DNA from: Deltaproteobacteria bacterium
Lineage (GTDB): Bacteria; Desulfobacterota; Syntrophia; Syntrophales; UBA2192
NCBI GenBank assembly: GCA_012728915.1
Contig: JAAYEC010000007.1
Location: 6,505-70,504, forward strand
Length of the DNA stretch: 64,000 bases
Reading direction: 5' to 3'
Position numbers and translations under genes: made by a program. Positions within the stretch are counted from its first letter, which is position 1, and each line of letters begins with the position of its first letter. The notes under the pieces are model-generated. The model saw nothing but the letters and a program-made list of their open reading frames with translations. It was not told where the DNA came from and ran no database searches. This document shows, one piece after another, positions 1 to 64,000 of the stretch.

Positions 1-137
1 TCCGGCTCCGCGTTCGCATCCCAGGCCAGGGTGATCTCGGCCGCCTTGGCCGGCCCGCCGGACATCAGCAATGCCGCGAACACCAGGACGATGAGCAATC
101 GTACGGGAAGGGGGAGAACGGGATTCTTGCCGATCAT
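1..137 (-). CDS. Secreted protein, N-terminal part only (signal peptide plus start of a probable fibronectin type III-like domain); runs off the window
   Basis: GGAGG RBS, then ATG at 137: MIGKNPVLPLPVRLLIVLVFAALLMSGGPAKA-AEITLAWDANAEP. 'TLAWD.N.EP' is typical of FN3-like surface proteins. Confidence 0.65.
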   Translation of the reverse strand, partial: MIGKNPVLPLPVRLLIVLVFAALLMSGGPAKAAEITLAWDANAEP

Positions 138-199
138 GGCAGCAACACCTCCATGCGGTTTTTTCGCCCAGGGCGTCCCGCACGGCGTGTGCCGATGAC

Positions 200-292
200 G
201 CCTGGCAGCCCTGCCACCTTATCCGGCGCTTCTTCGGACGTAGGTCAGTGACTTTGCGCCCCGCCCTTTCGGACGGTTTGCCCTTTACAGGC
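200..292 (-). ncRNA. Cyclic di-GMP-I (GEMM-I) riboswitch
   Basis: Minus strand reads GCCUG-UAAAGGGCAAACCGUCC-GAAA-GGGCGGGGCGCAAAG...ACCUA...GGUGGCAGGGCUGC-CAGGC. It has the GGCAAACC/GNRA/CGCAAAG hallmarks and a P1 stem GCCUG/CAGGC, and lies in the 5' UTR of the CDS at 1-137. Confidence 0.88.
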
Positions 293-671
293 ATTTCCCG
301 GAAAGAACAGACGGGTTCCGGTCAAACTTCAAATTCGGCACGAAGGCAAAAAACCTTTAGCCCCTTTTCGGAGGCTCCGTGCCGGAAGTCAGGCAGCCAG
401 GTGGACGGATGATAGAATTCTGCCGTGATTGCGGATATTTGGACAGCGTGCGGCCACGGCCGGGCGCACCGCTGTTTCAGGGACCTTGAACAAAATCCCC
501 GGCTGTAATAAAGAGGACTTTGGGTGCCCGATCGGCTGCATCGGAAGGGGATGCGGGGGATCGGGGATGAAGAGAGTTTCATGGGAGCTTCCCAATTCCT
601 CCGAATCCGTGGCCCCGGTCCCCAGGATATTGGCCCGATACCCGACACCCCGTTTTTTGGATTATTGAGAC

Positions 672-1295
672 ATGAAAAAAACCAGCCCCTGGTTCATCCT
701 GCTGTTCCCCATCGCTGTCCCGGCCGTCGTCGTCCTGGATTTTTTCGGCCACCGGATCATTGCCTTCGTGTTGTCCGCCGCCCTTGCCGTCTCCTTTGCG
801 ACCTACGTCTGGTCCGTCGTCGGGAAATTCCGCTCCCTGCGGGCCGCCATGACCTCCCTGGCCGAGTCCCTTTTCGATGCCGGTGCCTGGTCGATCCGGC
901 ACTACCCCTACCATCACACGCTCAGCGGGACGGCCTCCGGACGACGCCTTCACGTCTCGCTGCTGGGCCATCACGAGCGGTCCCTGTGCCAGCTCTTCCT
1001 CGAGTGCCCGGTTGCCCGCGATCTCTTCGTGGAGCAGGGCGCGGACCTGCGGGAATTGCCGGTCGCGATCGCCCCGATCGTCTCGGCGCCCGGCTTCCGG
1101 AGCCTTCAGGCCCTTTCGCGGAACGTCCCACCCCTGAAGCGGCTTCTCGGCGGGCTGGCCGGATCGGGCGGTCCCGGCCTCGTGCTTCGCAGGCAGGTGG
1201 ACGATCCCTTCTCGCTCCCTGCCCTGCAGCGGGACATCGGGGCGCTCGTCCTCCTTTCCGGATCGATGGGCCGCACCGCCGGAAAGGAACCTTGA
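672..1295 (+). CDS. Hypothetical membrane protein
   Basis: Two N-terminal hydrophobic segments; ends 1 nt before the next ATG. Confidence 0.7.
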   Translation: MKKTSPWFILLFPIAVPAVVVLDFFGHRIIAFVLSAALAVSFATYVWSVVGKFRSLRAAMTSLAESLFDAGAWSIRHYPYHHTLSGTASGRRLHVSLLGHHERSLCQLFLECPVARDLFVEQGADLRELPVAIAPIVSAPGFRSLQALSRNVPPLKRLLGGLAGSGGPGLVLRRQVDDPFSLPALQRDIGALVLLSGSMGRTAGKEP

Positions 1296-1296
1296 C

Positions 1297-2004
1297 ATGC
1301 CCCTGCACGTCGAGCAATTCCGATACGGGCGCGACAATCTCGGGTACCTGGTCTTCGGCCGTTCCGAGGCCATGGCCGTGGACGGGGGGGCCTGGCACGA
1401 AATCCTGGAATTTGCGGACACCCGGGGACTGAGGCTGCTTTACGTAACCCACACCCACGGACACCATGACCACATCGAGGGCAGCGACCGGCTCCTCGAG
1501 ACGTCGAGGGCCCGGCTTCTCGGCTTCCAGGAGTTGCAGGAGGGATCCGTGATCGTCCTTGACGGGAAGCCTGTCCGTGTGTATCGTACGCCCGGTCATT
1601 CGGTCGACTCGGTCTGTTTCCATGCCGGGCGGTACCTGCTGTCGGGCGACACCCTTTTTACCGGGACGATCGGAAACTGCTTCTCGGGCAACCTCCGGGC
1701 CTTCTACGAATCCATTCGGAGGCTCATGGCCCTGCCGGGGGACACGGTCATTTTCCCCGGCCATGATTACATGGAGCCGGCCGTCGCGTTCGCGCGCTTC
1801 CTGGAGCCCGCCAACAGGGACCTGGATGCGTACCTGGACCGCTACGAGCCCGATTGCGTCCGCTCGCTGCTGCGCGACGAGCGGAAAGTGAACCCCTACC
1901 TGCGGTTCAACGACCCGGCGATCATCGCGATCCTCAAGGAACGGGGTCTTCCGGTCGATTCCGAGTGGGAGCGGTGGCAGTCGCTGATGGCGATTGAAGA
2001 ATAA
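1297..2004 (+). CDS. gloB: Hydroxyacylglutathione hydrolase (glyoxalase II)-like MBL-fold protein
   Basis: THTHGHHDH, TPGH, GDTLF, PGHDY and ERKVNPYLR motifs. Confidence 0.85.
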   Translation: MPLHVEQFRYGRDNLGYLVFGRSEAMAVDGGAWHEILEFADTRGLRLLYVTHTHGHHDHIEGSDRLLETSRARLLGFQELQEGSVIVLDGKPVRVYRTPGHSVDSVCFHAGRYLLSGDTLFTGTIGNCFSGNLRAFYESIRRLMALPGDTVIFPGHDYMEPAVAFARFLEPANRDLDAYLDRYEPDCVRSLLRDERKVNPYLRFNDPAIIAILKERGLPVDSEWERWQSLMAIEE

Positions 2005-2009
2005 GATCA

Positions 2010-2040
2010 GGGTACCGGGTCCTGGGGACAGGGTACAGGT
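2010..2040 (+). repeat. GGGTNNN heptamer tandem repeat (G-quadruplex-like)
   Basis: GGGtacc GGGtcct GGGGaca GGGtaca, 5 nt after a stop codon. Confidence 0.7.
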
Positions 2041-2050
2041 CAAGAAAAAG

Positions 2051-2896
2051 ATGGGCAAGACCTCGCAATCCGTGGGCGGAACGACAGGGCTCAAGGCCTC
2101 CCTGGCCGCAGCGTGTTTGCTGATTATGCTGGCGACAGCGGCAACTGCCGTCGCGGGCGGCTACGAGGCGATCGAGATCGTGCCGACCCGGCCCGACGTG
2201 ACGGTGAGGCTGCTGGTCATGAAGGCCAACGCGAAGCCCGCCACGGCCCTCCTCCTCTTCCCGGGAGCGGACGGGGCGAAGCATTTCGGGGAGCGCGACG
2301 GGCGCTTCTGGACCAGCAGTCATTTCCTGCTGCGCGCCGCCCGCGACTTTGTCGCCGCGGGGTTCGTGGTCGTGGCCCTGGATGCCCCCTCGGACCAGTG
2401 CAACGGCATGCCGGACCGTTTCCGCACGTCACCGAAACACGCGGAGGACGTCCGGAAGGTCATCGGCTACCTGAAGGAAAAGCACCGTGTCAGCTCCCTG
2501 TACCTCGTGGGAACGGGCAAGGGAGCCCTCTCCGCGGCGTACCTGGCGTCCGTGTTCGACGATCCGGCCGTCGAGGGCGTGATCCTGACGGCCGTCTGCC
2601 CCCCTCCGGAGTTCGCCGGGGTCGACTTCGCGGAAATCGACGACCCCGTCCTCATCATTCACCACCTGTACGACGAGTGCCGCGCCACCCCCATCCAGGG
2701 GGCCTTCGAGCTGAAGAAGAGGCTTACGGAAAGCCCCCGGGCCGACCTGGTCGTGGTGACGGGCGGAAGCATGGCCGCTTCTACGCCGTGCGGCGCCCTC
2801 AGCAACCACGGCTTCTACGGGATGGAGAAGCCCGTGGTCCGGGTGGTGAAGGACTGGATCTCCGGCAAGGACGTCCCCGAGCGGATCGGCAAATAA
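2051..2896 (+). CDS. Secreted alpha/beta-hydrolase-fold protein
   Basis: Signal peptide, LLFPGADG, YLVGTGKG elbow, HHLYDEC and C-terminal HGFYG. Confidence 0.7.
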   Translation: MGKTSQSVGGTTGLKASLAAACLLIMLATAATAVAGGYEAIEIVPTRPDVTVRLLVMKANAKPATALLLFPGADGAKHFGERDGRFWTSSHFLLRAARDFVAAGFVVVALDAPSDQCNGMPDRFRTSPKHAEDVRKVIGYLKEKHRVSSLYLVGTGKGALSAAYLASVFDDPAVEGVILTAVCPPPEFAGVDFAEIDDPVLIIHHLYDECRATPIQGAFELKKRLTESPRADLVVVTGGSMAASTPCGALSNHGFYGMEKPVVRVVKDWISGKDVPERIGK

Positions 2897-2973
2897 AAAT
2901 CCCCCTCTTGAATGAAAGAGGGATCATTCCGCCCGGAGCGCTTCTTTCGCCGGACCCCGAACCCCTGCCTTCC

Positions 2974-3885
2974 CTATCTCAGCGTCAGCTTGTACGACTT
3001 CACCCTGAGGACCGGGTGGTATGAGCGCTTCATGCGGGCCAGGTTCGGCAGGCTCATGTCGCTTTCCTTGTTGATGTACCGGAAGCCCGCGAAGAGCCGT
3101 TTTGCGCATTCGTTGTCCAGGAACTGGTAGAGCCCCTTCACGTCGGAGAAGGCTTTTTCGTAGTTCAGGATGCCCGTGTCGCCCGTGAGGCGCGAAGCGA
3201 TCCCGAAGGCGCTCACGGCGTTGTCCAGGCGGACCAGGATCCCCGACAGTTCGAGGGCCTCGAAATTCTCCAGGGACGTGATGACGGCCCGACGTTCACA
3301 GGCCAGGTCGATATCCTCATCGACGTCGCAGTCCCGCTGTTCGCACCAGGCCTCCAGAAAGGCGAGACACTCCGGGACGCTGTCCCTCGTGATCGGCTCC
3401 ACCCGGGACCGGCTCCCGTTTCCTCCGAACTCCCGCTCGAACTGGTGGATGAGGTTCCGCTTGCGGACATAGCGGTTGCCCTTCAGTCGAGCCAGGTCCT
3501 CGGCGAGGTAGACGTAGTCCTCGAACTCCTCCTGTTCCTCCAGGTGAAAGACCTCATCCAGGCCCTGCCGGCGCCTCTCGACGTAGTCGCCGGAAACACA
3601 CCAGTACTGCGGGAAGCCGCTTTCGACGGCGATCGAGCGGAGGTGTTCGGGCTCGACATCGCCCCGGAGGGACAGGGGAAGGATGAGGTGGCGGTCCCCG
3701 GGCCGGAGTTCGGACTCGTTCGCGATGACCAGGAGATCGCCTTCCACGGCATATCGTGCCTCGAACACGCAGTTGCTCCAGGCAATGAGCGACGGGAGGG
3801 AATAGACGCTCAGCCGGTAGGGGATATCGGCAAAAAAGGGTTTCAGCGTCCCGTAGTCGGCGACTTCCAGCTTCCTGAAGTTCAT
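2974..3885 (-). CDS. DUF2156 / phosphatidylglycerol lysyltransferase C-terminal domain protein
   Basis: DYVY...L.GNRY..KRN, EKA....GLYQ and YINKESD....L...K.SYHP motifs. Confidence 0.85.
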   Translation of the reverse strand: MNFRKLEVADYGTLKPFFADIPYRLSVYSLPSLIAWSNCVFEARYAVEGDLLVIANESELRPGDRHLILPLSLRGDVEPEHLRSIAVESGFPQYWCVSGDYVERRRQGLDEVFHLEEQEEFEDYVYLAEDLARLKGNRYVRKRNLIHQFEREFGGNGSRSRVEPITRDSVPECLAFLEAWCEQRDCDVDEDIDLACERRAVITSLENFEALELSGILVRLDNAVSAFGIASRLTGDTGILNYEKAFSDVKGLYQFLDNECAKRLFAGFRYINKESDMSLPNLARMKRSYHPVLRVKSYKLTLR

Positions 3886-4304
3886 GGGGCCTTCTTCAGC
3901 ATCACGGTGCATCCCGGTATTTCTGCAAACCCGGCCCGGCGGTAGAAATCATGCGTCCCGGCCTCGGCGCCGAGGCCGATCCAGCCGATGCCGTCATGCC
4001 TGAGGCGATCCACCAGGTCTCCCACGATCCGGCCCCCGATACCCCTTCCCCTGAAGGCGGGATCGACGACGACATCCTGGATGTAGGCATCGCTCACACC
4101 GTCGCTGATGGCCCTCCCCATGCCGACGAGCCGCCCCTGCGCCCCGGCGATGACGAAACAGTGGCTTCCCCGGATGATCGCGGCGGCCAGATCGCGGTCG
4201 CGATCGGTCGACGGCCCCCACCAGCCCTGAACGCGGTACAGAGCCAGGACACTCTCGGCCTGCTGCGCGGTGGGCTCCGTTATGAAAGCATAATCGACCT
4301 GCAT
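3882..4304 (-). CDS. GNAT family N-acetyltransferase
   Basis: GRAISDG..AYIQDVVVDPAFRGRGIG acetyl-CoA motif; ATGA overlap with the DUF2156 gene. Confidence 0.88.
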   Translation of the reverse strand: MQVDYAFITEPTAQQAESVLALYRVQGWWGPSTDRDRDLAAAIIRGSHCFVIAGAQGRLVGMGRAISDGVSDAYIQDVVVDPAFRGRGIGGRIVGDLVDRLRHDGIGWIGLGAEAGTHDFYRRAGFAEIPGCTVMLKKAP

Positions 4305-4317
4305 GGCATGTGATGGA

Positions 4318-4346
4318 ATCTTAAGAATGCCGCCCCGCGCTGTCAA
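4318..4346 (-). promoter_or_regulatory. Sigma70-type promoter
   Basis: TTGACA-17 nt-TAAGAT just upstream of the GNAT ATG. Confidence 0.6.
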
Positions 4347-4388
4347 GGGAGAACCCGTGCAAAATCCCCTTCGTACGGCTTCCTGCCC

Positions 4389-5597
4389 TCACCCGACGAT
4401 GCCCTCCTTTCGCAAGTTGCCGATCTCCTCCGCGCCGAACCCCAGGGCGCCGAGGATCTCGTCGGTGTGCTCGCCGTGGAGCGGGGCGAAGCGCCGCACT
4501 TGCCCCGGGGTCTCGGAGAGTTTCGGCAGGATCCCCACCTGGTTCACTTTCCCCAGGTTCGGGTGGTCCAGTTCGATCACCATCTTCCGGTGAATCACCT
4601 GCGGGTCGCTGAAGACCTCCCCGATGTCGTAGACCTTCCCGACGGGGATGTCCTGCGGCGCGAGCAGGTCGAACCACTCGTCCCGGGTCTTCGTCAGGAA
4701 CACCTGCTCCAGGCAGGATCGGATCGCGAGGAGCTTCTCGTCGGGCGCCTGAAAGGTCATGTCCATGGACCATTTGGCCGGCATGAGTTCCTCCTTGCCG
4801 ATTGCCCTGCACAGGTTGTCCCAGAAATGGGGCTCGAGGCAGCCGATGCTGAGGTATTTCCCGTCCCCGGTCCGGTAGACGCCGTAGTGCGGATAGCTCC
4901 CCATGGCCCAGGACTCCCCGCGCTTCATGACCGTACCGTCCATGAAGAACCGGTGGGTGAACCAGGTGATCAGATGAATGGCCCCCTCCATGTAGGTGTG
5001 ATCGATATACTGCCCCTTGCCGGTCTTCCCCCGGGCCATGAGGGCCAGGAGAATCCCGACGGCCCCGTAGAGGGAGACACCGGCGAAGTCGGCGATGATG
5101 TTGAGCGGAATGGAGGGAGGACCGTCCTTCGGACCAATGAGGCCCAGAACCCCCGCCAGGGAGATATAGTTGATGTCATGGCCCGAGAGAAGGCGGTAGG
5201 GTCCGTCCTGCCCGTATCCGGAAAGGGAGCAGTAGACGATCCCCGGGTTGATCCCGCTGATCGTCCCGTAGTCGACCCCGAGCCTCTCCACGACGCCGGG
5301 CCGGTAGCCCTCGATGACCACATCGGCGCTCTCCGCCATCCGGTGAAAGATCCGCCGCCCCTCGTCGGACCGGAGATTCAGGCCGATGCACCGCTTGTTG
5401 CGGTTGAGCGCGAAAAAGGCGGCCTGCCGTTCCCTGTCCTTTCCGCCCGGAGAGTACCCCATGTCTGCCATCGGGAAGGCCTTCGCCGGTTCCACCTTGA
5501 TGACGTCGGCACCGAAGTCGGCCAGGATCATGGTACACAGCGCACCGGGGACGTAATTCGACAGATCGAGGACCTTGATTCCATCCAGCGCCATCAT
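4389..5597 (-). CDS. CaiB/BaiF family III CoA transferase
   Basis: LDGIKVLDLS, LADFGADVIKVE, NRNKR, GYGQDGPY and GHDINY motifs; GGAGGGAG RBS. Confidence 0.92.
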   Translation of the reverse strand: MMALDGIKVLDLSNYVPGALCTMILADFGADVIKVEPAKAFPMADMGYSPGGKDRERQAAFFALNRNKRCIGLNLRSDEGRRIFHRMAESADVVIEGYRPGVVERLGVDYGTISGINPGIVYCSLSGYGQDGPYRLLSGHDINYISLAGVLGLIGPKDGPPSIPLNIIADFAGVSLYGAVGILLALMARGKTGKGQYIDHTYMEGAIHLITWFTHRFFMDGTVMKRGESWAMGSYPHYGVYRTGDGKYLSIGCLEPHFWDNLCRAIGKEELMPAKWSMDMTFQAPDEKLLAIRSCLEQVFLTKTRDEWFDLLAPQDIPVGKVYDIGEVFSDPQVIHRKMVIELDHPNLGKVNQVGILPKLSETPGQVRRFAPLHGEHTDEILGALGFGAEEIGNLRKEGIVG

Positions 5598-5950
5598 AGA
5601 TCTCTCCCTCCTTTTGTTGAGCGGCGGCCGGGGGCGCACCATGGCCAGGCAGGAAAGGCGAGAAGGCGGGGGGGTGGAACGTTGGATAAACCGGCAGCCG
5701 AATTCCCGCGCCCCGTATCTCCAACTTTTTGGACCCGCCGGTTGTATATCACGGATCGGCACGTCCCGCCACAGAAACCGCCTCACGGGGTGTCCAGGGC
5801 CTAAGGACCGGATATCACAGGCAAAGCTAGTGCTTGAAATTATTTCGATTTTCTGTTATGTGCTCCGTGCATCCAAACCAACGGTTCTCTTGACGGACGG
5901 GCCGGTCGACATTCCCCATCGACGGGACAGGAGAGAGGAAAGAGGACGAG

Positions 5951-6172
5951 ATGGAGTCCCGTGCTCACACGGAACGGGAAGTCTGCGGGCACTGCAAGAA
6001 AAGGTTATCGTTCATCAGATGCACCGGATGCGAACTACCGCTCTGCCAGGAGTGCGCCTGCTTCGAACTGATCGGCTCGGGCACCGGCACCGTCATACCG
6101 GCTTACTATTGCCTTCAGTGCGTCAAGGATGAGAGGATAAACCCCAACGCAGTCTTTTACAGCATCAGGTAG
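5951..6172 (+). CDS. Small Cys-rich zinc-finger (B-box-like) protein
   Basis: CGHC, CTGC, CQEC and CLQC; GAGGA RBS. Confidence 0.7.
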   Translation: MESRAHTEREVCGHCKKRLSFIRCTGCELPLCQECACFELIGSGTGTVIPAYYCLQCVKDERINPNAVFYSIR

Positions 6173-6275
6173 CCCCCGGAACGGGGCGCCGAACCGTCAC
6201 CCGCCCGCCCCTGCGGGCGCGCCCCGCGCGGCTCGCAGGCGATCCCGCGCCGAAGGGGCGTGGCCTACCCGACGC

Positions 6276-6626
6276 CTATTCCGAGTCGACAAGGAACTTC
6301 GCGGTGAAAAACCCCATCAGGATGAGGAGAACCGAGAGGTCCGCCCGGTCGAGGATCCACATCGCGAACGCCTTGACGCCGGCGGCCTCGTTGAGGAAGC
6401 CGAAGGCGCCGGCAGGGACATACTTGACGAGGGCGATCGACGGGTATCGCGTCCATTCGTTGTACTCGAACCAGCCGTAGAGCTGATAGGCAAAAAGAAG
6501 CGTTCCGGAGAGGAAAATGAGGTTGGCCAGCCAGGACAGCAGCGAGATCCTCCTGCCCTTCACGCCTGTGCCGGCAGGGTGGGAATACTGAAACTTCCAC
6601 GCAGAATGCCCATCGTACGGATCCAT
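6276..6626 (-). CDS. Hypothetical membrane protein
   Basis: GGAGG RBS; hydrophobic segments. Confidence 0.65.
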   Translation of the reverse strand: MDPYDGHSAWKFQYSHPAGTGVKGRRISLLSWLANLIFLSGTLLFAYQLYGWFEYNEWTRYPSIALVKYVPAGAFGFLNEAAGVKAFAMWILDRADLSVLLILMGFFTAKFLVDSE

Positions 6627-6889
6627 CGCAGACACCTCCTTTTTTCGTCACGCCCCGAGAAGCGGGGCAGGCCGCCCTCCTCCGGTGCAGGCCTCCGGTC
6701 CGCGAGGAACGCAGGGCAGGACAACAGGTATCGATCGCAAGGCCGTCCGGGCCGAAGGCTCCGTTCACACTATCGGATCATGGCGTCCCGGCCTTGAGGG
6801 TTTTTTCGGCCGGGGGGCCTCCGCTCGATACCCGGCCGCCGGCGAACAAACGCCACCGAGATATTTCCGGCGCCGACCCGTAAAACGGG

Positions 6890-6917
6890 TTGACAATTTC
6901 CCGCGCATCGATACAAT
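6890..6917 (+). promoter_or_regulatory. Sigma70-type promoter of the cytochrome/rhodanese operon
   Basis: TTGACA-16 nt-TACAAT, about 50 nt upstream of ATG 6967. Confidence 0.6.
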
Positions 6918-6966
6918 GAAGGGCGCCGTTCCCCGATTTCCACCTTTCCGTCCAGCGCGAGGACCC

Positions 6967-8223
6967 ATGAAGGCACGGCTTGTCACCCTGATCGCTGCGC
7001 TTCTTCTTCCCCTGAGCCTGGTTTTATCCTCGTCCACGACCGCCCAGAACCAGGACAGCTCCTGCGTCGCCTGCCACACCGACGAGGCCGCGCTGAAGAA
7101 GACCTGCAAGCCCTTCGTCAAGCCCGAGGGCGAGGCGGAAGGGTGAGCGGGGGCGCCTCCGCCGGTCAAGGCGGAGACCTTCCACCTGACGTTCCTCGTC
7201 GACAGAAAGCTCGTCGAGACGGACAGGCATTTCGAGAAGGGCTGCCTGTACTGCCACAAGGGCAATGACCGGGCCGACGACAAGGACGCCGCGCACGAGG
7301 GAATGGTGAAGCGCCCCTCGAACAACCTGTCCCTCTGCGGGGAGTGCCACCCGGAAATCGCCGCGAATTATAAAAAGTCCCTCCACTACACGACCATCGG
7401 CCAGCGCAACCGGGTGATCAGGCGGATGTCGGCAGACGAGGCGAAGATCTTCGACGAAAAGGTCTTCGAGACATCCTGCCGCTCCTGCCATGCCTCCTGC
7501 GGGGACTGCCACGTGAAATCCCCGGCCATCGGCGGGGTGAGCCTGGGCCTCATCAGCAAGCACAAGTTCGTCAGGAAGGACGAGGGCAAGACCTGCGCCT
7601 ACTGCCACGGCGGCCGGGTCTATCCCGAGTACACGGGCGAGTACGGTGGCAACGCCGACGTCCACTACCAGAAGGGCATGATGTGCATGGACTGCCACAC
7701 CATGGACGAGCTCCATGGCGACGGGAAGGCCTACCAGCTCAAGGAAGAGGTCCGCGACCGGCCCCGCTGCACCGACTGCCATGAGCCGGGCCGGGAAAAC
7801 AAGCTGACGGCCCGCGTCGGCCACCTCAAGCACAGCGAAAATGCCAGCTGCTACGCCTGCCACTCGGCGGGCGAGTACCGGCAGTGCTTCAACTGCCACG
7901 GCGGCCACTCCGAGGCCAAGCCGGGCTTCTACATCGGGACGAGCCCGCGCAACCACAGGGAGATCACCACCCTGCGCATCATCCCCACCGTGCGCGACAC
8001 GTTCAAGCCCGCCGGGATCCAGCAGGCCAACTTCGACGCCCTGCCCAACTACTGGGACTCCCCGATCCACAATATCCGCAAACGCACGGAGCGGACGCGC
8101 AACTGCGACGTCTGCCACGAAGACCGCAAGGGTTTCCTCACCATGGAGACCCTGCTGAAGGGCAGTTCGCGGGTGAACCTCGAACTGATCAAGAAACCGA
8201 AACCGATCCCCGTAAGCCAATAG
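6967..8223 (+). CDS. Periplasmic multiheme (11 CxxCH) cytochrome c selenoprotein; UGA at 7144-7146 read as Sec60
   Basis: Signal peptide and CVACH, then an in-frame TGA. The frame stays open through CLYCH into the 7303-8223 ORF, which has 9 more CxxCH. SECIS-like hairpin at 7157-7176. Confidence 0.85.
7157..7176 (+). promoter_or_regulatory. Bacterial SECIS element
   Basis: CUCCGCC-GGUCAA-GGCGGAG perfect stem starting 10 nt after the UGA; loop begins with G. Confidence 0.8.
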
Positions 8224-8238
8224 GAAAAGGAGGTTCTC

Positions 8239-9123
8239 ATGGGTAAGACGAAGTCGAAAATCCTGGTCGGCCTGCTGGCCCTTTTACTGTGTGTCCCCGC
8301 GGCCGCTTTCGCGGCGGACACCGTCGTCTCGGCGGACTGGCTGCAGGCCAATCTCTCCAAGGTCGCCACTGTCGATATCCGCAAGGTAGAGGACTACAAT
8401 GCCGGGCATGTCCCGGGCGCCATCAACGTCTTCTACGGCGTCTGGGCCATCCAGAAGGCAGGGCTTCTCAACGAACTGCCGGCCGATGACGACTTGAGAG
8501 ACAGCCTCTCGGCGGCGGGCATTGAGCCGACGACGACCGTTGTCGTGGTCGGGAGCACGGCCAACATGGCCGAAAAGGCCAACAACACGCGCGTGGGCTG
8601 GACGCTGAAGTATGCCGGCGTGGGTAGCGTGGCCGTCCTCGATGGCGGCATGGAGAAGTGGGTTGCCGCCGGCAAGCCGGTGTCGAAAGATGCCGTGAAG
8701 CCCAAGGCAAAACCCTACCGGGGCGCCTTCAACAAGGCCGTTCTGGCCAGCAAGGCTTATATCCTTTCCAGCATCGGGAAGGCCGCAATTGTCGATGTCC
8801 GCGAGCCCGACTTCTACAGCGGCGCGAAGAAGCTCGACTTCGTCGCACGGCCCGGTCATCTGAAAGGCGCCGTGAACCTGCCGACTGCCGCCGCTTACAA
8901 CGATGACGGCACGTTCAAGCCCATGGCCGATCTCGAAGCCATGGCGAAGAAGGCCGTCGGAGACGACAAGGGAAAGGAGATCATCGTCTACTGCGACAGC
9001 GGCAGGGTCGCCTCGATCTGGTGGTACCTGCTCAGCCAGTCCATGGGCTACACGAACGTGAAGCTCTATGATGGATCCGCCCAGGATTTCGCAAAGGACC
9101 CGAGCGTGCCGCTGGAGCCGTAG
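8239..9123 (+). CDS. Periplasmic two-domain rhodanese/sulfurtransferase
   Basis: Signal peptide (AFA-A), GHVPGAIN, LDGG, active-site YCDSGRVA, LYDGS. Confidence 0.92.
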   Translation: MGKTKSKILVGLLALLLCVPAAAFAADTVVSADWLQANLSKVATVDIRKVEDYNAGHVPGAINVFYGVWAIQKAGLLNELPADDDLRDSLSAAGIEPTTTVVVVGSTANMAEKANNTRVGWTLKYAGVGSVAVLDGGMEKWVAAGKPVSKDAVKPKAKPYRGAFNKAVLASKAYILSSIGKAAIVDVREPDFYSGAKKLDFVARPGHLKGAVNLPTAAAYNDDGTFKPMADLEAMAKKAVGDDKGKEIIVYCDSGRVASIWWYLLSQSMGYTNVKLYDGSAQDFAKDPSVPLEP

Positions 9124-9142
9124 CCCGTTCTGCAGCGATTTG

Positions 9143-9172
9143 GGTCCCGGCGCCCTCAGGGGCGCCGGGACC
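9143..9172 (+). other. Strong intra-operon hairpin without a U-tract
   Basis: GGTCCCGGCGCCC-tcag-GGGCGCCGGGACC, 13-bp perfect stem. Confidence 0.6.
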
Positions 9173-9241
9173 TCACAACTTGCGTTGCCCGATCTGAACC
9201 GAAACGTCTTCGTCCTGCCGTCCTGGAGTGCGGGGTCTCTC

Positions 9242-11239
9242 ATGAGCCGGTTCAAGATAACCTCCATTACCGTTCTGCTGGCCCTCGCCGTGCCGCTCAC
9301 GCTCGACGCCGCCCGCGCGCCCGGCTGGAAGCACGAGGACATCTGGCTCAAGAACGAGACGGGGCAGCGCATCACCCCCACCCGGAACAACGCCGATGCC
9401 TACTCCCCCCACCGGACCTGCGGGACCTGCCACGGCTACATGACCATCACGTCGGGCACCCACTTCCAGCAGGGATTTGACGAGATGAGGGACGGCTACG
9501 ACCCGAAGCGCCCCTGGGTCCTGTCCCCCGGGATCTTCGGCAGGGGCGGAACCCCGGGTACCTTCACGGAGCGCGTGGCAGCCAAGAACAACTCGAGCGC
9601 CCGCGACATGGGTCTGTCCACCTACGACTGGATTGCCGCCGGCGGCAGCGACCAGCCCGTCTCCCTGGCTGCGGGGAACCTGCACCCGGGCGGCGGCCCC
9701 ATGGAGTACGGCCGGAAGGCGGACGGCAGGCGCGACCTTTCGAAGACGCTTATCCGGGGGGAGCGGGAGAAGGCCCGGCCGCTGGACGGCGACTACTCCT
9801 CCAGGCACACCCCCGACGGGAAGAGCCGGTTCCGGGAGAGCGGCGTCGTCGAGGGCGACTGCCTGATGTGCCACCTCAAGGGATACCGGCTCGATCGCCG
9901 CAACGGCCAGCTCGCGCTGCGCAATTACCGGTGGGCCGCCACAGCCGGTGCAGGGCTGGGAGAGATCAGGGGCGCCGTGTTCACCCCGGCCCGCTCCGGC
10001 GGGTCTTCGGAGGAAGGATCTCCCGCGAAGGGCGAGTGGAACGTTGCGCGCCGTCCCGCCGTCCAGTACGCCTGGGGTGACAGCAGGCTCTTCACCCCCC
10101 AGGGGAAGTTCAGGGGCAGCGCGCTCATCAGCAAATCCGTCGAAGCGGAGAATTGCACCCAGTGCCACCGGCAGATGGACGGCCAGAAGTCCGGAACCCT
10201 CTACCTGCCGGCGGGCGATTTGCACCTCAAGGCGGGGCTGCGCTGCACCGACTGCCACACCCTGGCGGGGCGGACACAGAACGAGCGGCTGCGGCATCAC
10301 ATCGGCAAGGGCTGGTCCCCCACCTCGACGGCACGCAGCGACCTCGACGGGGCCGGCATGAAGACCTGCGCGAATTGCCATCTCGAGGACCGGTACAGGC
10401 CGACACGGGCGGGGATGCCGAAGGAAGCCAAAAACCCCGACAACCTTCACCGCGCGCTCTTCCACAAGGCGACCTTCCACTTCTACCTGCTCCACTGTTC
10501 AGCCTGCCACGCGCCGGAACGGAAGAGCCGAAGCGTCTACCTCGTGGACTACAGCACGGGGCGGCCCGCCTGGTACGCCACGGACAAGGCCGCCCTCATC
10601 ACCCGCGCCGGGGACATGAAGCAGTTCACCCAGGAGCCCTGGAAGCCCTGGACGGACCGTCACGTGCGCATCCCGGGGGACGGCGAGCGGTACGCGGCGG
10701 CGGTGCCCAAGGTCACGCAGTGGTTCGGAGAGATGATCTCCGACGGGGCGGTGAGGCCCATCGGCCTGGAGCACGTGCGGAAGGCGGCCGCGGGCCAGAA
10801 GAAACTCACGACCGTCGAGGTCGCCACCCTGCACGGGGAGAAGAAAAAACAGGTTACGGTGGCCACGCCTGAGGACATCCTTGCCATGATCCGGTCCCTC
10901 ACCGGCATGGGGTTCCGGAACGTCGTCTTCGTGGCCGACCAGCTCTACGAGATCAGGAAGGACAAACTCGAGGGCCGCCCCGCGCCGGGTCTCACGCGCG
11001 CGGTCATGTTCCCGATCTACCACGGAAACATGCCCGTGGCGGCGAAGAAGACCCTGGGCCAGAAAGGGAAGCCCGACGGCTGTGCGGACTGCCACGCCGA
11101 CGACTCACCCTTCTTCACGAAGCTCAGGGTGCGCAGCGTCGGGAAATTCCTCAAGGACAGCTACCCCGTGCCGAAGGAGCCCATCGCGGAGCCGCAGATG
11201 GCGGACTGGGGTCTCATGGGGGTCCCGGCCAGCGAATAG
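9242..11239 (+). CDS. Large secreted multiheme cytochrome c (7 CxxCH)
   Basis: Signal peptide; CGTCH, CLMCH, CTQCH, CTDCH, CANCH, CSACH, CADCH. Confidence 0.88.
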   Translation: MSRFKITSITVLLALAVPLTLDAARAPGWKHEDIWLKNETGQRITPTRNNADAYSPHRTCGTCHGYMTITSGTHFQQGFDEMRDGYDPKRPWVLSPGIFGRGGTPGTFTERVAAKNNSSARDMGLSTYDWIAAGGSDQPVSLAAGNLHPGGGPMEYGRKADGRRDLSKTLIRGEREKARPLDGDYSSRHTPDGKSRFRESGVVEGDCLMCHLKGYRLDRRNGQLALRNYRWAATAGAGLGEIRGAVFTPARSGGSSEEGSPAKGEWNVARRPAVQYAWGDSRLFTPQGKFRGSALISKSVEAENCTQCHRQMDGQKSGTLYLPAGDLHLKAGLRCTDCHTLAGRTQNERLRHHIGKGWSPTSTARSDLDGAGMKTCANCHLEDRYRPTRAGMPKEAKNPDNLHRALFHKATFHFYLLHCSACHAPERKSRSVYLVDYSTGRPAWYATDKAALITRAGDMKQFTQEPWKPWTDRHVRIPGDGERYAAAVPKVTQWFGEMISDGAVRPIGLEHVRKAAAGQKKLTTVEVATLHGEKKKQVTVATPEDILAMIRSLTGMGFRNVVFVADQLYEIRKDKLEGRPAPGLTRAVMFPIYHGNMPVAAKKTLGQKGKPDGCADCHADDSPFFTKLRVRSVGKFLKDSYPVPKEPIAEPQMADWGLMGVPASE

Positions 11240-11244
11240 GATTC

Positions 11245-11275
11245 GGGTATTGGGTATCGGGGACAGGATATAGGG
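11245..11275 (+). repeat. GGGTNNN heptamer repeat
   Basis: G-runs at 11245, 11252, 11259, 11266 and 11273 (period 7) just after a stop codon. Confidence 0.65.
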
Positions 11276-11290
11276 TAAGGAAAGCAAGAA

Positions 11291-12046
11291 ATGTCGTTCA
11301 TGTCGCGAAACACCTTAACCCGATTGGTTATGCCAGCGGCATTGATGTTCACCCTCACGCTGGCGGCCTGCGGGAAGCCCGCGGAGGCCCCGCTGCCGTG
11401 GAAGGTGATCGACGCCCCGACGCTCCGCGCCATGATGGCCTCCGACAAGGACCTCCTCGTGTTCAACACGATGAGCGAGATCGAGTGCCTCGATCACCGC
11501 ATCCCGGGCACGAAGTGCCTGGCCTGCGAGGAGATCGAAAAGAATGTGACGTTGCTGCCGGCGGACAAGAACCGGGACCTGGTCTTCTACTGCGAGAGCG
11601 CACAGTGCTACCGGAGCTGCCGGGGCGCGGGTGCGGCCGTCAAGGCGGGCTACACGCAGGTCCACGTCCTCGACAGGGGAATGCCCGCCTGGAAGCAGGC
11701 AGGGTACTCCATGGAGACGGTGGAGCGTATTCCGAGGGGATCCATCCCGTCGGTCCGCGCCGCGGACCTGAGCCGGATGATTGCGGAACGGAAGGACCTG
11801 CTCCTCGTCGATCTCCGGTCGGAGTCCTCCTACAGGGAAGGGCACGTCGAGGGCGCGGTGAATTTCCCGCTCTACCGGCTGAGCCGCAACTATGCGGAGA
11901 TCCCGATGGACCGTACGCTGGTTCTCCTGGACGACCGCGGGTTCCGGACCTTCCTGGCGGGCAGTTACCTGGAGATGAAGGGCTACAAGGTCATGAGGCT
12001 CTTCGGCGGCATGCAGGCATGGCAGGAGATGGCGGCGGGGAAGTGA
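11291..12046 (+). CDS. Rhodanese-domain lipoprotein (two domains)
   Basis: Lipobox LAAC; domain 1 has YCESAQCYRS; domain 2 has Asp (LLDDRG) at the catalytic Cys position. Confidence 0.85.
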   Translation: MSFMSRNTLTRLVMPAALMFTLTLAACGKPAEAPLPWKVIDAPTLRAMMASDKDLLVFNTMSEIECLDHRIPGTKCLACEEIEKNVTLLPADKNRDLVFYCESAQCYRSCRGAGAAVKAGYTQVHVLDRGMPAWKQAGYSMETVERIPRGSIPSVRAADLSRMIAERKDLLLVDLRSESSYREGHVEGAVNFPLYRLSRNYAEIPMDRTLVLLDDRGFRTFLAGSYLEMKGYKVMRLFGGMQAWQEMAAGK

Positions 12047-12071
12047 CGGGCACGACACCCGGACGAAACGG

Positions 12072-13946
12072 ATGGAATCGATGAAGCTCACGGCGAGAAA
12101 GCGGCGATGCGGGCTCCCGGCAGGATGGCTTCTGGCGGCGGCCATCGCCCTCGTCTGCCTGCCCTCTGCCGCCCCGGCGGCGCAGGACTGCCAGTTCTGC
12201 CATGACGAACCCCTCTACCGGGTCGACTTCAGCCGCTCGATCCACGCCGGCAACGGCTGCACGAGCTGCCACACGGGGATCACGGACATCGAGAAGCACC
12301 GCGACGGCAGGGAAAAGCCGGCCCCCGTCAACTGCGGCATCTGCCACCAGGAGATTGCAAAGGAGTACCTGGACAACTTCCACTACATCCAGGAAGACTT
12401 CCGCTGCAGCGACTGCCACCGCGACATCCACGCAATCAAGCCGGTGGACAGGAAGAAAATCAAAATCGCCACCATCGAGAAGTGCACCGAGTGCCACGGC
12501 AACGCGGACTACACGGCTTCCGGACACGGCGAGGCCGTCCTGAGGGGCAATCAGGACGCGGCCGCCTGCTCCGACTGCCACGGGCTCCACAACACCCGCG
12601 TCTTCCACACCTCGCTCGAACAGTACCCTGCCGAGGCTCGCGAGTTCTACACGCAGAAGTGTAAGCACTGCCACGCCGACAGCGTCATGATGGCGCGCAA
12701 CAATCTTTCCGACAAAATGGTGGCCTACTACGAGGGCACCTATCACGGGAAGGTCCAGGAGCTGGGATACCCGGCGCCCGTGGCAGGCTGCGGAGACTGC
12801 CACACCAGGCACAACATCCTCCCGAAGGAGGACCCCCGCTCGAGCATCAACCCGGCCAACCTCGAGGCCAATTGCGGAAGATGCCACTCCGGGTTCCACC
12901 CCCGATTCCTCAGCTACCAGGCGCACCCCGACTACACGGACCGGCAGAAGTACCCCGCCCTGTATGTCACGTTCCTCTTCATGGGGGGGCTCCTCGTCGG
13001 GACGCTTGCCTTCTTCTGGTTCCACACCGTCCTCTGGTGGCGCAAGGTGTACTGGGAAAACGACCGCATGGAGCGCGAGGGGATCCTTCCCCCCTCCGTC
13101 GCGGCCACCGGCGAGGGCCTCCAGCAGGTGGAGCGATTCTCCGTCAAGTACCGGATCATGCACGTTCTCCTGGTGCTGTCGTTCTTTACGCTCGTGCTGA
13201 CCGGCTTCCCCCTGAAGTACGCCGGCGCGGCGTGGGCCGGGACGATCACGCAGCTTTGGGGAGGCGCGCACATGGCGGGCCTCTTCCACCGCGGCGCGGC
13301 CTTCGTGCTCATCGTCGGGATGGCCTACGTCACCTGGGAGTCGCTGAAGTTTCTCTTCCCCCGCGGAAAAGGCAGGACGGGATGGCTCGGCCGCCTGCTC
13401 GGACCCGATTCCCTCTTCCCGAACCTGAAGGATCTCCAGGACCTCAAGGGGATGTTCCTCTGGTTCTTCAACCGGGGTGAGGCGCCGAAATTCGACCGCT
13501 GGACCTACTGGGAGAAGTTCGACTTCCTCGCCGTCTTCTGGGGCATGTTCGCCATCGGCGGCTCGGGCATCCTGCTCTGGAAGCCCGAGTGGTCCTCCTG
13601 GCTCGTTCCCGGATGGGTCATGAACATCGCCGCCCTGGTGCACTCCGAAGAGGCGCTGCTGGCGGCCCTGTTCATCTTCACGATCCATTTCTTCAACACC
13701 CACTTCATCCCGAACAAGTTCCCCATGGACCGCCTCATCTTCACGGGGACCTACCGGATCGAAGAGCTCAAGGAGCAGCGGCCCCTCGAGTACGAACGCC
13801 TGGTGGCGGAGGGTCGCCTCGAGTCCATGAAACGCGGGCACCCGGGCATTCCGCTGAAGCTCATCTCGGCCACCTTCGGGCTGGGGAGCCTGCTGCTGGG
13901 GCTGATGCTGACCGTGCTGATCCTGTGGTCGCTTCTGTTCGCGTAG
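12072..13946 (+). CDS. CbcL-like fusion of a 9-heme cytochrome c and a membrane cytochrome b (quinol oxidoreductase)
   Basis: 9 CxxCH, then an FdnI/HydC-like membrane domain (RIMH, LFH, FDRWTYWEKFDF, LVHSEEA, TIHFFN). Confidence 0.88.
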   Translation: MESMKLTARKRRCGLPAGWLLAAAIALVCLPSAAPAAQDCQFCHDEPLYRVDFSRSIHAGNGCTSCHTGITDIEKHRDGREKPAPVNCGICHQEIAKEYLDNFHYIQEDFRCSDCHRDIHAIKPVDRKKIKIATIEKCTECHGNADYTASGHGEAVLRGNQDAAACSDCHGLHNTRVFHTSLEQYPAEAREFYTQKCKHCHADSVMMARNNLSDKMVAYYEGTYHGKVQELGYPAPVAGCGDCHTRHNILPKEDPRSSINPANLEANCGRCHSGFHPRFLSYQAHPDYTDRQKYPALYVTFLFMGGLLVGTLAFFWFHTVLWWRKVYWENDRMEREGILPPSVAATGEGLQQVERFSVKYRIMHVLLVLSFFTLVLTGFPLKYAGAAWAGTITQLWGGAHMAGLFHRGAAFVLIVGMAYVTWESLKFLFPRGKGRTGWLGRLLGPDSLFPNLKDLQDLKGMFLWFFNRGEAPKFDRWTYWEKFDFLAVFWGMFAIGGSGILLWKPEWSSWLVPGWVMNIAALVHSEEALLAALFIFTIHFFNTHFIPNKFPMDRLIFTGTYRIEELKEQRPLEYERLVAEGRLESMKRGHPGIPLKLISATFGLGSLLLGLMLTVLILWSLLFA

Positions 13947-13967
13947 CCCCCGGAGAAGAAACCACCG

Positions 13968-13996
13968 GGCAGAGTCCGCCGGGCTCTGCCTTTTTT
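13968..13996 (+). terminator. Rho-independent terminator closing the cytochrome operon
   Basis: GGCAGAGTCC-gcc-GGGCTCTGCC followed by TTTTTT. Confidence 0.85.
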
Positions 13997-14010
13997 GTGC
14001 CGTTCATGTT

Positions 14011-14511
14011 ATGAATACACACGGAACAGACCACCCCATGGGCCTCATCCGCGACATCTTCGGCATCGGCAGGGACGGCGGCAGCCTCCTGCGGGACCTG
14101 GCCGCCATCCGAAAGAAAACCCGCGGGGACCGCAACCGACTGCTCTCGGAGATCGAGTTCAACGCCGCCCTCGTCCTGGATCACTGCCTGCATAAGGGCG
14201 CCGACGAAAAGAAGGTCATCGAGAAGCTGAGAATCGAATGCCTCGCCCGGCTGATCGACGAGGGCTTCGATTTTTCAGCGATACGGAAAGGGGTCGTCGA
14301 GGAGACCATGGTGAAGGACATACCCGTGCTGCGGCGCTATGCGGGACTGGACCTGGAACGGCTTCTCAAGCGCATCCGGTTCCACATCGAGCAGCTGAAA
14401 CTGCTGCCCGACCTCTACGATATCCGAACAACGGACCGGGTGAACGCCCGCCTGCGCCTCGAAAACCTGGGCAGGCGATATGTCCTGCTCATCCGATTCC
14501 TGAAAGCCTGA
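14011..14511 (+). CDS. Hypothetical protein
   Basis: ORF with genome-typical codon usage; no recognised motif. Confidence 0.6.
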   Translation: MNTHGTDHPMGLIRDIFGIGRDGGSLLRDLAAIRKKTRGDRNRLLSEIEFNAALVLDHCLHKGADEKKVIEKLRIECLARLIDEGFDFSAIRKGVVEETMVKDIPVLRRYAGLDLERLLKRIRFHIEQLKLLPDLYDIRTTDRVNARLRLENLGRRYVLLIRFLKA

Positions 14512-14524
14512 TCCGGGAGGACCC

Positions 14525-16072
14525 ATGAACGGTGCCGAAGCTCTTCTGAAGACCATTGAGGCGGCCGGCATCGACGCCTGCTTCGCCAACGGCGGGACGA
14601 CGGAGATGCCCCTGATCCTGGCCTTCGATTCAGTCACCGGGATCAGGCCTATTTTGGGACTCTTCGAGGGCGTCTGCTCGGGGGCGGCCGACGGCTACGG
14701 GCGCATGAAGGAAAAGCCGGCCCTGTGCCTCCTGCACCTGGGGCCGGGGCTGGCCAACGGGGTTGCGAACCTGCACAACGCCAGGCGGGCCCGCACGCCC
14801 CTGCTCAACGTCATCGGCGAGCACGCCTCGTGGCACGTGGAGGCCGATGCCCCCCTGGCCATGGATATCGACTGTCTGTGCAAGACGTTTTCGGGATGGC
14901 AGCGGACCGTCCGCTCCGTCGAGACCATCGCGCGCGACGCGGCCGAGGCCATCGAGGCGTCCCTGCGAGGCCAGATCGCAAGCCTGATCGTCCCCTGCGA
15001 CCTGCAGTGGAAAGAGTACCGGGGCGACATCCCTGCCGTAAAAAACCCCGCTTTCGAACCCCCCGACAGGCGCGCAATCGTCTCCGCCGCAATACTGCTG
15101 AGATCGACGGGAAGGACGGCAATCGTCATGAACGGACGCGCCCTGCGCCGACGCGGCCTCGAGGCCGCCGGCCGCATCCGGGCCGCCGCCGGCTGCGACC
15201 TGTTCTGCATCAACTTCCCCGCCTACGTCGACCGGGGCGCGGGGACCGTGCCGGTTTCCCGCATACCCTATTTCCCGGAGCCCGCCGCGGCCGTGCTCGC
15301 TCCTTACCGGGCGGTGGTGCTTGCGGGAACGGACCAGCCCGTCAACTTCTTCGGCTACGAGGGCCAGTCGAGCAACCCCATTGCCTCGGAAGTCCCCAAG
15401 CTGCGCATCGACGGCGATGCGCAGGATGCCGCCGAAGCGCTCGAGGCGCTTGCCGACGAGCTGGGCGCGCCCGGCATGGACACCCTGGGTGCGATCGTGG
15501 CGGGGTTCAGCATCCCCGAGGTCCCGACGGGTCGGCTGACCCCGGAAAAGGCCTGCCTCACGCTCGCGGCGCTGCAGCCCGAGGGCGCGATCATCGTGGA
15601 CGAGGGCCTGACGGCGGGCATGCCCTACTTCCCCCTGGGCGCGACCCTAGCCCCCCACAGCTACTTCATGCTGACCGGCGGTGCCATCGGGCAGGGCATG
15701 CCTTCGGCCACGGGGGCCTCCGTTGCCTGTCCCGACAGGCCCGTCATCAACCTGCAGGCAGACGGCAGCGCGATGTACACCGTCCAGTCTCTCTGGACGC
15801 AGGCCCAGGCCGGGATGAACGTGACGACGCTCATCTGCTCGAACCGCAGCTACAACATCATCAACGTGGAACTGCAGCGCACGGGCATCGCGGACGCCAG
15901 CCCGCGGGTGCGCGCCTTCACGAACCTGGGCACCCCCCCCATCGACTGGCCGAGCCTGAGCCGGGGCCTGGGCGTGCCCGGTGTCGCCGTCGAGACGTGC
16001 GAGGATCTGGCCCGCGAGCTGAAGAAGGCGCTCCGGGAACCGGGCCCGCACCTCATCGAGATGGTCCTGTAA
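14525..16072 (+). CDS. Thiamine-diphosphate enzyme, acetolactate synthase large subunit-like
   Basis: LGLFEGVCSGAADGY, LLHLGPGLANG and TPP motif ADGSAMY...NRSY. Confidence 0.9.
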   Translation: MNGAEALLKTIEAAGIDACFANGGTTEMPLILAFDSVTGIRPILGLFEGVCSGAADGYGRMKEKPALCLLHLGPGLANGVANLHNARRARTPLLNVIGEHASWHVEADAPLAMDIDCLCKTFSGWQRTVRSVETIARDAAEAIEASLRGQIASLIVPCDLQWKEYRGDIPAVKNPAFEPPDRRAIVSAAILLRSTGRTAIVMNGRALRRRGLEAAGRIRAAAGCDLFCINFPAYVDRGAGTVPVSRIPYFPEPAAAVLAPYRAVVLAGTDQPVNFFGYEGQSSNPIASEVPKLRIDGDAQDAAEALEALADELGAPGMDTLGAIVAGFSIPEVPTGRLTPEKACLTLAALQPEGAIIVDEGLTAGMPYFPLGATLAPHSYFMLTGGAIGQGMPSATGASVACPDRPVINLQADGSAMYTVQSLWTQAQAGMNVTTLICSNRSYNIINVELQRTGIADASPRVRAFTNLGTPPIDWPSLSRGLGVPGVAVETCEDLARELKKALREPGPHLIEMVL

Positions 16073-16094
16073 ATACCGGCCGCAAGAGATCGAA

Positions 16095-16128
16095 GAAAGG
16101 GATCGGGATGATATTCCCGATCCCTTTC
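16095..16128. terminator. Probable bidirectional terminator between convergent genes
   Basis: 14-bp inverted repeat GAAAGGGATCGGGA / TCCCGATCCCTTTC. Confidence 0.75.
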
Positions 16129-16159
16129 CATGTTGTCCGTCTTTTCCGCTTGCAGTCGA

Positions 16160-17527
16160 TCACCAGCCGAGAACGCCGAAGAACAGCACGCAGGCAAGCG
16201 CGCCGACGACGGCCATGGAAAGCCCCCAGATCAGCAGTTTGCTGAACAGCTTTGCCTTGTCCTCGTGTTCGCCGGCGCAGGCGATGCAGAGCGCCCCCAG
16301 CGTGGAGAGCGGCGAGGTGTCGACGAGGTGGGAGCCGATGTTGATGGACGAGATCATGGCGATCACGTCCGCGCTGGGCACCTCCTTGGCGAGGCCGGGC
16401 ACCAGGGGAAGGAACATGGGCATCACGACGCCGGAGGAACTCGAGTAGGCCGAGATGATGCCGGTCAGCAGGCCTAGCCAGAAGTTGACCGTCACGGGCC
16501 CGGAGATGACGCCGATCATCTTCACCATCGCATTGAGGCCGCCCGAGCGGTCCATGACCTCGACGAGAACCGTCACCCCGCAGACCATCATGATGACGCC
16601 CCAGGGCATGGCCTTGACCCCGGCCTTGCTGTCGGCGGCATTGAGCAGCATGAGAATGCCGGCCAGGATGAAGGCGACGGAGCCGACGTTTGCGATCAGG
16701 GGCAGAATGACCTTGGGGATGAGATCCTTCACGCCGGGAAGGGCCGGGGCGATGACGAAAATGATCAGGAGAAGGATGGCGACGAGGGTGTACCACTGCT
16801 TCGACGTGAAGGGTTCCGGCCTCGGGGCCAGCTCGTCGATATTGATCGCCTGGCCGTGCTGCCTGGCCATCCAGGCCCAGCCGCCCATCAGCAGGAAGCC
16901 GCCGATATTGACGAACCCCTGGCAGTACATGGAGTTGAAGTGGATCTTCCAGGCCAAACCGTCGAGGGTCCAGCTCTCCTGGATGGCCGGGAGCTGGGGC
17001 GCAATCTTGGCGATGATGCCGTTGGAGATGATGCCCGTGGGGGCAAAGGGCGAAAAGGCCGCGCCGTTGGCCGCCCCGACGACCAGGAGCGTCATCAGGA
17101 AGGCCGGCATACCGACACGGGTCGCGATCGCCATGGCGACGGGGGCCATGAGGGCCGTCGCGGCGATATTTCCCGGTCCGATCGTGGTAAGGATGGATAC
17201 GAGAACGTAAATAATGAGAGGGAGCAACGCCGTCTTGCCGCCGCAGGCGCGGATCGCATAGGACGATACTTTTTCCATGGTCCCGTTGGTGGAGGCCAGG
17301 GAAAAGAGAAACGTCACGCCCACGAGAATCATAAAGAGGCCGATGGGAAATGAGTTCATGACCTTGGCGCCGTTCATGCCCACCCAGATGCCGCCCACGA
17401 TGATGCCGAAGGCAATGCTCAGGAACCCGACGTTGAGATCTTCGTTAACACAGCTGATAATCACGACGATGGCCAGGGCCAGCATCGACATCCATGCCGC
17501 CAATGATATTTCCGCTAATACTTCCAT
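16160..17527 (-). CDS. SLC13/MatC-like dicarboxylate permease
   Basis: Polytopic; SPFAPTG, SSSSGVV and SPLSTLGA motifs. Confidence 0.85.
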   Translation of the reverse strand: MEVLAEISLAAWMSMLALAIVVIISCVNEDLNVGFLSIAFGIIVGGIWVGMNGAKVMNSFPIGLFMILVGVTFLFSLASTNGTMEKVSSYAIRACGGKTALLPLIIYVLVSILTTIGPGNIAATALMAPVAMAIATRVGMPAFLMTLLVVGAANGAAFSPFAPTGIISNGIIAKIAPQLPAIQESWTLDGLAWKIHFNSMYCQGFVNIGGFLLMGGWAWMARQHGQAINIDELAPRPEPFTSKQWYTLVAILLLIIFVIAPALPGVKDLIPKVILPLIANVGSVAFILAGILMLLNAADSKAGVKAMPWGVIMMVCGVTVLVEVMDRSGGLNAMVKMIGVISGPVTVNFWLGLLTGIISAYSSSSGVVMPMFLPLVPGLAKEVPSADVIAMISSINIGSHLVDTSPLSTLGALCIACAGEHEDKAKLFSKLLIWGLSMAVVGALACVLFFGVLGW

Positions 17528-17588
17528 GGCGATACCTCTTCCGTTTCTGAATCATGATTGCAGGTTAAATCCGGCTGCATACCGCTTC

Positions 17589-18047
17589 CTATGGCAGGTA
17601 GGCCCCGCAGGCGATGATCAAGTCTCCCACTTTCTGGAAGTAGGTGATCTTGGCCTCCTCCTGCCGGGTCATCGGGTTGTCGTAGACATAATCCACCCAT
17701 CCAGAACCCCGGCTGTTGGCCAGGTCCACAATGTCTTTCCGGAAAAGCTTCCCTTTGCTGTCCGGTTCATTGTAGAGATTCCGGCCGATCAGCTTGGCGT
17801 TCGGATGCGCCATCATGACTCCTTTCAGGTCGTAGGCAAACACGTAGAGATCACGCCACTGAAACTTGCCGTTCGGTTTCTTGAATTCCTGCAGCGCCCT
17901 CTCCTCGCCATTGGCCTTGATGTAGGCCTCGGCCAGCTCGACCATTTTCTTCGCTTCGAGGGGTGTGCCGATTCCGTATCCCTGGGCGGAAGCGGACCCC
18001 GCTGCGAAGAGAAGCAATAACATGGACAGGAAAATCTTCTTGAACAT
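17589..18047 (-). CDS. Stand-alone secreted single Cache domain protein
   Basis: Signal peptide; DLYVFAYD..G...AH, GSGWVDY and K.TY motifs. Confidence 0.88.
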   Translation of the reverse strand: MFKKIFLSMLLLLFAAGSASAQGYGIGTPLEAKKMVELAEAYIKANGEERALQEFKKPNGKFQWRDLYVFAYDLKGVMMAHPNAKLIGRNLYNEPDSKGKLFRKDIVDLANSRGSGWVDYVYDNPMTRQEEAKITYFQKVGDLIIACGAYLP

Positions 18048-18633
18048 GGCCCTCGTTCCTCCTTCTTGCGAGGTTCTGATCGAGTATTCGAGCCAACCCG
18101 CGCCCGCAGCAAGACGGTGCCTGCGAAGACGGGACTCACCGCCGTTTTCTCCCTTGTTTGATGCGGATCACGCAGATCGGTTCAGGTCGAGGTCGCGGAA
18201 AACATTACCGGTTCAAGTGCAAAATGGGTGTGGGAGTCGATCGGCTGTCCTGATAGCATTCCATGGTCCGAAGATCAATCAGGGGATTGCTGATTCGCGT
18301 GTAGGATTTGCCTCGGGAGGCCTGTACGATTTTGTCCGACAGTGACGCAGGGGGATCGGCGGTGTCACCACGATCGGATAGATCAGGTATGCGGCAATCC
18401 GCTCACTTCCGCGAAAGCGGTCACCCGCCACCAATTGATACTCCGAATCTCCCTAAAGATGCAGACGGACGCTGTCACGCGGAACCGCCTGTTGACGACC
18501 CGCTGCGGGTTTCCCGGCGCGGGAATCCGTCGTCAAGGGAATCTTCCCCCTCGGGGGCGACCTTTTCCTTGTCTGAGCGCCTGATCTTCCCCTATAATGG
18601 CAAACGCAGGTTGCGGGAAAAGGGGGAAGAGCA

Positions 18634-20010
18634 ATGCGGAGCGGATACCCTGCGTGCGAAATTCTGACGATCCTTCTCTGTGTCCTCGTGCAGGTCGCCC
18701 CGCCCGCCCCCGCCCATGCCCGGGAGCAGACCTTCACCCTCACCGAGGCCGTCCGTTACGCCCTGGAGCACAACAACGAGATCCGCGCCGCAGGCAGCTC
18801 CCTTGCCGCCAGGGGGGACGACGTGGGGGCGGCCCGGAGCAACCTTCTGCCAAAGGTCTATTTCGAGGAGCGCGCCCTGCGGACCAACAACCCCACCTAC
18901 GCCTTCATGGCCAAGCTCAACCAGGGCCGCTTCACGGCCCAGGACTTTGCCATTGACCGCCTCAACAACCCGAATCCCGTCAACGACTACCAGACCTTGT
19001 TCGCCGCGGAGCAGCCGATCTTCGCGCCGAAGGCGTGGGTGGGTCTGGCCATGTCGAAGCGCGAGCACGAGGCGGGCGGTGTCGAGTTCATCCGCAAAAA
19101 GGAAGAGATCGCCTTCAAGGTGTGCCGGGCCTGGCTGATGGTTCACACGGCGAAGGCGCATCTCTCGGTGGCCGAAAACGGGGTCGACGATGCCCGGGAG
19201 CACCACCGCATCGCTACGTTGCGCTACGAGGCCGACCTCGGCACGCACGCCGACACCCTGAGGGCGGCAACGGCCGCCAGCGAAGCGAAACAGCGCAGGG
19301 TCACCGCCGAGAAGCAGTTCCATCTGGCCCGGCGCATGCTCGGCCTGCTGCTGGGGCTCCCCGGGTCGGCCGACGTGGCCGGAGAGATACCGGATTTCCA
19401 GGCCCGCGACACCGGGGCGTACGAAAAGGCGTCCCGGGCGCGGGGCGACATCCGCTCCATGGAGATGAGGGTCGAGAACGCCGAGACGAACATCCGCATG
19501 GCGGAAACGGATTATCTGCCCTATATCGGGGTCGGCGGAGGCTACCAGTGGAACGACCCGTCCAATCTCTTCGGGGGCTCGGGCGACAGCTGGCAGGTCT
19601 CGGCCTTCCTGCGGTGGAATCTCTTCGACGGGGCAAGGCGCGAATATGAGCGCTCGAAGGCGAAGCACCAGGCCAGGCAGGCCCGGGAGAATCTCCTGGG
19701 GATACAGAAGGCCGCTGCCTACGGGCTCTACCAGGCGCAGCTCGGCGTCGAGGAGGCAAGGGCGAACCTGGAGCTTGCCGGGGAGGCCCTGAAGACGGCC
19801 GAGGAGGGCAAGCGGCTCGTGCAGATCCGCTACGAGAACGCCTTCTCCCCCATCGTGGACATGCTGGACGCCCAGGTCATGCTCGACAGGGCGCGTGCCG
19901 GCCTCGTGGCACGGCAGAACGAGTACCGTGTCGCCGTCCTCAACCTCGGCTGGGAGAGCGGCACGATCCTCGAGGACCTCGGCATCTCGCCGGATGAAAA
20001 GAAGGAATGA
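18634..20010 (+). CDS. TolC family outer membrane efflux protein
   Basis: EAVRYALEHN and RYE...DMLDAQ repeats; first gene of an RND operon. Confidence 0.9.
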   Translation: MRSGYPACEILTILLCVLVQVAPPAPAHAREQTFTLTEAVRYALEHNNEIRAAGSSLAARGDDVGAARSNLLPKVYFEERALRTNNPTYAFMAKLNQGRFTAQDFAIDRLNNPNPVNDYQTLFAAEQPIFAPKAWVGLAMSKREHEAGGVEFIRKKEEIAFKVCRAWLMVHTAKAHLSVAENGVDDAREHHRIATLRYEADLGTHADTLRAATAASEAKQRRVTAEKQFHLARRMLGLLLGLPGSADVAGEIPDFQARDTGAYEKASRARGDIRSMEMRVENAETNIRMAETDYLPYIGVGGGYQWNDPSNLFGGSGDSWQVSAFLRWNLFDGARREYERSKAKHQARQARENLLGIQKAAAYGLYQAQLGVEEARANLELAGEALKTAEEGKRLVQIRYENAFSPIVDMLDAQVMLDRARAGLVARQNEYRVAVLNLGWESGTILEDLGISPDEKKE

Positions 20011-21110
20011 CCATGACGGAAACGGTGGAACGGAGATGGAAGGGAAGTGCGCTCGCGGCCCTGATGGTCTCGGGCCTTCTGGCCGGCTGTGGCGACAGGA
20101 TCGCTCCCGGCACGGCGGAGGTGAAGCGGCCGGCCGTCGCCGGAGTGACCGTCGCGACCGTGCAGGCCGCGAAGGTCAGCGACGTCTACGAAACGTCGGG
20201 CACCGTGAAGGCCCGCGTTTCGAGCGTCATCGCGAGCCGGGTCATGGGGGCCGTCACGGCCGTGCACGTCCGTGCGGGCAACCGGGTCAAGGCGGGGCAG
20301 CTTCTGGCCACCCTCGATGATCGCGACGCCGCCCAGAAGGTACGCGCGGCCGAGCAGACCTTCGAGGCCGCGAAACAGGGACGCTCGATGGCCGAGCTGA
20401 CCTGGCAGCGCTACAAAAAGCTCCATGACGAAAAGGCCCTGGCGAAACAGGAAATCGACCAGATCGAGACGCAGAAGAAGGTGGCCGACGCCCGGTACGA
20501 GCAGGCGAAGGCGGGGCTCGAAGAGGCCCGCGTCTGGCAGGGCTTCACCCGGATCACGGCACCCGCCGCGGGCGTCGTGACGGACAAACGCATCGACCCC
20601 GGGAGCATGGCCATGCCGGGCGCGCCCCTGTTCACCGTCGAGAGCGAAGGCGGCTTCCAGCTGGAGGTTGCCGTGGACGAGGCCCTGTCGGGGACGATTC
20701 GGACCGGGGTGGACGCCGCCGTCGCCATCGACACCCTCGCGCTTGACATGACCGGGAAGGTCATCGAGGTCATCCCCGCGGTGGACCCGGCCACGCGGAC
20801 CTTCGTCGTCAAGATCGCACTGGCCGACCGGGGGCTCAAGAGCGGCCTGTACGCGCGGGTACGCCTGCCCCGGGGCGAGCGCGAGGCCATTCTCGTGCCC
20901 GGAGACGCCATCGTCGAGAAAGGCCAGCTCACGGGTGTCTACGCCGTCGATTCACGGGGAGTCGTGACCTATCGCCTGGTGAGGACCGGGAAGACATACG
21001 GGGGCGGCGTCGAGGTCCTCTCGGGTCTCGGCGCCGGGGAGCGGATCGTCACGGCGGGCCTGGAGAAGGCCGTCGACGGAGGCCAGCTCGGCGGGGGAGC
21101 CGCACCATGA
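20007..21110 (+). CDS. RND efflux membrane fusion lipoprotein
   Basis: LAGC lipobox, [25 protein letters not shown]. Confidence 0.92.
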
Positions 21111-24100
21111 GCGACCGCATCGGGATATCCGGCAAGATCGCCCATGCCTTCATCCGTTCGAAGCTCACCCCGCTGATCGTGATCGCATCCCTGCTGCTCG
21201 GCCTCTTTGCCGTCATCGTGACCCCCCGCGAGGAGGAGCCCCAGATCGTTGTCCCCATGGTCGACGTCACCGTGGCCTACCCCGGCGCCTCCGCGAAGGA
21301 GGTGGAGGAACGGGTCACGCGTCCCATGGAGAAGCTCCTCTGGGAGATCAAGGGCGTCGAGTACCTTTACTCCATCGTCAAACCCGGGTTCAACCTGACC
21401 ATCGTCCGGTTCTACGTGGGCGAGAGCCTGGAGGACAGCCTCGTCAAGCTCTACAACAAGCTCATGTCCAACTACGACCGGATCCCTCCCGGCGTCTCCC
21501 AGCCGATGGTCAAGGCCCGCTCCATCGACGACGTGCCCATCCTCGCGCTCACCCTCTGGAGCGAGAGCCCCCGCATCTCGGGCTACGAGCTCAGGCGGGT
21601 GGCCCTGGAGCTCTGCACGGAGATCAAGAAGGACCAGAACGTGGCCGAATTCACCGTCATCGGGGGCCAGCGCCGCCAGGCCCGGGTGATCCTCGATGCG
21701 GCCAGGCTCAAGGCACACAACGTCTCGGCCTTCCAGATCATGGACGCCCTGGGCAAGTCCAACGTCTCCCTGCCCTCCGGCAGCTACCCCTCGGGCAACC
21801 GCGAGACCCTCGTCGACACGGGAGGCCTGCTGGGAAGCGTCGACGACGCGTCCCGCGTGGTCGTGGCCGCGCACAACGGCAGGCCCGTCTACCTGGGGGA
21901 TGTCGCGACCCTCCGGGACGGCCCCGAGGAACCGGGCCACTACGTCTTCATGGGCCTCGGCCCCGCGGGCCCGCGCAGGGGCATCCCGGGGAGCGCCGCC
22001 GGGCAGAACGAGGCCGTGACGATTGCCATCGCCAAGAAAAAGGGCGCCAATGCCAGCGTCGTCGTCCGCGAGGCCCTGGCCAAGGTCGACGCGCTCCGAG
22101 GCAGCCTCGTCCCCTCGGACGTCAACGTCACCGTGACCAGAAACTACGGGGAGACGGCGAAAGAGAAGTCCGACGAGCTGCTCGATCACATGCTCATCGC
22201 CACGATCTCCGTCATCATCCTGATCGCGCTGGCCCTGGGTGCCCGCGAGGCCGCTGTCGTGGGTGTCGCGGTGCCGGTGACGCTCGCGCTCACCCTGCTC
22301 ATCAATTACCTCTATGGCTACACGCTCAACCGCGTGACCCTCTTTGCCCTCATCTTCTCCATCGGCATCCTCGTCGACGACGCGATCGTCGTCGTCGAGA
22401 ACATCCACCGGCACTTCAGGCAGCACGGCGTCGGTGTGGACACCGCGGTGAAGGCCGTCGACGAGGTGGGCAATCCCACGATCCTCGCAACCTGGACGGT
22501 CATTGCCGCGCTTCTGCCCATGGCCTTTGTCTCGGGCCTCATGGGCCCCTACATGCGCCCCATCCCCGTGGGCGCCTCGGCGGCCATGCTCTTCTCGCTC
22601 CTGGTGGCCTTCATCGTGAGCCCCTGGATGAGCTACCGCATTCTCGGAAAGGCGGGCGGAACGGCCCGTCATCGGCCCGAGAAAGACCTCTACCCCCTGT
22701 ACGAGAAGATCGTCGCCCCGTTCCTGGACAGCGCGAAGAAGAGGCGGCTGGCGCTTGCCGGCGTGGCGGGCCTTCTGCTGATCGCCATGACGCTCGTCCC
22801 GCTGAAACTCGTGACGGTGAAGATGCTGCCCTTCGACAACAAGAGCGAGATGCAGGTGATCATCGACATGCCCGAGGGCAGTACCCTCGAGAAAACGGCC
22901 GCGCTCGCGCAGGAAATGGGAGGCTTCCTGAAGCGGGTGCCCGAGGTAACCGACTACCAGCTCTACGTCGGCACAGCGGCACCCTTCAACTTCAACGGCC
23001 TGGTGCGACACTATTTCCTGCGGGCCGGGGCGAACGTCGCCGACATCCAGGTCAACCTCGTCTCCAAGGACGAGCGCAGGGAGCAGAGCCACGACATCGC
23101 CAAACGCCTGCGGCCGGGTCTCAAGGAAATCGGCGACCGTTACGGCGCCCGGATCAAGGTGGCCGAGATCCCGCCGGGGCCGCCCGTGCTGAGCACACTC
23201 GTGGCCGAGGTGTACGGGCCCGACACGGATCGGCAGATCGAGATCGCCCGCCGGATCCGCGACATCTTCGAGCAGACCCCCGGCGTCGTGGACGTGGACT
23301 GGTACGTCGAGGCCGATCAAAAAAAACTCCTTTTCGAGGCGAACCGGACGAAAGCAGCTGAGAGCGGCATTTCCACGGAGGCCCTTGCCCTGAGCATGCG
23401 CATCGCGCTGTCGGGAGCCGTGGCGGGCCTGGTGCATCTCGAGAAGGAAAAGGAGCCCGTGGAGATCTTCCTGCGCATGCCCCTGGAGGAGCGGGCCTAT
23501 CCCCCGGCCCTGCGGTCCCTCAGCGTCCCCTCCAGGCTCGGCGGGCAGGTCCCCCTGGCCGAGCTGGTCAGCGTGCGCGAGGGCGTAGGAGAGAAGACGA
23601 TCTACCACAAGAACCTCAAGAACGTGACCTACGTCATCGGCGACGTGGCGGGCACCGAGGAGAGCCCCGTCTATGCCATCCTGAAGATGAAGGATGCCGT
23701 GAAGCAGATCCGGCTCCCCGAGGGCTACGAGCTCAGGCAGTACGACGCGGTCCAGCCGTGGCTCGAGCAAACCTACTCGATGAAGTGGGACGGCGAGTGG
23801 CAGGTCACGATCGAGGTCTTCCGCGACCTCGGCATCGCGTTTGCCGCCGTCCTCGTCATCATCTACATCCTGGTGGTGGCCTGGTTCCGGAATTTCGTCA
23901 CGCCGATCGTCATCATGACCCCCATCCCGCTCACCCTGGTGGGGATCCTTCCGGGCCACTGGATCTTCGGGGCCTTTTTCACGGCCACCTCCATGATCGG
24001 CTTCATCGCCCTGTCGGGCATCATCGTTCGAAACTCCATCCTGCTCGTGGATTTTGCCGAGCACGAGTGGCGCGGCGGCCAGGACCTCCGGCATGCCCTC

Positions 24101-24325
24101 CTGAAGGCAGGCGCCGTCCGGTTCAGGCCCATCGCGCTCACGGCGGCGGCCGTCGTGGCGGGCTCCTTCGTCATGATCTTCGATCCCATCTTCCAGGGCC
24201 TGGCGATCGCCATGATGTTCGGCGCCGTGGCGGCCACGGGGCTCACGCTCGTCGTGATCCCCCTTCTCTACTACGAATTCTTCCGCAACCGGATACCGGA
24301 GAACGCGCAGGGAGGCCTGTCATGA
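21107..24325 (+). CDS. RND efflux permease
   Basis: [28 protein letters not shown]. Confidence 0.95.
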
Positions 24326-24519
24326 AAATGGAACAATGGATTCGCGCGATCGCCGGCACCTTCGTCCTCGTCTCCGTGGCGCTGGGCTGGTTCGTGAACC
24401 GGTACTGGCTGCTTTTTACCGCCTTCGTCGGGCTCAATCTCCTGCAGTCGGCATTCACGAGGTGGTGCCTCATGGAGAAGATCCTCGGACGGTTGGGGGT
24501 CACGGATCCATCGGCATAG
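24322..24519 (+). CDS. DUF2892 / YgaP-like small membrane protein
   Basis: [12 protein letters not shown]...[25 protein letters not shown] overlap with the permease gene. Confidence 0.88.
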
Positions 24520-24591
24520 AAAGCCCCCGGACGGGGCCGTCTTCGACGACGGCAGGCCATGCGCGCGTTGTCCGACCGATCGGGAGCCGCC

Positions 24592-25425
24592 ATGACGATC
24601 GCTGAATTGACCGGATTCATCTTCGCAGGGGCCGTCTTCGCCGGTTTCATCGGATCGATCACCGGCCTGGGCGGCGGCGTCGTCCTCGTGCCCCTGCTCG
24701 CCCTGGGCTTCGGGGTCGACATGCGCTACGCCATCGGGGCCTCCCTCGTCTCGGTGATCGCCACGTCGTCGGGGGCGGCCGTGGCATACGTCCGGGAAGG
24801 CTACACCAACATCCGCGCCGGCATGTTCCTGGAGGTGGCCACCGTGCTCGGCGGCACGTTGGGCGCGCACCTGACCACGCGGGTGGCGACGGGCCGGATC
24901 GCCATCGTCTTCGGATTCGTCCTGCTGTTCTCCCTCATTCCCTTCCGGGCATCGCCCGCCGGGGAGCGCGGCGAAAAAGCAGATCCCCTGGCCGCGCGGC
25001 TCCGATTCGACTCGAGCTATCCCGCGGATGAAGGGCCGCAGGGATATCGCGTCCGGCGGGTGCCGCTGGGATTCTCGCTCATGGCCCTTGCGGGAACCCT
25101 GTCGGGGCTGCTGGGAATCGGCTCGGGCGCCGTGAAGGTCCTGGCCATGGACCGCGCCATGGGGTTTCCCTTCAAGGTGTCCACGACGACGAGCAACTTC
25201 ATGATCGGCGTCACCGCCGCGGCCGGCGCGGGCATCTACCTGAACAAGGGATACATCGATCCCGGGCTGGCGATGCCGACCATGCTGGGTGTCCTGCTCG
25301 GCGCATTTCTCGGGACACGCGTCCTGCTGGGGGCGCAAACCCGGGTCTTGCGGTGGGTGTTCAGCCTGGTGATCCTGGCCCTCGGCCTGGAGATGATCGT
25401 CAACGGGTTTCTGGGAAGGCTGTAA
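24592..25425 (+). CDS. TauE/SafE (TSUP) sulfite exporter family protein
   Basis: GLGGGVVLVP, SGLLGIGSG and STTTSNFMIG motifs. Confidence 0.9.
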   Translation: MTIAELTGFIFAGAVFAGFIGSITGLGGGVVLVPLLALGFGVDMRYAIGASLVSVIATSSGAAVAYVREGYTNIRAGMFLEVATVLGGTLGAHLTTRVATGRIAIVFGFVLLFSLIPFRASPAGERGEKADPLAARLRFDSSYPADEGPQGYRVRRVPLGFSLMALAGTLSGLLGIGSGAVKVLAMDRAMGFPFKVSTTTSNFMIGVTAAAGAGIYLNKGYIDPGLAMPTMLGVLLGAFLGTRVLLGAQTRVLRWVFSLVILALGLEMIVNGFLGRL

Positions 25426-25426
25426 A

Positions 25427-25813
25427 ATGCGGCAGGGTCATGAACGTCCGGAGGGCGTGCGGATGGAGCGGATGATCAGCCTTCTGCTCCGGGTCGGCGT
25501 CGTCGCCGCCTCGGCCCTGGTCCTGGCGGGTGGACTGCACTACCTGCATCAATACGGAGGCGGCGTTCCCCACTACGGGGTCTTCCAGGGAGAGCCCGCC
25601 TCGCTGCGCACGCTCGGCGGCATCCTGGGCGCGGCGGCACACCTCGACAGCCGGGCCCTGATCCAGTTCGGCCTGCTGCTGCTCATCCTGACGCCCGTTG
25701 CCCGCGTCGTTTTTTCCGTGGCGGCCTTCGCCCTCCAGCGCGATCGCCTCTACGTGTGCGTCACGCTGCTCGTTCTCGCGGTCCTCCTGTACAATCTCCG
25801 CTGGCCGCATTGA
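25427..25813 (+). CDS. DUF1634 membrane protein
   Basis: ISLLLRVGV and GLLLLILTPVARV; usual partner of TauE. Confidence 0.85.
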   Translation: MRQGHERPEGVRMERMISLLLRVGVVAASALVLAGGLHYLHQYGGGVPHYGVFQGEPASLRTLGGILGAAAHLDSRALIQFGLLLLILTPVARVVFSVAAFALQRDRLYVCVTLLVLAVLLYNLRWPH

Positions 25814-25837
25814 CGGCGAAGGCCCGGCGGCCGGCAT

Positions 25838-26923
25838 TCAGTCCCCGATGCGCCAGCACTGCGGATCGTCGGCAAAGAGGTCCGCCCGTCCCCGGGCGCG
25901 GCTCCACGCATAGGCCACGGCGCGGCAGCCGCGGCACGACGGCCAGTACGAACAGCTGCCGCAATGCCCCCTGTAGCTCGAGCGGTCTCTGAGCCTCCAG
26001 AGCGTCCTCGATGTCGCCCAGATGTCGCGCAGGCTTTTCCGCCTGAGGTTTCCCACGGAGATCCCGATGCGGCGGCAGGGCATCACCGCGCCGTCGCTTG
26101 CGATCGTCACGCCGGAGAAGCCGGCGCTGCAGCCGGAGAGGGTCAGCCCGCAATCCGCCGGGGGCGCACCGCCCCGGAGCGTCCCGGCCAGGGGATCGCC
26201 CGAGACCACGGGAAAGCCGGGTGCATCGAGGGACAGGACCTTCTCGTAGGCGCCGCGGACCTCGCCGGGGGACAGAACGCTTTCGAGCAGCGCGCCGCCG
26301 CTCCCGCAGGGAACGAGGCGCGAAAACCCGATCGAGCCGAACCCCGCATCGCGGGCAATCTTCACGGTCTCTTCGATGAGCGGCGCGTTGAGCCTCGACA
26401 GGGTCACGTTGGCGCTCACACAGTTCCCCGCCCGCGCCAGGCGCTCCGCCGCCCTCAGGGCGGAAAGAAAACTCCCTTCCCCGCGGATCGAGTCGTGAAG
26501 CGCCGGCGGTCCCTCGAGGCTGACCTGGATCTCGGACACGTCCAGGTCCCTGAATCGACGGGCCTCTTCGTCCGTGACGAGACAGCCGTTCGTCATGACG
26601 GCCACCCGGCAGCCGGAGACCCTGGCATGGCGCACCACGTCCCAGAAACCCCGGTAAAGAAGAGGCTCGCCCCCCGTGAAGTGGATCGACGGGGACACCC
26701 GGACATCCTGCTCCGACTCCCAGGCCCGGAACATCCGGACGGCCCCGTCGATTTCGTCGCACACCTCTCCCGCGGTCATCTCGAGCGGCCTCCTCGGGCC
26801 CTGATAGCAATGGCGGCACCGCAGGTTGCACCGCTCCGTCAGATGCCACTGGATGAAAAAATCAAAGGTCTGAATTGCCGAACCGGCAATTATGGTTTCT
26901 TTCACTTCTTTCAGCTGAAGCAT
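25838..26923 (-). CDS. Radical SAM/SPASM domain protein, probable peptide maturase (alternative GTG start at 26905)
   Basis: CNLRCRHC and TGGEPL; SPASM CSAG...MPC...GNL...CGSC....SCRGCRA...DPQC. Confidence 0.92.
   Translation of the reverse strand: MLQLKEVKETIIAGSAIQTFDFFIQWHLTERCNLRCRHCYQGPRRPLEMTAGEVCDEIDGAVRMFRAWESEQDVRVSPSIHFTGGEPLLYRGFWDVVRHARVSGCRVAVMTNGCLVTDEEARRFRDLDVSEIQVSLEGPPALHDSIRGEGSFLSALRAAERLARAGNCVSANVTLSRLNAPLIEETVKIARDAGFGSIGFSRLVPCGSGGALLESVLSPGEVRGAYEKVLSLDAPGFPVVSGDPLAGTLRGGAPPADCGLTLSGCSAGFSGVTIASDGAVMPCRRIGISVGNLRRKSLRDIWATSRTLWRLRDRSSYRGHCGSCSYWPSCRGCRAVAYAWSRARGRADLFADDPQCWRIGD
26873..26891 (-). promoter_or_regulatory. Putative SECIS element for the upstream peptide
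   Basis: AAUUGCC-GGUUC-GGCAAUU, 19 nt after UGA 26911-26913 and 10 nt after UGA 26902-26904. Confidence 0.55.
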
Positions 26924-27018
26924 TGCCTGCCAGAATCCGCGGACCTCATCAGGGCCCAGAACTTCGCCTCGCGGCGCCTGGCCTTCTCGCTCAGCCCGAC
27001 CTTTTTGTTGGTCCTCAT
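26890..27018 (-). CDS. Putative RiPP precursor peptide, possibly Sec-containing: MRTNKKVGLSEKARRREAKFWALMRSADSGRQCFS-U-KK-U-KKP
   Basis: Strong RBS (AAAGGGGGTG) before ATG 27018; two in-frame TGA, then TAA; abuts the rSAM/SPASM gene. Confidence 0.6.
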
Positions 27019-27204
27019 CCGGTTCACCCCCTTTCGTTCTCATGTGCCTGGGAATGTGAATCATCCGGGCCGCTGCGCGCCCGGTACGTTTCGTCTCCCG
27101 GTTTCATCCCCGCCGAGGGGCTCCGGCAGGCCAATGGCCCGCGATTGTCTTTCGACTCTTTCCGCGTGCTCCGCCCTTTCGCCCCTTCCCGGCCGGCGTC
27201 TTCC

Positions 27205-27492
27205 TTACGCTTTCGAGGCGGGCCGATCGCCTCGCGTCATTCGCTTCGAGCGCCGGTCGTGCATCTTGGCCAGGGTAACCCGCAGATAACGGTTGTAGCC
27301 TTCGGGACTCATCCATCCCTTCGGACATGCGGTCCGTTCGAGCTCGCGGATTTGAAAAAAGAGAAATTGATGGGAGCCGCCGGTCGGTCGCCGCACCCTC
27401 ACCCGGCATCTCTCCGCGGAAACCTCGCGCACGCGGCCGATGCGCCCGTCGGGGATCCGCACACAGTCTCCCGCCTGGATTTTTTCGGACAT
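27205..27492 (-). CDS. Small basic hypothetical protein (SH3/KOW-like N-terminus)
   Basis: GAGGAG RBS; GDCVRIPDGRIGRV. Confidence 0.7.
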   Translation of the reverse strand: MSEKIQAGDCVRIPDGRIGRVREVSAERCRVRVRRPTGGSHQFLFFQIRELERTACPKGWMSPEGYNRYLRVTLAKMHDRRSKRMTRGDRPASKA

Positions 27493-27523
27493 GGCTCCTC
27501 TCTCCTCCCGGCACCGGCCGTCG

Positions 27524-28723
27524 TCATGGCGTCAGTCTCTTCCGGAACTCGGCGGTCAAGGCCGGGACGACCTCGAAGAGGTCCCCGGCAATGCCGAAGT
27601 CGGCCATTCGAAACAGAGGCGCCTCGGGATCCTTGTTGATCGCCACGATGACCCGCGACGTGCTCATGCCCGCCAGGTGCTGAATAGATCCCGAGATCCC
27701 GCAGGCAATATAGAGATCGGGCCGCACCGTCCGTCCCGTCTGGCCCACCTGGTGCTCATAGGCGATCCAGCCGGCATCGACGGCGGCGCGCGACGCGCCC
27801 ACGGCGCCCCCCAGCACGTCGGCCAGCTCCCGGATGATCCCGAAGCCCTTTTCTCCCCCCACTCCCCGTCCGCCGGAGACGATGATCCGGGCCGCAGCCA
27901 GGTCGACCTGTCCGTGCTCGACGACGAAGTCCAGCACGCGGACTGCGATCTCCTCCTCGCGGAGCTCGGTCCCGACAGGAATGATTTCTCCCCGTCGCCC
28001 GGGGTCCGGCGCAGGCATTTCAAAAACGCGATGGCGCACCGTTGCCATCTGGGGTCGAAAGTTCGGGCAGAGGATCGTCGCCAGGATATTGCCCCCGAAG
28101 GCGGGACGGGTCTGGCGGAGAAGTCCGCTTTCCGGGTCGATCTCCAGCCCGGTGCAATCCGCCGTCAGCCCGGTGTGCAGCTCGGATGCGACCGAGCCGG
28201 CCAGATCCCTGCCCCGCAGGCTGGCTCCCAGGAGAACGATTTCGGGTTTGTGCCGGCGCACCAGATCGACCAGGACGCGCGTATAGGGTGCCGTGCGATA
28301 CACGGCCAGGACGGGATCATCCGCCCACAAGACTCGGTCCGCCCCATAGGCCACGGCCTGGCGGGCGATGGCCTCGACGCCGTGGCCCAGCACACAGGCC
28401 GTGAGAGGGGCATTGCGCCGATCGGCCAGTTTCCGGCCCTCGCCCATCATTTCCCAGGATACACCCCGGGGCTCCCCCCTGAACTGTTCCACCCAGACCC
28501 ACACGCCCCGATAGGATGCCCGATCGGGCGTGCCCGCCTGCGACACCGGCTCCGGCAGGCTGATCGCGTTCACGGGACAGACATCGAGACAGGCGCGGCA
28601 GAGGGTGCACTGCTCGTTCACCACGGCGACACCGTCTTCCAGGCTCAGGGCCGCAAAGGGGCAGACATCGACGCAGGCCCCGCAGCCGATGCATTGTTCC
28701 CGGTCGATCACGATCGTGGCCAT
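27524..28723 (-). CDS. etfA: Electron transfer flavoprotein alpha subunit with N-terminal 2[4Fe-4S] ferredoxin
   Basis: CIGCGACVDVCP, CTLCRACLDVCP, GLTADC, QVGQTG, GISGSIQH. Confidence 0.95.
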   Translation of the reverse strand: MATIVIDREQCIGCGACVDVCPFAALSLEDGVAVVNEQCTLCRACLDVCPVNAISLPEPVSQAGTPDRASYRGVWVWVEQFRGEPRGVSWEMMGEGRKLADRRNAPLTACVLGHGVEAIARQAVAYGADRVLWADDPVLAVYRTAPYTRVLVDLVRRHKPEIVLLGASLRGRDLAGSVASELHTGLTADCTGLEIDPESGLLRQTRPAFGGNILATILCPNFRPQMATVRHRVFEMPAPDPGRRGEIIPVGTELREEEIAVRVLDFVVEHGQVDLAAARIIVSGGRGVGGEKGFGIIRELADVLGGAVGASRAAVDAGWIAYEHQVGQTGRTVRPDLYIACGISGSIQHLAGMSTSRVIVAINKDPEAPLFRMADFGIAGDLFEVVPALTAEFRKRLTP

Positions 28724-28732
28724 GGCTCGTTC

Positions 28733-29539
28733 CTAGAGGATCTTCGCGGCGAGGAGTTTTTCAACCAGGACGGAGGCCGCCCGCTCGACGTTGTCGGCGG
28801 GGATCATCTCCGCTGCGGCCGCGCGCCCGGGCGGACTCGAGATCTGGACGACCCGAGTGGGGCTGCCGCTTACCCCGAGCTTTTCGGCATCGATGCCGGG
28901 AAGATCGGCGGCGGTCCAGGTCGGGATCTGCGCCTTGACGGCGCGCCGCACATCGGAGATGGAAGCCAGGCGCGGCACGTTGATATCCTTCATGACCGTC
29001 AGCAGCGCAGGCAGCGGGGCTCTCACGGTCTCGCGGCCCTCGTCCAGCGTTCGTTCCACTTCGATGACGCCGGGTGCCGGATCCGGTTCCAGCCGGAGGA
29101 TCCGGCTCACGTATGCCAGGGCCGTGATCCCGAGCTGAACGGCGATGCCGGGGCCCACCTGGCCCGTGTCGCCGTCGATCGCCTGCCGGCCGCAGAGGAT
29201 GAGGTCGAAGGGGCCCGCCTTCCGGATCGCGGCGGCCAGGGTATAGGACGTGGCCCACGTGTCGGAACCGGCAAACTCCCGATCGGACACGAGCACCGCT
29301 TCGTCCGCCCCCATGGCCACGGCCTGCCTCAGCGCGCTGACGGCCTGAGGGGGGCCCATGCTGATCACCGTGACCCTTCCCCTGAATTTTTCCTTGAGGC
29401 AGAGGGCTTCCTCGATGGCGTATTCATCGAAGGGGTTCACAATGCTGGGGACCCCCTCGCGGATCAGCGTGCCGGTCTCCGGGTTGATCTTCACCTCGGT
29501 CGTATCGGGAACCTGTTTGATGCATACAACGACGTTCAT
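28733..29539 (-). CDS. etfB: Electron transfer flavoprotein beta subunit
   Basis: CIKQVPDT, NPFD, GSDTWAT, DGDTGQVG. Confidence 0.95.
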   Translation of the reverse strand: MNVVVCIKQVPDTTEVKINPETGTLIREGVPSIVNPFDEYAIEEALCLKEKFRGRVTVISMGPPQAVSALRQAVAMGADEAVLVSDREFAGSDTWATSYTLAAAIRKAGPFDLILCGRQAIDGDTGQVGPGIAVQLGITALAYVSRILRLEPDPAPGVIEVERTLDEGRETVRAPLPALLTVMKDINVPRLASISDVRRAVKAQIPTWTAADLPGIDAEKLGVSGSPTRVVQISSPPGRAAAAEMIPADNVERAASVLVEKLLAAKIL

Positions 29540-29680
29540 ACCGCGCCCCTTCCCCTTACCGGAATTTTTGCAATCCTATCATCCCCGCCTCGTCGACGCC
29601 ATCGGGAAAAGACGCATGCCGCCCGCGCCGATCCCTGACGGAAAGAGGCGGCGGGTGCGCCGAGGGGTTCCGCCCTTTGT

Positions 29681-31825
29681 CTATTTCCATTCCTTGACGG
29701 CCTGCAGGGCCGGCACGTAGAAGCGATCCAGGTACTCCCTGACCATTCGCCGCGTCGAGAAACGGGGCGCGTTGCTGCGGATGGCCTCCTTCATGACCGC
29801 GACCCATCCGTGCGGGACGCCATCCTGGGAGACGCGGTAGTAGAGCGGGATGATCTCCTTCTCCAGAAGCGTGTAGATCGCGGCCGCATCGGCCCCGTCG
29901 CGGTCCCCGGTCCCCTCCCGTCCGTCGACGGCCCAGCCGTTCTTTCCGTTGTACCCCTCCACCCACCACCCGTCGAGAATGCTCAGCTGGGGCACGCCGT
30001 TGAGAGCCGCCTTCATGCCGCTCGTGCCGCTGGCCTCGAAGGGAGGCAGAGGGTTGTTGAGCCAGACATCGACGCCGTGGACCAGGTACTGCGCAAACTG
30101 CTCACCGTAGTCCTCGACAAAGGCGATGCGCCCCCCCATTTCGGGGTCTTCGGCCATGCGGTAGACGCGCTGCAGGATCTGCTTGCCCTCGTCGTCGGCG
30201 GGGTGCGCCTTGCCGGCGAAGATGATCTGGAGCGGCCGCCACCGGTCGTTGAGCATCCTCTTGAGGCGCTCGCGGTCCCGGAAGATCAGGTCGGCCCGCT
30301 TGTAGGCGGCAAAGCGCCGCGCGAACCCGACGGTGAGGACCGAGGGGTCGAGCAGGGTCCCCCCGGCGAGGACTTTCGACGTGCTGATGCGGTCCCTCGA
30401 CCAGCGCTGCCGGACACGTTCCCGCACGGCGTCGACGAGCTTGATCTTGAGCCAGTAGTGGGTTTTCCAGAGATCCTCGTCGGGAATCTTCGCGACGTTC
30501 TCCCAGACGGCGGGGTCGTCGTGACGCTCGATCCAGTCGGGACCGAGCCAGCGGTCGAAGAGCAGCTCCATCTTCGGCTCGATCCACGTGGGGACGTGAA
30601 TCCCATTGGTGATGGAGTCGATGGGAACTCTCTCCGGAGCCGCTTCCGGCCAGAGGCTCTGCCACATCCTGCGGGTCACCTCGCCGTGGCGCAGGCTCAC
30701 GCCGTTGCGGAAGGCCGAGAGCTTCAGCGCCATGACGGTCATGTTGAAGCCGGCCCGGGGGTCCGCCGGGTTGACGCCGAGACGGAAGAACTCGTCGCGG
30801 CTCAGGCCGAGGGAAGGCCAGTAGGAGCGGAAGTACTTTTCCATCAGGTCGAAGGGGAAGACATCGTGGCCGGCGGCAACGGGCGTGTGGGTCGTGAAGA
30901 TGGACGTGTTGCGCACCTGCCGCGCCGCCTCCTCGAAGGAAAGCCCCTCGTCCTGGACTTTTTCGCGAATCCGCTCCAGGAGCGCAAACGCCGGGTGCCC
31001 CTCGTTGAGGTGCAGGATCGAGCGGTGGACGCCCAGGGTGTCGAGCACCTCGTCGCCGCCGATCCCCAAGACGATCTCCTGGCGCAGCCGCAACTCCCGG
31101 TCGCCGATGTAGAGGCGCTCCGAGATGCCCCGGTTCCAGGGGTCGTTCGCTTCAATGTCCGTGTCCATGAGATACAGGGGAATCCGGCCCACGTCGACCT
31201 TCCAGACCGCCACATGGATGGGGGGCTCGATGAAGGGAACCTTGACGACAACCTGGCGTCCCTCGGCGTCAAGAACGCGGGTGATGGCGGTCGCGTCGCG
31301 GTCGAGGGTCTGGTCCACGCTCTCTTGCCAGCCGTCGTCGCGGATGTGCTGCATCACGTACCCCTCGGGGTACATGAACCCCACGGCGACCAGCGGGATC
31401 CTCAGGTCGCTGGCCTCCTTGATGTGGTCCCCGGCCAGGAACCCCAGCCCGCCCGCGTAGAAGGGAAGCGAGTGGTGAAGGCCGTATTCGGCCGAGAAGT
31501 AGGCCACCGTGTAATCGACGGGAACGCTGATCTTCTCGTCGCACCAACAGTCCTCCTCGGCGAGCTCCTTCCTGAGGCGCTCGAGCACCGCGTCGTACCG
31601 GGCCAGGTATGCCGGATCGGTCGCGGCCACCGTCAGCGCCTCCGCCGCGAGTTCGCGCAGCACTTTCACGGGATTGTGGGTGCTTTCTTTCCAGACCTGA
31701 CGATCGAGATTCTTGTAGAGCATCCTTGCCGCCGGGTGCCAGCTCCACCAGAGGTTGGATGCAATCTCCGCGAGCCCCGCCAGGCGGGGAGGCAGGTTTC
31801 GGTATTCCATCGGCTTCGGTTCCAT
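29681..31825 (-). CDS. glgP: Alpha-glucan (glycogen) phosphorylase
   Basis: NLWWSW, YAGGLGFLAGDH, HLNEGH and PLP motif EASGTSGMKA; CAGGAGG RBS. Confidence 0.93.
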   Translation of the reverse strand: MEPKPMEYRNLPPRLAGLAEIASNLWWSWHPAARMLYKNLDRQVWKESTHNPVKVLRELAAEALTVAATDPAYLARYDAVLERLRKELAEEDCWCDEKISVPVDYTVAYFSAEYGLHHSLPFYAGGLGFLAGDHIKEASDLRIPLVAVGFMYPEGYVMQHIRDDGWQESVDQTLDRDATAITRVLDAEGRQVVVKVPFIEPPIHVAVWKVDVGRIPLYLMDTDIEANDPWNRGISERLYIGDRELRLRQEIVLGIGGDEVLDTLGVHRSILHLNEGHPAFALLERIREKVQDEGLSFEEAARQVRNTSIFTTHTPVAAGHDVFPFDLMEKYFRSYWPSLGLSRDEFFRLGVNPADPRAGFNMTVMALKLSAFRNGVSLRHGEVTRRMWQSLWPEAAPERVPIDSITNGIHVPTWIEPKMELLFDRWLGPDWIERHDDPAVWENVAKIPDEDLWKTHYWLKIKLVDAVRERVRQRWSRDRISTSKVLAGGTLLDPSVLTVGFARRFAAYKRADLIFRDRERLKRMLNDRWRPLQIIFAGKAHPADDEGKQILQRVYRMAEDPEMGGRIAFVEDYGEQFAQYLVHGVDVWLNNPLPPFEASGTSGMKAALNGVPQLSILDGWWVEGYNGKNGWAVDGREGTGDRDGADAAAIYTLLEKEIIPLYYRVSQDGVPHGWVAVMKEAIRSNAPRFSTRRMVREYLDRFYVPALQAVKEWK

Positions 31826-31857
31826 GGGATGGGCCTCCTGTTTTCTGTACGGTCCGG

Positions 31858-33429
31858 TCATTTCTCCTCGTCCCGGTCGCGGGGCGATGCGGCGGGCATC
31901 AGCCAGTTCCTGCCGTCCCGGGCGATGAGCACCTCCGCTGGCTCCACGATCCACGTGCCGGCGGCATAGTTGGGGAAATCGGGCGGGGACGACACCTCCC
32001 AGGCCTCCAGGATCGGGGTCATGATGGACCAGGCCGCCTCGATCTGATCGGTACGCTTGAACAGGGTCGCATCGCCCAGCATGACGTCCACGAGCAGCGT
32101 TTCGTAGGCCTCGGGCGGAACGGCGCGGAAGGCCTCGCGGTAGAAAAAGTGCATGTCCACGGGGCTCAGGTTCACCCTCAGGCCGGGCCGCTTGGCCTGG
32201 AAGCGCAGGAGGATCCCCTCGTCGGGCTGGATTCGGAGCACCAGCCGGTTGGGCTGCCAGTCCCGGATCGCCGTGGCGGGAAAGGACTGGTGGGGAACGG
32301 GCCGGAACTGGATGACCACCTCCGAGACCCGGGCCGGCATCCTCTTGCCGGTGCGCATGTAGAACGGGATGTCCTGCCAGCGCCAGTTGTCCACGAAGAA
32401 CCGGATGGCGGCGAAGGTCTCGGTTGTCGAACCGGGGGAGACGCCGGGCTCGGCCCGGTAGGCTGGCACGCGCTCGCCCGAGATCCAGCCGGCGCCGTAC
32501 TGCCCGCGGACGGCGCTTTCGTGGACGCGATCGGGGTGGATGGGGCGGATGGCGCGCAGGACATCGGTCATCCGGTTGCGGATCTCGTCGGCATCGAAAG
32601 AGACGGGCGGCTCCATGGCGATGAGGCAGAGGATCTGGACGAGGTGGTTCTGGATCATGTCCCGCAGCGCCCCCGTGCGCTCGTAGTAGGCGCCCCGGTG
32701 CTCGATCCCGATCTGCTCGGCCACGGTCACCTGCACGTGATCGATGTAGCGCCTGTCCCAGATCGGCTCGAAGAGGGCATTGGCGAATCGGAACGCCAGG
32801 ATGTTCTGCACCGTCTCCTTCCCGAGGTAGTGGTCGATCCGGAAAATCTGGGACTCGTCGAACACCGCGGTGAGAATCCGGTTCAGCGCCCTGGCGGATT
32901 CCAGGTCCCGCCCGAAGGGCTTCTCCACCACGATGCGCGACCCCGTGCGGTCGCGGGCCAGGCCCGCAGCCGCCAGCCGGGGCGGGATGACCTCGAAGAG
33001 GGCGGGCGGCGTCGCCAGGTAGTGGATGATGAAGGCATCCAGATCCCACCGGCCGCACTGCTCCTCGAGCAGCCCGGCAAGCATCCGGTAGGCCTCGGAC
33101 GAGCCGAGATCCGCGGACCGATAACTGAGGTGGGAGGCGAAGAGGCGCCACGCGTCGTCGTCGGGCCGCCCGCAGCGGGAAAACTCGTCGACCCCGGAGC
33201 GGAGGCGTGCCCGGAACTCCTCGTCGCTCATAGGCTTGAGGTCCAGGCCGACGATGGCAAAGCGCTCGGGCATCCACCCGTCCACGAAGAGGGTGTACAG
33301 GGCCGGCACGAGCTTGCGCCACGTGAGGTCGCCCGCCGCACCGAAGATGACGATGATGACGGGGTTCGGTTGCGTCAGGGGCTCCACCGTCCCGCCCGGG
33401 TATGCGCCGCGTGGCTGCGTCCTGTTCAT
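31858..33429 (-). CDS. zwf: Glucose-6-phosphate dehydrogenase
   Basis: GAAGDL, EKPFG, RIDHYLGKETV, DMIQNHL. Confidence 0.96.
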   Translation of the reverse strand: MNRTQPRGAYPGGTVEPLTQPNPVIIVIFGAAGDLTWRKLVPALYTLFVDGWMPERFAIVGLDLKPMSDEEFRARLRSGVDEFSRCGRPDDDAWRLFASHLSYRSADLGSSEAYRMLAGLLEEQCGRWDLDAFIIHYLATPPALFEVIPPRLAAAGLARDRTGSRIVVEKPFGRDLESARALNRILTAVFDESQIFRIDHYLGKETVQNILAFRFANALFEPIWDRRYIDHVQVTVAEQIGIEHRGAYYERTGALRDMIQNHLVQILCLIAMEPPVSFDADEIRNRMTDVLRAIRPIHPDRVHESAVRGQYGAGWISGERVPAYRAEPGVSPGSTTETFAAIRFFVDNWRWQDIPFYMRTGKRMPARVSEVVIQFRPVPHQSFPATAIRDWQPNRLVLRIQPDEGILLRFQAKRPGLRVNLSPVDMHFFYREAFRAVPPEAYETLLVDVMLGDATLFKRTDQIEAAWSIMTPILEAWEVSSPPDFPNYAAGTWIVEPAEVLIARDGRNWLMPAASPRDRDEEK

Positions 33430-34844
33430 GGCTCCTCCCATCGCGTGTGAAAGACGCCCTTTTCGTCCACCCGCTCGTAGGTGTGGGCCCCGAAGTAGTC
33501 CCGCTGGGCCTGGATCAGGTTGGCCGGCAGCCAGGCGCTGCGGTAGCCGTCGTAGTAGGCCAGCGCGGCCATCATCGACGGCACCGGGATTCCGAGCGAG
33601 GCCGCCGTGCAGACGATCGACTGCAGGTCCCCGCGACGGGACGCCGCCTCGCGGTGGAGCCGGGGCTCCACCAGGAGATTCGGCACGTCCGGCCGGCTCC
33701 TGAGTCCGATCATGATCTCCTCCAGCAGGGCGGAGCGGATGATGCAGCCGCCCCGCCAGATGCGGGCCACCTCCGAGAGGTTCAGCCCGTACCCGTGGGC
33801 CGACGATGCCGCCTCGAGAAGGACCATGCCCTGCGCGTGGGCGATGAGAATGGCGGCATAGAGCGCGCGTTCGATCTGCCCGATGACGCGTTTCCTGTGC
33901 TCGCGCAGCGTCGCGGGAGGGCCCGCGAGGATTCGGCTGGCAGCCTCCCGCTCGGCCTTGAACGCGGAGAGGTCACGCGCCGCCACGGCGGCATCGATGA
34001 CGGAAACCGGGATATTGAGGTCCATCGCCGCCTGGGAGGTCCACCTCCCGGTGCCCTTCTGTCGGGCTTCGTCGAGAATGACATCGACGAGCCTTTTCCC
34101 CGTTTTCGCGTCGACGCGGCGGAAGATGTTCGCGGCGATCTCCGTCAGGAAGGCATGAAAGGTGCGGCCGTCCCATTGCTCGAAGGCATCGGCAAGCTCG
34201 TCGTCGTCAAGGCCGAGCCCGCGCTTCATCAGGTCGTAGGCCTCGGCGATGAGCTGCATCATGGCATACTCGATCCCGTTGTGGACCATCTTTACGAAAT
34301 GCCCCGCGGCCCCCGGACCCAGGTAGGCCACACAGGGTTCCCCGCGGACGTCGGCGGCGATCGCCTCGAAGATGTTCTTGACCCAAACGTAGGCCTCCCG
34401 GGGGCCGCCGGGCATGATGCTGGGGCCGCGGCGGGCGCCCTTCTCGCCGCCCGAGATCCCCACACCCAGGAAATGGATCCCCTTCCGGGCCAGCACCTTC
34501 TGCCTCAGGGCGGTGTCGGTGAAATGCGAATTGCCGCAGTCGATGAGGATGTCCGCAGGCCGGCACAGGGGCAGCAGTTCGCGGAGCGCCGCGTCCACGG
34601 GAGGCCCTGCCGGCACGAGGATCACGACGATACGGGGGGATTTCAGCAGGGCCATGCACTCCTGCGGGGATCCCGTCCCGCGGATCGCGTGTCCCGGCGC
34701 GCGCCGGCGATCGAGGTCCCGGACGCGGGCGGCGACCCGGTCGTACCCCACCGCCGAGTAGCCGTGATCAGCCATGTTCAGCAGCAGGTTCAGCCCCATC
34801 ACTCCCAGTCCGATCATGCCGATATCGTATTTCTTTGGCTGCAT
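33426..34844 (-). CDS. gnd: 6-phosphogluconate dehydrogenase (NADP, decarboxylating)
   Basis: GLGVMG, SGGEKGAR.GP, KMVHNGIEY, QAQRDYFGAHTY. Confidence 0.96.
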   Translation of the reverse strand: MQPKKYDIGMIGLGVMGLNLLLNMADHGYSAVGYDRVAARVRDLDRRRAPGHAIRGTGSPQECMALLKSPRIVVILVPAGPPVDAALRELLPLCRPADILIDCGNSHFTDTALRQKVLARKGIHFLGVGISGGEKGARRGPSIMPGGPREAYVWVKNIFEAIAADVRGEPCVAYLGPGAAGHFVKMVHNGIEYAMMQLIAEAYDLMKRGLGLDDDELADAFEQWDGRTFHAFLTEIAANIFRRVDAKTGKRLVDVILDEARQKGTGRWTSQAAMDLNIPVSVIDAAVAARDLSAFKAEREAASRILAGPPATLREHRKRVIGQIERALYAAILIAHAQGMVLLEAASSAHGYGLNLSEVARIWRGGCIIRSALLEEIMIGLRSRPDVPNLLVEPRLHREAASRRGDLQSIVCTAASLGIPVPSMMAALAYYDGYRSAWLPANLIQAQRDYFGAHTYERVDEKGVFHTRWEEP

Positions 34845-35076
34845 GGGCACCTCCTCCCGGGCGAAGCGGACCTCATGCGGGTCCCCGTCGGCTGTCGCCG
34901 CCGCGGGGCCACTCCAGGGCGGGTCCCATCGCCGCAAGCGCATCTCTTGTCGATTCCGCCGTTCTGTGCACGATACTTCCCTCTCAGGGAAGGCAGGATG
35001 CGGACACTCAGAGGGGCAGCCCGTCCGTGGCGGCCCGGCCCGGGAGGAGACGACAGGCGGGAACGGTGAATTTCCG

Positions 35077-36024
35077 TCAGAGGCGGCCCTCTTCGCAGAG
35101 ACCCGAAAGCAGCAGGTGGATGTAGACCAGGCCCGCGAAGCCCGGGCAGTCCCGGAGTCGCCTGTCGATCGCTTCGTCGTCCAGCGGCTTGCGTGCATGC
35201 AGAAGGCCCTGGAGCCTGTTTCGGGCCCCCACGTCGCCCCGGGGGAAAACCGCGGCCCGTCCCAGTCCCCTGAGCAGGGCATAATCCGCCGTCCAGCGGC
35301 CGACGCCCCTCAACCGCAGGAGCATCGAGCGGGCCTCTTCGTCTCCCATGGCCCCGAGGCCCTCCAGATCGATGGCGTTGTCCGCGACCTGGCGCGAAAG
35401 CGAGACCAGGGCCTCGGCCTTCTGGCGGCTGAACCCCAGCGGTTTCAGGTCGGCCGCCTCCAGTCCGGCCAGCACCTGCGGACGGGGGAAGCCGTAGACC
35501 GCTCCCCCGGGAGTGTCGAGGCGGTCTCCGCAGGCCTCGGCCAGCCGGTTGAGGATCGTGATCCCCACCGTCAGGGAGAGCTGCTGGCAGCAGATCCCGT
35601 TGACCAGCGCCTCGAAGACGGACGGGAATCGCGGCAGACGGACCCCGCGGAAGGCCTCCGCGAGGGCATCGAATTTCCTGTGACCGCGCGCCAGTCGATA
35701 GAAATCGGACAGATCCGTCCCAAGGCCCAGCATCCGGCCGAGAAGGGCCCGCATCGTGGCCGTCGACTGCACCGGCGGCTGTTCGCCGAGGAGCCGGACA
35801 TTCAGAACCGGCCGCTTCGCGTCGCCGGTCTGGGTGACCTGCACTTCGAGGACGGTCCCGTCGTCCGCGACAACCCGCCGCCAGGCGACCCCGTCCCAGC
35901 GATCGACGATGTTGCCGGGCCGCCTCCGGAGGGCCCATACCGTGTAGTCGAGGCGGAACGGGGCCTGCGGTCTCAACCGGAAAGAGGCCTCGTTCAGGGA
36001 CACGGTCCCGCGCTTCTCCTTCAT
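35077..36024 (-). CDS. alkA: DNA-3-methyladenine glycosylase II (AlkA family, HhH-GPD)
   Basis: FEALV..I..QQLS and LRGVGRWTA...FPRGDVG. Confidence 0.88.
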   Translation of the reverse strand: MKEKRGTVSLNEASFRLRPQAPFRLDYTVWALRRRPGNIVDRWDGVAWRRVVADDGTVLEVQVTQTGDAKRPVLNVRLLGEQPPVQSTATMRALLGRMLGLGTDLSDFYRLARGHRKFDALAEAFRGVRLPRFPSVFEALVNGICCQQLSLTVGITILNRLAEACGDRLDTPGGAVYGFPRPQVLAGLEAADLKPLGFSRQKAEALVSLSRQVADNAIDLEGLGAMGDEEARSMLLRLRGVGRWTADYALLRGLGRAAVFPRGDVGARNRLQGLLHARKPLDDEAIDRRLRDCPGFAGLVYIHLLLSGLCEEGRL

Positions 36025-36245
36025 TCGCCGAACCTCCTGCAGGGGACCGGGGAACCTCGTTCATCGCCCGGCCCATCGAAGAAAAACCGGCGCCCGCGCG
36101 ATTCGTGCCGAGACCGTCGAACGTCCCGTCGCAGGCCGGGAAGCAAGGTTCCGATGCAGGTCATGCTGAACGGACAGGGGTTCAAAAGTGACGAGGGCAG
36201 GAAACACGGAAACGCGACCGGACGAGAGGTTTCCCCGACGTCCTG

Positions 36246-36276
36246 CCCTTCCCCCGGACCCTGCACCCGATACCCC
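36246..36276 (-). repeat. GGGTNNN heptamer repeat (G-quadruplex-like)
   Basis: Minus strand GGGGtatcGGGtgcaGGGtccGGGGGaaGGG, 4 nt after a stop codon. Confidence 0.65.
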
Positions 36277-36280
36277 GTGT

Positions 36281-37264
36281 TCACATGCTCAATTCGATGA
36301 TGTCCCGATCCTTCAGCACGTGCGTCCTCTCCACGCGCATGCCGTCGAATTTCGCCGAGCCCCAGACGCGGGCATACTTGAGCTTCGTCACGAAGTCCTT
36401 GTGCACCTTCTCGGCCACGTCCATGACGGTGGAGCCCGCGGGGACCGTGTAGGGCATGGAGAGGTCGGGATCCTTCCCCGGCGGCTTTGAGTAGACGCGG
36501 ATGATGGAAACCAGCTGGAAGATCCCCCGCTTCAGATCCTCGAGGCCCTCTTTCTTCAGGCACGACAGGGCCACCATGGGGAAACGGCTTCCCCGGGCCG
36601 ACCTGAGCCTGTCGAAGTTCTCCATGGCCCCCGGCAGATCCTTCTTGTTTGCCGCCACCAGCGCCCGCTTGACAAGCACGCGCGTCTCCCCTTCCCTCGG
36701 TTTCTCCGTCCGGATGTTCCACTTCCCGATCTGATCGAGGAGGAGCTCCATCTGGGTGTCGGCGTCCTCCGCAAGATCGATCACGATGAGCAGGGCGTCG
36801 GCAACCCTCATGATCCCGGAGACCCAGCCGTCCGTCGCCTCGTTGGGAATGGGGGGGAGGTCGATGAGCTGGATCTGGATGTCTTCGTAGGGCATCATCC
36901 CCGGGCAGGGCAGGACCGTCGAGAGGGGATAGTCTGCAATGACAGGGACGGCTTTGGTGAGGTTCGCCAGGATGGAGGACTTTCCCGAATTGGCAAAGCC
37001 CGCCAGCGCGACCTGGGCGGCCCCCTCCCGGGGCACGTTGTAGAGGCTGTCGCGGCCGCCTCCCTTTTTCCTGCGCTGCTCCTGGGCTTCCTTGTTGAGC
37101 TGGGAGAGCTTGCGCCGGAGGTCGGCGCGCAGGTGGTCGGTCCCCTTGTGCTTGGGGACCGTGGCCATCAGGTCCTCCAGGGCGGCGATTTTTTCTGCCG
37201 TCGTGGCGGCCTGCTTGAAGCGTCGCTCGGCCTCGAAGTAATCCGGCGGTAGATTGGCCGGCAT
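36281..37264 (-). CDS. DRG-like (OBG superfamily) GTPase with C-terminal TGS domain
   Basis: PKHKGT, GFANSGKSS, YPLST, NKKD; TGS IRVYSK...H..F...KYARVWG..KFDG. Confidence 0.88.
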   Translation of the reverse strand: MPANLPPDYFEAERRFKQAATTAEKIAALEDLMATVPKHKGTDHLRADLRRKLSQLNKEAQEQRRKKGGGRDSLYNVPREGAAQVALAGFANSGKSSILANLTKAVPVIADYPLSTVLPCPGMMPYEDIQIQLIDLPPIPNEATDGWVSGIMRVADALLIVIDLAEDADTQMELLLDQIGKWNIRTEKPREGETRVLVKRALVAANKKDLPGAMENFDRLRSARGSRFPMVALSCLKKEGLEDLKRGIFQLVSIIRVYSKPPGKDPDLSMPYTVPAGSTVMDVAEKVHKDFVTKLKYARVWGSAKFDGMRVERTHVLKDRDIIELSM

Positions 37265-37305
37265 TCGTTCTGCCCTCCGAATGTCGGTCTGACTGTGCGG
37301 CTATT

Positions 37306-37600
37306 CTATGTTCCCGCGGCGGGCGCCTCCGTCCACTCCGTGTCGCCCGAGCAGGCGATGACCTTCCCGCCGACTTCGAACCGGAGGGAGCAGGCGTTGG
37401 CGCCGCCGGGGTGAAGGCCGATGAACGGCGTCACGCGGACGGCCCCTTCGGAGAAGGGAATCCCCGGCGCCATCTCCCGGGGATCGATCCCGAACGTCCG
37501 CTTCGCGCCCGACGAGCCGGGGAAATAAGCCTCCATGGCGGCCGGCAGCCTCTCTGCCAGCCCGGGCGGTCCCGCCACGAGGAGCTCGGCCGTCCGGCGG
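37306..37600 (-). pseudogene. Internal fragment of an MBL-fold (RNase Z-like) hydrolase
   Basis: LVAGPPGL..RL...ME..FPG, H...A.SLRFE.GGKVIACSGDTEWTE; no HxHxDH N-terminus, no RBS, early TAG. Confidence 0.6.
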
Positions 37601-38206
37601 CTACTCTTCGTCTTCCGCCACGGTGTGCGGGAGCTTCTTCAAATCATAGCCCTCGGCTGCCTTCACCCCCGCGCGCAGGGCCTTGAGATTGAGCTCTTCG
37701 GTGCCGGCCGGGACCCGTGCCACCAAGGCCTCCTCGAGGCTTTCCAGAGAAATGCCCTGGATGAGATGTCCCAGGGCGCCGAGGGCAATCATGTTGGCCA
37801 CCAGGTCCGTCCCGAACGTTTCCCGGGCGATCTTCGTGAAGGGGATGGACACGGTCTTCGCCGTGGGCACCTTGCTGACCAGCGTGCTGTCCACGATCAG
37901 GAGGCCCGTCGGCTTGAGGTCGCCGAAGTAGGTGTTGACGGAGGCCTGGTTCATGGCCAGCAGGAAATCCGGCATCTCCACCTTGGGGTAATCGATGGGG
38001 CCGTCGCTGATGACGACCTCCGCCTTGCAGGTCCCGCCCCGTGCCTCCGGCCCGTAGCTCTGCGTCTGGCTGACCTGCCTGCCTTCGTGGACACCGGCCG
38101 CCTCGGCCAGCACGACGGCGGCCATGATGATCCCCTGTCCCCCCGAGCCGGCCAGGCGGATCTCCTGGCGGTCGGCTTTGTTCCTGATCTGTTCGGACAT
38201 CGCCAT
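37601..38206 (-). CDS. korC: 2-oxoacid:ferredoxin oxidoreductase gamma subunit
   Basis: AGSGGQG, SYGPEARGG, ANMIALG. Confidence 0.92.
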   Translation of the reverse strand: MAMSEQIRNKADRQEIRLAGSGGQGIIMAAVVLAEAAGVHEGRQVSQTQSYGPEARGGTCKAEVVISDGPIDYPKVEMPDFLLAMNQASVNTYFGDLKPTGLLIVDSTLVSKVPTAKTVSIPFTKIARETFGTDLVANMIALGALGHLIQGISLESLEEALVARVPAGTEELNLKALRAGVKAAEGYDLKKLPHTVAEDEE

Positions 38207-39072
38207 TACCCCTCGCACCTCGCAGGGGGTTTCGGCTCGTTGCGGATTCCCCTGGCCCGTTCACGGGCCCGCTCGTACTCCTCGTTGTAGGAGGGCCGCT
38301 CGGAATCGGCCAGGACGCCGATGATGAACTTCCCCGCACGCTCCTCGGGTTTCATCTTCGAGGCGGCCTGCATCCGGACGGCGTTCTCCTTGAACCACTC
38401 GAGCATCTTTACGGGGCTCGCCATCTTGTTGCGCCTGCCGAACTGGGTGTGGCAGTTGGAGAGCACTTCCACGGAGCTGAACCCCTTCTTTCGGATGCCG
38501 GCCTCGATGAGCTGATCGAGCAGGGCCGCGTGGTAGACGGTGCAGCGGGCCACGTAGGAGGCATCGGCCGCCACGGCCAGCGCCGAGATGTCGAAGGCGT
38601 GCTCCACCATGCCGTAGGGGGTCGTCGTCGTCCTGGCCCCGTAGGGGGTCGTGGGCGAGTACTGGCCGCCCGTCATGCCGTAGACCTGGTTGTTCACGAT
38701 GATGGCCGTCATGTCCACGTTGCGTCGGGCGGTGTGGATGTAGTGGTTTCCGCCGATGGCCGTGGCGTCGCCGTCGCCCATGATGACGATGACCGTGAGC
38801 TCCTCCCTGGAGAGCTTGAGCCCCGTGGCGAAGGTCAGGGCGCGGCCGTGGGTCGTGTGGAGCGTGTTGAAATCGGCGTAGGTGGTCATCCGTCCCGAGC
38901 AGCCGATGCCGGACACGAGGGCGACCTTGTTCTTGTCGAGCCCGAGGCGGTCGATGGCGCGAATGAGCGAGCCCAGGACGATGCCGTTTCCGCATCCGGG
39001 GCACCAGATGTGGGGAAACTTCTTGTCGTGCCGAAGGTACTTGTGCACGAGCCCGGTCATGCCCTCTGCCAT
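38206..39072 (-). CDS. korB: 2-oxoacid:ferredoxin oxidoreductase beta subunit
   Basis: WCPGCG, SGIGC, HGRA, GDGD, YGMTGGQ. Confidence 0.95.
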   Translation of the reverse strand: MAEGMTGLVHKYLRHDKKFPHIWCPGCGNGIVLGSLIRAIDRLGLDKNKVALVSGIGCSGRMTTYADFNTLHTTHGRALTFATGLKLSREELTVIVIMGDGDATAIGGNHYIHTARRNVDMTAIIVNNQVYGMTGGQYSPTTPYGARTTTTPYGMVEHAFDISALAVAADASYVARCTVYHAALLDQLIEAGIRKKGFSSVEVLSNCHTQFGRRNKMASPVKMLEWFKENAVRMQAASKMKPEERAGKFIIGVLADSERPSYNEEYERARERARGIRNEPKPPARCEG

Positions 39073-39085
39073 GGGTCGCGTCCTC

Positions 39086-40237
39086 TCAGTAGTACATCTT
39101 GATCAGGCAGTCGCTGATCTCCCGCGGGGTGATCAGCCGGCCGTCGACGCGGTTCAGCGTCTCCACGCGCGAGCTGCCGCGATGGACGCGCTTGACCTCG
39201 CGGCTGATCTGCCCGATGTTCATCTCCGGGACGAGAACGGCCCGGCATTGTTTCAGGACCTTTTCCACGCAGCGCCGCGGGAAGGGGAAGAGCGTGATGA
39301 GCTGCAGGAGCCCCGCCTTCACCCCGCGTTCGCGTGCCTCGAGGACGGCCCGCCGGGCCGAACGGGCCACGGAGCCGTACGCAATCACGGCGACCTCGGC
39401 GTCTTCCATCCGGTAGCTCTCCACCCGCTGGATCTCGTGGAAGCCCTGGGTGATCTTCCGGAACAGCCTGCGCATCAGGGCGTCGATCTCGTCGGAGCGC
39501 TGCGTCGGGAATCCCCTCTCGTCATGCGTCAGCCCTGTCACATGGTGGCGATAGCCGTCGCCGAAGGCGGCCATGGGCGGTACCCCCGTTCCCGTGTCCT
39601 CGTACGGGCGGTACCACTCGGGCGGCACCGCCGGCTTCAGGCGGTCGACGACCTCGATCTCTCCGGGCGGCGGCGGGACAAAGGTCTCCCGGGTGTGGGC
39701 CACCACCTCATCTGAGAGGATGATGACCGGTACCCTGTATTTCTCGGCCAGGTTGAAGGCGAACACGGTGAGCTCGAAGCAGTCTCGGACGCAGGAGACG
39801 GCCAGCACGATGACGGGGTGGTCGCCGTGGGTGCCCCAGCGGGCCTGCATGACGTCGCCCTGGGAGGCCAGGGTGGGAAGCCCGGTGCTCGGCCCTCCGC
39901 GCATTACGTTCACGACGACGCACGGCGTCTCCGCCATGCAGGCATAGCCGATGTTTTCCTGCATGAGCGAGAACCCGGGGCCGCTCGTGGCCGTCATGGC
40001 CTTCACGCCGGCCAGCGACGCCCCGATGACGGCGCCCATGCTCGCGATCTCGTCCTCCATCTGGATGAAGGTGCCCCCGAGGGCCGGAAGCTTGAGGGCC
40101 ATGTGTTCGGCGATCTCCGAGGCGGGGGTGATGGGATAACCCGCGAAAAACCGGCACCCCGCCGCCAGCGCCCCCTCGGCCAGGGCCTCGTTTCCCTGGA
40201 GAAGCAGGATTTTGCCCTCTTTCGACCGTCCGCTCAT
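39086..40237 (-). CDS. korA: 2-oxoacid:ferredoxin oxidoreductase alpha subunit
   Basis: GYPITP, QMEDE, ATSGPG, RGGPSTG. Confidence 0.95.
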   Translation of the reverse strand: MSGRSKEGKILLLQGNEALAEGALAAGCRFFAGYPITPASEIAEHMALKLPALGGTFIQMEDEIASMGAVIGASLAGVKAMTATSGPGFSLMQENIGYACMAETPCVVVNVMRGGPSTGLPTLASQGDVMQARWGTHGDHPVIVLAVSCVRDCFELTVFAFNLAEKYRVPVIILSDEVVAHTRETFVPPPPGEIEVVDRLKPAVPPEWYRPYEDTGTGVPPMAAFGDGYRHHVTGLTHDERGFPTQRSDEIDALMRRLFRKITQGFHEIQRVESYRMEDAEVAVIAYGSVARSARRAVLEARERGVKAGLLQLITLFPFPRRCVEKVLKQCRAVLVPEMNIGQISREVKRVHRGSSRVETLNRVDGRLITPREISDCLIKMYY

Positions 40238-40536
40238 GAAGGTGTCTCCCCGGGCGAGGCGTCCCGCTCCTGGACCGAGATGGCCAGGTCGGGACAGTGC
40301 ATTTCGCAGAAGCGGCAGCCGATGCACTCCTCCGGCTTTTCCACGTGAGCGCCCGTGTCGTCGCAGCGCAGGACCTGCTTCGGGCAGAAGGCCGCGCAGA
40401 TCCCGCAGTTCTTGCACCAGGCCCGGATGATGAACGGCCGATACCGCTTCTTCCTCTTTTCGGGTTTCGGAGCCGTTCCGGTGCCGTCCTTTTCCCCGGG
40501 CACGGAATTTGTTTTCGTACCGCCTGGTTTCGCCAT
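40234..40536 (-). CDS. korD: 2-oxoacid:ferredoxin oxidoreductase delta (ferredoxin) subunit
   Basis: CKNCGICAAFCP, CIGCRFCEMHCPDLAI. Confidence 0.92.
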   Translation of the reverse strand: MAKPGGTKTNSVPGEKDGTGTAPKPEKRKKRYRPFIIRAWCKNCGICAAFCPKQVLRCDDTGAHVEKPEECIGCRFCEMHCPDLAISVQERDASPGETPS

Positions 40537-40688
40537 GAGGGTTCACGCCTGCCGGCCTTGTGTTTCTGTACGGAACATGGCCTCATATCACGTCGTGGAC
40601 CGTCGGACAAGCATTTTCAGCAGCCCGAAGCCCCTGAAATTCCCGTTGACCGGCTCCGGACGCTCCGCTATACGTGAACAGGACGGAC

Positions 40689-41150
40689 ATGGACGAAAAA
40701 ACCGTATTCATCGTTGCGGCGGCCCTTTTCATCGGCCTCATCGCCTTGCTTGTCAGCCGGTCGGGGGAGAATCACGGCCTGCTCAGGCCCAGCGGGACCG
40801 CGACGGAAAATTTTCAGGCCTCCCGGATGGTTTCCGGCCTCGGCTACTGGTTCAGCGGGCCCGAGTCGCACCCGGTGGCGATCATCGGCGTGGAGGAACG
40901 GTTTCGGTTCGACTCGGCCGGTTACTGGGCGCGGGTCGACGGGGAGGACGCGCTCAAGAGGCTCGTCGCGGGCATGCGCTCACAGGCGCTTCCGCTCAAT
41001 CAGGATCTCCGCGGCTTCGAGATGGTTGACCGGCGGGGCGAGCGGATCGGCGAGTGGTATTCCGCCCCGGGCATCCAGGCGGTGATCACGAGAACGGGCA
41101 TCGACAGCGTCGAGATCTATCCGCCGTCTTCTGAGCCGGTCAGGCCCTGA
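40689..41150 (+). CDS. Membrane-anchored hypothetical protein
   Basis: N-terminal TM helix; upstream TTGACC-17-TATACG. Confidence 0.65.
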   Translation: MDEKTVFIVAAALFIGLIALLVSRSGENHGLLRPSGTATENFQASRMVSGLGYWFSGPESHPVAIIGVEERFRFDSAGYWARVDGEDALKRLVAGMRSQALPLNQDLRGFEMVDRRGERIGEWYSAPGIQAVITRTGIDSVEIYPPSSEPVRP

Positions 41151-41172
41151 CAGGCCCTGAGCCGCCCGCGGC

Positions 41173-41700
41173 TTACAGGCCCTTCTTCTCGAAGAACCAG
41201 AAAATTCCCAGGAACAGCACGCTGAGCACCGCGATGACCGGCCAGGGTCCCATGCCCAGCGCCGACGGGATCGTGATCTTTCCGTGGTTGCCCCAGGTCA
41301 GGATCGTCGCCTTGACCTGCGGGTAGACCTCCGCGAAAAGGGCCGCCCCCAGGATCATCCCCGCGAGGCCGAACAGGGCGTCCCATCGGCCTTCGCCGAG
41401 GGCCCCCACGGCTGTCCCCGGACAGTACCCCACGACGGCCCAGCCGATGCCGAACAGGATTCCCCCGATGACATTGGCCCCGAGGACGGTCTCCTTGAGG
41501 CTGAACTTGATGAGGCCGAACTCGTTCAGGCCGTAGAGGCCGATCATGGCGACGAGGATCGCCGAGAGCATGAACTTCATGATTGTCATGTCGAGCAGCC
41601 GCATGGCGCCCACCTGCTTGTCGTAGCGCAGGACCTGTCCCTTCTGGAGGAGAAACCCGAAGGCCACGCCCGTGATCAAGCCGGAGTACAGTTCGTTCAT
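41173..41700 (-). CDS. YeeE/YedE (TsuA-like) thiosulfate transporter, second half
   Basis: GFLLQK and GGILFGIGW...GYCPGT. Confidence 0.92.
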   Translation of the reverse strand: MNELYSGLITGVAFGFLLQKGQVLRYDKQVGAMRLLDMTIMKFMLSAILVAMIGLYGLNEFGLIKFSLKETVLGANVIGGILFGIGWAVVGYCPGTAVGALGEGRWDALFGLAGMILGAALFAEVYPQVKATILTWGNHGKITIPSALGMGPWPVIAVLSVLFLGIFWFFEKKGL

Positions 41701-42218
41701 CGCCTGTCACCTCCGTAGAGAATCCGCGCCGTGACGACGCCGGCCCCGAAGAAACAGATCAGGGCGATGTAGCCGCTCACCGCTATTTGAGCCAGACCGC
41801 TCAAACCGTGGCCGCTCGGTCACCCGTCGGCCATTCGGGCCCCGAACATCAGCACGATGCCCCCGAGAAAGGCCGCAGCCCAGCGTTTCGCCCCCGAGGA
41901 CCCGAATCGGGCTTCCCACATGGGCGGCACAGGGGTCGACCGAAAGTCTTTCGTGAAGACCGCTGCCGCCAGGGCGCCGAAGAAGATCCCCACGACGAAC
42001 ATCCACTGCCACTCGATCTTGATTTTTTCCTTCTTGTAGTACTCCTGCCCCGTCGCATGCCCCGGCGCGACAGCCTGTTCGACCATTCCCGCCGCTCGGA
42101 CAAAGGTTGTCGAGGCGCCGAAATACTTGCCCGTCAGGAATACGGACATCACCAGCAGCACTCCCGCCAGGGCCCCGGCGATGTAAGGGGACCAGCCCCT
42201 GCGCGTCATGACTTTCAT
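41697..42218 (-). CDS. YeeE/YedE transporter, first half; selenoprotein (UGA 41820-41822 = Sec133)
   Basis: WSPYIAG...GARMADG-TGA-PSGHGLSG matches the family G-C-x-SGH motif. The frame continues 40 codons to an ATGA overlap with the partner gene; SECIS present. Confidence 0.9.
41786..41805 (-). promoter_or_regulatory. Bacterial SECIS element
   Basis: UUUGAGC-GGUCUG-GCUCAAA, 14 nt after the UGA. Confidence 0.8.
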
Positions 42219-42312
42219 CGTGTCCTCCTAAACTACAGGTATCGGGCATCGGGAATCGGAAAGAGATGGAAGTTAGGAAGCTTCATCTTCTTCCGGACCC
42301 TGGACCCTGTTC

Positions 42313-43302
42313 TTATGATCCCACTCTCAGGACGATCTTGCCGAAGTGCCTGTCCTCCTCCATCATCCGGTGCGCCGCCTGCACCTCCTCGAGCGGGAAC
42401 ACCTTCTCGATGAGGGGCACGATGGTCCGGTCGGCAAATTTCGGCAGGGCCCGGCGCGTGAACTCGGCGACGATCCCGCCCTTCTCGGAGACGGGGCGGG
42501 ACCGGAGCACCGAACCGATGATCCGCTGCCGCTTCACCATCATGAGTCCCAGGTTCAGCTCGGCCTTGATGCCGCTCGTCACGCCGATCAGGACGAGCCT
42601 GCCAGCGTAGGCCAGCGAGTTCATGTTCGGCTCGAGGTACTTCGCGCCGATGTGGTCCAGGATGACGTCGACGCCGCGCTTGCCCGTGAAATTCTTCACG
42701 GCTTCCGAAAAATCGGGCGTCTCCCTGTAATTGATCACCAGGTCCACTCCTAGCTGCTTCACGCGGTCCATTTTCTCGGGAGAGGCCGTCACGATGAGCT
42801 TCGTGCCCGGGGCGAGGGCCCTGCAGAGCTGCACGGCCGCCGTGTTGACCCCGCCGCCGCCGCCGTGGAGCAGCGCGACCTGCCCGTCGCCCAGTTCCCC
42901 CAGGATGAAAACGTTCAGGAAGGCCGTGATGTAGGACTCGCAGACGCAGGCGGCCTCCTCGAAGCTCATGCTCCCGGGGATGCGCATCAGGTGATCCGCG
43001 TAGGCCACGGCATACTCGGCGTATCCGCCGCCCCCCACAAGCGACATGACCCTGTCGCCCCTGGCGCAGCCGCCGACACCGGGCCCGAGCTCCTCGATGA
43101 CGCCCGCCACTTCCAGGCCCAGGATGTCCGACTCCCCGGGGGGCGGTGGGTACTTCCCCTCCCTCTGTACGAGGTCGGGCCGGTTGACGGACGTGGCTTT
43201 TACCCGGATGAGCACCTGGCCCGCGGCGGGTTTCGGCGCCGGGGCCTCCCCCACCCTCAGGACATCGACGCCTCCAAACCCTTCCATCAGAACCGCTTTC
43301 AT
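42313..43302 (-). CDS. NAD(P)H-quinone oxidoreductase (PIG3/zeta-crystallin MDR family)
   Basis: VNRPD..QR.G.YPPPPG, GGGYAEY, HGGGGGV, GKIVL. Confidence 0.92.
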   Translation of the reverse strand: MKAVLMEGFGGVDVLRVGEAPAPKPAAGQVLIRVKATSVNRPDLVQREGKYPPPPGESDILGLEVAGVIEELGPGVGGCARGDRVMSLVGGGGYAEYAVAYADHLMRIPGSMSFEEAACVCESYITAFLNVFILGELGDGQVALLHGGGGGVNTAAVQLCRALAPGTKLIVTASPEKMDRVKQLGVDLVINYRETPDFSEAVKNFTGKRGVDVILDHIGAKYLEPNMNSLAYAGRLVLIGVTSGIKAELNLGLMMVKRQRIIGSVLRSRPVSEKGGIVAEFTRRALPKFADRTIVPLIEKVFPLEEVQAAHRMMEEDRHFGKIVLRVGS

Positions 43303-43678
43303 GGACGCCTCCGGTCTGCGGACAACCCGCCGTCATGCCGCTGTCTCTGCGAACGGCGTTGCCGATGATCTCTTTTATGAGGATACCCATGCGGACGCGC
43401 AGAGTCAACGGGATTGTGCGCCGCCCCGCCGGCATGGACGTGAAACCCTGAGATGCGGGCCTGCGCATCGCGCCGGGGCAGGCACCCGGGAAACGATCGG
43501 AGACGAAACCAGGCCGTTCCGTACAGGGGTGCCCCGGGGCCGGATCCGCCGGCCCGGTGCAAACGGGCAAGGGGCGATCGGGGTCCGAGGGACGGCGTCC
43601 GTCCGCAGGGGTTGACGAACGCGCGTGGATGCCTTACTCTGGCAGCGGTTAGAAAAACCACCCCCGGAACGGCATGAA

Positions 43679-44584
43679 ATGAACCAGCCTCCCCCTTCCC
43701 CCCGGCTTCGCATGGTGGACCTGCCCCTGCCGATGACCGGTTTCCGGCACTTCGTCACGAGCTGGCTTTATTCGGACGGGAAGGCCTCTGTTCTCGTGGA
43801 TCCGGGCCCTGCGTCGTCGATCCCCGCCCTCGTCCGCACGCTCGAGGATTGCGGGGTGGAACATCTCGATCTCGTCCTCGTCACGCACGTCCATCTCGAC
43901 CACAGCGGGGGGCTTGGGCAGCTGCTCCCGCGGTATCCCGATGCGAAGGTGATCTGTCACCCCCGCGGGGCGCCGCACCTCGTCGACCCCGCCAGGCTCT
44001 GGGCCGTCTCGCTACGGAACCTCGGCGAGATTGCCGTGATGTACGGAAAGCCCGACCCTGCGCCGTCGGACCGCATCGGCTTCGAAAATACGATCCGCCT
44101 CGGCGCACTGACGATCGAGAGCATCGAGACGCCGGGGCATGCGCCCCACCAGGTTGCCTTCCGGATGGACGGCGCGCTTTTCACCGGCGAGGCAGCGGGC
44201 ATCTTCTTCCCCCTTGCCGACGGGTTTTACCTCCGGGTCGGCTGCCCCCCGGGCGGTTTCGACTACCCGGCGTACCGCCGGTCTGTCGAGCGGCTGCGGA
44301 CCGTCGATGCCTCGGTGCTCTGCTTTTCGCATTACGGATACACGACGGATGTCCGCCAGGTCCTCGACCTCGCCGCGGGCCAGCTCGACCTGTGGATGTC
44401 CACGGCCCGGAAATACGCGGGGGAAAAGGAGGGGGGCTTCGAAGAAAAGGTCGTCGGGGAACTGCTCGGGAAGGATCCCGCGCTGGCCCGCTTCGGAGAC
44501 CTGCCCGAGGACGTGAAAGCCAGGGAGCGCTGGCACCTGCGCCACAGCGTTGCCGGTTTCAGGCCGTACGCCGGGCCGGCGTAG
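43679..44584 (+). CDS. MBL-fold metallo-hydrolase
   Basis: THVHLDHSGG, TPGHAPH, FTGEAAG, FSHYG. Confidence 0.9.
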   Translation: MNQPPPSPRLRMVDLPLPMTGFRHFVTSWLYSDGKASVLVDPGPASSIPALVRTLEDCGVEHLDLVLVTHVHLDHSGGLGQLLPRYPDAKVICHPRGAPHLVDPARLWAVSLRNLGEIAVMYGKPDPAPSDRIGFENTIRLGALTIESIETPGHAPHQVAFRMDGALFTGEAAGIFFPLADGFYLRVGCPPGGFDYPAYRRSVERLRTVDASVLCFSHYGYTTDVRQVLDLAAGQLDLWMSTARKYAGEKEGGFEEKVVGELLGKDPALARFGDLPEDVKARERWHLRHSVAGFRPYAGPA

Positions 44585-44607
44585 CTCCGGCCTGTTTCGG
44601 CCTGCGT

Positions 44608-45012
44608 TCAGCCCTCGCCGAGCTCTTCGAGAAGGTCTTCGCCCGGATCGAGGGGCACGGAGAAATACCACCAGTTCTTCTTTTCCGTCCAGCCCTCCTG
44701 CCGGGCCGTCTCGTCCCCCCAGAGGCAACGCCCGGACGGGCGAACGAGTCTCCGCAGGGCCGCATCGGCCTTTCGAACCCGTCCCAGGACGTTTTTTCTC
44801 TCCTGCCCGGGGGCCTCGGCAAGGGCCTCCTCGAGCAGCTGCCGGCCGTCCATGTCGTTCAGGTAGTCGTCGAGCCCGAGGCTGTAGCCCTCCCCGACGG
44901 AACGAACCACCTCCTCCCAGCCCTCCAGGAGCCCCCGAAGCCCTCCCCGGACGGTGTGCTCCGGGCAGCCGCGCTTCCTCAAGAATTCCGCGACCGGGTC
45001 TTTGTCTCTCAT
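44608..45012 (-). CDS. Hypothetical protein
   Basis: GAGGG RBS; conserved-looking W...V..V..GY...LDDYLND.D.R and WWY. Confidence 0.7.
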   Translation of the reverse strand: MRDKDPVAEFLRKRGCPEHTVRGGLRGLLEGWEEVVRSVGEGYSLGLDDYLNDMDGRQLLEEALAEAPGQERKNVLGRVRKADAALRRLVRPSGRCLWGDETARQEGWTEKKNWWYFSVPLDPGEDLLEELGEG

Positions 45013-45231
45013 GACGGCATCCCTCTGATTTGCGTTCCGCCTTTCGGGGCGGTCAAAAAGGTCCGAAGGCGAGACACCCTGAAAAGATGGAAGTTAGGAA
45101 GTCATAAAGTTAAGAAGCCCGGCATGGATGGAAAATTTCTTCTTCTCCGCTCTTCCTCACTTCTGCTCTTCCGAGCTTCGTGGCATCAGTCCCGACAAGC
45201 AATCGCGACGATTCCAGCAGTGCGGCCCCGG

Positions 45232-45720
45232 TCACCGGCCCGGGCGTGATCGACGGAGCTGCCGCTGAAAGTACGCCTCCCCGTCGGCCGGCCTGAAGTA
45301 CGTTCGGATCGTGCCGTCGCGGTTGAAGGCGATGAAGTCCCCCGATGCCCGGTCGAACCGGGTCATCACCCCATCGGCCCGGGCGGCCTCCAGGATCGGA
45401 CCGCCTGCCGGCCTGTCGCGCAGTTCCTGCGCCTTCCTGAGATACTGCTCCATCGTGACCGGTCCGAACTCCCTGCCGTGCTTGCTGTAGTGATCGGCCA
45501 TTTTCTGCCTGGAGGCAAACCCGATCTCCGGGCGCTTGACCACCGGCGCGGCGGAATGACCCTCGATGGACCGAGCTGCGGGTGGAGCATCGGCCTGCGG
45601 CGCCTGCGGCGCCCCGCAGGCGAACGCAAGACACACAGCCGTCAGGAGTCCTGCAAGCCCGGATCCCGTGTTCCGGGAGAACACCCGCCCCAGCGCCTCC
45701 CCGCCCCTGTCTCGCTTCAT
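45232..45720 (-). CDS. Lipoprotein with toxin-like RNase domain (HY.KHG.EFG...IRTYFRP)
   Basis: LAFAC lipobox and linker, then a domain reminiscent of BECR-fold CDI/Rhs toxin tips; start uncertain. Confidence 0.6.
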   Translation of the reverse strand: MKRDRGGEALGRVFSRNTGSGLAGLLTAVCLAFACGAPQAPQADAPPAARSIEGHSAAPVVKRPEIGFASRQKMADHYSKHGREFGPVTMEQYLRKAQELRDRPAGGPILEAARADGVMTRFDRASGDFIAFNRDGTIRTYFRPADGEAYFQRQLRRSRPGR

Positions 45721-45925
45721 GCCGGCCAATCTATCACAGAATCCCCGGGCCGGGCGAATGATTTCGCCGTCAGCCTGCCGGCACCGCCGGGCCCCGTGCA
45801 GCCGGAAATTTCCTGTTGCATCCCCCTGCGCACCCACGCTATACAGGTCTCCGGGGGGTGCCATCCGCCCGGCCCGCATCGGCGGCTTTCGGGGATGCGC
45901 CGCAACGACAGATGAAGGAGGACAC

Positions 45926-46393
45926 ATGCACGGGTCGAGATCCATCACACGGTTCGCAGCGATCGTCACAGCCCTGATCGTGGCAGGAGGCCTGCTCGCG
46001 GGGTGCGCCACCACGTTCAACCATTCCTTCGATCCCTCTGTGGCCTACACGGGGTTGAAGAGCTACGCCTGGGCATCGGGGGTGACGGCCTCGACGCAGG
46101 ACCTCGTCGCGAGGAACGTCCAGTTCCACGCAGACCAGGCTCTCGAAAAGAAGGGGTTCCGGAAGACCGCCGAGAGCCCCGACATGCTGATCGCAATCGG
46201 TTACGAGAACGAGATCGGGATCAACGAGTACGGCTACCGGCTGCGGATGCTGACGATCGTCATCCAGAAGGCGGACGGCAAACAGACCATCTGGCGGGGC
46301 ACCGCCGCCGGTTCGATCAGTACCGACGCCGGCTCGGGAGACCTGAAGAACGCCGTCGAAGGCATCCTGAAGAACTTCCCGCCGGTGAAGTGA
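45926..46393 (+). CDS. DUF4136 family lipoprotein
   Basis: LAGC lipobox, KSYAW, L.KKGF, IWRGTA; AAGGAGG RBS. Confidence 0.85.
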   Translation: MHGSRSITRFAAIVTALIVAGGLLAGCATTFNHSFDPSVAYTGLKSYAWASGVTASTQDLVARNVQFHADQALEKKGFRKTAESPDMLIAIGYENEIGINEYGYRLRMLTIVIQKADGKQTIWRGTAAGSISTDAGSGDLKNAVEGILKNFPPVK

Positions 46394-46399
46394 AAGACA

Positions 46400-46423
46400 G
46401 GGTTCAGGGTAAAGGGTACAGGG
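46400..46423 (+). repeat. GGGTNNA heptamer x4 (canonical G-quadruplex motif)
   Basis: GGGttcaGGGtaaaGGGtacaGGG, 6 nt after a stop codon. Confidence 0.75.
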
Positions 46424-46528
46424 AAGGAAAAAGATTTTTCCGAGCCCGGGGGTAAGCAGAATGAGGCGCCGCGGACGAAACCTGCGGCGCCTCTGTCTTG
46501 ACGGCCCGGCGCACGGCGCAGCGCGGCG

Positions 46529-46933
46529 TCAGAACAGCTTGACGGCAAACCCCAGCTGGGCGAGTTTCTTCGCGACGACCGTCTTGTCGAAGGGTTTGAT
46601 GACGTAATCGTTGCAGCCGGCCTGGATGCTCGTCATGATGGCGTCCTTGTCGGACCGGGCCGTGACCATGACGACCTTGACCCGCTTGCTCTCGGGAACG
46701 TTTTTCTCCCTCTCCATCCCGCGGATCCGGTTGAGAACCTCGACACCGCTCATCTCCGGCATCTGGACGTCCAGGGAGATCAGGTCGTAGGGAGACCAGG
46801 CATTCCAGGCCTTCGTGAACATCTCCACCGCATCGGCCCCGCTCTCGACGGCGTCGCACTCGCCGAAATGGCTCATGATCATCTTCATCTTTTCCCTGCT
46901 GACCATCTCGTCATCCACGACCAGGATTTTCAT
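46529..46933 (-). CDS. Single-domain response regulator (CheY-like)
   Basis: ILVVDD, LDVQMP, MVTA, KPF. Confidence 0.93.
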   Translation of the reverse strand: MKILVVDDEMVSREKMKMIMSHFGECDAVESGADAVEMFTKAWNAWSPYDLISLDVQMPEMSGVEVLNRIRGMEREKNVPESKRVKVVMVTARSDKDAIMTSIQAGCNDYVIKPFDKTVVAKKLAQLGFAVKLF

Positions 46934-46961
46934 GTTCCTCCGCCTTCCCTGAATCCCTCGC

Positions 46962-49430
46962 TCACGATTGATGGATGAACTCGTCGAGTCTCCGGTACGC
47001 CGTCTCCAGGACGGCCACTTTCCCGGGAGCCCCGTCCAGCGACCCCGACCGGGCCGTTTTCTCCAGCGCGGCGGCGGCCGACGAAAGCTCCGAGGCCGCC
47101 AGGTTGGCCGCCCCGCCCTTGATGGCGTGGGCCTCGCGCCGGAGGATCTCCGCATCGGCCCTGTCCAGCGCCTCTCGGATCGTCCCGAGCTGGGCCCGCA
47201 CGTTCTCCAGGAACCGCCCCAGGAGTTCCATCAGGAACGCGCGATTCCCCTCGAATTCCTCCAGGGCACGGGCAAAATCGATGGGCTCCGCCGCGGCCGG
47301 GGGGCACGGCGCAGGTTCGGACCCCGCCGCTGCGTAAAGGTCGGCAGGACCGTCGCCGCCCGTCCACCGGGCCACCTTGTCGAGCAGGCTCTGCCGAAGG
47401 ACCGGCTTGGTCAGGCAGTCGTCCATTCCGGCCCGGAGGCACGCGTCGAGGTACTCGCGAACGGCGTGCGCCGTCAGGGCGACGATGGGGATGCGGCTCG
47501 TGCCTCCTCGCCTCTTTTCGAGTTCGCGGATGGTTCTCGCGGCCGCGATGCCGTCCATGACCGGCATCTGGACATCCATGAAAATGAGGCCGTAATGCCC
47601 GTCCTTGAACGCCTCGACGGCCTCGTGCCCGTTTTTTGCCAGCACGACGGAGTGTCCCCCCGCCTCGAGGTGCCTCCGGACGACCTCCCGGTTGACGGCA
47701 TAGTCGTCCGCCAGCAGGATCCGGCAGCCCCGCCGGGTATCAGGACCGGGCGCGCCGGCCGCAGGCCGCAGGATGCCGGCTTCGCCGCCTGCCGGCGCAA
47801 CCTGCCCCGCATGCTTCTTCATCTGCACGGTAAACCAGAACGTGCTTCCCTTCCCGGGCTCACTCGTCACGCCGATCTCGCCGCCCATGATCCCGACGAT
47901 TTCCTTCGCGATGGCGAGCCCGAGACCCGTCCCGCCGTACCGGCGCGTCGTCGACCCGTCGGCCTGCTCGAAGGTCTCAAAAATCTTCTGCTGCCGTTCC
48001 CGGGGGATGCCGATCCCCGTGTCGCCGACGGAAAATCGGAGGACCGCATTGTCGCCCCCGTCGCGCACGAGTTCGCACGAGACGGACACCCCCCCTTCGG
48101 GAGTGAACTTGAGGGCGTTGCCGACCAGGTTGACGAGCACCTGCCGCAGGCGAACGGCATCGCCCGAGAGTTCCATCGGCAGATCCGACGCGAGGAACGT
48201 CTCAAAGGAAAGACCTTTCTGCCCTGCCTGCAGGGCAAAGCCGCCGGCGACGGACCGAACAAGCTCCCCGAGATCAAAGGGCGCTTCCTCGAGGGCCATC
48301 TTGCCGGCCTCGATCCTGGCCAGGTCAAGGATGTCGTTGACGAGGCCGGAGAGGCTGCGGGCCTCGCTGTAAATCGTCTGCAGGAATCCCTTGAGGGGTT
48401 CATCGGGATGATGCCCGAGGCAGAGTTCCGCCATCCCGATGATGCCGTTGAGCGGCGTGCGGATCTCGTGACTCATCTTCGCCAGGAACTCGCTCTTGGC
48501 CAGGCTGGCCGCTTCCGCGTCCTGCTTTTCCTTGCTCAACGCCTCCGCCCGCTTTCGTTCGGAAATGTCCCTCGTGACCGCCTGGATGCCGACGATGAGG
48601 CCGTCGTTTTCGACGGCAATGCTGACCTGGGTCTCGCCCCAGAAGGTGTTGCCGTCCTTCCGAACGTGCTCGAGGACGAGGGTTTCCGAAAATCCCTTGC
48701 CGGAGAGGGTTCGCCGGCGCATGAGCCCCCGGATGACCCTGTAGAGATCCAGGACCTTCCTGGCCGAATCGGGAGTCAGCATCTCGTCGAAGCGAAGGCC
48801 CTCGGTCTCCTCCGGGGAATAACCGTAGAGGGTCTGCATGGACGGGCTGACATAGGTCAGGTTCATCTTCAGGTCCATGGTCCAGATGAGATCGCTCATG
48901 CTGTCGGCGATGAGGCGATACCGCTTCTCGCTTCGGCGCAGGGCCTCCTCGGAGCGCCTTCGGGCGGTGATGTCCCGCACAAGCCCCCGGAATCCCGACG
49001 GCCTACCGTCCCCATCCCGGATGAGCGAGACGGACATCGCGATGGGGATCCGTGAGCCGTCCCTGCGAGTGAACTCGCAGTCGAATCCCTTTTCGGCCTC
49101 GCCGGTCCCGAGCACGCGGCGGAAGAGATCGCGGACCTTCTCGGCATCCCCTGGAACCAGGCAGCCGGGGTAGTCCATCCCCAGCAATTTCGAGGGTGTA
49201 CGATTCAGCATCCGGCACAGGGCGGCGTTGAAAAACGTGATGTTGCCCGCGAGGTCCACCTCGTAGTACCCCTCCGTGATGCCGTCCAGGATGGCGCGGT
49301 AACGGTCCTCGCGTATCTTGTCGCGGTTGCTTTTCCGGCCGCGCGGCCGGAGGCCCGCCACCTCCGAACGGTCCTGGAGACCGGGATTCCCGGCGGGCGG
49401 CTGCGTCTTGGCCCGCTTCGTGCCTTTCAT
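46962..49430 (-). CDS. Hybrid sensor kinase PAS-PAS-HisKA-HATPase-REC-Hpt
   Basis: MSHEIRTPLNG, NLVGNALKFT, GTGLGL, MDVQMP, AHAIKG. Confidence 0.93.
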   Translation of the reverse strand: MKGTKRAKTQPPAGNPGLQDRSEVAGLRPRGRKSNRDKIREDRYRAILDGITEGYYEVDLAGNITFFNAALCRMLNRTPSKLLGMDYPGCLVPGDAEKVRDLFRRVLGTGEAEKGFDCEFTRRDGSRIPIAMSVSLIRDGDGRPSGFRGLVRDITARRRSEEALRRSEKRYRLIADSMSDLIWTMDLKMNLTYVSPSMQTLYGYSPEETEGLRFDEMLTPDSARKVLDLYRVIRGLMRRRTLSGKGFSETLVLEHVRKDGNTFWGETQVSIAVENDGLIVGIQAVTRDISERKRAEALSKEKQDAEAASLAKSEFLAKMSHEIRTPLNGIIGMAELCLGHHPDEPLKGFLQTIYSEARSLSGLVNDILDLARIEAGKMALEEAPFDLGELVRSVAGGFALQAGQKGLSFETFLASDLPMELSGDAVRLRQVLVNLVGNALKFTPEGGVSVSCELVRDGGDNAVLRFSVGDTGIGIPRERQQKIFETFEQADGSTTRRYGGTGLGLAIAKEIVGIMGGEIGVTSEPGKGSTFWFTVQMKKHAGQVAPAGGEAGILRPAAGAPGPDTRRGCRILLADDYAVNREVVRRHLEAGGHSVVLAKNGHEAVEAFKDGHYGLIFMDVQMPVMDGIAAARTIRELEKRRGGTSRIPIVALTAHAVREYLDACLRAGMDDCLTKPVLRQSLLDKVARWTGGDGPADLYAAAGSEPAPCPPAAAEPIDFARALEEFEGNRAFLMELLGRFLENVRAQLGTIREALDRADAEILRREAHAIKGGAANLAASELSSAAAALEKTARSGSLDGAPGKVAVLETAYRRLDEFIHQS

Positions 49431-49551
49431 CGATTTGTCCGAATTTCCTTGAGTTTTTCCCTGGATGGGACTATGCAAGTTCCGTGTAAAGCCGGGGGCC
49501 GCCGATACGGCGGTGCGCCTCATACCCTTATCGGACGGCAGGGGGGCTCTG

Positions 49552-50151
49552 ATGAGGAAAATCAAGGCCGTGATCTTCGACTGGGGCGGCGTGCTGATCG
49601 AGAACCCGACGGAGGGGATCCTCCGGCACAGCCGGGAGGTCCTCCGCATCGGCAGCGGGTGCATGCTAGCGGCCTACCGCAAGCTCATCCCCTGTTTCCA
49701 GGAGGGAAGGATCTCGGAGGAGGAGTTCTGGAAAGGCGTGCGCAGGCGCACAGGGGCGAAGGGGCAGCTGCCCGCCTCGCTGTGGCTCGAGGCCTTCGAG
49801 AAATCCTACGTGGAAAAGAAGGACGTCTTCGACGTGGCCCGCGAACTGCACGGCCGGGGCTATCGGACGGGAATCCTCTCCAACACGGAAGAGCCTGCAA
49901 GGCCCCTCATGGGCAAAGACCCCTACCGCATCTTCGACCCCCTCGTCCTTTCCTGGCAGGCGGGGGCCTCCGAGCCGCAGAGGCGGATCTTCGAGATGCT
50001 CGTCGAGACCCTGGCCCTGGATCCCCCGGAGATCCTGTTCATCGACGACGTCCAAGCCTACGTCGACGCCGCCGGGGATGCGGGCCTGCGGGGCCTCCTG
50101 TTCACCGACGCGCAGACCCTCCGCAAGGACCTCGCAGCGCTTCTCGGATGA
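49552..50151 (+). CDS. HAD family phosphatase
   Basis: FDWGGVL, LSN, FIDD. Confidence 0.88.
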   Translation: MRKIKAVIFDWGGVLIENPTEGILRHSREVLRIGSGCMLAAYRKLIPCFQEGRISEEEFWKGVRRRTGAKGQLPASLWLEAFEKSYVEKKDVFDVARELHGRGYRTGILSNTEEPARPLMGKDPYRIFDPLVLSWQAGASEPQRRIFEMLVETLALDPPEILFIDDVQAYVDAAGDAGLRGLLFTDAQTLRKDLAALLG

Positions 50152-50228
50152 ATCCCCGGGGCGCGGCGGCCGCAGCGTCTCTACAAAATCCCGGTCCTTC
50201 CCCTGCGCACGTACGCCGAACCCTGTCC

Positions 50229-50525
50229 CTACTTCGCAAACATGGGCGGCACACGGGCCGGCAGGACTTCGATTTTCCGCCACACACCGCCCGTGACGTA
50301 CGGCTCGTTGCCGAGCCAGGCGTCCACGTCGGCCCGCGAGGGAAAATCGACGACCAGGACAGAGCCGATCATCTGCTCGCGTTCATCGAGGATGGCCACC
50401 CCGAAGACGGCCTTGCCTTCTTCCTTCATCTTCGTGACGCCTGCCAGGTGCGCCTCCCGCACCGCCAGCCGGCGCTCCGGGGCCTTGTCGTCGGTTCCGT
50501 CGTAGCCGATCACCAGGAACTGCAT
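50229..50525 (-). CDS. YciI family protein
   Basis: R.AHL, IGS...DF and EPYV..GVW. Confidence 0.88.
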   Translation of the reverse strand: MQFLVIGYDGTDDKAPERRLAVREAHLAGVTKMKEEGKAVFGVAILDEREQMIGSVLVVDFPSRADVDAWLGNEPYVTGGVWRKIEVLPARVPPMFAK

Positions 50526-50714
50526 TCGTCTCCTCCTTTCCGTCCGATGAGCCCGGCCGGCGCCTTCCGTGCGGGGACACGTCCCCGTCCGAAAACCCGT
50601 GCGGCCGTGCTGAGAGCGGGGTCCTTTCCCTCTTTCCCGCAGCCCATCCGAGCCTCCGCGGCGTCGAGGAAAGCGGGCGGAAAGAGTCTATGGGCTGCGG
50701 CAAGCCCGGTCAAG

Positions 50715-50760
50715 AAAAATCCCCCTTCATGCCCTTTGAAAAGGGGCCTGAGGGGGGATC
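50715..50760. repeat. REP-like nested palindrome (AAATCCCCC...CCCTTT..AAAGGG...GGGGGAT)
   Basis: Related copies at 58716-58762 and, partially, at 2895-2925. Confidence 0.55.
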
Positions 50761-50773
50761 TGCGTTCACCCGA

Positions 50774-52051
50774 TTACCGCCCGCCCGCGGCCCTCTCCGC
50801 CGCTGCAATCGCCTGGTGGGCCAGGTCGACGGAGCGCCCGAGGGTGTTGAGCGCCAGGACCGGATTGTGGAAGCCCATGCTGTTCTCGGCGGCCACGTAA
50901 TCCCAGTACCACTGCGCCTTCCGGATGAGTTCGCGGGCCTTGTCCAGTTGCGCCCTGTCCGCCCGGGCGCTCTTCGATGCCTTCCCGACGGCCTGGTGGG
51001 CCCTCGCCACCGTCTGCCCCGCCGTGTGCTGCATCTCCCAGACACTGTTCTGGATGCTCTTGACACGGTCGAGCAGCCACTGGTCGCTCTGGGTGTGACA
51101 GGTCCGGCAGGCCTCCTTGCCGTGTTTCATGGGGCTTGTCACCCAGTGGGAGGTGTACTTCTGCCCGTCGACCTTCATGTACGGCATGTGACAGTCGGCG
51201 CAGGACACGCCGGAGCCGGCATGGACGCCCCCGCTCCACATCTCGAAATCGGGGTGCTGGGCCTTGAGCATCTTCGTCTCCGAGTCGGGATGCTTCCAGT
51301 CCATCTCGAAGCCGTTGGGGATCGAGGAATAGTACTCGTACATTTTCTCGGGGTGCAGGCCCCTGACCCAGGGGAAGACGACCTTCTTGCCTACCGGAAC
51401 GAAGTAGTACTCGGCGTGGCACTGCCCGCAGACGTAGCTGCGCATCTCCTCGCGGGGGGCCTTCTTCACGTCGATGCCCCGCTTCTCCATGGCCTCTATG
51501 AAGGCCGGGTTGATGACGCGCAGGTTCATCGTCTTCGGGTCATGGCAGTTGGCGCAGACGATGGGGTGCTTGAGCTGGGGCAACAGATCGAGAAGGGGCA
51601 TTTTTGCATAGTCCCATCCCTTCTCCTTGAACAGGTCGGCCAGTTGCGCCGTCTTGCAGGTCATGCAGGCGCCGGCCGTCGTCTTGTCGACGCGCTTCGT
51701 GTCCCTGAGATCCTCGAGGGCGTAGGGGTGGCCCCGGTCTTCCGTGTAGTCGATGCTGAAGGGCATCCCCTTGAAGTTGACCAGGATCTCGGGCTCCTTG
51801 ATTGACTTCTGGACCTTCTCGCTGCCGCCGAAGCCCGTGGGCGATGCAGCCATCTCCCTGTTCCGCAGGTAGCTCTTGTACTCCAGCGGGTAATGCCGGC
51901 CCCACACGGCGGGATCGTATTCGCCTTCGGGAATGACGGCGACCTTTATCGTCTGGTAGGGCGTGCGCACGAAGAGCTGCAGCACGATGATAAAGAGCAT
52001 CGCCAGCACAATTCCCCCGAGCGTCATCCAGATTTTCTTATTGCTGTCCAA
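50774..52051 (-). CDS. nrfA: Ammonia-forming cytochrome c nitrite reductase
   Basis: CMTCK (CxxCK) plus 4 CxxCH; RGH.Y, KAQHP, AENSMGFH; TTG start after a GGAGG RBS. Confidence 0.93.
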   Translation of the reverse strand: MDSNKKIWMTLGGIVLAMLFIIVLQLFVRTPYQTIKVAVIPEGEYDPAVWGRHYPLEYKSYLRNREMAASPTGFGGSEKVQKSIKEPEILVNFKGMPFSIDYTEDRGHPYALEDLRDTKRVDKTTAGACMTCKTAQLADLFKEKGWDYAKMPLLDLLPQLKHPIVCANCHDPKTMNLRVINPAFIEAMEKRGIDVKKAPREEMRSYVCGQCHAEYYFVPVGKKVVFPWVRGLHPEKMYEYYSSIPNGFEMDWKHPDSETKMLKAQHPDFEMWSGGVHAGSGVSCADCHMPYMKVDGQKYTSHWVTSPMKHGKEACRTCHTQSDQWLLDRVKSIQNSVWEMQHTAGQTVARAHQAVGKASKSARADRAQLDKARELIRKAQWYWDYVAAENSMGFHNPVLALNTLGRSVDLAHQAIAAAERAAGGR

Positions 52052-52526
52052 GGATGATCCCTCCCCCCTTTTCAAGCCCCCGCTGGTGGACGGTGAAGCG
52101 ATGGCACTTCAGGCAGTCGGCGCCGCCCGCCCCCATGGGGGTATTCTGCACCGTCGAGAAGTGGCACCGCAGGCAGTTTCCGCTTGCGATCTCCCGGGCC
52201 TCCGCCGAGAGGCTGATGGCCGCGGGGTAGATTTTCAGGGTTTCGTGGTAGAGGTCGTTGAGGCCCGCCTTGACCTTGTATGCGATCTGTCCGGCCAGGT
52301 TGGTGTCGGGCTGATGGCAGTCGACGCAGGCAAACTGCTTGTGGTTGGAGATCTGCCAGCGGCTGTAGACGTGGTCCATGCCGTGGCAGGCGCCGCAGAC
52401 CCGGGGGCTGCCCGAGGCGACGAATCCCCCCACCAGGAGAGTGGCGAGGATGGCGCCGGCGGCGATGCCGCCGGCCAGGAGCTTCTTCGGGGGCAGGCCG
52501 ACGAGGTCTTTCCAGTTCACGTTCAC
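52038..52526 (-). CDS. nrfH: NapC/NirT-family tetraheme quinol dehydrogenase
   Basis: N-terminal TM; CGACHGM, CVDCH, CLRCH, CLKCH. Confidence 0.9.
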   Translation of the reverse strand: MNVNWKDLVGLPPKKLLAGGIAAGAILATLLVGGFVASGSPRVCGACHGMDHVYSRWQISNHKQFACVDCHQPDTNLAGQIAYKVKAGLNDLYHETLKIYPAAISLSAEAREIASGNCLRCHFSTVQNTPMGAGGADCLKCHRFTVHQRGLEKGGGIILGQQ

Positions 52527-52582
52527 ACACCCCAGAGCCGTTTGTGGACCGGCGGCAAGAGAGCGATACCTGAAACGCGGTG

Positions 52583-52612
52583 ACTATAGAGAAAGGACCG
52601 GCGCCGAGTCAA
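52583..52612 (-). promoter_or_regulatory. Sigma70-type promoter of nrfHA
   Basis: TTGACT-18-TATAGT. Confidence 0.5.
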
Positions 52613-52786
52613 GGGAAAACCCCGCGGCCGCCGACGGGCCGGGGCGAAGATTCCATTGACAGGACGATTCGTTTTTTTTAGACTTTTTCCGCCAAAAGAC
52701 AACGTCCCTTTTTCGCGGTATCGGGCAGCGCGCCGCAAACGGAACGCCCGCCGGCGGAGAGCCCGGACGGAGACCAGGAGGAGCCC

Positions 52787-54952
52787 TTGCACGTGCCGGA
52801 AGGTGTGGAGATCACGCGGCAGATCTTCTGGAACGTCTACGGCGGCGAGGGGCTTAACACAACCCAGCTCCTGCTCTACGCCGCGGTCGTCACCGCAATC
52901 GGGCTGTTCGTCGCCGGGCTGTACCGCTCGGGGTTCATGACCCGCAGGAAGATGTGGAAGCTGGGACAGGGCCCGGCGGTTTCGTACACCGATCCTCCGT
53001 CAGCCCGGTTCGGCTTCACCCTGGCGGAGGTCTTCAGCCACCGCAAGCTTCTCCGGGAGCCCTACCCGGGCATCTTCCACCTCGGCGTCTTCTACGGCTT
53101 CCTAGCCCTGCTCATCACGACGACCATCGTGGCCCTGCAGGCCGACGTGTTCTGGCCGCTCTTCGACTGGTATTTCTTCAAAGACCGTTTCTACCTGGGC
53201 CTGTCTCTCTTCGCCGACGTCTTCGGCATCATCGCAATCGCCGGGGTCCTGATGGCGCTGGCCCGCCGCCATGTCATCAAGCCCGCCTGGCTTGACGAAA
53301 AGGGCGAGGACAAGCCCATCCTGTGGCTGATCCTGTTCATCCTCGTGACCGGCTTCGTCGTCGAGGGGCTGCGCATCCAGGCCACCGAGGCCGATCCGTC
53401 AAGCCCCATGCATCCCTACATCTGGTTCTCGCCGGGAGGCAGGCTGGTTGCGTTTCTCTTCGCGGGGATGGGCCAGGCATCCCTGAGGACGGCCCATGCC
53501 GTGCTGTGGTGGGTGCACGTCATGGGCGCCATGGCGTTCATCGTCCTCCTGGCCGGCACGAAGCTGTCGCACATCTTCATGACTCCCACGAGCATCTACC
53601 TGAAGCCCGACGCGCAGACCCCGCTTCTGCGCCCGATGCCGCCCGAGATGTTTGAAAAGGCGGAAATCTTCGGCGTTCACAAGGCGGAGGAATACTCCTG
53701 GAAAGACCTCTTCGAGACGGAGGCATGCATGCGCTGCGGGCGCTGCGTCGAGGTCTGCCCGGCCTTCAATACCGACAAGCCCCTGAGGCCCCGGGACGTG
53801 ATCCGGGATCTCCGCGCGCACCTGGAGCAAAAGGCGAAATTCGTCATCGACGAACAGGGAGGGTACAAGCCCGTCCCCGACGAAGCCTACACCGGCCCGG
53901 CGCTCATCGGGGACACCCTGGAGAAGGACACGATCTGGTCCTGCACCACCTGCAAGGCCTGCGTGGAGGTCTGCCCGGCCTACATCCGCCAGTTCCCCAA
54001 GCTCATCGAGCTCAGGCGCTACCTGGTCATGATGGAATCCAGCTTCCCCGGGGAGGTCCAGGAGCTCTTCAAGGGCATGGAGAACAATTCCAACCCCTGG
54101 AGCATCGGCGCCCACACGAGGGCGGACTGGGCCAAGGGGCAGGACGTCCCCCTGATGTCGGAGAAGGGCGGCGCGGAATACCTCTTCTTCGTCGGCTGCG
54201 CCGGGTCGTTCGACACCCTCAACCGGAAGGTCGCCCTGGCCCTGGCCAGGATCTTCCGGGCCGCGGGCCTGGATTTCGCCATCCTCGGGACCGAGGAGGG
54301 CTGCTGCGGGGACTCGGTCAGGAAGATCGGCAATGAGTATGTCTACCAGGCCCTGGCCACGGCCAACATCGAGACCTTCAAGGCCTACAACGTGAGCCGC
54401 ATCATCACCCTGTGCCCGCACGGGTACAACACCCTCAAGCACGACTACCGGGAACTCGGCGGCCATTACGAGGTGTTCCACTACACGGAGGTCCTGGAAA
54501 GGCTCATCCGGGAGGGAAAAATCAAGCTCAAGACGGCCATCCCGGACCTCGGCGCCGTCGCCTACCACGATTCCTGCTACCTCGGCAGGTACAACCAGAT
54601 CTACGACCAGCCGAGGGACATCCTCAAGGCCCTGTCGGCCGGCCCGATGGTCGAAATGGCAAGCAACCGCGACAAGAGCTTCTGCTGCGGGGCGGGCGGC
54701 GGCAGGATGTGGATGGAAGAGCACATCGGCTCGAGGATCAACCACAGGCGGACGAAACAGGTGGAGGCGACCGGCGCAAGGACCGTGTGCACGGCATGCC
54801 CGTTCTGCTATACCATGCTCTCGGACGGCATCAAGGAGCTCAACCTCTCCGAGAAGCTCCAGGCCGTCGACATCGCCCAGCTCGTCGCCCGGGCGGCGGG
54901 CCTCGACGAGAACCCCCGGGGGGCCGGCGAGCCGGAAACGGCGAAACGCTGA
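52787..54952 (+). CDS. Membrane Fe-S oxidoreductase (NarI-like cyt b + 2[4Fe-4S] + two CCG domains; EMO/FadF-like)
   Basis: TM domain, [40 protein letters not shown]. Confidence 0.9.
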
Positions 54953-55029
54953 GCCCCTCCCGGCAACGCGATGCATGCTTCACGAGGTCCCGGACCTTCG
55001 TGTCGCCATTCAAGAAAAAGGAGGAACGG

Positions 55030-55695
55030 ATGACTATGAGCAAAGCAAGGACACTCACCGCCCTGGCCGTATTGGTCTGTGTTTTCCTGACAGGAAACAT
55101 CGTGTCGGCAGCGGATCATCCCCACGCCAAGACGGCGAAAAAAATGGCATGGACCCAGAGTGCGGTAGACCTGAACAAAACGATGCGCAAGCTCTGGGCG
55201 CAGCACATGGAGTGGACGTACGCTGCGGTGGCGGCTTTTGCGACAAACTCCCCAATCTATGACGCGACGGCTGCCCGGCTCATGAAAAACCAGGAAGACA
55301 TCGGCAACTCCATCCGCCCGTTCTACGGCGACGCAGCGGCGGACGGGCTTACCAGGCTCTTGAAGGAGCACATTACCGGAGCGGTCCAGGTCTGCAAAGA
55401 CGCGAAGGCAAATGACAAGCCCGCACTGGAAAAATCGATCGCCGCAGCGTATGCCAATGCGCAGGAAATCGCCGATTTCCTGGCAAAGGCAAACAGGCAT
55501 TGGCCGAAAGAGATCGTCCGCGACATGTTGAAGGGTCACATCGACACGACCCTGGTGTACGCGACGGCGCTGCTGGCCGGAAAATATGCCGAAGGCATTG
55601 CCGAGTACAGCAAGGCAGAGGATCACATGATGGTCCTCGCAGATGCGCTGACGGAAGGCCTCGTGGCGGCGTTCCCTAGAAAATTCAGAAAATAG
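55030..55695 (+). CDS. Secreted helical His-rich hypothetical protein
   Basis: Signal peptide; LWAQH..WT, LLKEH, ML.GH and DHM..LAD; GAGGA RBS. Confidence 0.75.
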
Positions 55696-55722
55696 GACGC
55701 CTCCTCTTCATTGGAAAGGAAA

Positions 55723-55756
55723 AAACGGGTTACAGACGAGCGTCTGTAACCCGTTT
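55723..55756. terminator. Bidirectional terminator hairpin 3' of the tRNA
   Basis: AAACGGGTTACAGACG / CGTCTGTAACCCGTTT inverted repeat with a flanking A-tract. Confidence 0.8.
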
Positions 55757-55763
55757 CATTGGC

Positions 55764-55840
55764 TGGTGCCCCCTCCGTGATTCGAACACGGGGCACACGG
55801 ATTAGGAATCCGTTGCTCTATCCTTCTGAGCTAAGGGGGC
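55764..55840 (-). tRNA. tRNA-Arg(CCU)
   Basis: GCCCCCT acceptor stem, anticodon arm ACGGA-TTCCTAA-TCCGT, TTCGAAT T-loop, encoded CCA. Confidence 0.96.
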
Positions 55841-55892
55841 GCAGTTACGTCCCGAAACGAGGGAGGACGTTAGCACGATCGCAGGGGGAGAG

Positions 55893-56807
55893 TCAAGCCT
55901 CCCGTCCGGCGCCGGCCGGGGGGAGGTGCCTCTCGACGATCCGGTCCTCGCGGAAATCCTTCAGCATGAGCTGCTGCGGCGTGACGCCCTCCAGCGCCTC
56001 CTCGGGGATCAGGCCGACGAGCTCCGACTCGAGAATCCCCAGCCCGAGCCGCGCGGCCTCGGCCTGCACGCGTTCGAAGACGTCCTTCACGGACGTCTCG
56101 CGGAAATTCGTCAGATTCATCGAGACCTGCACGATGCCCCGGCTCTTCAGGGGCACGCCGATGGCCTTCACGTGTTTCATCCCTCCGCCGGAATGGCGGA
56201 TCGTCCCGGCGATCTTCCGGGCCGCGTCCAGGTCCGCCGAGGCCAGATTGATGTTGAAGGCCACGAGGAAATCCCGGGCCCCGACGGCCGTGGCCCCGCT
56301 CCGCGCGTTGAGGACGGAGGGGCCCGCATCGGGCGCCCACGCCGGATCCTTCATCCGCTTGTCCAGCGCCTCGTAGCCCCCCCTGCGGATGTGGGGCAGC
56401 TCGCGGCGCTCCTCGACGAGGGCCGCCTCGCCGTAAAAGAAGACGGGCAGGCGGTTCCGCTGCGCGAAGGCCCTTCCGAACCGGCGGGCCGCCTCGACGG
56501 CATCGGCCATGACGGCGTTCTTGAGCGGAATGAAGGGGACGACATCGACGGCGCCGATTCGCGGGTGCACGCCCCTCTGGGCGCGCATGTCGATGAGCTC
56601 CAGCGCCTTGTCGCAGGCCGCCGCCGCGCCCCGTTCGATGTCATCGGGAGCGCCGAGGAAGGTGAAAACCGTCCGGTTGTGGTCGGCATCGGTGCAGATG
56701 TCCAGCAGCTGCACGCCGCCGACCCGCTGCAGGGCGTCGGCGACGGCATCGATCGTCTTGCGGTTCCGCCCCTCGCTGAAGTTGGGGACGCACTCCAATA
56801 TCTTCAT
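55893..56807 (-). CDS. ftcD: Glutamate formimidoyltransferase
   Basis: ECVPNFSEGR, DHNR, GVHPRIGAVDVVPF, QVSMNL. Confidence 0.93.
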   Translation of the reverse strand: MKILECVPNFSEGRNRKTIDAVADALQRVGGVQLLDICTDADHNRTVFTFLGAPDDIERGAAAACDKALELIDMRAQRGVHPRIGAVDVVPFIPLKNAVMADAVEAARRFGRAFAQRNRLPVFFYGEAALVEERRELPHIRRGGYEALDKRMKDPAWAPDAGPSVLNARSGATAVGARDFLVAFNINLASADLDAARKIAGTIRHSGGGMKHVKAIGVPLKSRGIVQVSMNLTNFRETSVKDVFERVQAEAARLGLGILESELVGLIPEEALEGVTPQQLMLKDFREDRIVERHLPPAGAGREA

Positions 56808-56938
56808 GCTCGATCTCGACAGTTCCGGTATGCCGCTCTTACAAGCACGTCAACCAGCTAACCGCGTGAAGTTAGGTAGAGCGGAAAACCGGTAACCCTC
56901 TACTGGCAAAGGGAGAACTCCTCGCGTGACAGGTCTCT

Positions 56939-57580
56939 TCACACCTGATGAAAGCGCATCGCCGGCAGCTCCAGGCAGGTCAAGGCGCCCCCGTACACGG
57001 CGCCCGTGTCGATGCCGACCATCCTTTCCCCCATAAAGGGACCACCCGTGAAGGGTGTGTGCCCGAAAACGACGGTCTTCTTCAACCCGTGGTCGGCCAA
57101 GAAGAACTCGTGGCGGATCCAGATCATGTCATGGGGGTCCTGGATCTCCATGGGGATGCCGGGGCGCACGCCGGCGTGGACAAACAGGTGCGTCTCCGTC
57201 TCGTAGAAGGGCAGTAGGGAGCGGAAGAAGGCCAGATGATCGGGGGGCACCTTCGCCTCCCGGTCGGCGGCATCGGGCTCAATGCCGTAGGAGCGCAGGG
57301 TGCTGCGGCCGCCGTTGGCCAGGAAGAGATCCTCCTCCCGGCCGTCGAGCCAGTGCAGGAACATCCGCTCGTGGTTGCCCATCAGGCAGATGACGCGCTC
57401 GTGTTTCCCGCGCAGTTCCAGGACGGCGTCGACGACCTCCTTCGATGACGGTCCGCGGTCGATGTAGTCGCCCATGAAGACGACAGTGTCCGCGGCCCAG
57501 TCGACGTCGATGAGCGCGAGGAGCCGCCGGAGCTTGTCGAGACAGCCGTGGATGTCGCCGATGGCGAATACGCGTCCCAT
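56939..57580 (-). CDS. Ser/Thr protein phosphatase family metallophosphoesterase
   Basis: GDIHG, GDYIDRG, GNHE, VHAG, GHTP, IDTG. Confidence 0.93.
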   Translation of the reverse strand: MGRVFAIGDIHGCLDKLRRLLALIDVDWAADTVVFMGDYIDRGPSSKEVVDAVLELRGKHERVICLMGNHERMFLHWLDGREEDLFLANGGRSTLRSYGIEPDAADREAKVPPDHLAFFRSLLPFYETETHLFVHAGVRPGIPMEIQDPHDMIWIRHEFFLADHGLKKTVVFGHTPFTGGPFMGERMVGIDTGAVYGGALTCLELPAMRFHQV

Positions 57581-57621
57581 AGGCGCGTGACCCCCTGATA
57601 CCCGAAACGTGACCCGGTCCT

Positions 57622-58557
57622 TTACCCCATCAGGGCGTCGACGAACTCCTTGCTGTCGAAGGGCCTCAGGTCGTCCATCTTCTCGCCGATGCCGATATAG
57701 CGGATGGGGATGTCGAACTCCCGGGCGAGGCGGATGATGATGCCGCCCTTGGCCGTGCCGTCGAGCTTCGTGAGGACGAGGCCCGTCACCCCGATCGCGT
57801 CGTTGAACATCCTGGCCTGATTGACCGCGTTCTGCCCCGTCGTGGCATCGAGCACGAGAAGCACCTCGTGGGGCGCCCCGGGGACTTCCCGCCCCATGAT
57901 CCGCCCGACCTTCTTGAGCTCCTCCATGAGGTTGACCTTCGTGTGGAGCCGTCCCGCCGTGTCGATGAGGAGGACGCCCGCCTCCCTGGCCCTCGCGGCC
58001 TGCAGGGCATCGAAGACAACGGCCGAGGGGTCGGCGCCCATCTTCTGCTTGATGACGGGGATGCCCGCCCGCTCGCCCCAGGCCTCGAGCTGCTCGATCG
58101 CGGCGGCCCGGAAGGTGTCGGCGGCGGCGAGCATCACGCTGTGCCCGCGGGACTTCAGTTCGTTGGCGATCTTCCCGATCGTCGTCGTCTTCCCCGTGCC
58201 GTTGACCCCGACGACCATGACGGTGTACAGGCCGTCCCTCGGAATGTCCAGCGGCGCCTCACGCTGCTTGAGGATGAAGCGGATGTTGTCGCGCAGGATG
58301 GTGCGCAGCACGTCGGGACTGCCGAGCTCGGAGCGCTTTGCGATCTCCTTCATCTCGTCGATGAGCTCCGCGGCGAATGCCGGCCCTACGTCGGCCGTGA
58401 CGAGCATCTCCTCGAGCTCCTCGAAAAGGTCGGCACCGATCTTCTTCTCGCCGAAGAGCGCCTGGTCGACGTTTCGTACGAGACTCTGCCTCGTCTTGCT
58501 GAGCCCTTCCTTCAGCCTCTCGAAGAAGGAGCCCTTCTTTTCCGGATCTCCGAACAT
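57622..58557 (-). CDS. ftsY: Signal recognition particle receptor FtsY
   Basis: GVNGTGKTTT, DTFRAAA, DTAGR, TKLDGTAKGG. Confidence 0.97.
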   Translation of the reverse strand: MFGDPEKKGSFFERLKEGLSKTRQSLVRNVDQALFGEKKIGADLFEELEEMLVTADVGPAFAAELIDEMKEIAKRSELGSPDVLRTILRDNIRFILKQREAPLDIPRDGLYTVMVVGVNGTGKTTTIGKIANELKSRGHSVMLAAADTFRAAAIEQLEAWGERAGIPVIKQKMGADPSAVVFDALQAARAREAGVLLIDTAGRLHTKVNLMEELKKVGRIMGREVPGAPHEVLLVLDATTGQNAVNQARMFNDAIGVTGLVLTKLDGTAKGGIIIRLAREFDIPIRYIGIGEKMDDLRPFDSKEFVDALMG

Positions 58558-58715
58558 GATGTCCTTTCCCTTTGACGCGTACGGGCCTTTCCGTCTGCAG
58601 TTTTATAGAATGGCCCGTGATTCGTTGTCCAGCCTGAAAAAATCCCCCTCCTTGCCGGGCGGCTTCGCCGAAGGAGCCCGCAGACCGGCGTAAGGGTTGA
58701 TTCGTGCAGAGACTC

Positions 58716-58762
58716 AAATCCCCCTGGCATCCCCTGGATGAACGGGGGGCGGAGGGGGATTT
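58716..58762. repeat. REP-like nested palindrome
   Basis: AAATCCCCCT...CCCC...GGGGGG...AGGGGGATTT. Confidence 0.55.
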
Positions 58763-58801
58763 CCCTGCCTCATTCCCTGCCGCTTGGGCCGCCTCCTCTG
58801 C

Positions 58802-61800
58802 CTAGGCGGCGATCTGGTTCAAATTCACGGAAACCAGCGTGGAGATGCCCTTCTTCTCCATCGACACGCCGAACAGGTTGTCGGAGACCTCCATGGTCCG
58901 CTTGTTGTGCGTCACCAGGACGATCTGGGACCGCTCGGAGATGTCCTTGACGAACTGGTTGAAGAGGGCGATGTTGGCGTCGTCGAGCGCCGCGTCGACC
59001 TCGTCGAGGATCAGGAAGGGCGTGGGCTTGTGCAGCAGGATCGAAAAGATGAGCGCCACGGCCGCAAGGGACTTTTCGCCGCCGGAGAGCAGGCTGATGT
59101 TCTGCGTGCGCTTGCCCGGCAGCTGGATCTCGATGTCGACGCCCGCCTCCAGCAGGTCCTCGCCGTCGGTGAGCAGAAGCGACGCCTTGCCGCCGCGGAA
59201 GAGCTTGGGAAAGACGGACTGGAAGCACTGGTTGACGGCCTCGAAGGTTTCCGAGAAGCGCTTCCGGGAGACCTGGTTGATCCGGGCGATCGTCTTCTGC
59301 AGCGAGTCGAGCGAGGCGTTGAGGTCGTTGATCTGGCCGGAGAGGAATTCGTGCCGCGTCTGGAGCTCCTCGTGCTCGCTGATGGCCATCAGGTTCACCT
59401 CGCCGAACTCCTCGACGGCCTTTTTCTTCCGGTCGATCTCCTCCCGGAGCTCCGCGATGCGGGATTCATCCAGCGGGACGAACCCCGGCGCAAGCTCATC
59501 GAGGGCGGCCTGGTACTTCTCCTGCATCCCGTTTTTCAGCGCGTCGGCCTGGAAGGCGAGTTCCCGGATCTCGATGTCGAGCTCGCCCGTCTCGCGAAGC
59601 GCCTGTTCGATCTTCCTGCGCGCCTCGCGGGCTTCGCCCTCAAGCGCGTTCATCTTGCCCTCCCGCCAGGTCTGCCCCTCGCGGGCGGCGGCCAGATTCC
59701 TCTCGATCTCCCCGTAGCCGGCGTACAACGCCTCCAGCGACCGGCGGTCCTGCTCGATCTTCGCCGTGAGTTCCTCCCGGCTGCGCTCGGCCTCCCCGAG
59801 GTTCTGCAGCCGGGTCTCGACCTCGAGCTCGAGCGTGCGGAGGGAGTCCCGGAGGCGTTCCAGCGCCTTCAGATCGGCGTTGCGCTTCTCCTCCAGGGCC
59901 ACCTGGGCGACGCGCGCCTCCGTCAGCAGGGCTTCCCTGCCCTCGAGATCCGATTTCAGGGCTTGCCACCGCTGCTGAGTCTGCTCGAGCCGGCCGTTGA
60001 CCTCGAGGCAGCGGACGCCCGCCGTTTCGAGTTCGCGCTCCGTTGCGGCGATCTTCCCGGCCGCCTCCTGCTCCTCGGCCAGAAGCGTCTCGCGGTTGAA
60101 CCGGATGACGCCCACGCGCTGCCGGATCCAGTTCAATTCGTTCTCGTACCGTTCGACGTCCTTCTTCCGGCCCTGGAGCTCGAGCTCCGCCTCGCGGACG
60201 GCGTCGCGGCCCGACTCCCAGTCCTCCTCCATCGAGGCGATGCGATCGGCAAGCGCGCCGCGGTCCTGCGACTCCTCGCGGAGCCCGCCCTCGAGACGGC
60301 TTGCGTCCTTCTCCAGGTCGGCAATCTCCCTCTTGCGCTGCAGCAGGCTGCTCTCCTCGGTGACGGCCCGGCTTCCCCCCGTCAGGACGCCATGGGGGCT
60401 GATCATATCGCCGTCGGGGGTCACCAGGGTCCCCCGGAATCCGTTTCGCTGCCACAGGACGATGCCGGAATGCAGGTCAGGAACCAGAAACGTGTCGCCC
60501 AGGAGATATTCGGCGATGTTGCGGAACTCCTCCTTCACGCGGACCACGTCGAGAAGCCGCGTCGTGCCCTGGAGCGATTCCGTCGATGCCCGGTCGACGG
60601 CGCTGGCGCGAACGCGGAGCGGGACAAAGCTGCTGCGGCCCGCAGTTCGCGTCTTCAGGTAGTCGATGGCCCGGATGCCTTCCTCCTGGCTCCTGACGAC
60701 GACATAGTGCAGCCTCTCCCCCAGGGCCGCCTCGACGGCGACCTCGTGCTCGCGGGGAACCTCGATGTGGTCGGCCACGAGCCCGTGCACACTGTCCAGG
60801 GAAAGGCCGGCCTCCTCCCCGGCCCGGATGATCGACCGGGTGCCCGCGCCGCACCATTCGTAGCGGTTCTGGAACTCGCGAAGCGAGGCGAGCCGCGAGG
60901 TCTTCTTGCCGAGTTCCTCCCTGAGCCGGAACACCCTCTCATCGGCTTCCTCCAGTTCCGCGCGGGAGCGCTGGATGAGATGCTGCAGCTCTGCGGTCTT
61001 CCCCCGCAGGCCCTCCAGGCGTTCCCGGTCTTCCTCGAGACCCGCGCGGGTGCCGGCGAGGTTCTCCTCGGCGAGGCCCAGGCGGCCCTCGTGCTCCTCG
61101 AGCTCCCGGCCCTCCCGCTCGGAGCGGCGCTTGAGGTCCTCCAGGCTCTTGCTGTGGGCGGACAGCGCGTTCTGAAGGCGGGACTGCTCCGTCAGCGCGG
61201 CGAAATAGGCGGTCTTCTCCTCCTCCAGCCCGTCCCTGAGCCCCTGCTCGATTTTCTTGAGCTCGTCGACGTCGGCCTGCCGCAGGGCGACCGCCTCCCG
61301 GCCGGCGGCGATGCGCCCGTCCGATTCGTCCGACTGCGCCTCGAGCTGTCCCAGCTCGCGCTCCACTCCCCCGCGGCGGGCGCGGAGCGATTCCAGCTCG
61401 ATCGCGCCCCTCTCCTTCAGGACGGCAAGGTCGTCGAGCCTCGCCCGGGCGTGTTCGATGCCCTGCTCCTGGATGCTGATCTCGTTCTTCGAGGCGTAGA
61501 GTCTTTCCTGGAGCCGCTCGACGTCCTGGTCGCTCTCGGCAATCTCGGCCCGGAATTCCTCGATGCGGGCCTCCAGCACGGCGAGCTGCGAGCGCGCATC
61601 GTCGGTTGCGGCCGAGGAGTCGTCGTAGCGCCGCTGCAGGTCAGCCTTCCTGCCCTGCATCTCCGCGAAGACCTGCGTCGCCAGGGCGAGCTCGATCTCC
61701 CGGAGGTCCTTTTTCAGCAGCTTGAAGCGTTCGGCCCGCTTGGCCTGCCGCGACACGGCGTTGAGCTGGCTCTTGACCTCGCGCATGATGTCGTTGAGGC

Positions 61801-62377
61801 GAAGCAGGTTCTGCTTCGTCGACTCCATCTTCCGGACAGCCGCCTCCTTGCGGCTCTTGTACTTCGTGATCCCCGCGGCCTCCTCGATATACTGCCGGCG
61901 ATCCTCGGGCCTGGCCTCCATGAGGTTGGTGATGCTGCCCTGTTCCACGAGCGAGTACGTCCGGGCGCCCACGCCCGTGTCCATGAAGAACTCCTTCACG
62001 TCGAGCAGACGGCAGCGGACCTTGTTGATGAAGTACTCGCCTTCCTCGTCGCGGAAGACCCTGCGCGTGATCATGACCTCCGAGCAGTCTCCGTACGGGG
62101 CCGGAAAGGGATACCCGCCGGACTCCATGACGAGCGTCACCTCAGCCATGCTCACCGGCTGCGCCTCTTCGCTGCCGTTGAAGATGACGTCGTCCATCTT
62201 CTTGCCGCGCAGGAGCGACACCCGCTGCTCCCCCATGACCCATCGGATGGCGTCGATGATGTTGCTCTTTCCGCAGCCGTTTGGCCCCACGATGCCGCTG
62301 ATGCCGGAAGAAAAGTCGATGACGGTCCTGTCCCGGAAGGACTTGAACCCGATGATCTCGAGCCGCTTGAGTTTCAT
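58802..62377 (-). CDS. smc: Chromosome segregation protein SMC
   Basis: GPNGCGKSN, coiled coils, hinge, LSGGE, LDEVDAALD. Confidence 0.97.
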   Translation of the reverse strand: MKLKRLEIIGFKSFRDRTVIDFSSGISGIVGPNGCGKSNIIDAIRWVMGEQRVSLLRGKKMDDVIFNGSEEAQPVSMAEVTLVMESGGYPFPAPYGDCSEVMITRRVFRDEEGEYFINKVRCRLLDVKEFFMDTGVGARTYSLVEQGSITNLMEARPEDRRQYIEEAAGITKYKSRKEAAVRKMESTKQNLLRLNDIMREVKSQLNAVSRQAKRAERFKLLKKDLREIELALATQVFAEMQGRKADLQRRYDDSSAATDDARSQLAVLEARIEEFRAEIAESDQDVERLQERLYASKNEISIQEQGIEHARARLDDLAVLKERGAIELESLRARRGGVERELGQLEAQSDESDGRIAAGREAVALRQADVDELKKIEQGLRDGLEEEKTAYFAALTEQSRLQNALSAHSKSLEDLKRRSEREGRELEEHEGRLGLAEENLAGTRAGLEEDRERLEGLRGKTAELQHLIQRSRAELEEADERVFRLREELGKKTSRLASLREFQNRYEWCGAGTRSIIRAGEEAGLSLDSVHGLVADHIEVPREHEVAVEAALGERLHYVVVRSQEEGIRAIDYLKTRTAGRSSFVPLRVRASAVDRASTESLQGTTRLLDVVRVKEEFRNIAEYLLGDTFLVPDLHSGIVLWQRNGFRGTLVTPDGDMISPHGVLTGGSRAVTEESSLLQRKREIADLEKDASRLEGGLREESQDRGALADRIASMEEDWESGRDAVREAELELQGRKKDVERYENELNWIRQRVGVIRFNRETLLAEEQEAAGKIAATERELETAGVRCLEVNGRLEQTQQRWQALKSDLEGREALLTEARVAQVALEEKRNADLKALERLRDSLRTLELEVETRLQNLGEAERSREELTAKIEQDRRSLEALYAGYGEIERNLAAAREGQTWREGKMNALEGEAREARRKIEQALRETGELDIEIRELAFQADALKNGMQEKYQAALDELAPGFVPLDESRIAELREEIDRKKKAVEEFGEVNLMAISEHEELQTRHEFLSGQINDLNASLDSLQKTIARINQVSRKRFSETFEAVNQCFQSVFPKLFRGGKASLLLTDGEDLLEAGVDIEIQLPGKRTQNISLLSGGEKSLAAVALIFSILLHKPTPFLILDEVDAALDDANIALFNQFVKDISERSQIVLVTHNKRTMEVSDNLFGVSMEKKGISTLVSVNLNQIAA

Positions 62378-62814
62378 TCCATCCCCGTGCTTCTGTCAGT
62401 TCGCTGACGGCTGATTCAAATTTTTAACACTCTACCAAAGCGCCATAACGATGTAAAGGGCTAAAAACCACCACCGGATGTGCCTCTTTGTCCATCGACC
62501 ACTATATGTTGTATTCAATTTTCGTTCCATAAACCGGGGATTTCCGTCTCCGGCGATGCATTTTTCAAGAAAAAATGCCCTCATTCGTAAGGCCGCCCCC
62601 CGACCGCAAGGGCTTATTTGTCTTGACAAAATGCGGGACGAAAGATTAATCAAAAACTGATCTTACAAGGTCCAGCCATCATCGACACTGCAGCCTGGCA
62701 GGGAAGGTGATCAACCCGTCAGGGCCGCACCTCTTACCCTGCCGGCGCGCCGGAGCACAGCCAGCGGAATTTGCAAGTCGTGGAAAGGTCCATCATTCTC
62801 AAGGAGGGAGCAGA

Positions 62815-64000
62815 ATGACGACGCCTGTGCAGCAGAAAATCCGCGATAAGAAAAGGACACCCCAGCAGATCGTGGACATGGTCAAGTCGGGGGACTGGAT
62901 CCAGCCCGGATCCGTCGGGGGTGACTCCACGGAGTGCATGAAGGAGCTGGCAAGGCGCCTCGGCCCCGGCCCCGGCCAGGTGAAAGACATCGAGATCTGG
63001 AACTACGCCATGTTCTATCCCCATCTCGAATTCCAGCAGGTGGACCCCAAGCAGGAATACCACTGCTTCCACGAGTATTTCTTCTTCCCCTGGAGCCGCA
63101 AGGCCCGCGACACAAACCAGGTGACCAGCTGGGCGCAGTGGGGATGGGCCATGGGGATGTGGTTTTGCCATTACCGCTTCGTCAACGCCGTGAAGGAGAA
63201 GCGGGGCCTCGACTGGTGGTGGAACGCGGCGACCACCTGGGATCCGCACGGATTCGCGAATTTTTCCTACGGCACGAACAATGCCGGCATCTTCTCCCAG
63301 TGCGCCAAGAAGTCCGTCATCGAGGTGCGATCCGACTACCCCTGGGCCGAGGGCGGCCGCTTCAATACGATCCACATCGACGAGATCGACTACTGGGTCG
63401 AGGTGGACGTGGAACGGTACCGGTGGCCCCAGATCAACGAGAGGGCCATCAAGGCCAAGCCCGAGGAAGAGGCCATCGCCAACCACATCATGACGATCAT
63501 GCGGGACCGGGATGTCATCCAGCTCGGCATCGGCTCCCTGCCCTCTGCCTGTGTCGGCGCAATGGCCAACGCCGGCTTCCGGGATCTCGGCATCCACACG
63601 GAGATGCTCAACGCCGGCCTGATCAAGCTGATCGAGTCCGGCCAGGTCACGAACCGCTACAAGAGCCTTGCCGCCGACCGCGGAAAGAGCGCCTGGACCT
63701 TTGCCTTCCCCGTCGACGTCAAGTGGTACTATGACACCATTCACCGCAACCCGAACCTGGCCGTCTACGACATCAGCTACACCAACAACCTGCACACCCT
63801 GACCCGGATCGACAACATGATCGCCATCGACAACTGCGTCGCCGTGGACCTCCTGGGCCAGCAGTGCTCGGGCTTCTACGAAAAGCGGCCGATCTCGAGC
63901 ACCGGCGGCTACTTCAACTTCGTGGCCTTCTGCGCCCAGAGCCGGGGCGGCCGGGGCGTCGCCTCCATGACGTCGCGCAGCAAACACGGCACCTCCCGCA
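62815..64000 (+). CDS. Acetyl-CoA hydrolase / 4-hydroxybutyrate CoA-transferase family protein (3' partial)
   Basis: AAGGAGG RBS; MTTPVQQKIRDKKRTP, IQLGIGSLP, DLGIHTEM, AVDLLGQ, ISSTGG; frame open to the window end. Confidence 0.9.
   Translation, partial: MTTPVQQKIRDKKRTPQQIVDMVKSGDWIQPGSVGGDSTECMKELARRLGPGPGQVKDIEIWNYAMFYPHLEFQQVDPKQEYHCFHEYFFFPWSRKARDTNQVTSWAQWGWAMGMWFCHYRFVNAVKEKRGLDWWWNAATTWDPHGFANFSYGTNNAGIFSQCAKKSVIEVRSDYPWAEGGRFNTIHIDEIDYWVEVDVERYRWPQINERAIKAKPEEEAIANHIMTIMRDRDVIQLGIGSLPSACVGAMANAGFRDLGIHTEMLNAGLIKLIESGQVTNRYKSLAADRGKSAWTFAFPVDVKWYYDTIHRNPNLAVYDISYTNNLHTLTRIDNMIAIDNCVAVDLLGQQCSGFYEKRPISSTGGYFNFVAFCAQSRGGRGVASMTSRSKHGTSR

Follow-up and report, generated by a model that had tools for sequence, protein, structure and literature searches.

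Among 119 families in a 2026 catalogue of prokaryotic selenoproteins, a single entry cites a RiPP study, that of the selenobacteriocin. This system, consisting of SbtA (TIGR04081) and its maturase SbtM (TIGR04082), is also the closest to the peptide-enzyme pair that we describe here, which lies in a window of 64,000 nucleotides (the whole stretch of DNA that was analyzed). Both systems place a short selenocysteine (Sec) peptide and a SECIS next to a radical SAM/SPASM enzyme, both have at least 2 Sec residues (predicted, in the present case), and both occur in anaerobic deltaproteobacterial lineages (passages of PMC9204691; PMC13188914, Table 1). SbtA, however, carries Sec in GGUG or SGUG, and SbtM acts on the Gly-Sec motif, as stated in the sections of PMC9204691 on this enzyme, whereas our peptide lacks Gly-Sec and has its predicted Sec residues in C-x-x-U-K-x-U-K at the extreme C-terminus. 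TIGR04081 matched none of 36 peptide members at E-values up to 1, and the GGUG/SGUG motif was missing. Against TIGR04082, the enzyme scored 125 bits (cut-off 350), with the first ~198 of 516 model positions missing; scores for 5 of its loci ranged from 124 to 157 bits, and its identity to an SbtM-family protein is 29%. In genome G380, this enzyme occurs together with a protein that exceeds the TIGR04082 cut-off.

The enzyme shares its seven-Cys SPASM layout, including a first auxiliary cluster with a predicted open site, with CteB, PapB, Tte1186 and SkfB (as outlined in parts of PMC10177961). According to the same parts of that paper, ranthi- and sactipeptide maturases accept Sec-substituted peptides, with PapB and Tte1186 yielding selenoethers. 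The natural substrates of these 4 enzymes carry Cys, while the present peptide has a predicted encoded Sec; moreover, identities are only 15% to 22%, our enzyme has no N-terminal RRE, and no Asp, Glu or Thr acceptor is conserved. The highest NCBIfam scores (160, 149 and 132 bits) were obtained for AhbD/NirJ, ACGX-system and GeoRSP enzymes, which are of similar length and share the C-x2-C-x5-C-x2-C spacing, but the cut-offs of 500, 400 and 400 bits are far from reached. An assignment as haem synthase was rejected, considering that 160 bits is the score for AhbD (TIGR04545), while the genome's own, separate AhbD scores 544.

Bufferins and TIGR04222 proteins with their MNIO enzymes offer a possible functional analogy only. 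The TIGR04222 class has been proposed as MNIO substrates, and MNIO makes copper-binding thiooxazoles in bufferins (PMC12452194). TIGR04222 proteins with C-x-x-C tails precede the next-best group of enzymes (32% to 36% identity); unlike bufferin/MNIO systems, our pair involves the radical SAM superfamily, Sec and anaerobic hosts, and its peptide has no signal peptide. Finally, 2 Sec residues spaced 3 residues apart are listed for UxxU selenoproteins (Prx-like, the NF041115 metal-binding protein and the FmdB family; PMC13188914, Table 1), but these are folded proteins with no sequence match to a radical SAM-paired peptide of some 40 residues. NCBIfam and Pfam also gave no consistent family match for the peptide. 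Neither peptide nor enzyme fits a curated family.

A conserved peptide gene with two in-frame UGA codons

The original prediction, made from the sequence of the window, described a small ORF with 2 in-frame TGA codons, a preceding ribosome-binding site and a hairpin, all of which are present. The ORF sequence was given correctly; the strand, which was left unsaid, is the minus strand for every element.

26890..27018, minus strand: peptide gene of 42 codons plus TAA, encoding a basic N-terminal part and then the core C33-x-x-U36-K-x-U39-K40
27025..27032, minus strand: purine-rich ribosome-binding site AGGGGGTG, 6 nt upstream of the peptide ATG
26920..26922, minus strand: Cys33 codon, TGC or TGT in 123 of 124 loci
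26911..26913, minus strand: UGA36, predicted Sec codon (TGA in 121 and TGC in 3 of 124 loci)
26902..26904, minus strand: UGA39, predicted Sec codon (TGA in 122, TAA in 1 and TAG in 1 of 124 loci; never Cys)

Translating 27018..26890 with TGA read as U yields the 42 residues as originally quoted, with U36, U39 and the final TAA. Gene calls in databases all end the peptide at residue 35, and 118 of 120 among the matches listed finish in C-x-x. Most homologues have GGAGGTG as the ribosome-binding site of the peptide gene.

Our comparative set comprised 124 distinct loci, of which 50 have the hairpin over the enzyme start (overlap loci) and 74 do not. The N-terminal part of the peptide has a conserved E17 and [FY]20-W21, and E17, W21, C33 and K40 are kept as amino acids despite synonymous variation. 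Lys40 occurs in all 124 loci, encoded by AAG in 68 and AAA in 56. For the 2 codons past UGA39, the synonymous share of single-base differences in non-overlapping loci was 0.93 in the peptide frame, against 0.29 and 0.42 in the other frames. Cys at position 36 was also found in 2 sequences (P0259 and P0295) besides the 3 loci above. The gene thus has what is expected of a selenoprotein gene, namely an in-frame UGA followed by further conserved coding sequence. In agreement with the original prediction, both UGAs are very probably Sec codons, judging from the coding signature that continues past both and the TGC substitutes at position 36. An origin of the TGAs as a mere side effect of the enzyme reading frame was rejected, because they are kept where the 2 genes lie apart and the synonymous changes fall in the peptide frame.

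Cys at position 39 was absent from the 124 loci, from the matches to a metagenome pattern and from the results of 2 profile searches run on predicted proteins, so that a Sec/Cys exchange of the classical kind is seen for position 36 only. The profile searches also returned no full-length Cys form, and hence no all-Cys peptide. The metagenome pattern, which covered the P-G-K-x-C subgroup only, gave 11 matches (9 apparent zinc-dehydrogenase sites and 2 chance matches) and no Cys form. Single-Sec variants exist and retain C-x-x-U; in one locus (L088), codon 39 is TAG and the hairpin loop lies 19 nt from UGA36.

A covarying SECIS-type hairpin downstream of both UGAs

26873..26891, minus strand: SECIS-type hairpin with GGU loop, at this locus within the opening codons of the enzyme gene
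7144, plus strand, and 41822, minus strand: other SECIS-associated TGAs in the window

Measured from UGA36 and UGA39, the hairpin begins at 19 and 10 nt, reproducing the distances first given, and its GGU loop is reached at 26 and 17 nt, respectively. Published criteria for bacterial SECIS elements are a stem of 4 to 16 bp, a G early in a loop of 3 to 9 nt, a distance of 16 to 37 nt from the UGA and an energy of at most -7.5 kcal/mol (PMC13188914, section 5). With its 2 loop distances, an energy of -8.7 kcal/mol and covariation, the hairpin agrees with this description, while its stability by itself is unremarkable (z from -1.0 to -2.2). Of the 1604 TGA triplets in the window, the SECIS filter retained 8, and genome-wide it retained 99 of 73,884; both peptide codons are among these. 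Across loci, the hairpin is present in 91 of 97 distinct loci, compared with 3 to 8 of 93 to 96 in 6 upstream control windows. Where it does not overlap the enzyme gene, 92.5% of cells are paired and 6 of 7 pairs show changes on both sides, a covariation that was matched in 0 of 500 shuffles. In 91 of 97 loci, UGA39 and the loop are 15 to 18 nt apart, and the distances for other Sec genes of the genome are 17, 17 and 21 nt. These comparative data, and not the hairpin alone, are the real evidence for a SECIS.

The 2 other SECIS sites claimed for the window do exist and are alike in form (stem of 7 to 8 bp with a GGU loop), but they are unlike in sequence. Rfam contains no family that matches at the locus. 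The hairpin was also considered as a terminator and rejected, as a terminator scan flags only the opposite strand, at chance level. In most separated loci, a terminator-like hairpin with a T-run, read by eye, follows the SECIS between the peptide and enzyme genes.

Selenium machinery and co-occurrence with one enzyme

The host genome has selA, selB, selD and tRNA-Sec (selC), the genes whose presence the original prediction had proposed to check. In the host phylum, selA is uninformative (24 of 26 carriers versus 371 of 401 genomes overall). Because selA is near-universal there, the co-occurrence test was repeated where it is patchy: in a second phylum, 43 of 47 carriers have selA, versus 74 of 194 non-carriers. 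Four carrier genomes have no selA and selB matches, and one of them (G556) has no match to any of the 4 Sec markers in its assembly as it stands.

Peptide and enzyme occur in the same 27 of 401 genomes of the host phylum, which bears out the proposal of a conserved peptide with a dedicated enzyme partner. In a further genome set, 46 genomes have both, out of 47 with the peptide and 48 with the enzyme, and the peptide gene accompanies 78 of 79 enzyme loci that have upstream DNA. In at least 3 genomes the peptide gene lies away from the enzyme gene, and one genome (G429) has an intact enzyme and no peptide match. About 7% of the genomes sampled from one phylum carry the family, as do 20% of those from another. 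As anticipated, no RRE/PqqD gene is conserved nearby: among ORFs of at least 80 aa there is no third conserved gene at the locus, and we found no conserved protease, exporter, small-molecule pathway or haem genes. Radical SAM RiPP systems are generally expected to have a short, conserved gene for a leader-core peptide and a single dedicated enzyme linked to it, as is the case here, and the enzyme is likely to be the modifier of the peptide.

In orthologous loci, then, the peptide is conserved upstream of the enzyme, with conserved TGA and hairpin. The 3 outcomes that the original prediction had named as counting against it (a peptide missing at orthologues, a CFS-stop peptide without hairpin, and no Sec machinery) did not occur.

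The radical SAM/SPASM enzyme

25838..26923, minus strand: radical SAM/SPASM gene, about 350 to 361 aa, no N-terminal RRE; candidate starts ATG 26923, GTG 26905 and ATA 26893
26921..26923, minus strand: -1-frame ATG overlapping the Cys33 codon, candidate enzyme start (ATG in 45 of 50 overlap loci)
26807..26830, minus strand: CxxxCxxC SAM-cluster motif, invariant in 130 sequences
25856..26131, minus strand: SPASM region, in which all seven Cys (C-x17-C ... C-x2-C-x5-C-x2-C-x22-C) are invariant

The enzyme combines the CxxxCxxC and GGE motifs with a C-terminal set of seven SPASM Cys, and PF04055 and PF13186 are found in all 120 among the relatives listed. The overlap of a GTG with TGA39 at 26905 is present as described, but it is just one of 3 candidate starts; conservation does not extend to the longest-ORF start at 27064. 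Since the radical SAM domain starts within about 25 residues of the enzyme start, an RRE/PqqD domain was not assigned. By comparison with the layout of CteB (parts of PMC10177961), we predict that the first auxiliary cluster has 3 Cys ligands and an open iron site.

The AlphaFold model is poor in the SPASM region (pLDDT below 50 at residues 235-253 and 265-291). The best fold matches are SkfB, anSME, CteB and SuiB (15% to 22% identity), but because no SbtM-like enzyme is among the PDB matches, fold ranks cannot discriminate between heterocycle and cross-link formation. A tree of 29 rows, with SbtM not included, leaves the deep order of the enzymes unresolved, and viral contigs contain no relative of the enzyme.

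Predicted modification of the peptide

In our preferred reading, to which we assign a probability of roughly 40%, the neighboring enzyme oxidizes the 42-residue Sec peptide to thio- and selenooxazoles, giving a predicted intracellular metal-binding peptide. It would start from what is visible in the sequence: the ORF with its 2 UGAs, a single hairpin that covaries, an enzyme clade with which the peptide is strictly paired, and Sec machinery. SelB acting on the single hairpin would, very probably, serve both UGAs, because 17 and 26 nt are both within the published 16 to 37 nt. The enzyme would then probably recognize the E-x-x-[FY]-W leader unaided by a separate RRE, with selenium or sulfur binding the open iron of the first auxiliary cluster. 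If so, our guess, held at slightly better than even odds, is that a 5'-deoxyadenosyl radical would take the C-beta hydrogen of Sec or Cys and that the backbone would close the ring, as with SbtM. The product, we further guess, would stay intracellular, as there is no conserved protease, exporter or signal peptide, and it might chelate a soft metal or act in redox chemistry via C-x-x-U. Considering that the SbtM score of 125 bits exceeds those for PapB (65, cut-off 340) and SkfB (61, cut-off 300), with StsB at 90 (cut-off 625), heterocycle formation appears at least as likely as a cross-link, and we slightly favor an SbtM-like selenooxazole over a selenoether. Against oxazole formation speak the missing Gly-Sec motif, the low identity to the SbtM-family protein and the fold matches to SkfB, anSME, CteB and SuiB.

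The same enzyme could instead install selenoether or thioether cross-links of the ranthi- or sactipeptide type, which is the mechanism of the original prediction and a possible though doubtful outcome. Such i to i+4 bridges might join Cys33 with residue 37 and Sec36 with Lys40. The seven-Cys SPASM set resembles that of CteB and PapB, the described conversion of Sec peptides by PapB and Tte1186 offers a precedent (PMC10177961, in part), and SkfB and CteB lead both the sequence and fold matches among solved structures. The C-x3-K spacing parallels the CX3D motif of PapB (as given in part of PMC10739248), and Lys40 is invariant. On the other hand, 6 of 124 loci have a residue other than Lys at position 37, and Sec39, the most conserved chalcogen, has only 2 to 4 residues after it and hence no i+4 partner. 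With the PapB, SkfB and StsB models, the enzyme scores about half to three quarters as high as with SbtM, and none of their cut-offs is reached.

We consider it unlikely that the Sec peptide is a small partner rather than a substrate, its C-x-x-U-x-x-U binding an Fe-S cluster or metal or carrying electrons or selenium while the enzyme acts on a small molecule. The ferredoxin motif is CxxCxxC, which the three-ligand spacing may resemble. The variants retain only the C-x-x-U pair, the usual selenoprotein redox motif (PMC13188914, Table 1), the top NCBIfam score belongs to AhbD, a small-molecule enzyme, and the lack of a conserved protease or exporter fits a partner as well. However, no small-molecule pathway genes are conserved around the pair, and the terminator-like hairpins of separated loci suggest that more peptide than enzyme is made, which is also the pattern of precursor-maturase loci; C-x-x-C tails likewise adjoin the closest enzymes outside the group.

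Less probable still is an ORF that is mainly a regulatory leader, in which the 2 UGAs, through read-through or stalling, would act as a selenium sensor that sets expression of the enzyme gene by attenuation or translational coupling. The hairpin over the enzyme start in 50 loci, the terminator-like hairpin after the SECIS in separated loci, and a start codon on UGA39 or on the final stop in 47 of 50 overlap loci, with the 2 options anti-correlated, point in this direction, as does conservation of the -1-frame ATG even where the genes lie apart (its first base is A in 86% of the 74 other loci). Yet conservation of E17, W21, C33 and K40 is at the amino acid level, the enzyme lacks Sec and has no evident link to selenium metabolism, and the peptide gene persists apart from the enzyme gene in 3 genomes.

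Of the original interpretation, the peptide, the predicted Sec codons, the machinery, the dedicated enzyme and the missing RRE are supported; its alternative, in which only UGA36 encodes Sec and UGA39 stops a 38-residue peptide coupled to the enzyme GTG, is disfavored. GTG or TTG does overlap UGA39 in 32 of 50 overlap loci, and codon 39 is TAA or TAG in 2 of 124 loci and never Cys. UGA39 is nevertheless retained in 46 of 47 loci with the enzyme gene starting about 100 to 450 nt downstream, and the codons beyond it evolve as protein, including the invariant Lys40 with both its codons. Codon 39 is TGA in 122 of 124 loci, as opposed to a near-even mix at the true final stop (TGA 48, TAA 43, TAG 32), and the spacing of UGA39 to the loop matches the genome's other Sec genes. 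A 38-residue main product is thus unlikely, and we give this arrangement very little weight.

A precursor of 35 residues and one Cys that involves no recoding, with conserved but non-coding sequence after it, as the database gene calls and the hairpin's weakness by itself would have it, can practically be dismissed in view of TGC for UGA36 in 3 loci, the coding signature past both UGAs, the covarying hairpin and the selA enrichment.

Implications

A bolder extension of the oxazole reading, which we regard as speculative and rather unlikely, is an obligately selenium-dependent RiPP whose last Sec is never Cys and whose single SECIS serves 2 UGAs, yielding a bis-selenooxazole metal chelator, in effect an anaerobic analogue of bufferins; where the genes overlap, translation of the enzyme would be tied to the outcome of Sec insertion through the SECIS and the conserved -1-frame ATG. 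The locus would offer a minimal two-gene system of one 42-mer and one enzyme, a compact case for one bacterial SECIS decoding 2 UGAs nine bases apart, and a natural substrate for the selenium-iron chemistry at SPASM clusters, for which engineered Sec peptides have been used so far. If our reading is true, these genes would represent a second family of selenium-containing modified peptides, unrelated to the selenobacteriocin and spread over many anaerobic bacteria, and encoded-selenium natural products would be more common than databases imply, as gene callers truncate the peptide.

A conserved pair of peptide and enzyme

The peptide gene lies on the minus strand of the window, and translation of 27018..26890 with TGA read as selenocysteine (Sec, U) yields 42 residues with U36 and U39, followed by TAA. 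This reproduces exactly the small ORF with two in-frame TGAs of the original prediction, whose hairpin spacings of 19 and 10 nt likewise agree with the position found here. The features are:

27018..26890, minus strand: peptide gene, predicted to encode C33-x-x-U36-K-x-U39-K40
ending 6 nt 5' of the peptide ATG, minus strand: purine-rich ribosome-binding site, read from the sequence
26891..26873, minus strand: hairpin, 19 nt past UGA36 and 10 nt past UGA39
25838..26923, minus strand: radical SAM/SPASM enzyme gene, start uncertain

No NCBIfam or Pfam family matched the peptide consistently. A search with the enzyme gave 80 loci (the best 80 of 90), titled Syntrophales, other Thermodesulfobacteriota/deltaproteobacteria, Nitrospirota, Geobacteraceae and one Actinomycetota. 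The peptide lay 5' of the enzyme gene in 78 of the 79 loci with upstream DNA (one further locus had none), and the genome of the sole exception has the peptide on a different contig; the peptide accompanies orthologous enzymes, as originally proposed. When ORFs of at least 80 aa were clustered around the 80 loci, no third conserved gene emerged, the biggest clusters covering 13 loci aside from antisense shadows of the enzyme. Neither an RRE, a protease nor an exporter was part of the unit in these neighbourhoods, in keeping with the predicted lack of a separate PqqD/RRE gene. In the host phylum, peptide and enzyme occurred in the identical 27 of 401 genomes and adjoined in all 27 loci read. 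In a second phylum, 46 genomes carried both, one only the peptide (at a contig end) and two only the enzyme (one enzyme broken). The two genes are not together in three genomes (G404, G543, G640). Where the enzyme gene is separated, most loci have, by eye, a long hairpin and T-run between the SECIS and the enzyme.

Elsewhere in the window, ORFs at 18634-25813 (+) converge on the enzyme gene and read as efflux outer-membrane, membrane-fusion, RND pump, small membrane and sulfite-exporter-type proteins, names that come from reading alone rather than family cut-offs; these ORFs are not conserved at other loci. A c-di-GMP-I riboswitch lies at 201-292 (-; 71.8 bits).

Probable recoding of both UGA codons

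Enzyme loci and profile-search additions from two phylum samples, with duplicates removed, gave 124 distinct loci, which are related by descent, so that the following counts are not independent events. Codon 33 is TGC in 95, TGT in 28 and AAT in 1; codon 36 is TGA in 121 and TGC in 3; codon 39 is TGA in 122, TAA in 1 and TAG in 1. Codon 40 encodes Lys in 124/124 (AAG 68, AAA 56), a residue demanded by the search pattern for the first 97 loci, where only two peptide-less loci were missed (105/107), and not required for 33 later ones. The terminal stop is TGA in 48, TAA in 43 and TAG in 32, with one not found in range. The original prediction had proposed aligning the UGAs with Cys codons or conserved TGA: TGA is kept at both positions and TGC does occur at 36, but Cys at 39 never appears, whether in the 124 loci, in 120 listed plus 81 representative database proteins, or by a metagenome pattern covering one subgroup only.

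Variants lacking Cys33 mostly carry Cys36 (L064, P0259, P0295); P0289, likewise without Cys33, stops at residue 35. Two loci (L030, L088) have a stop at 39 and retain C33-x-x-U36, and one genome (G403) holds two copies of the pair, C-x-x-C-x-x-U (L058) and C-x-x-U-x-x-stop (L030), with one Sec apiece. From this pattern, C-x-x-U looks like the minimal conserved unit.

The GGU loop of the hairpin lies 26 nt from UGA36 and 17 nt from UGA39, both inside the 16-37 nt from UGA to loop that the model for bacterial SECIS elements allows (PMC13188914, section 5). Judged alone, this hairpin scores poorly (z -1.0 to -2.2), and 99/73,884 TGA triplets genome-wide, these two codons among them, pass the SECIS filter used. 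Across loci, a hairpin of -6 kcal/mol or below follows UGA39 in 91/97, whereas six control windows upstream hold one in 3-8 of 93-96, and the loop stands 15-18 nt from UGA39 in 91/97. Over 46 non-overlapping loci (L088 excluded), 92.5% of cells were paired, with both-side changes at 6/7 pairs; slid controls were 15-56% paired, and 0/500 shuffles reached this level, in a test that ignores kinship and in which twelve four-base-loop rows were misaligned at two pairs. With TAG at codon 39, L088 has its loop shifted to 19 nt from UGA36, as expected if spacing tracks the last Sec.

We strongly infer from these comparisons that two Sec are inserted from one SECIS (probability roughly 0.93). Insertion of a single Sec would suit the lack of Cys at 39, yet is very improbable: in 47 loci the enzyme starts ~100-450 nt downstream, so that gene overlap does not explain UGA retention there, and UGA36 is kept in 47/47 and UGA39 in 46/47; moreover, single-base differences in the two codons past UGA39 are synonymous at 0.93 in the peptide frame versus 0.29 and 0.42 in the others. 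That neither UGA is recoded can practically be dismissed in view of TGC at codon 36 in 3/124 loci.

The genome carries selA, selB and selD above cut-off and tRNA-Sec, the machinery that the original prediction presupposed; the selD loop itself stands at 17 nt (by eye). In the host phylum, selA occurs in 24/26 carriers versus 371/401 genomes, and this near-universality leaves a co-occurrence test empty there. In the second phylum, that of G401 (record titled Nitrospirae), 43/47 carriers have selA, versus 74/194 others (Fisher p 7e-12, inflated by kinship). None of the four selA-negative carriers, of unstated completeness, has a selB match; two have tRNA-Sec and two a selD with its own TGA. One of the four (G556) has none of the Sec markers above cut-off.

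Two further in-frame TGAs were seen in the window. A multihaem cytochrome c gene (+; TGA at 7144, ORF ending 8223) has a 7-bp SECIS-type hairpin with its loop at 17 nt and probably encodes a selenoprotein. A YeeE/YedE-like membrane protein (-; TGA at 41822, ORF start 42218; loop 21 nt) has the G-U-x-S-G motif that appears in PMC13188914, and a second YeeE-like ORF comes next.

Start of the enzyme gene

Where the genes overlap (50 loci), the enzyme frame has ATG at Cys33 in 45 and GTG/TTG at UGA39 in 32; over the final stop it reads ATG in 19 and ATA in 24 (ATA in the window). A start at UGA39 is anti-correlated with one at the final stop (27, 15, 5, 3), and in seven loci an in-frame stop directly precedes the ATG at the final stop, placing the start there. 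An A precedes the Cys33 codon (window 26923, -) in 90% of the overlap loci and in 86% of the others, versus 10-14% one codon earlier. This A creates a -1-frame ATG also in loci whose enzyme gene stands apart, in a frame open for at least 16 codons in 72/74 of these, and two Nitrospirota loci independently open the enzyme frame from that ATG. Our leading guess from these patterns is a re-initiation site at Cys33; alternatively, the conserved A may reflect a slowly read codon or a constraint at the RNA level.

The enzyme and its predicted chemistry

CxxxCxxC, GGE and seven SPASM Cys are invariant in 130 sequences. The seven-Cys layout matches that of CteB, which according to PMC10177961 binds its first auxiliary cluster through three Cys and its second through four; in PapB and Tte1186, the open iron there binds the Se of the substrate. 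No NCBIfam cut-off was reached (bits/cut-off: AhbD 160/500, ACGX 149/400, GeoRSP 132/400, SbtM 125/350, MftC 120/265, PapB 65/340, SkfB 61/300). The structure model (pLDDT 72.7, poor in SPASM) matched the folds of SkfB, anSME, CteB and SuiB at 15-22% identity, and identity to an SbtM-family protein was 29% over 276 residues. The genome separately encodes AhbD, ScmE and ScmF above cut-off, the latter two being SynChlorMet-cassette radical SAM genes on its contig C14 (G000; L003, L005). Another genome carrying the pair has a TIGR04082 (SbtM) match above cut-off (L206, G380:C72), apparently damaged, in that one SPASM Cys and the initial Cys of the SAM motif are missing.

The next-best enzyme group, a separate set of radical SAM/SPASM proteins from four genomes of the second phylum (G511, G491, G539, G622; L199-L202; 32-36% identity), clusters together in a tree, its placement there unsettled and SbtM not among the rows. 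These enzymes lie directly behind membrane proteins ending in C-x-x-C tails (repeated C-S-G-C), one of which, when scanned, was TIGR04222. According to PMC12452194, TIGR04222-type proteins are proposed as MNIO substrates and bufferin thiooxazoles bind copper as chelators; it is possible that the L199-L202 enzymes are radical SAM modifiers of tails usually tied to MNIO enzymes.

That the enzyme modifies the peptide is probable. By analogy, it would oxidise Cys/Sec to a thio(seleno)oxazole as SbtM does, at C-beta with -4 Da and absorbance at 304 nm; the authors of that study favour Cys bound by an auxiliary cluster (PMC9204691). We tentatively prefer the oxazole to the originally predicted selenoether: the family scores and the TIGR04222 neighbours point that way, and Sec39 has no acceptor at i+4. 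Selenoether formation, which the invariant Lys40 and a C-x3-K spacing resembling CX3D (PMC10739248) would suit, is for the same reasons somewhat less likely. It is doubtful that the Sec peptide is instead a partner peptide, and a regulatory leader is an unlikely role for the ORF.

Relation to known systems

In a catalogue of 119 families (PMC13188914, Table 1), the single entry that cites a RiPP study is selenobacteriocin (SGUG), and the C-x-x-U-x-x-U peptide is absent from all 119. Literature listings, of partial coverage that leaves absence from print unproven, gave no description of the pair; passages and one supplementary file of BSepDB (PMC13326102) gave no match for radical SAM or UxxU, and passages found in the Haft and Gwadz preprint (10.1101/2022.07.06.499078) do not mention it. 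The pair consists of a genuine and conserved peptide that lacks annotation and very probably carries two Sec, together with its dedicated radical SAM/SPASM enzyme; it would work like SbtA/SbtM but stands outside that family.
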